The notes under the pieces: generated by a model
The model's input: only the letters and a program-made list of their open reading frames with translations
Told to the model about the DNA's origin: nothing
Database searches by the model: none
Program-made: the position numbers and the translations under genes
From: an uncultured virus (IMG/VR IMGVR_UViG_3300034374_009246)
Lineage: Duplodnaviria > Heunggongvirae > Uroviricota > Caudoviricetes
Virus record (IMG/VR): IMGVR_UViG_3300034374_009246
Strand: one strand, 5' to 3'
Length of the DNA stretch: 20,000 nt
In this document: positions 1 through 20,000 of the stretch, in pieces
How positions within the stretch are numbered: position 1 is the stretch's first letter
Layout of the letters: the number at the start of each line of letters is the position of its first letter

Positions 1-1
1 T

Positions 2-106
2 ACAATTGAAACAGAAGAATTTACTGAACTTATACAAAAATTAGAAAACAACGGGTTGGATATGTTATCTGAATTTGATTTGACTCCCGGCTCAGAACCA
101 TTTTAA
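2..106 (+). CDS. 3' end of a hypothetical protein truncated by the window edge (TIETEEFTELIQKLENNGLDMLSEFDLTPGSEPF*)
   Basis: Open frame from base 2 to TAA at 104-106, ending 2 nt before the next ATG; not in the ORF track. Confidence 0.6.
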   Translation, partial: TIETEEFTELIQKLENNGLDMLSEFDLTPGSEPF

Positions 107-108
107 TT

Positions 109-456
109 ATGAAAGCAATAGCATTTATAACAATTTTAACAGCCTCTGTAAGTTGTTTTTCTCAAACTTATAACTATGAAAGTTATGATTATGAGAATTT
201 AACTACAGGTGTAAAGAAAACTAATCCTGATAGAACTAGTTTTAAATTTACAGAAGATAGCGTTTATGTAAAAACAGAAACAGATCCTGTTATGTATTTT
301 AAATACGCAATTCTATCTAAGGAAAAAGAAACTAACAGATACACATACTTCAGAACTGAAAAAGGTTTTGAAATGTTTGTAGATAAGAAGAATGAAGTTG
401 TGATGGTTAAAAATGATAAGTCACAACTGTTATGTATTTACCACAATAAACAATAA
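109..456 (+). CDS. Secreted/periplasmic hypothetical protein
   Basis: MK plus hydrophobic stretch, then SCFS|Q; +1 Gln is typical of Bacteroidota Sec substrates. Confidence 0.7.
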   Translation: MKAIAFITILTASVSCFSQTYNYESYDYENLTTGVKKTNPDRTSFKFTEDSVYVKTETDPVMYFKYAILSKEKETNRYTYFRTEKGFEMFVDKKNEVVMVKNDKSQLLCIYHNKQ

Positions 457-459
457 ATT

Positions 460-705
460 ATGGGTCCCAGTGTATATTTAACTAATACAGAAGGTACAGC
501 ATATAAAATGTATCAAGCAGAAGTAGTAGAAAGTCAAGATCAAGAAAAGAAATATGATGTAATATTTACTTACGGTAGAATATATGGACATAAATCTAAA
601 TATAGAGGCAACAAAATACCTTTAGATTATAGTGATGCTATGCATTTATTGCAGAATCAAGTTTATAAAAAAATTAGAAAAGGATATCAAATAAATGAAA
701 GATAA
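460..705 (+). CDS. Stand-alone WGR-domain-like protein
   Basis: Pattern K-x-Y ... VIFTYGRI ... A ... KKIRKGY matches the WGR domain, with YGR in place of WGR. Confidence 0.7.
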   Translation: MGPSVYLTNTEGTAYKMYQAEVVESQDQEKKYDVIFTYGRIYGHKSKYRGNKIPLDYSDAMHLLQNQVYKKIRKGYQINER

Positions 706-1084
706 CATCACTACCATCAAACTAAAAAAAGTTAATGGTAAACTAACACATGTAACAGCTTTTGATAAGATACAATATAAAGAATTTGTAGATGCTTTAT
801 CTGAAGGTCAAGTAATTGAAATATTTCTAGAAGCTAATGCAGGAGATGGTACAAAAGCTCAGCTAGCTAAGATACACGCATGCATTAGAAAATTAGCTTC
901 TGAGATAGGATATACCTTTGAAGATATGAAACTAACAGTAAAGCAAAAATCAGGGCTTGTACGTGGAGATTTGTGGTCATCAGAAGGATATGCTAAATCA
1001 TTTGCAGATTGTTCTAAGGAAGAATTATCTTTAGTTATTGAAACGCTAAATGATATAGGAAAATTAGTTAATCTTTCTTTTTAG
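695..1084 (+). CDS. NinB/Orf-like recombination mediator
   Basis: Q-x-AKIHACIRKLASEIGYTFEDMK ... KSFADCSKEELSLVIE resembles the NinB/YbcN family; 129 aa. Confidence 0.6.
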   Translation: MKDNITTIKLKKVNGKLTHVTAFDKIQYKEFVDALSEGQVIEIFLEANAGDGTKAQLAKIHACIRKLASEIGYTFEDMKLTVKQKSGLVRGDLWSSEGYAKSFADCSKEELSLVIETLNDIGKLVNLSF

Positions 1085-1490
1085 ATTCTTTTAATTGTTC
1101 ATCATAAAACTTAGCTATTGATTCTGAAGAGAAGTTTACTTCTATTTCTTTTTCTTTAGCTTTACCTTTTTCAGCAAAAGTTTGTTCTATAACACCTATG
1201 AAAGTGGCTAAAGTTAAGGCGTTAAAAACAAAAGAATCTTTACCATAAACAGCGTTTAATTCTTTAACTTTACGCTCACGTTCAGCTTCATTTTTTTCTA
1301 ATTCATGCATCTTAGCTTCAAAAACACCACTAATAAATAACATAGCTGCCATTTGTTTTTGTTCATTAGCAGTTCGCATATAAGCTTCATAAACATATTT
1401 AAGATCTCTTAAAGCTTTACCTGATATTGTAATATCAACAGTTTCATCTAAAGGTATAGAATAAGTTTTAACATTTCTCTTATTATCCAT
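1068..1490 (-). CDS. Hypothetical protein, isolated minus-strand gene
   Basis: 140 aa ORF fills the gap between + genes, has its own upstream promoter motif, and overlaps the NinB-like gene tail-to-tail by 17 nt. Confidence 0.75.
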   Translation of the reverse strand: MDNKRNVKTYSIPLDETVDITISGKALRDLKYVYEAYMRTANEQKQMAAMLFISGVFEAKMHELEKNEAERERKVKELNAVYGKDSFVFNALTLATFIGVIEQTFAEKGKAKEKEIEVNFSSESIAKFYDEQLKESKKKD

Positions 1491-1506
1491 AACTAATAGT
1501 TTTAAA

Positions 1507-1514
1507 CAAATATA
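1507..1514 (-). promoter_or_regulatory. Bacteroidota primary-sigma -7 element (TAnnTTTG)
   Basis: + strand CAAATATA reads TATATTTG on the minus strand, 16 nt upstream of the ATG at 1490. Confidence 0.6.
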
Positions 1515-1522
1515 ATTATAAA

Positions 1523-2239
1523 ATGCAACAAAGTAAAAAAGACAAGCTGACAGATATACAAAAAAAATTATATGAACAGCTTATTCCATCAGGATGGGCT
1601 GATAAATTAAAAAGTTTTATACTAAGTAAAGAGTTTTATAATATACTAGATGACTTGTGGGATGAAATGAATAGCGGTAATCGCTTCACACCAGTAATCA
1701 AAGATATATTTAAAGCATTTACTGAATGTCCATACAATGACCTAAGAGTTGTTGTTATAGGTCAAGACCCTTACCCTCAAGCAGGAGTTGCAGACGGCAT
1801 ATCTTTTAGTTGTTCTTATTCTAAAAAACCACAACCTTCTTTACGTTACATGCTTAAAGAAATAGAAGACACAGTATATCCAGAAGGTATGGAGTGGGAT
1901 CCTGATTTAACAAGATGGTCTAATCAAGGTATTCTAATGCTTAATACAGCTCTTACATGCCGTATAGGTAAGATAGGTTCACACATAGATTTATGGAAAC
2001 CTTTTATTGTATATCTCTTAGACATATTAGGGCATTATAACTCGGGGCTTATATATGTATTCTTAGGTAATAAAGCTAAAGTGTGGGCTAAACATATACC
2101 TAGTATAAACTATAAATTCTTTGCGCCTCACCCTGCTGCTGCAGGTTATGCAAAACAAAAGAAATGGAATAGTGGAGACTTATTTAACAATATTAACAAA
2201 GTATTAGAAGAGAATAACGGAGAGAAGATTGTATGGTAG
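1523..2239 (+). CDS. ung: Uracil-DNA glycosylase, family 1
   Basis: Motifs VVIGQDPY, GISFS, W..QGILMLNTALT, HP and a C-terminal I-x-W. Confidence 0.93.
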   Translation: MQQSKKDKLTDIQKKLYEQLIPSGWADKLKSFILSKEFYNILDDLWDEMNSGNRFTPVIKDIFKAFTECPYNDLRVVVIGQDPYPQAGVADGISFSCSYSKKPQPSLRYMLKEIEDTVYPEGMEWDPDLTRWSNQGILMLNTALTCRIGKIGSHIDLWKPFIVYLLDILGHYNSGLIYVFLGNKAKVWAKHIPSINYKFFAPHPAAAGYAKQKKWNSGDLFNNINKVLEENNGEKIVW

Positions 2240-2261
2240 TTACTATCATCCTCTCTTCTCT
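2221..2261. terminator. Long hairpin at the convergent junction, candidate bidirectional terminator
   Basis: AGAGAAGA (2221-2228) pairs with TCTTCTCT (2254-2261) and encloses ATGGTAG-TTA-CTATCAT (2233-2249). Confidence 0.5.
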
Positions 2262-2676
2262 ACCTCACAGCAACTGCTATCAATATTGCAACTAAACTCA
2301 CAGATGTAGCAATCCAACCAGCTTGCAACCATTTAGTAGCTGCATTCTTTTTTTTGTACTTCTTATAGAGATTGTTAAGATCAGTCTTTTTTATATCTAT
2401 TATTAAATCTCTTTGTTTAATAACGTATGCATTATTGAGAAGCATTGAGTCTTGGAAAGTTATAGTCTCTGAGAGATTATCTATAACGGTATCTTTTAGC
2501 TTTATTTCTTGATTCAAGACACCAAGCGTAGAGTCACACTCATTAGCATAAACAACTTTGTTAGCTATTTTCTGTAACTCAGCGTTATTAAAGCAAGTCA
2601 ATGTATCACCAGTTTGCGCGGATAATGCTGTCAAGTTGATGATTAGTAGCATTATCAATATACTTGTATATTTCAC
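2260..2676 (-). CDS. Envelope protein with signal peptide, coiled coil and C-terminal TM helix (spanin-like partner)
   Basis: MKYTSILIMLLIINLTALSA|Q signal, heptad-like middle, C-terminal GWIATSVSLVAILIAVAVR; overlaps the upstream gene by 71 nt. Confidence 0.6.
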   Translation of the reverse strand: MKYTSILIMLLIINLTALSAQTGDTLTCFNNAELQKIANKVVYANECDSTLGVLNQEIKLKDTVIDNLSETITFQDSMLLNNAYVIKQRDLIIDIKKTDLNNLYKKYKKKNAATKWLQAGWIATSVSLVAILIAVAVR

Positions 2677-2935
2677 GGTATTCTATTTTTATTTTATTTT
2701 TCACTTTATCTAAACTATCTATTTGTTTATATAAAGAGGCTCTGTTGTTATTTAGAGAATCAATAGTTTGAAGCAATAAAAGATTTTCCTCTTCTTTAGC
2801 TTTAATCATATTCTCTAAATCTTCAGTGCTAGTTATAACTTTAGTTATCTCAGATGGTTTTCTAAAGATTATATACAAGAACATAATTAATATTATACCT
2901 AAAAGTATGTATATTATATTTTGCTTATTGATCAT
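2606..2935 (-). CDS. Inner-membrane spanin (Rz)-like protein
   Basis: N-terminal TM IIYILLGIILIMFLYIIF followed by a coiled coil. ATG at 2935 preferred to the track's TTG at 2941, which lies inside the promoter motif. Confidence 0.55.
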   Translation of the reverse strand: MINKQNIIYILLGIILIMFLYIIFRKPSEITKVITSTEDLENMIKAKEEENLLLLQTIDSLNNNRASLYKQIDSLDKVKNKIKIEYREIYKYIDNATNHQLDSIIRANW

Positions 2936-2938
2936 TAA

Positions 2939-2946
2939 CAAATATA
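2939..2946 (-). promoter_or_regulatory. Bacteroidota primary-sigma -7 element (TAnnTTTG)
   Basis: TATATTTG on the minus strand; the 11-mer AACAAATATAA is identical at 1505-1515 and 2937-2947. Confidence 0.6.
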
Positions 2947-2962
2947 AAAAATTTTTATCAAG

Positions 2963-3577
2963 ATGAGTAAATTATTAAAACAGATGGAGTTGTTTGATAT
3001 GATAACAACTGCAGAACTAACTCCAAATCAATACTATTTGCTTTGTTGTATAAATGATTCTGTTACACCTATTAGAATGAATTTTAGATTAGAGCTAAAA
3101 AGTTTAATAGAAGATAAGTGGATTGTAGAAAAAGAAAACAAATACTTATTAGAACCCAAATCACATACAATTATTAACCAGGTTGAAAAGCTTTTTAAAA
3201 TACAAAAAACTAAAACATCAACTCAGTTAATGAATAAAAATTATAAAGAAAACATTTTAGTGTTTAAAAATTTATTTCCAAACAAAAAACTTCCTAGCGG
3301 TAGAGCAGCAAGAAGTGCTACTAAGAATTTAGAAACTTGTTTCAGATGGTTTTTTGAAAATCATGACTATTCTTGGGATCTTATTCTAAAAGCAACTGAG
3401 AGATATGTATCTGAATATGAACTTGATGATAAGTACATGACATGTTCTCAGTATTTTATTAGAAAACAACCCGCAGGAACTAGAACATTTATTAGCAAAC
3501 TTGCTGATTATTGTGAACTAGTAGAGTCAGGAGCAGAAATGGATGATAAACCAATATTCCGTCAAAAAGTAGTATAA
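2963..3577 (+). CDS. Putative replication initiator / helicase-associated DNA-binding protein
   Basis: N-terminal winged-helix-like pattern (LTPNQYYLL...LKSLIEDKWI), C-terminal FP-KK...A...Y...Y pattern as in replisome organisers; lies upstream of the helicase. Confidence 0.5.
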   Translation: MSKLLKQMELFDMITTAELTPNQYYLLCCINDSVTPIRMNFRLELKSLIEDKWIVEKENKYLLEPKSHTIINQVEKLFKIQKTKTSTQLMNKNYKENILVFKNLFPNKKLPSGRAARSATKNLETCFRWFFENHDYSWDLILKATERYVSEYELDDKYMTCSQYFIRKQPAGTRTFISKLADYCELVESGAEMDDKPIFRQKVV

Positions 3578-3765
3578 TGAAATCAAAAACATTTTATCAT
3601 GTAAACACAGTAATTTTAGGCATCTTATTTAGTTTATTAGCCTATACAATAATCAATATTTTTATTATAAAAATGTCTATTATTCAATACTTTATTATAG
3701 AGTTTTTGTTGGGAATCTTAGAGTATTTTTGTAAATTTACTAAAGTAAAAATGGGCATAGAATAG
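3577..3765 (+). CDS. Small membrane protein with 2 predicted TM segments
   Basis: 62 aa, two hydrophobic stretches, coupled to the previous gene by a TAATG overlap. Confidence 0.6.
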   Translation: MKSKTFYHVNTVILGILFSLLAYTIINIFIIKMSIIQYFIIEFLLGILEYFCKFTKVKMGIE

Positions 3766-3795
3766 CAGATAAAAGCCTATAATAATATCAAAGTT

Positions 3796-4797
3796 ATGAG
3801 TAATAAAGCTTGGCAGAGTCAAAAGAAAGGCTATCAAGAAGCCCTTAGTTATATACACGCAAGAAGACAAGGATTAATAACTAGTTACAAAACTCCTTGG
3901 CCTAAAGTAAATGATGCAGGTGTAAACGGTTTTGAATGGCAATCTCTAACTGTAATAGGCGGAAGACCGGGTACAGGAAAAACCCTTATCAAAGATCAAA
4001 TTGTAAGAGAAGGTTTTGAAATAAACAATGGTCAAACAATTAGAGTTTTAGAATTCCAATTTGAAATGGTTGCCAGAGCTTCTAAAGTAAGAGAGTTTTC
4101 TTCAGCATTAAATAAACCATACAAATACATTTGTAGTGCAGATGAAAATGATAAACTAACAGTAGAAGACTTTCAAAAATTACATGAGCATGCTAAAAAG
4201 ATGGTTGATATAGACAAGTTTCCTGTAGATATTGTTGAGAAAGCATGTACTGTAGAAACATTTAAATCTATTGTTACAGATTATATGGAAACTTATGCTC
4301 AAGAAATTGATGGTAAGAAAGTATATATTAATACTGTAGTAACTGTAGATCACTCTAATTTATTTAAGCAAGGCAGATCTGAAAATAGTAAAACAGATAT
4401 GCTTTATAATTTAGGAGAAGCATTAACAGATTTAAAGAAACGGTATCCTATTGCATTCATTGTTCTTTCACAACTAAAACGTGATGTAGAAAAACCTGAA
4501 AGAAATGAAGATGGAAAGTACGGAAACTATGTTTTAGAAACAGACATCTTAGGCGGTGATGCTTTATTTCAACATGCAGATATTGTAATAGGTGTTAATA
4601 GACCAGCAAAAAAGTTTATTAAATACTACGGACCAGAAAGATATATAATTGATGATGATACAGTATTGGTATGGCACTTTCTTAAGTGTAGAAACGGTGA
4701 TACTAGAGTAAGTTTTTTCAAAGCATTATTCAATCAAATGAAAGTTATAGAAATGCCTGCTCCAGGCATGCATGTAAGAAATATAAGATCAAATTAA
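3796..4797 (+). CDS. DnaB-like (SF4) replicative helicase, ATPase domain only
   Basis: Walker A GGRPGTGKT, FQFEM, VTVDH Walker B, IVLSQLKR, ADIVI, KCRNG arginine finger. Confidence 0.92.
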   Translation: MSNKAWQSQKKGYQEALSYIHARRQGLITSYKTPWPKVNDAGVNGFEWQSLTVIGGRPGTGKTLIKDQIVREGFEINNGQTIRVLEFQFEMVARASKVREFSSALNKPYKYICSADENDKLTVEDFQKLHEHAKKMVDIDKFPVDIVEKACTVETFKSIVTDYMETYAQEIDGKKVYINTVVTVDHSNLFKQGRSENSKTDMLYNLGEALTDLKKRYPIAFIVLSQLKRDVEKPERNEDGKYGNYVLETDILGGDALFQHADIVIGVNRPAKKFIKYYGPERYIIDDDTVLVWHFLKCRNGDTRVSFFKALFNQMKVIEMPAPGMHVRNIRSN

Positions 4798-4807
4798 ATA
4801 TTAAAGT

Positions 4808-5344
4808 ATGGGATTATCAACAAAGCTTGATGAAAAAAAGAAAGATATATTAAGCAAAAAACAGAAAATAGAATTATTAAAAGACAAACATTTAGATTTG
4901 TTTAAACAAGAAAAAGTTAAACAACCTAAATTTATACCTAAAATGTGTTATATGCACAAAGGTGAACTGGTTGTTTCATTTTATCCAAGTGAAATAACTA
5001 AAGGTCAAGACATCTATACTGAATTTGTAAGTAGAGATTATGAACCTGAAGATCCAGAAAGAAGATTATGGAAATGGATTTATCATGATGCGTATGATAC
5101 AGAGTATGAAAAATCTGATCCTCATCCTACTTCTGGTGATAGACGTTATCTAATACCTAAAGATGAATTAATTGAAGTTACAAAAGTAGCTGAGCAAGGT
5201 GAATTAATATTTGAACCATTACCAGATGCTGATGCAGATGTTCCATATAGTTCAATGACACTTAGAGATTATGCAGCTATACAATGGAAACTTCCTGTCA
5301 GTCATAAAGCATGGTTAAATAACTTAATAAATAATTTAAAATGA
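4808..5344 (+). CDS. Hypothetical protein with C-terminal MTLRDYAA motif
   Basis: 178 aa ORF coupled to the next gene; MTLRDY-x-A is a recurrent small phage motif. Confidence 0.75.
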   Translation: MGLSTKLDEKKKDILSKKQKIELLKDKHLDLFKQEKVKQPKFIPKMCYMHKGELVVSFYPSEITKGQDIYTEFVSRDYEPEDPERRLWKWIYHDAYDTEYEKSDPHPTSGDRRYLIPKDELIEVTKVAEQGELIFEPLPDADADVPYSSMTLRDYAAIQWKLPVSHKAWLNNLINNLK

Positions 5345-6084
5345 CAAAAATTGTATTACCACAGAAGAAAATAAAAGCTTCTGCACAAAGCCCTAAAAAT
5401 CTTATCATTTTTTCTAAACCTAAAGTAGGTAAAACATCTCTCTTAGCTGATTTAGAAAACTGTCTTATATTAGATTTTGAAGACGGTTCTGATTATGTAG
5501 ATGCTTTAAAACTAAAAGTAGATACTGTTGAAGATTTAAAACTTATTGGTGCAGAAATAAAAGAACAAGGCCATCCTTATAAATATATAGCTGTAGATAC
5601 AGTAACTGCATTAGAAGAAAAATGTATTCCTGTTGCTGAAAAATTATATTCTAAATCTTCAATGGGAAAGAATTGGTTTAAAACAGGCAAGCAAACTTAT
5701 GGTAACATCTTAAACTTACCTAATGGTGCAGGTTATGTATGGCTAAGACAAGCTATAACAAGTGTTCTAGAATACATAAAGACTCTTGCTCCAAGAATTA
5801 TAATTGTAGGTCACGTAAAAGATATAATGCTAGAGAAAGCTGGTGCTGAGTTTACAAGTTCAGATCTAGATTTAACAGGTAAAATTAAAAGAATAATTTC
5901 TTCACAGTCAGATGCTATTGGTTATCTATATAGAAAAGGTAATCAGAACATTCTTAACTTCAAAACAAGTGATGATGTTGCTTGTGGAGCTAGACCAGAT
6001 CACTTAAGAAATCAACAAATTGTTATTTCAGAAATGACTGAAGAAGGAGTTAAAACAAATTGGGATAAAGTATACATAGATTAA
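5341..6084 (+). CDS. AAA_24 / Sak4-like recombination ATPase
   Basis: Walker A SKPKVGKTS, LILDFEDG, Walker B IAVDTVT, IIVGHVK, DAIGY; directly upstream of an SSB-like gene. Confidence 0.85.
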   Translation: MTKIVLPQKKIKASAQSPKNLIIFSKPKVGKTSLLADLENCLILDFEDGSDYVDALKLKVDTVEDLKLIGAEIKEQGHPYKYIAVDTVTALEEKCIPVAEKLYSKSSMGKNWFKTGKQTYGNILNLPNGAGYVWLRQAITSVLEYIKTLAPRIIIVGHVKDIMLEKAGAEFTSSDLDLTGKIKRIISSQSDAIGYLYRKGNQNILNFKTSDDVACGARPDHLRNQQIVISEMTEEGVKTNWDKVYID

Positions 6085-6103
6085 TAAATTAAATTAGAAA
6101 AAA

Positions 6104-6796
6104 ATGTTAAGTACAAAAGACGTAAACGTTTCTTCAGGAGAAGGAGGAGGTATACCAAAAGTAATATCTCCTGGTAATCACAAATTGAAAATTAATAACA
6201 TCAGTTTAATTCAAAACAATAGTTATTTGAAAAGAAATGATGCTTATCATATTCTATTAAGCGTTGAAACAGAACCCATAGAAAACTTTGAAGGTTTTTG
6301 GATTGATAAAAACAATGAATCTTTAGGTAGACATGAAGGTCAAGTAGGCAATGTGAGAGCAAGTGATTGGCCATACAAAGACAATGTAACCAATAAGGGT
6401 GTTGAAATTAAAAGAGACATGCAAATTTTAAAGTTCATCAAAAACATTTGTAAAGAAACAGACTGTGAAAAATGGTTTGATGATGCAGATGGTAAGTATG
6501 AAACAATTGAAGATTTTGTACAAGGTTTTAATGAAGAAGCACCTTTTGCAGACAAATGGTTAGAATGTTGTGTTGCAGGTTCTGAATATTACAAACAAAA
6601 TGGTTATATTGGACATAACCTTTGGTTTGCTAAATATTCTCAAGGCACTAAAGGTTTTGCTAAAGCAGATGCAAATGAAAAAGTTCATGTATATAATGAA
6701 GATTTACATTTAAAGAAAGCAGAAAAACCAGAAGAAGTAGAAGAATTTGACAATACAACTGATGATTCTGCAGACAATACAGAGTTTGCTTGGTAA
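6104..6796 (+). CDS. Putative single-stranded DNA-binding protein
   Basis: PG-x-H-x-x-x-I beta-rich N-terminus, acidic tail ending in aromatic residues (DDSADNTEFAW); sits between Sak4-like and primase genes. Confidence 0.6.
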   Translation: MLSTKDVNVSSGEGGGIPKVISPGNHKLKINNISLIQNNSYLKRNDAYHILLSVETEPIENFEGFWIDKNNESLGRHEGQVGNVRASDWPYKDNVTNKGVEIKRDMQILKFIKNICKETDCEKWFDDADGKYETIEDFVQGFNEEAPFADKWLECCVAGSEYYKQNGYIGHNLWFAKYSQGTKGFAKADANEKVHVYNEDLHLKKAEKPEEVEEFDNTTDDSADNTEFAW

Positions 6797-6825
6797 ATAA
6801 ATAGGAACGTATACTTTATAATTAC

Positions 6826-6855
6826 AAGGAAAGTCTTTTTAGGCTTTCCTTTTTT
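6826..6855 (+). terminator. Rho-independent terminator
   Basis: AAGGAAAGTCT-TTTT-AGGCTTTCCTT followed by a T run. Confidence 0.85.
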
Positions 6856-6869
6856 ATTACATATTAATT

Positions 6870-7871
6870 ATGATAAGAACAAAACATGTAGTATCAGATA
6901 TTAATAGCATACCTCCAGAGTGGATCTTTAAATATTATCTAAAGCTTTCTGAAAACTTAAAGGGTCAGGATATACAGATAACATCTATATTTAATCCTAA
7001 AGAAACCAGACCATCAATGTTTATTTACTTTGATAAAGAAGCTGACAAATATTTATTTAAAGATTATTCTACAAATAGAGGTGGTGATGCTTTAAGTTTA
7101 GTAAAAGAAATTTATGATTTAAAGTCTAAAGCTCAAGCTGCGGTTAAAATTATTAAAGACTATAGTGATTATCTTAAAAGTGGTAATAAAAAGTTTGAAG
7201 TAAAAGATTTTAAAGTTGAAGGAAAGTACAAAGTCAAAACTATAAACCCGCGTAATTGGAATAAGTTAGATCAAAGCTATTGGACTAAGTATAACATTGA
7301 TTCTAAAATATTAGAAGCATATAACATACAACCTTTAGAATCATATATTTTAGAAAAAGAAGATACTGAAAAGAGATTAGAGATCAAAGCTCAATTCATG
7401 TATGGCTATTTTAATGATAAGAATGAGTTATACAAAATCTATACACCTAAACTAAAAAAGAAGTTCTTTAAAGTAAAAAGCTATATACAAGGATTAGACC
7501 AGCTAAAATATGATAAACCATATTTAGTCATCTGTAGCTCTATGAAAGATTTATTAGCTTTACATAAACTCGGTATGAAGAATATAGAAAGTATTGCACC
7601 AGATTCTGAAAACACAATGCTTCCTGATTCATTAATGAATGAGTTTATACAAAAGTATAAAAAGGTATGTGTATTATTTGATAATGATGAAGCAGGGCTA
7701 AGAGCAATGCAAAAATATAATCAAGAATATAATATTCCTTATGTACACTTAAAGCTTGAGAAAGATCTATCAGACTCAGTAGAACAACACGGTGTTAGAA
7801 ATACTATGTATCATTTATATCCATTAATTACAAAAGCTCTTACAGGAGAAAGCAAAGAATTACCTACTTAA
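6870..7871 (+). CDS. DNA primase (TOPRIM, crAss-like type)
   Basis: Degenerate CHC2-like N-terminus (SIFNPKETRPS...FKDYST..GGD), ICSSMKD, FDNDEAG DxD motif, KDLSD. Confidence 0.88.
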   Translation: MIRTKHVVSDINSIPPEWIFKYYLKLSENLKGQDIQITSIFNPKETRPSMFIYFDKEADKYLFKDYSTNRGGDALSLVKEIYDLKSKAQAAVKIIKDYSDYLKSGNKKFEVKDFKVEGKYKVKTINPRNWNKLDQSYWTKYNIDSKILEAYNIQPLESYILEKEDTEKRLEIKAQFMYGYFNDKNELYKIYTPKLKKKFFKVKSYIQGLDQLKYDKPYLVICSSMKDLLALHKLGMKNIESIAPDSENTMLPDSLMNEFIQKYKKVCVLFDNDEAGLRAMQKYNQEYNIPYVHLKLEKDLSDSVEQHGVRNTMYHLYPLITKALTGESKELPT

Positions 7872-7880
7872 ATATTTATT

Positions 7881-8303
7881 ATGAGCTGGATTTTAAACCA
7901 TCAAACATTTACAGAAGAAATGATTCCTGAAAACGCTGTAGGTTTTATATATGAAATGACTGCGGTAATTGAAGGTAAACTTGTAAAGTATATTGGCAAA
8001 AAGAATTTCTATTCAATTAGAAAAAAGAAATTTGGAAAGAAAGCTATTGCAGCTATGACAGATAAAAGAGCTAAGAAATATACTATGGTTAAAAAAACAG
8101 ACTATGAAAAGTATTATAGTAGTAATGAAGTATTAAAGAAAGCACATAAAGAAGGTATATCTATAGTTAGAACTATACTTAAGATATGCTACTCTAAAAC
8201 AGAGCTTACTTATCAAGAAACAAAGTTTCAATTTGTAAATGAAGTTCTTGAAAAAGATGAGTATTTAAATAAAAATATTTTAGGAAGATTTTATAAAACT
8301 TAA
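7881..8303 (+). CDS. GIY-YIG nuclease-like protein (T4 endonuclease II-like)
   Basis: GFIY ... KYIGKK, YYSS, conserved E and C-terminal N-x-N-I. Confidence 0.75.
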   Translation: MSWILNHQTFTEEMIPENAVGFIYEMTAVIEGKLVKYIGKKNFYSIRKKKFGKKAIAAMTDKRAKKYTMVKKTDYEKYYSSNEVLKKAHKEGISIVRTILKICYSKTELTYQETKFQFVNEVLEKDEYLNKNILGRFYKT

Positions 8304-8306
8304 TTT

Positions 8307-8717
8307 ATGAAAAAGTTAGATGATGATAACAGAATCCTATTGTTTAAACTACAAGACTTAGGAATAAGTTATATACAAGGATATTATGAAGGTTCTGGAG
8401 ATAGTGGAGCTATAGAAGAGATACTGTATATTGATAATAAAAAAGCAGAAATAAAAAACTTAAGCTTTGAAGATTTTTCAGAAGATAATTATATACATCA
8501 TGAAGATTTATCTATAGATAAAAAACTTGATTCAGGACTAGAAGCTGAAATAGAAGATATTATGTATAATTTACTAGAAGATATAGAAGATTGGTATAAT
8601 AATGATGGAGGGTTTGGAATAATAACCATAAATGTATTTACAGGTGAGTGTAACATTAATAATAATGTAAGATATGTAGAAACTCATTTTTATGGTCATT
8701 CTAAAAGTTTATTTTAA
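8307..8717 (+). CDS. Acidic DUF6878-like protein
   Basis: Y-x-GSGDSG and W.NNDGG.G motifs (family name recalled, not searched). Confidence 0.7.
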   Translation: MKKLDDDNRILLFKLQDLGISYIQGYYEGSGDSGAIEEILYIDNKKAEIKNLSFEDFSEDNYIHHEDLSIDKKLDSGLEAEIEDIMYNLLEDIEDWYNNDGGFGIITINVFTGECNINNNVRYVETHFYGHSKSLF

Positions 8718-9064
8718 TGGCACATCCTTTACAACATGCAAAATCTTCAGTTAGAAAATTTGGTGGTATAATAGAAGATTATATTCATATACATGAATGG
8801 TTTGATGAAACTAAGAGTTGGCTAGGTCATAGCAAACATAGAATATTCAGGCATCATTCAGAAGGTATATTTGAATGTGAATCTAAATTTGGTAAATCAT
8901 TTACAAATTCAGATGGTAAAACAGTTTATACCAGATATGTTGGAGAACAACATGTTAAAGAAGACTGCTTTGGTTATATACCTTCAGCAAAAGAATGGGT
9001 AGATAATATAAATGCAAAAAAGCCACCTATGTGGATGATAAGAACAGAAAAATTAAATGACTAA
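8717..9064 (+). CDS. His-rich DUF6915-like protein
   Basis: MAHP..HA.SS..KFGG, IH.WFD.TK, HR..RHH.EG, EQHV.ED motifs (family name recalled, not searched). Confidence 0.8.
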   Translation: MAHPLQHAKSSVRKFGGIIEDYIHIHEWFDETKSWLGHSKHRIFRHHSEGIFECESKFGKSFTNSDGKTVYTRYVGEQHVKEDCFGYIPSAKEWVDNINAKKPPMWMIRTEKLND

Positions 9065-9497
9065 TATGGAAAACAAAATGCTAGAAAAACAAGAGTTTGA
9101 TTCTATACTGTCTATGATATCTTCAAGAGATCATGAGAACTGGACTGTTGGTTTAACCATAATGGAAAATTTAGAACTAACAGATTATAATGTGATAAAC
9201 ATATTACTTGTACTTAAACAAGGTATTGTAGCTGATAAACATATAAAGACAAACTATAAAACTTTTTATGATAATCTAACTAATGCAGTAAAAGATTACT
9301 TAGATGATGATTTTAGACCTGGTATATCACACCTTACATATAAACAATTATTTAAAATAGTTAATGAAGGCAAGTTTGATTATGAAGCAAAACAATCTTT
9401 AATAGATTCTTTTTCAATGGATTTTAAGAATAAACTTATTGATACCGGATATACTTTTGTTGAAGATGTAATAATAAAAATTAAAGATGAGAGATAA
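9057..9497 (+). CDS. Hypothetical alpha-helical protein
   Basis: 146 aa, overlaps both neighbours; N-terminal M..S.D..N motif. Confidence 0.75.
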   Translation: MTNMENKMLEKQEFDSILSMISSRDHENWTVGLTIMENLELTDYNVINILLVLKQGIVADKHIKTNYKTFYDNLTNAVKDYLDDDFRPGISHLTYKQLFKIVNEGKFDYEAKQSLIDSFSMDFKNKLIDTGYTFVEDVIIKIKDER

Positions 9498-10689
9498 TAT
9501 AGAAAGTTTAGCTAAAGCATCTAAAGAACTTATGTTAAGAGAAGCCTATTACGGGCTTCTTCTTATGTCACTAAATAAAATTTGGTCCCAAAAGAAAGTG
9601 CCTACAGCAGGTGTTTGCGTTAAAGGTATTAACTATGAGTTAGCTATTAATCCTGATTTTTGGCAAACACTTTCTCCAATACAAAAAGTAGGCATATTAA
9701 AACATGAGTTATTACACATTGCTTTCTTTCATTTAACAGACTATAATGATCTTCAAGATAAAAAGCTATTAAATATAGCAATGGATATTGAGATTAATCA
9801 ATACATTGAAAGATCATGGTTGCCTGAAGATGGTTGTTTTATAGAAACTTATATTAACCAAGGGTATAAGTTAGATTACAAAGCTGGTACAAGATATTAT
9901 TACAAAGAGCTTAGTAAGATAAAAAATGAAGACAGTGAGTTAGGTAATGCTTTAAAAGATTTATGTGAAGGAAATGATAACAGTGTTACTTTAAGTGACG
10001 GAACTGAAATTACAACTCCTGAACATGAATGGGATAGTGAAGAAATAAGTGAAGCAACTCAGAGATTGATAAAGTCACAAACAGCACATGTCTTAGATCA
10101 AGTAGCTGATCAGGTAAAAAAGATGCGTGGTACAGTACCTGGTGAGATTGCAAGTATAATTGAAAAGCTTAAACAAATAGATCCGCCAAAGTTTGATTGG
10201 AAAGGATATATGAGAAGGTTTATTGGTAAATCTACAAGAACTTATACTAAAGTTTCTAGAAGAAAGTTCAACAAAAGATTACCAGACTTTCCTGGTTTAA
10301 AATTTAAAAAGCACAAGCATGTACTAGCAGCTATAGATACATCAGCTTCTGTTAATACAAAAGAACTCAAAGAATTTCTTAATGAATTACATCATATAAA
10401 GAAGACAGGTTCTGATGTTACAATTATACAATGTGATACAGCAATATCTAACATAAGTAAATTTAATCCAAGAAAAGATTTAGAAATACACGGTAGAGGT
10501 GGGACAGACTTTCAACCTGTTATAGATTATTACAATGAAAAACTCAATGAGTTTAGTTGTCTATTCTATTTTACAGATGGAGAATGTTCAGCACCTGAAA
10601 ACGCAAAAGGAAATATTTTATGGGTACTTTCTTCACAAGGTAATGCTTGGGATGAATTGCCAGGAACAACTATTAAATTAGAATTATGA
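9487..10689 (+). CDS. Zincin-like metallopeptidase plus vWA domain protein (DUF2201-like)
   Basis: PTAGV, HELLH (HEXXH), NIAMDIEIN; MIDAS DTSAS, CDT, GRGGTDF, FTDG. Confidence 0.92.
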   Translation: MRDNIESLAKASKELMLREAYYGLLLMSLNKIWSQKKVPTAGVCVKGINYELAINPDFWQTLSPIQKVGILKHELLHIAFFHLTDYNDLQDKKLLNIAMDIEINQYIERSWLPEDGCFIETYINQGYKLDYKAGTRYYYKELSKIKNEDSELGNALKDLCEGNDNSVTLSDGTEITTPEHEWDSEEISEATQRLIKSQTAHVLDQVADQVKKMRGTVPGEIASIIEKLKQIDPPKFDWKGYMRRFIGKSTRTYTKVSRRKFNKRLPDFPGLKFKKHKHVLAAIDTSASVNTKELKEFLNELHHIKKTGSDVTIIQCDTAISNISKFNPRKDLEIHGRGGTDFQPVIDYYNEKLNEFSCLFYFTDGECSAPENAKGNILWVLSSQGNAWDELPGTTIKLEL

Positions 10690-11990
10690 ATCAAGTTAGC
10701 TTAGACTCTGCAGAAATGAAATCATTTTTGCAACACATTATTAACAACAACAGACACATTCAAAAAGACGGTAAGAAACCTGTAGCAACAGAAGTTATTG
10801 GTGAATCTGGTCTTGGTAAGACAAGCGTTGCTTTACAAATTGCAGAAGAAAACAACTTAAGTTGTGTTAAATTAAACTTAGCACAGATAGAAGACTTAGG
10901 TGATCTTGTAGGTTTTCCATTGCGTCAGTTTCAATTATGTAAAGAAGGAACAAGTACAGAAAAGAAAACAGAAGTTAGACAAGTTCTTAAAAAAGTTAAG
11001 CTTCCTAATGGTATGGAAGTAACTAAAAAAGTTAATGAAACTGTAGAAGTACCAGGCGGATCAGAATCTGAATGTATTTGGGTTGATGAAAATGCTACTA
11101 ATGAATATCTAAAACAAGGTTACAGATTTACCGGAGAAAAAAGAATGTCTTATTGTCCACCTGAATGGATTGCAAACAAAGAAGGAGGCGGTATACTTAT
11201 TCTTGATGACTGGAATCGTGCTGATGTAAAGTTTATTCAAGCTGTTATGGAGTTAGTAGATAGACAAGAATATCTTTCTTGGAAACTTCCTGATGATTGG
11301 CACATTGTTCTTACAGCTAATCCAGATGACGGAAACTATTTGGTAAACTCTATTGACGTTGCTCAAAGAACTAGATTTGTTTCAGTAATATTGAAGTGGA
11401 ATCATGAACGTTGGGCTGAATGGGCAGAGACTCAAAAGGTTGATGGTAGATGTATTAATTTTGTATTGATGAATCCTGAAGTTGTTAATGAAAAAGTTAA
11501 TCCAAGATCTCTAACTACATTCTTTAAACTACTAGAAACTATTCCATCATTTGAAAAAGATTTACCATTAATTCAAATGTGTGGTGAAGGCTCTGTAGGC
11601 CCTGAAGTATCTACATTGTTTACAAGTTTTATTAACAATAGATTAGATAGAATCATTAGTCCTAAAAGAATGCTCTTACATAAAGATGAGAAAGAAGTAA
11701 TTGATGAGCTGCTTAGTTCTATATGTGATGGAGGTAATCCAGCTGTAGATTATAGAGCAGATATAGCTAGCATTTTATCTACAAGATTAATTAACTTTAC
11801 GCTTAATTATGCAGAGTCTAATCCAGTAACACCAGAAATTGTAAATAGAATTAGTGCTTTGATTAAACATCCTGATGTATTTACTAATGATTTAAAATAT
11901 CACTTAGCTAAGAAGATTATACACGGGAATAAAACAAAGTTCCAAAAACTATTTATTGATCCTCAGTTACAAAAATTAGTTATGAAATAA
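10686..11990 (+). CDS. MoxR-like AAA+ ATPase
   Basis: Walker A GESGLGKT, DLVGFP, PPEW, Walker B ILILDDWNRA, sensor TANP, AQRTRF, NPRS. Confidence 0.9.
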   Translation: MNQVSLDSAEMKSFLQHIINNNRHIQKDGKKPVATEVIGESGLGKTSVALQIAEENNLSCVKLNLAQIEDLGDLVGFPLRQFQLCKEGTSTEKKTEVRQVLKKVKLPNGMEVTKKVNETVEVPGGSESECIWVDENATNEYLKQGYRFTGEKRMSYCPPEWIANKEGGGILILDDWNRADVKFIQAVMELVDRQEYLSWKLPDDWHIVLTANPDDGNYLVNSIDVAQRTRFVSVILKWNHERWAEWAETQKVDGRCINFVLMNPEVVNEKVNPRSLTTFFKLLETIPSFEKDLPLIQMCGEGSVGPEVSTLFTSFINNRLDRIISPKRMLLHKDEKEVIDELLSSICDGGNPAVDYRADIASILSTRLINFTLNYAESNPVTPEIVNRISALIKHPDVFTNDLKYHLAKKIIHGNKTKFQKLFIDPQLQKLVMK

Positions 11991-12014
11991 TAAAAGGCCC
12001 TTCGGGGTCTTTTA
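11991..12014 (+). terminator. Rho-independent terminator with UUCG tetraloop
   Basis: TAAAAGGCCC-TTCG-GGGTCTTTTA immediately after the ATPase stop codon. Confidence 0.8.
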
Positions 12015-12028
12015 AAAATTTTAAAGAC

Positions 12029-13090
12029 ATGAATTTAACTAAATATTTATACATAGATTATATAAGTCATAATCAGTTAGATATAAGAATTGAACATGGT
12101 GGTTTATTTGAAGACTTTGAACATCATTGTAATATTCAAAATGAGTTAGAAAGAAATAAATTAGAAGAAGAAACAATATATTTATTTCCTGGAACAACAG
12201 TGCCAAGGTTTAAAGCTAAAGAAAAATTTAATTTTACTATTCTACCTAAGAAAGCTACAATAGCATTTATTCCACCAGCAGATTTAATACCTAGAACAAA
12301 TGATCACTTGTTTAAACGTGATGTTTATAAAATGAAATCTGATGACTTTAAACATTGGTTACGTTATATAAATCATCCAAAAGAAACAAGATTTAAAATG
12401 CTTGTTGATGCTAATGATTTTTCACATGTATACATAAAAAGTTCTATAGCAAGTGAGTTTTATTATAGATCACCCAAAGATCCTTCTGGCAATGTCCAAA
12501 CAGGATTGCAACTTTATACAAGTGATGGTTCATGGGCTATTAAACAAGGATATGCTCAAGGCTCTAGAACATTGTTTATTGTGCCTATAAATTCTAAAAT
12601 TAAAAGTCTTTCTGATAATTGTTTAGTATATAAACAAGATGAATTACTAAAGTATATTAATGAAGATTCTATTATTATAGATAAAGAAAAGTATCAAGAC
12701 CTAGTATTAATGTGTGCTAGTGAGGATGATGCTTCTATAATAATGACTATGGAATTACTTGCTAATAGTAATTATGAAAAAAGTTTTATGTATATACTAA
12801 TGATATTAAAAAAATATGGAAAATCTTTTATAAAATATAAAGAGTTTAACCATGTAAATTTTAAAAGTTTATTAAGTTATTTTAATTTAGATAAGGAGTC
12901 AGTAAAATCAATGAGTCTTATGACATTAACAAATATTCTTAAAGACAATAAGAAGTTTACTAGAGCTAATGTACAAGCAATAACAACTTTATGTACTGTA
13001 GATTATATTAATTTTGATAATGCTAATATAAAACAATATTATATACCGGGTCCTTGTTTAAAAATTGAAGCAGAAGAATTTGATTCATAA
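12029..13090 (+). CDS. Hypothetical protein, possible BRCT-like N-terminal part and helical C-terminal domain
   Basis: IYLFPGTTVPRFK...KATIAFI resembles a BRCT start (tentative); C-terminal M..S.D motif shared with 9057-9497. Confidence 0.65.
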   Translation: MNLTKYLYIDYISHNQLDIRIEHGGLFEDFEHHCNIQNELERNKLEEETIYLFPGTTVPRFKAKEKFNFTILPKKATIAFIPPADLIPRTNDHLFKRDVYKMKSDDFKHWLRYINHPKETRFKMLVDANDFSHVYIKSSIASEFYYRSPKDPSGNVQTGLQLYTSDGSWAIKQGYAQGSRTLFIVPINSKIKSLSDNCLVYKQDELLKYINEDSIIIDKEKYQDLVLMCASEDDASIIMTMELLANSNYEKSFMYILMILKKYGKSFIKYKEFNHVNFKSLLSYFNLDKESVKSMSLMTLTNILKDNKKFTRANVQAITTLCTVDYINFDNANIKQYYIPGPCLKIEAEEFDS

Positions 13091-13102
13091 AACCACATAT
13101 AA

Positions 13103-14134
13103 ATGATTAATACAAATACAGTCAATACAGTTGACAAAAACATGTTAGAGACAGAATTCTTCAACAAAGAATTTAATTTTAGTTATAGCAGCTTAAATAA
13201 GCTGCTTGAATCTCCTCAAAGATTTTATAAAGAATATGTTCTTAAAGATAAAGAGGAGAAAATTGCTAAGTATTTACTAGAGGGAATTGTTATACATTAC
13301 TTAGTGCTTGATGGTTTAGATTTTGACAGCAAATTTATTGTAGCTCCGCAATCTTTGCCAAGCGAAAGTTCTATAGAAATTATTAACAATGTCTTTAAAG
13401 AATATGAATTAGATCCTGATCCTTCTAAATCATTAAGAGATTATGAATCTGTCATTCTAAAACAACTTGAAGAAAAGAATTTACATCAAAGACTAAAAGA
13501 AGATTCTAAAAGAATTGAAAAAATAGCAGATGTAAAAGGTATAGATTACTTTGAGTTTCTTAAGATAAAAGAAAACAGAACTATAATAGATGCTGCTATA
13601 TTAGATAGATGTTCAAGAAGAGCTGAGATCATAAAAGCAGATGAAAAAACAAGAAATCTTATAGGTTTAGATTTACAACATGATGGTACAAAAATTGGAG
13701 TCTATAATGAATTAGAATTGTCAATGAGTTTACCAAATGATAAATATTCTTTTGGTTTAAAAGGTATAATTGATAATCTTGTTGTTGATGTAGTAAATCA
13801 AGTAGTTACAATAAATGATTTTAAAACAACCAGCAAGTCTATACAAAAGTTTGAAGAGTCTGTAGATTATTGGAACTATTGGTTACAAGCCAGCATTTAC
13901 AAAAAACTAGTAAAAGACTTTTTATCTGATGTAGTTAATGCAGGTTGGATTATAAATTTTAATTTTATAGTATTTGATAAGTATGATCAACTATATTCTT
14001 TTAATGTATCAGATGATACTTTTAAAAAGTGGGATGCTATGATGCTTAATACTTTTGAAGATGCAGAGTATCATTTTCAAAGTAAAGAGTTTAAGCTTCC
14101 TAAAGCATTTGCTTTATCTAATGTTAAACTATAA
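13103..14134 (+). CDS. PD-(D/E)XK exonuclease (RecE/ExoVIII-like)
   Basis: FSYSSL, G..IH, E, KGIIDNL, DFKTT, Q..IY motifs. Confidence 0.85.
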   Translation: MINTNTVNTVDKNMLETEFFNKEFNFSYSSLNKLLESPQRFYKEYVLKDKEEKIAKYLLEGIVIHYLVLDGLDFDSKFIVAPQSLPSESSIEIINNVFKEYELDPDPSKSLRDYESVILKQLEEKNLHQRLKEDSKRIEKIADVKGIDYFEFLKIKENRTIIDAAILDRCSRRAEIIKADEKTRNLIGLDLQHDGTKIGVYNELELSMSLPNDKYSFGLKGIIDNLVVDVVNQVVTINDFKTTSKSIQKFEESVDYWNYWLQASIYKKLVKDFLSDVVNAGWIINFNFIVFDKYDQLYSFNVSDDTFKKWDAMMLNTFEDAEYHFQSKEFKLPKAFALSNVKL

Positions 14135-14145
14135 AATAAAAATGA

Positions 14146-14730
14146 ATGCTTTTAAATTCCTTACATGCAGATTATATTCAAAAAAGCAGGTTGTTTTTAT
14201 ATCCTCTATTAAAAATTAGAAGAGGTGTAAGTACTGTACCTGTTCAAACTTATATGGCTTGGAAAGACATGTTTAAGTTTGAAGAGAATAGATTTATTGT
14301 AGTTTATCATAAGAGAGAAGATTTAGATTTTAAATCTTTTGAAAGAGCTGCATTACTAGATAACTATCTTTTTGAAGACATGTTTGAGTTAGAAGATAAT
14401 AAGTTAGCTTATGTATTTGATTTTTCTAATTATGCAAATGATTATGCATTAATTAGAAGTGGTAAATATTCAATGCTAACTTCATTATATAAGAAAAGAA
14501 TATTATATTTTTTCAGATCTCACAGAAGACATTTATTACATGTAGAGAGTTATTTGTTCCCTGAAAAATATTATGAAACTTATTCTAAACTATTAAATGT
14601 GAAAGAAGAACTTTTAAAAGAGGTAGGACAACTTTGTTCAAAACCTAATTTAAGAAAAGAAATTTTGCAGTCTTCAATAAAAATGATAGATTTACATACG
14701 TTTAATTCAAAATTACCAGATGAAAAATAA
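14146..14730 (+). CDS. Hypothetical protein
   Basis: 194 aa ORF in the operon between exonuclease and polymerase. Confidence 0.75.
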   Translation: MLLNSLHADYIQKSRLFLYPLLKIRRGVSTVPVQTYMAWKDMFKFEENRFIVVYHKREDLDFKSFERAALLDNYLFEDMFELEDNKLAYVFDFSNYANDYALIRSGKYSMLTSLYKKRILYFFRSHRRHLLHVESYLFPEKYYETYSKLLNVKEELLKEVGQLCSKPNLRKEILQSSIKMIDLHTFNSKLPDEK

Positions 14731-15166
14731 TAATAACATAGGTAAAAATATGTGTCTTGTTAAAGCTATATGGCAGAATAAAGAAACATTTAAATTAATA
14801 CCTGTTTTAGACAATTGTCCTTACAATGAAGTTGTATATGATCCTTTACTTTCTTTACTATATGTAATTGGAAATAAAGAAAAAAAACAATTTCAATATG
14901 TTCCAAAACTAGACAGTAATGGAAACAAAGTTAAATCTACTAAGCAAAAAGAAAATGGTGTTTGGTATAAAGAAGAAAGAGTATTAGTAGGTTTACTTTC
15001 AGAGTATCACATCATTGACAAAAAAGAACAAGAGAAGTTTGTTGAAATGTTTGCTGTGAATTCTGGAGAATTTGATTTCCGTTATTTTCTTAACAAAGAA
15101 GAACCTAAAGAAATGGGATCTTCAAATGAAGAGTTAATACTTCCTAGTGATATAATAATTAAGTAG
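14720..15166 (+). CDS. Hypothetical protein
   Basis: 148 aa ORF overlapping the previous gene and followed by a terminator. Confidence 0.75.
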   Translation: MKNNNNIGKNMCLVKAIWQNKETFKLIPVLDNCPYNEVVYDPLLSLLYVIGNKEKKQFQYVPKLDSNGNKVKSTKQKENGVWYKEERVLVGLLSEYHIIDKKEQEKFVEMFAVNSGEFDFRYFLNKEEPKEMGSSNEELILPSDIIIK

Positions 15167-15194
15167 TAACATATAAGTATAAATCCAAACAAAT

Positions 15195-15228
15195 AGGGAA
15201 GAGAATATTTTGTTCTCTTCCTTTTTTT
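15195..15228 (+). terminator. Rho-independent terminator
   Basis: AGGGAAGAGAATA-TTT-TGTTCTCTTCCTT followed by a T run. Confidence 0.85.
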
Positions 15229-15260
15229 GTTATTTTTATATGCTTACAAAATTTCAGATT

Positions 15261-17246
15261 ATGAATCACTATGTCATGGATTATGAAACATTATCTAATT
15301 GTTTCATAGGAGTATTTGAACATTATAAAACTGAAGAGATAAAAATATTTTGTTGTTCTAAATTTCATAATGATATAAAAGATTTATATGTTTTTCTTGA
15401 TAAGAATAAAAAGAATAAAGAATGGCATATATCTTTTAATGGTTTAGCTTTTGATGCTCAGATAACAAACTTTCTTCTTAAAAACAAATCACGGCTTATT
15501 AACAAGTCTGGTGTTGAAGTTGCAGAAGCTGTATATATAAAAGCACAAGATTGTATTAATAGACAAGACGCAAAAGAATTTCAGGAATGGAGTGAGCGTC
15601 AGCTTTTAATTAAACAGATTGATGTATTCAAATTAAATCATTGGGATAATCCAGCTAAGAGAAGTTCATTAAAATGGATTCAATGTTCTATGGATTGGCT
15701 CAATGTTCAAGACATGCCGCTTCATCACACTACTGATATAGATAGCAAAGAACTAATAAATAAAATTATTGAGTATTGTATTAATGATGTGAAGAGTACT
15801 AAAGCTATTATGAATCATAGCAAAGACTTGATAACATTAAGAGGCAGTTTGACTAATGAATATAACATTCCTTTATACAGTGCATCTGAACCTAGAATTG
15901 CTAAAGAATTATTTTTACATTTCTTAGAAGAAAGAACTGGTATAAGCAAGTATGAAATTAAAAATAGCAGAACATATAGAAATCAAATTGTAGTAAGTGA
16001 AATACTTTTACCTTATTTAAAGTTTGATGTTTCTGCATTTCAACAGTTACTATTTAAGTTTCAAACTTTAGTGCTAGATGCTAATAATTTAAAAGGCAGT
16101 TTTAAAGAACATGTTAAGTATAGAGGTGTTGATGTAGACTTTGGATTGGGTGGTGTTCATGGTGTAAAGAAAGGGATATATGTACCAGATGATAACATGA
16201 CTATTATGTCTTCAGATGTTACAAGTTTCTATCCTAATCTAGCTATTAGAAATAAATTTGCACCAGCTCATTTACCAAAACAAAAGTTTTGTGAATTGTA
16301 TGAATGGATGTTTGATGAAAGAAAAAAGATTCCTAAATCAAATCCTAAGAATTATGTATACAAGATTATGCTTAATTCCACATATGGTTTAAGTAATGAT
16401 GCTGCATCTTTTTTGTATGATCCTCAGTTTACAATGCAGATAACTATTAATGGTCAGTTATCATTGATGATGTTATTTACTATGTTGTCTGAAAGAATAT
16501 TAGGTGCTATACCTATTATGACTAATACAGATGGTGTAGAAATTATGATTCCTAAAAAAGCTATTCCACAATATATGGAGATATGCAAAGAATGGGAAGA
16601 GATAACTAATCTGCAGTTAGAACATGACCAGTATCAAAAGCTTATTGTTCCTGATGTAAATAATTACATTGGTATATTTACATTTAATGAAGTTGATAGA
16701 GATACATTTATCAAAACGCAATCAAAGAATCCAGAGTATTTATTTAAAAAAGAAGAGGGTAAGTTTTACTATGCAAAAACAAAATGCAAAGGTAGATTTG
16801 AACTGAAGAAAGCATTACATAAAAACAAAAGCTTTACTATTATTCAAAAAGCTATATACAATTATTTTGTACACGGGCTTGATCCTAAAAAATATATCAA
16901 AACAAATAAAAACATTTTTGATTTTTGTGGTCAAACTAAAGTAACAAGAAATTGGAAGTTCAAATATAGTTATGTAAAAGATGGAACTGTAAGCACAGAA
17001 AACTTACAAAAAACATTAAGGTTTTATATCTCAAATAAAGGCGGAAAAATTATAAAAAACAATGTCAATGATGACAGGGATATAAATGTTGTATCAGGCA
17101 AATGGTTACAAAAGATATTTAATAAGTATCAAGATGTATCATGGTCTGATTATGATATTGATTATGGATTTTATTTAGATAAAATAAACAAAGAAATAAA
17201 ATCTATGAGTCCTGAATTATTTACTAATCAAATAAGTTTATTTTAA
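15261..17246 (+). CDS. Family B DNA polymerase with 3'-5' exonuclease
   Basis: ExoI DYE, ExoII FNGLAFD, ExoIII YCINDV, motif A DVTSFYP, motif B KIMLNSTYG, motif C NTDG. Start moved to ATG 15261 because the track's TTG at 15210 lies inside the terminator. Confidence 0.95.
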   Translation: MNHYVMDYETLSNCFIGVFEHYKTEEIKIFCCSKFHNDIKDLYVFLDKNKKNKEWHISFNGLAFDAQITNFLLKNKSRLINKSGVEVAEAVYIKAQDCINRQDAKEFQEWSERQLLIKQIDVFKLNHWDNPAKRSSLKWIQCSMDWLNVQDMPLHHTTDIDSKELINKIIEYCINDVKSTKAIMNHSKDLITLRGSLTNEYNIPLYSASEPRIAKELFLHFLEERTGISKYEIKNSRTYRNQIVVSEILLPYLKFDVSAFQQLLFKFQTLVLDANNLKGSFKEHVKYRGVDVDFGLGGVHGVKKGIYVPDDNMTIMSSDVTSFYPNLAIRNKFAPAHLPKQKFCELYEWMFDERKKIPKSNPKNYVYKIMLNSTYGLSNDAASFLYDPQFTMQITINGQLSLMMLFTMLSERILGAIPIMTNTDGVEIMIPKKAIPQYMEICKEWEEITNLQLEHDQYQKLIVPDVNNYIGIFTFNEVDRDTFIKTQSKNPEYLFKKEEGKFYYAKTKCKGRFELKKALHKNKSFTIIQKAIYNYFVHGLDPKKYIKTNKNIFDFCGQTKVTRNWKFKYSYVKDGTVSTENLQKTLRFYISNKGGKIIKNNVNDDRDINVVSGKWLQKIFNKYQDVSWSDYDIDYGFYLDKINKEIKSMSPELFTNQISLF

Positions 17247-17256
17247 AATTAAAGTT

Positions 17257-18780
17257 ATGCCTAAAAGTACAAAGGTAGCTGTGGATAAGAGTGTTTTAAT
17301 AAACGCTACTTTACCACCAGCAACACAAACCTATACGGTAATTTCTCATGGTTATATTATTGATACAACATTAAAAAGTCTAGCTGCGGCAGGCTTTGTT
17401 GTATTAGATGAAAAATACAGATGTAATCAAGATGCTAGAGTAGCTCAAGGTATTTATAGAATTGAGTATCTGAATGATCCTGATTTATCTATGATGTTTA
17501 CATGGACAAACTCTTATGATAAATCAACTAGATTTAGATGTGCAGTTGGTGCGCATGTAAATGCAAGTGGCGCATCTATGGTAAAGAAAACATCTGCTTG
17601 GCAAAGAAAGCATACAGGTAATGCATTACAAGAAGCTACAGATCAGATAGATAATATTGTTGCTGATGCTCAAGATTATTTTCAAGAACTTCTTGATATT
17701 AAAAACAAGATGAAGCAAAAGTATTTATCTGAAGAAGCTTACATTATTGTAACAGATCCTACGTCTACTACAGTGTATCCTGGTTTATTTGAGAAACTAG
17801 TCAATAAAAAGTTTGGACATCTCATGGGTGATTTACATTTTACAAATAAGTTAATCACAAGTGAGCAATGTACTACTATTATGAAAGAGTATGAATCTCA
17901 AAGATATCATTATGGTACAGGTAAGAATTCATTGTGGACAGCTTATAATCATATATTAATAGGATTGAAATCAACACATCCAAAACTTTGGTTAGATATA
18001 CAAACCTCAGTTCTATTATATTTTATGGATGAGTTTGATTTAGTAAACTTTGACATAGAAGAAGATGATGATGAAGTAATAGATAGTGTAGATGAGGATA
18101 ACACAAATATTATTGAAGATGCTGATGATGATAACACATCTCCTATAGATAATGATTTTGAAGAAGAAGTTACAGAAGAACATGAAGAAGATCTTCAATT
18201 TATTCCTGCAGATAATGTTGTAGAAGAAACAGAAGAAGTTAAATCAGAAGTTAATTCTATAATGGTAACTGCAGAAGACTACGGTGATTTAGCAATAGGT
18301 AGTCTAGTAGAAGTAGAAGATATTATATATCAAGTAGCTGAAATACAAACCTATGAAGGAGAAGATTATCTTGTGTTAAATGAATTTACAGTAGGAGAAG
18401 AAATTACACCAGATCCTACCCCTGTTTTACCAGATCCTCCAGTATCAAATGTAGAATCTACAGTTAATCAAGATGAGTCAAATCAATTAAACTTTGACTT
18501 ATATCAAGATGATACTGAAGATGAAACAGAAGAAGAATCATCTGAATTAAATTCTGTTAATGAATTTCTAATAGAAAGCACAGAAGAAACCATTGAAGAA
18601 AATCAAGATTTAGATCCTGCTATTCAAAAAGCAATTAAGGATGAGCTTGAAAGTTTATATGGTTATTCTAATGTTGATTTCACATTTAAAAGAGATGATG
18701 AACATTATATAATAACATTATCAACAGGGGAATCTCTTGTACTAAGTAGTTCATACATAGATACAATAGTTTATTCTTAA
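17257..18780 (+). CDS. DUF932-like domain protein with long acidic C-terminal extension
   Basis: TY..ISH, NSYDKS, RKHTG and SLW.AYN motifs in the first ~250 aa; D/E-rich remainder. Confidence 0.7.
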   Translation: MPKSTKVAVDKSVLINATLPPATQTYTVISHGYIIDTTLKSLAAAGFVVLDEKYRCNQDARVAQGIYRIEYLNDPDLSMMFTWTNSYDKSTRFRCAVGAHVNASGASMVKKTSAWQRKHTGNALQEATDQIDNIVADAQDYFQELLDIKNKMKQKYLSEEAYIIVTDPTSTTVYPGLFEKLVNKKFGHLMGDLHFTNKLITSEQCTTIMKEYESQRYHYGTGKNSLWTAYNHILIGLKSTHPKLWLDIQTSVLLYFMDEFDLVNFDIEEDDDEVIDSVDEDNTNIIEDADDDNTSPIDNDFEEEVTEEHEEDLQFIPADNVVEETEEVKSEVNSIMVTAEDYGDLAIGSLVEVEDIIYQVAEIQTYEGEDYLVLNEFTVGEEITPDPTPVLPDPPVSNVESTVNQDESNQLNFDLYQDDTEDETEEESSELNSVNEFLIESTEETIEENQDLDPAIQKAIKDELESLYGYSNVDFTFKRDDEHYIITLSTGESLVLSSSYIDTIVYS

Positions 18781-18792
18781 TAGTTAAATCAA

Positions 18793-18825
18793 AAAGCAGA
18801 GTCTTAACAACTCTGCTTTCTTTTT
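18793..18825 (+). terminator. Rho-independent terminator
   Basis: AAAGCAGAGT-CTTAACA-ACTCTGCTTT followed by CTTTTT. Confidence 0.85.
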
Positions 18826-18875
18826 AGCTATCCCTAAGCCTAGATAAATAAATATCATAACTAAAATAAAAAAAA

Positions 18876-19100
18876 ATGAATAAGAAAGAAACAATTGATG
18901 GATATACTTTTGAGTATAATTCAGAAGACAATTTTTATGAGTGCAGAGGTACTATCTGCTATGATGATGAACATGATGAGATGCCCGAACCTGGATTGTG
19001 GAGAGCTGCTCATAAACTTGCTACAAAATTAAAGAATCAAGGTATTGATGCAGAAGTAGAACATTCTGAGAAAGGTTGGGTAGAAGTATTAATGAATTAA
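18876..19100 (+). CDS. Small acidic hypothetical protein
   Basis: 74 aa with A-rich leader; its TAA stop lies within repeat copy 1. Confidence 0.75.
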   Translation: MNKKETIDGYTFEYNSEDNFYECRGTICYDDEHDEMPEPGLWRAAHKLATKLKNQGIDAEVEHSEKGWVEVLMN

Positions 19101-19118
19101 ACCAAAACAAAAATGAGT
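19096..19118 (+). repeat. Cassette-delimiting direct repeat, copy 1
   Basis: ATTAAACCAAAACAAAAATGAGT, 22/23 identical to copy 2. Confidence 0.9.
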
Positions 19119-19227
19119 AGATGGTAGGGTTTGACTTGACAGACATTGGAGAAAGGGGTGGTGCGACTCAAGGTGAAAAAAGCCTGAACCCGAAACAGTT
19201 CAAATCTGTTACCTACCAGATACTCAT
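19113..19227 (+). ncRNA. tRNA-like structured RNA (acceptor stem and T-arm, no canonical D or anticodon arm)
   Basis: T-arm AACAG-TTCAAAT-CTGTT (19194-19210); TGGTAGG (19122-19128) pairs with CCTACCA (19212-19218); ATGAGTA (19113-19119) pairs with TACTCAT (19221-19227); locally GC-rich; ATG frame stops after 4 codons. Confidence 0.65.
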
Positions 19228-19248
19228 TAAACCAAAACAAAGATGAGT
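19226..19248 (+). repeat. Cassette-delimiting direct repeat, copy 2
   Basis: ATTAAACCAAAACAAAGATGAGT, contains the ATG at 19243. Confidence 0.9.
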
Positions 19249-19440
19249 GAAGAGATAAAAATAACTATAGAAGAGTTAGAGAAGGAAATTAAACAGGCTT
19301 TTATTCATGGTCAAGGTAATAAAGAAATGATGGAAGCAGGGTTGGAAAGAGATGAAACTGAAGATTATGTTAACAGTAGAATGAGAAGTTTATTAAAACA
19401 AAACAAAGATGAAAGAAGAAATAGCAAGTATGTTGATTGA
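19243..19440 (+). CDS. Small hypothetical protein (cassette)
   Basis: Starts at the ATG of repeat 2 and reads through repeat 3 as LKQNKDE. Confidence 0.7.
   Translation: MSEEIKITIEELEKEIKQAFIHGQGNKEMMEAGLERDETEDYVNSRMRSLLKQNKDERRNSKYVD
19392..19412 (+). repeat. Cassette-delimiting direct repeat, copy 3
   Basis: ATTAAAACAAAACAAAGATGA, contains the ATG at 19409. Confidence 0.85.
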
Positions 19441-19615
19441 TATTTTTAACAGACTAAATATAGACACTCCAAATAATTTTGATAGCATATTAAATTTTGT
19501 TATTGAAGATGTTGAAGAAACTGCTGATAAAAAAAATTGGCATGATGGAGATGTAGCAATAGCATTTAGAAGATGGATAGAAAACCAAAACAAAGATGAT
19601 CAGCAAAAAAAATAA
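19409..19615 (+). CDS. Small acidic hypothetical protein (cassette)
   Basis: Starts at the ATG of repeat 3 and reads through repeat 4 as NQNKDD. Confidence 0.7.
   Translation: MKEEIASMLIDIFNRLNIDTPNNFDSILNFVIEDVEETADKKNWHDGDVAIAFRRWIENQNKDDQQKK
19582..19599 (+). repeat. Cassette-delimiting direct repeat, copy 4
   Basis: AAACCAAAACAAAGATGA, contains the ATG at 19596. Confidence 0.85.
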
Positions 19616-19766
19616 TTTTGTAAAAGTAAAATTGAGGTTGGAAGAAATAGAGGACATAGTTGGTGTCTATGAGTTTATTAAATTTAAAAATGGTTCTTCT
19701 TCTCAAGAGGGTAAATTAGCCACTAAAATAATTAATAGACTAAAAAAACATTTAGATGAGAATTGA
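19596..19766 (+). CDS. Small hypothetical protein, 56 aa (MISKKNNFVKVKLRLEEIEDIVGVYEF...KHLDEN), absent from the ORF track
   Basis: Manual translation from the ATG of repeat 4 to TGA at 19764-19766; fills the gap and overlaps the next gene. Confidence 0.65.
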   Translation: MISKKNNFVKVKLRLEEIEDIVGVYEFIKFKNGSSSQEGKLATKIINRLKKHLDEN

Positions 19767-20000
19767 AATATCAACAAGGGTAGTTTTTCTGATAGGCAAA
19801 TATGCCATCAAAATACCTATAGATCGCAGAGGGTATCTGCAGGGTAAAAATGAAAAAGCAGTATGGGAATCCGGTAAGTGCAGAAAACTATTGGCTCCTT
19901 TAGTCTGGTCCAGGTTTGGCATAGTGATCCAAAAAAGATGCACAGAGATTAACTATTTTGTAGAAAATTATGTATTTGAAATCAAAAATACATTTCCTCA
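19756..20000 (+). CDS. Putative small protein-kinase-like fold protein, truncated by the window end
   Basis: Manual translation MRIEISTRVVFLIGKYAIKIPIDRRGYLQGKNEKAVW...LLAPL...; STRVVF, AIK and helix-C-like NE resemble a kinase N-lobe; frame open to the window end. Confidence 0.6.
   Translation, partial: MRIEISTRVVFLIGKYAIKIPIDRRGYLQGKNEKAVWESGKCRKLLAPLVWSRFGIVIQKRCTEINYFVENYVFEIKNTFP

Follow-up and report, generated by a model that had tools for sequence, protein, structure and literature searches.

A fixed stop/start motif at the joints of small-gene arrays in three unrelated phage lineages, with a probable double role in translation and cassette exchange

Toward the end of the window (the whole 20,000-nt stretch of phage DNA analyzed here) lies an array of small units that are separated by a repeated word with the consensus TTAAACCAAAACAAAG-ATG-AGTAAA, which combines stops in all three frames with a start codon. 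The joint can also be written T-TAA-ACCAAAACAAAG-ATG-A-GTAA, and the word shared among copies is 18–26 nt long. This motif is exclusive to small-gene arrays and is spread over three unrelated phage lineages. Considering its layout, its distribution, and the cassette differences found at it, the motif is probably a portable translation stop/start joint and, at the same time, a source of short homology through which cassettes are exchanged.

A pattern search of the window places AAAMCAAAACAAARATG at 19099, 19229, 19395, and 19582 on the + strand, with ATGs at 19113, 19243, 19409, and 19596; 0.21 matches are expected, and four were reached in none of 200 shuffles. The repeat family can be extended to 32 nt, and its spacings are 130, 166, and 187 nt. 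These results confirm the four copies, start codons, and unit lengths given by an earlier, sequence-only reading of this DNA, as well as its description of the units as differing in sequence: they are mutually unrelated, with no cross matches among them. Copy 1 (ATTAAACCAAAACAAAAATGAGT, 19096..19118, + strand) carries a stop in every frame (TAA at -15, TGA at +1, and TAG at +5), and copy 2 (ATTAAACCAAAACAAAGATGAGT, 19226..19248, +) has the full consensus, again with three-frame stops, and is the breakpoint with contig L001 described below. Copy 3 (ATTAAAACAAAACAAAGATGAAA, 19392..19414, +) has lost the +5 stop, so that ORF65 and ORF68 overlap by 32 nt, and copy 4 (AGAAAACCAAAACAAAGATGATC, 19579..19601, +) is without the -15 and +5 stops. 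The reading frames are as first reported, with ORF74 stopping at the TAA of copy 1 ORF65 reading through copy 3 as KQNKDE, and ORF68 through copy 4 as NQNKDD. Each ATG had also been taken to start a mini-gene, which holds for copies 2–4 but not for copy 1, whose ATG opens only four codons (MSRW*). Unit 1 is thus not a gene cassette; three of the four copies lead small genes under purifying selection, and copy 1 leads a hairpin-closed element.

The array follows a replication module (DNA polymerase and a 507-aa gene) that is closed by an intrinsic-terminator-like hairpin with a T-run (18793..18819, +). The small gene ORF74 (18876..19100, +), which ends in copy 1, has homologues of 77–86% amino acid identity in contigs L141, L121, and L039/G004/G005, with dN/dS of 0.12–0.29. 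Its predicted structure is a confident small alpha/beta model (pLDDT 84) that has no PDB match at an E of 0.001 or better. The cassettes within the array are ORF65 (19243..19440, +; dN/dS 0.10), ORF68 (19409..19615, +; dN/dS 0.32–0.75), and ORF56 (19596..19766, +; dN/dS 0.12), the last unit, which no clear repeat copy closes. None of these four proteins has a PHROG or Pfam match, and ORF74 and ORF68 gave no usable match in the ESM Atlas. ORF118 (19756..20000, continuing to 20112 past the window, +) has no motif before it here, and its counterpart in L140 has a full motif copy immediately upstream.

On the gene strand of the complete genome (109,874 bp), the four window sites are the only ones found with up to three mismatches allowed, and the opposite strand has one three-mismatch site. 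At this threshold, the motif precedes no core gene anywhere in the 110-kb genome; its absence before core replication genes, first noted for the window, therefore extends to the genome as a whole. The genome-wide scan that had been suggested for recognizing a plain translation enhancer likewise shows that the motif is not a general leader, and among six genomes it stands before 0–3 of 67–346 long ORFs per genome.

Among viral sequences at large, the exact motif occurs in at least 135 stretches, and at least 30 viral contigs hold two or more exact copies in co-oriented arrays. Nearly all array copies (72/74) lie on one strand, in one to three local arrays per genome, and a reversed-pattern control gave 0–1. 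Within 596 Gb of prokaryote genomes, the motif was found in 94 stretches, almost always singly, with two copies at only five loci (four small MAG contigs). Six whole contigs represent the three lineages, as G000 has 0–5 ORFs in common with any one of the other five, against 89–158 between related contigs; the genomes are of 110 kb, about 125 kb, and 210–380 kb (jumbo). All of this comparative material is metagenome assembly. Cultured relatives gave no DNA match to window positions 17000–20000, no cultured phage has a DNA polymerase more than 34% identical to the one encoded here, and a 35-nt motif query against cultured phages returned only single matches at chance level. The 217 motif-led small ORFs divide into 178 families, and a Pfam match was found for only 9 of 125 family representatives.

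Upstream of the ATG the motif consists of A and C only, with fixed Cs at -5, -10, and -11. Among 181 unique copies with at most one mismatch, the -15 stop is present in 146, ATGA in 177, the +5 stop in 99, and all three in 85. For 170 unique copies at the same threshold, the upstream ORF ends in or just past the motif in 74, 37, and 33 cases by frame, and 26 have no upstream ORF. The ORFs led by the motif are small (median 64 aa, n = 203). The 1 mod 3 spacings in this window prompted us to consider programmed frameshifting, but the six genomes give 24, 17, and 12 of 53 spacings for 1, 2, and 0 mod 3, and we rejected this idea because the bias is mild and each ORF has its own start.

On a polycistronic mRNA, a joint of this kind would end any incoming ORF, whatever its frame, and directly after the stops would present an unstructured A/C-only leader and a fixed AUG suited to non-SD (Bacteroidia-type) ribosomes. 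Several observations are consistent with such a start site. SD-like sites are scarce before the long ORFs of the six phage genomes (2/84, 1/67, 2/126, 9/198, 4/210, and 5/346), where A content peaks at -11 to -14. The predicted unpaired probability from -18 to +5 is higher at the 69 motif-led starts (0.65) than at 300 other starts (0.55) or at random sites (0.50), with p = 2.6e-8. SD-poor hosts also exist outside the Bacteroidia, which counts against assuming a host of this type. The positive translation determinants measured in F. johnsoniae are A at 0, -3, -6, -12, and -13 (Baez et al. 2019, PMC6847099), and the motif has A at every one of them. The Bacteroidota-style A-rich initiation site proposed earlier therefore fits, as all positive determinants are present, SD sites are lacking, and the region is predicted to be unpaired. 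The motif resembles the Kozak-like regions of Bacteroidia (PMC6847099) in its A positions, low-structure leader, and lack of an SD site, but those regions reflect a loose preference, whereas the phage motif is a fixed word that is nearly absent from bacterial genomes. Based on this design of stops followed by an SD-free start, the main selected job of the motif would be to express small accessory genes, probably early. Enhanced translation, co-transcription, and early timing of the motif-led genes are each inferred here.

The same layout bears on the possibility that the motif is a host or phage RNA polymerase promoter starting at or near the ATG, so that every mini-gene is transcribed separately with a short leader or none, as from the promoter portion of the PeSLs (promoter-early stem-loops) discussed below. 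At ~20 nt, asymmetric, co-oriented, and directly before genes, the motif has the length, asymmetry, orientation, and placement of phage-specific promoters. We nonetheless consider a promoter very unlikely, since three-frame stops and a fixed ATGA make sense only for the translation of a polycistronic RNA and the same letters recur in three lineages without a shared polymerase gene. Moreover, no sigma-70-type promoter sites or hexamers coincide with the repeat copies on the gene strand (the region holds 8 sites versus 6.4 expected), and the motif is without the TTTG-type elements known from Bacteroidia promoters.

The known A determinants leave the Cs at -5, -10, and -11 unexplained, which counts against the joint interpretation; they may reflect some reader that recognizes the sequence, or just hitch-hiking and conversion. 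A reader of this sort could make the motif an mRNA (or DNA) operator for a trans-acting regulator or nuclease, defining a co-regulated set of small genes. T4 RegA or RegB, for example, act at early start sites. Conservation at the level of letters does exceed what A-richness needs, and the restriction of the motif to a subset of genes in one orientation parallels the start-associated sequences (SAS) of cluster K mycobacteriophages, for which the authors leave a binding factor open (Pope et al. 2011, PMC3203893). However, no phage protein is common to all three lineages, so that an operator appears unlikely, although a host factor could take that role. Of the seven ORFs that G000 shares with other contigs, six are a lysin, a PD-(D/E)XK nuclease, DUF-domain or Pfam-less proteins, and the ORF74 cassette, and none of these six is a common trans factor; the seventh, ORF87, lay outside the scan.

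The SAS offer a close comparison in other respects (PMC3203893). Like the motif, they are short and asymmetric, keep a single orientation, and occur right at the start of some non-structural genes drawn from many families; both strongly prefer ATG, neither occurs in host genomes, and both have a proposed but unproven role in initiating translation. The SAS are 13 bp, GC-rich, contain the SD core, lie 3–7 bp before the start, and are confined to one phage cluster. The motif lacks both a G-rich core and an SD site, encompasses the start codon together with three stops, and is found across lineages. Within the part of PMC3203893 compared here, the SAS are not described as recombination breakpoints.

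Breakpoints also fall at the motif. Close relatives that are 92–100% identical in the neighboring 507-aa gene differ in cassette content and order, and most of their breakpoints lie inside the repeat. L001 matches the window at 100% identity for 7,247 nt as far as copy 2; beyond this it runs into an ORF68-like start, so that ORF65 is missing, and it ends 24 nt past the motif. L140 and L141 have different cassette sets and a relocated ORF74, with junctions at full, AAG-extended, or decayed motif copies. ORF65 has a homologue in L140 (85% nucleotide identity) with motif copies flanking it on both sides, the ORF56 homologue in L141 is led by a motif with an extra AAG, and ORF68 matches L003, L082, and L107 at 85–94% nucleotide identity, with homology limited to 19389–19599. 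Aligned relatives thus show both outcomes that the sequence-only reading had named as a check, the same cassettes in different orders and indel breakpoints at the repeat, and the same cassettes recur elsewhere, repeat-flanked and with homology ending at the repeat. Its proposal that the repeat is a micro-homology for gaining, losing, or reordering units agrees with these differences among relatives, from which a mechanism can be inferred.

Across the collection, 37 independent homologous cassette pairs could be judged after two same-contig pairs were removed. Nucleotide homology begins at the motif in 33 of them, a left boundary biased toward the motif because pairs were selected by a preceding copy; in 20 of these 33 it also ends at the next motif, and in 11 the right end has no recognizable motif. 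Among pairs that are 95–97% identical, homology ends a few bases from the motif on either side. G002 has one cassette twice (95% identity over 340 nt), in arrays separated by 290 kb whose flanking sequences are unrelated. Cassettes of otherwise "close" relatives have diverged to a dS of 0.6–1.1, and the adjacent motif is nevertheless unchanged. Contigs from the same freshwater runs show alternative joins. Repeat-to-repeat joints (copy 1 to 2 and copy 2 to 3) were seen in Logan contigs with sides of only 18–28 nt and were left uncounted, and the Logan k-mer contigs listed no circle ("goes back") joints, rare ones not being visible in such contigs. The cassettes are thus seen to be under purifying selection, and breakpoints are seen to fall at the motif.

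These boundaries can also be viewed more simply. The motif could be a strong translation-start and coupling signal for small early genes and nothing more, its letters kept by ribosome preference alone, while the mosaic boundaries arose because selection retained intact genes after random illegitimate recombination. Selection against broken genes would in any case leave breakpoints at gene boundaries, which counts against the joint interpretation, and at least one breakpoint between close relatives falls at a motif-free junction, at the end of the 507-aa gene (window 18780). The bias of the left-boundary counts through pair choice further favors this explanation, as do the agreement of the motif with all measured Bacteroidia determinants and its low predicted structure. 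We nevertheless regard a signal-only motif as rather doubtful. A at four positions does not demand that 18–26 letters, three fixed Cs among them, be identical in three unrelated lineages, and the long genes of the same genomes manage without the motif. The abrupt loss of homology next to the motif, left and right, in the 95–97% identical pairs, and the copying of one cassette between two arrays of G002, likewise speak against it.

Returning to the joint as the favored interpretation, the same letters stand between many unrelated genes, both within a genome and across phages of similar hosts, and would therefore provide a stretch of perfect homology of 18–26 nt for recombination. General or phage-encoded recombination at the joint would delete, insert, duplicate, or swap whole genes with their frames intact, and a dedicated recombinase would not be involved. 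The window encodes candidates for such a function. The earlier reading had listed a Sak4-like/SSB/exonuclease/NinB-like set, of which PHROG matches support the Sak4-like ssDNA-annealing protein (5341..6084, +; phrog_124, E 1.1e-26), a candidate recombination function, and the exonuclease VIII-like protein (13103..14134, +; phrog_412, E 2.6e-17), its candidate partner, while the ORFs tested as SSB and NinB-like have no PHROG match. By blastp, the Sak4-like and exonuclease ORFs had no match in any of the five further motif-bearing contigs that were compared whole.

The array had also been called integron-like. Like attC/cassette arrays of integrons, the motif arrays consist of promoterless small cassettes of variable content with a repeat at each joint. 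A site-specific system in which the repeat is the recombination site is, however, hardly credible. Tyrosine recombinase PF00589 was matched in none of five records (G000 and G002 being 100% complete), compared with 14/14 in the control. Being A/C-only upstream of its ATG, the motif lacks self-complementarity and inverted repeats, which precludes a hairpin of the attC type. Finally, integrons have an integrase and a 3' recombination site, whereas the repeat here is a 5' start signal that carries the start codon of its gene.

The closest system found is the PeSLs of the T4-type phages RB49 and phi1 (Arbiol et al. 2010, PMC2839356), and the motif string itself was not found in the literature searched. 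PeSLs are also short repeated units that span the interval between a gene's stop and the following start codon, concentrated in plastic regions before ORFans, and insertions, deletions, and replacements between close relatives are bounded by them; these changes arise by ordinary recombination between copies (PMC2839356). A PeSL, however, comprises a sigma-70 promoter, a terminator-like stem-loop, and an SD site, none of which the motif has: the repeat contains no internal stem-loop, and that of unit 1 is a separate unit between two copies. In the account of PMC2839356, PeSLs are promoter units found within one phage pair, whereas the motif is 18–26 nt with three-frame stops, would act at translation, and is identical across unrelated lineages. 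PeSL mini-circles were shown physically (PMC2839356). On our best reading, the motif resembles PeSLs but would act at the level of translation.

We also propose, tentatively, that the joint serves as an exchange standard for a shared gene pool. One stop/start word tuned to the ribosomes of SD-blind hosts would be used by unrelated phages, and any small gene carrying it could be inserted by short-homology recombination, in any frame, and expressed at once. If this hypothesis is correct, the arrays would be an integrase-free counterpart of integrons and a natural case of the "linker" model, and the motif would flag hundreds of ORFan families that are likely host-takeover or anti-defense genes. 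Whether phage mosaicism reflects exchange at conserved linkers or random joining followed by selection is a long-standing question, and with a single fixed 18–26-nt word at the joints of some 180 unrelated small-gene families, and most observed breakpoints inside it, the linker model can be tested directly. The motif would likewise give phages of SD-ignoring hosts their first candidate for a sequence-defined strong start signal. In addition, it is a practical flag for mining accessory genes, probably early-expressed, from viromes; conserved regulatory sequences have reportedly been used in a similar way to find anti-defense genes in archaeal viruses (PMC11065993).

Unit 1 (19112..19228, +) is closed by 17-nt inverted arms and is GC-richer (42–44%). 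Its predicted RNA fold has an energy of -38.6 kcal/mol (z -3.97), with no equally stable fold among 200 shuffles, and the stem buries the ATG of copy 1. We rejected ORF41, an alternative frame of unit 1, as a protein because in a natural variant six of the seven listed changes are non-synonymous in its frame; none of the changes lies in the outer stems. Unit 1 is thus probably non-coding. It shows a weak tRNA-like T-arm and an acceptor-like stem, but forcing the fold to include the T-arm costs 4.8 kcal/mol relative to the MFE, and we also rejected a tRNA, as ARAGORN found nothing with default or relaxed settings and made a call only at a 70% threshold with an intron. Rfam gave no match in the whole window (E up to 1) or in 19060–19280 (E up to 10), and a search with a 25-nt core pattern matched only a near-identical contig. 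We read unit 1 as a structured RNA spacer, possibly a processing or stabilizing hairpin.

Upstream of ORF74 is a conserved box, AAGCCTAGATAAATAAATATCAT (18836..18858, +), that may be a phage promoter, although this assignment is uncertain. A similar box lies ~750 nt upstream of the first base of the window, and another is found in L140 in a different gene context.

Four copies of the motif, AAAMCAAAACAAARATG, lie on the plus strand at 19099, 19229, 19395 and 19582 (spacings 130, 166 and 187 nt), as the sequence-only reading had placed them, against 0.21 expected in the window; none of 200 shuffles held four or more. When extended, the repeat family is ~23–32 nt long, and copies 1 and 2 are ATTAAACCAAAACAAARATGAGT. 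The source genome is complete (109,874 bp, with direct terminal repeats), and since four sites with up to three mismatches are its gene-strand total, the motif is not a general leader of core genes, an alternative that the earlier reading had itself raised.

The array follows the replication module (DNA polymerase and the 507-aa gene), which ends in a terminator hairpin (18793–18819). ORF74 (18876–19100) stops at a TAA within copy 1; unit 1 (19112–19228) separates it from the motif-led ORF65 (19243–19440), ORF68 (19409–19615) and ORF56 (19596–19766), followed by ORF118 (19756–20112). Comparison with homologues from other contigs gives dN/dS of 0.10–0.29 for ORF74, ORF65 and ORF56 and 0.32–0.75 for ORF68; as judged from sequence, ORF74 and the three motif-led ORFs are real genes. 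The ORF56/ORF118 joint (19739–19762; CTAAAAAAACATTTAGATGAGAAT) may be a decayed fifth copy, agreeing with the consensus at 15/24 positions including AGATGAG, and contig L140 carries a full copy at the same gene start. A conserved box (CCTAGATAAA..TAAATAT..) with a C-rich stretch on its 5' side occurs at 18836–18858, again ~750 nt before the window begins, and at ~10575–10600 in L140. It lies 3' of terminators and 5' of differing genes in this phage and one relative, and may be a phage promoter.

The extended consensus from 247 unique copies, TTAAACCAAAACAAAG-ATG-AGTAAA, contains one stop per frame: TAA at -15 in the ATG frame (146/181 copies), TGA within ATGA (177/181) and, for the third frame, a TAA, TAG or TGA at +5 (99/181), with all three together in 85/181. 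Upstream ORFs enter in the three frames in 74, 37 and 33 of 170 cases, and 26/170 have no upstream ORF. A stop at +5 is found only slightly more often where it is needed (50/81) than where it is not (37/73), so it belongs to the word rather than to single sites. Motif-led ORFs have a median size of 64 aa (n = 203). A recurrent variant has an additional AAG ahead of the ATG and retains A at -3.

In six motif-bearing genomes, SD-like sites precede 1–5% of long ORFs, and A is enriched at -11 to -14 and at -3, a combination reported for Bacteroidia (PMC6847099). Ribosome profiling and reporter mutations in F. johnsoniae showed that translation increases with A at 0, -3, -6, -12 and -13 and decreases with structure (PMC6847099). 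All five positions are A in the motif. Its sequence 5' of the ATG consists of A and C alone, except for the G or A adjoining the ATG, and so is unable to self-pair. Predicted unpaired probability (-18 to +5) is 0.65 for motif-led starts (n = 69), 0.55 for other starts (n = 300) and 0.50 for random sites (p = 2.6e-8 for the difference, the motif copies being partly non-independent). No sigma-70-type promoter was found within the motif, which precedes only 0–3 of 67–346 long genes per genome. From the SD-poor genomes, the A positions and the low structure, we infer that the motif is a translation signal, a role that fits well; its fixed Cs are not accounted for by the published determinants.

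Gene content and order were compared among close relatives (92–100% identity in the 507-aa gene), a test proposed with the sequence-only reading. Contigs L137 and L138 keep the window's order. L001 is identical to the window across 7,247 nt to copy 2, then continues with an ORF68-like start, lacking ORF65, and stops 24 nt further on. L140 reads X1, motif, X3, motif, ORF65, motif, ORF118, while L141 reads X1, decayed motif, X2, motif with AAG, ORF56, ORF118, decayed motif, ORF74, shortened motif, ORF277. Relative to the window, ORF74 is at another place and ORF87 is lost. L140 and L141 diverge directly 3' of a motif copy. Content and order thus vary, with most breakpoints at the motif, as anticipated; at least one, where the 507-aa gene ends, lies at a junction lacking the motif. 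Cassettes common to close relatives show dS of 0.6–1.1, whereas the backbone is 94–96% identical, indicating that the two differ in history; the motif is unchanged.

Beyond close relatives, the ORF68 cassette occurs in three other contigs at 85–94% identity, with homology limited to 19389–19599. From 51 homologous motif-led pairs we dropped 11 without a nucleotide match of at least 100 nt, one with a short flank and two from the same contig. In 33 of the remaining 37, homology begins at the motif, a left-edge count skewed by pair choice; 20 of these 33 also stop at the next copy, and 4/37 continue into related flanks. Pairs that are 95–97% identical and yet do not extend even 30 nt are informative despite this skew. 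One cassette occurs twice in G002, in two arrays 290 kb apart, and others cross lineages (G002 with G004; G000, the window's genome, with G004/G005). Contigs from four public freshwater runs contain alternative joins, including ORF74 to ORF277 and ORF74 to the motif copy of ORF68, and many loose contig ends coincide precisely with a motif copy; circle joints were not seen in these contigs, in which rare forms are not visible.

The exact motif occurs in at least 135 viral stretches; among the matches listed, at least 30 contigs hold two or more copies, on one strand every time. Five larger contigs (61–380 kb, up to one mismatch) carry 12, 22, 12, 13 and 15 copies in one to three local arrays, 72/74 on one strand, compared with 0–1 for a reversed-pattern control. 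ORFs of at least 50 aa from five whole carriers, compared with the window's genome, divide the six genomes (GC 30–33% in all) into three lineages: G000; the jumbo contigs G001–G003 (89–158 common ORFs); and G004/G005 (89–90). G000 shares 0–5 ORFs with each of the others, and its DNA polymerase has matches in 0/5. Of the seven ORFs that G000 shares with other carriers, one is the ORF74 cassette (77% aa identity) and another ORF87; in a Pfam scan, the other five proved to be one lysin, one PD-(D/E)XK nuclease, two proteins with DUFs and one protein without a match. This comparison thus reveals no reader of the motif encoded by the phages, and unrelated phages use the same motif letters. The exact 18-mer was found in 94 stretches from 596 Gb of prokaryote genomes, nearly all single and without gene context; two copies occur at just 5 loci, on 4 small MAG contigs. 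Cultured phages gave chance-level matches only.

The 217 unique motif-led ORFs (at least 25 aa) form 178 clusters, 148 of them singletons. Pfam families were found for 9/125 cluster representatives and include thymidylate synthase (twice), SPL-like radical-SAM, LemA, Lcl_C and three domains of unknown function. Because thymidylate synthase genes carry the motif in different contigs (L063:3039–4004, L052:3174–4004 and G003 ~243217), the cassette pool also holds ordinary metabolic genes. ORF277 (20304–21137, past the window end) encodes an SPL-like radical-SAM protein, with the Pfam match on its homologue L061:536–1366; the motif precedes it in L061, in shortened form in L141, and is absent here. 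At ~300–360 in L086, a terminator hairpin and T-run directly 3' of one copy look like an array end.

Unit 1 had been taken for a mini-gene, which is wrong: the copy-1 ATG opens only 4 codons and is buried in the 17-nt inverted arms that close the unit. Its GC content is 42–44%, versus about 27–31% in its surroundings, and its predicted fold (-38.6 kcal/mol, z -3.97) was matched in stability by 0/200 shuffles. Public contigs contain a natural variant with changes at 8/109 positions; mapped onto the fold, 0/7 listed changes fall in the three outer stems, and 6/7 would be non-synonymous in an alternative 41-codon frame. We read unit 1 as a putative structured RNA spacer. Its 3' end has a T-arm-like hairpin (AACAG-TTCAAAT-CTGTT), then a 6–7-bp acceptor-like stem. 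No tool called a tRNA at normal thresholds or a known RNA family, and unit 1 may be a tRNA-like processing signal that has degenerated; that it serves in processing or stabilisation is a guess.

The description of the array as integron-like does not hold beyond a loose analogy, since no tyrosine recombinase was found (0/5 records; control 14/14) and the motif is unable to fold into a hairpin like that of attC; with unit 1 set aside as well, the earlier interpretation is in substance right. Annealing proteins and exonucleases are enzyme kinds able to use short homology. This phage encodes a Sak4-like annealing protein and an exonuclease VIII-like protein, not common to the other lineages, which are candidate recombination enzymes for the array. 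The nearest described system is PeSL of T4-type phages, a repeated stop-to-start regulatory unit driving modular shuffling and mini-circles; PeSL comprises a promoter, stem-loop and SD (PMC2839356), whereas the joint here has none of the three. The closest start-linked repeat, the start-associated sequences of cluster K mycobacteriophages, is described as SD-based and confined to one cluster (PMC3203893), unlike the motif. The motif string is absent from the literature searched.

Within the replication module, PHROG matches to homing/HNH endonuclease families mark ORFs at 7881–8303 and 9487–10689 that may be mobile endonuclease genes. The window and the full genome sequence differ at 19972 (G/A) and 19989 (T/C), both outside the array.
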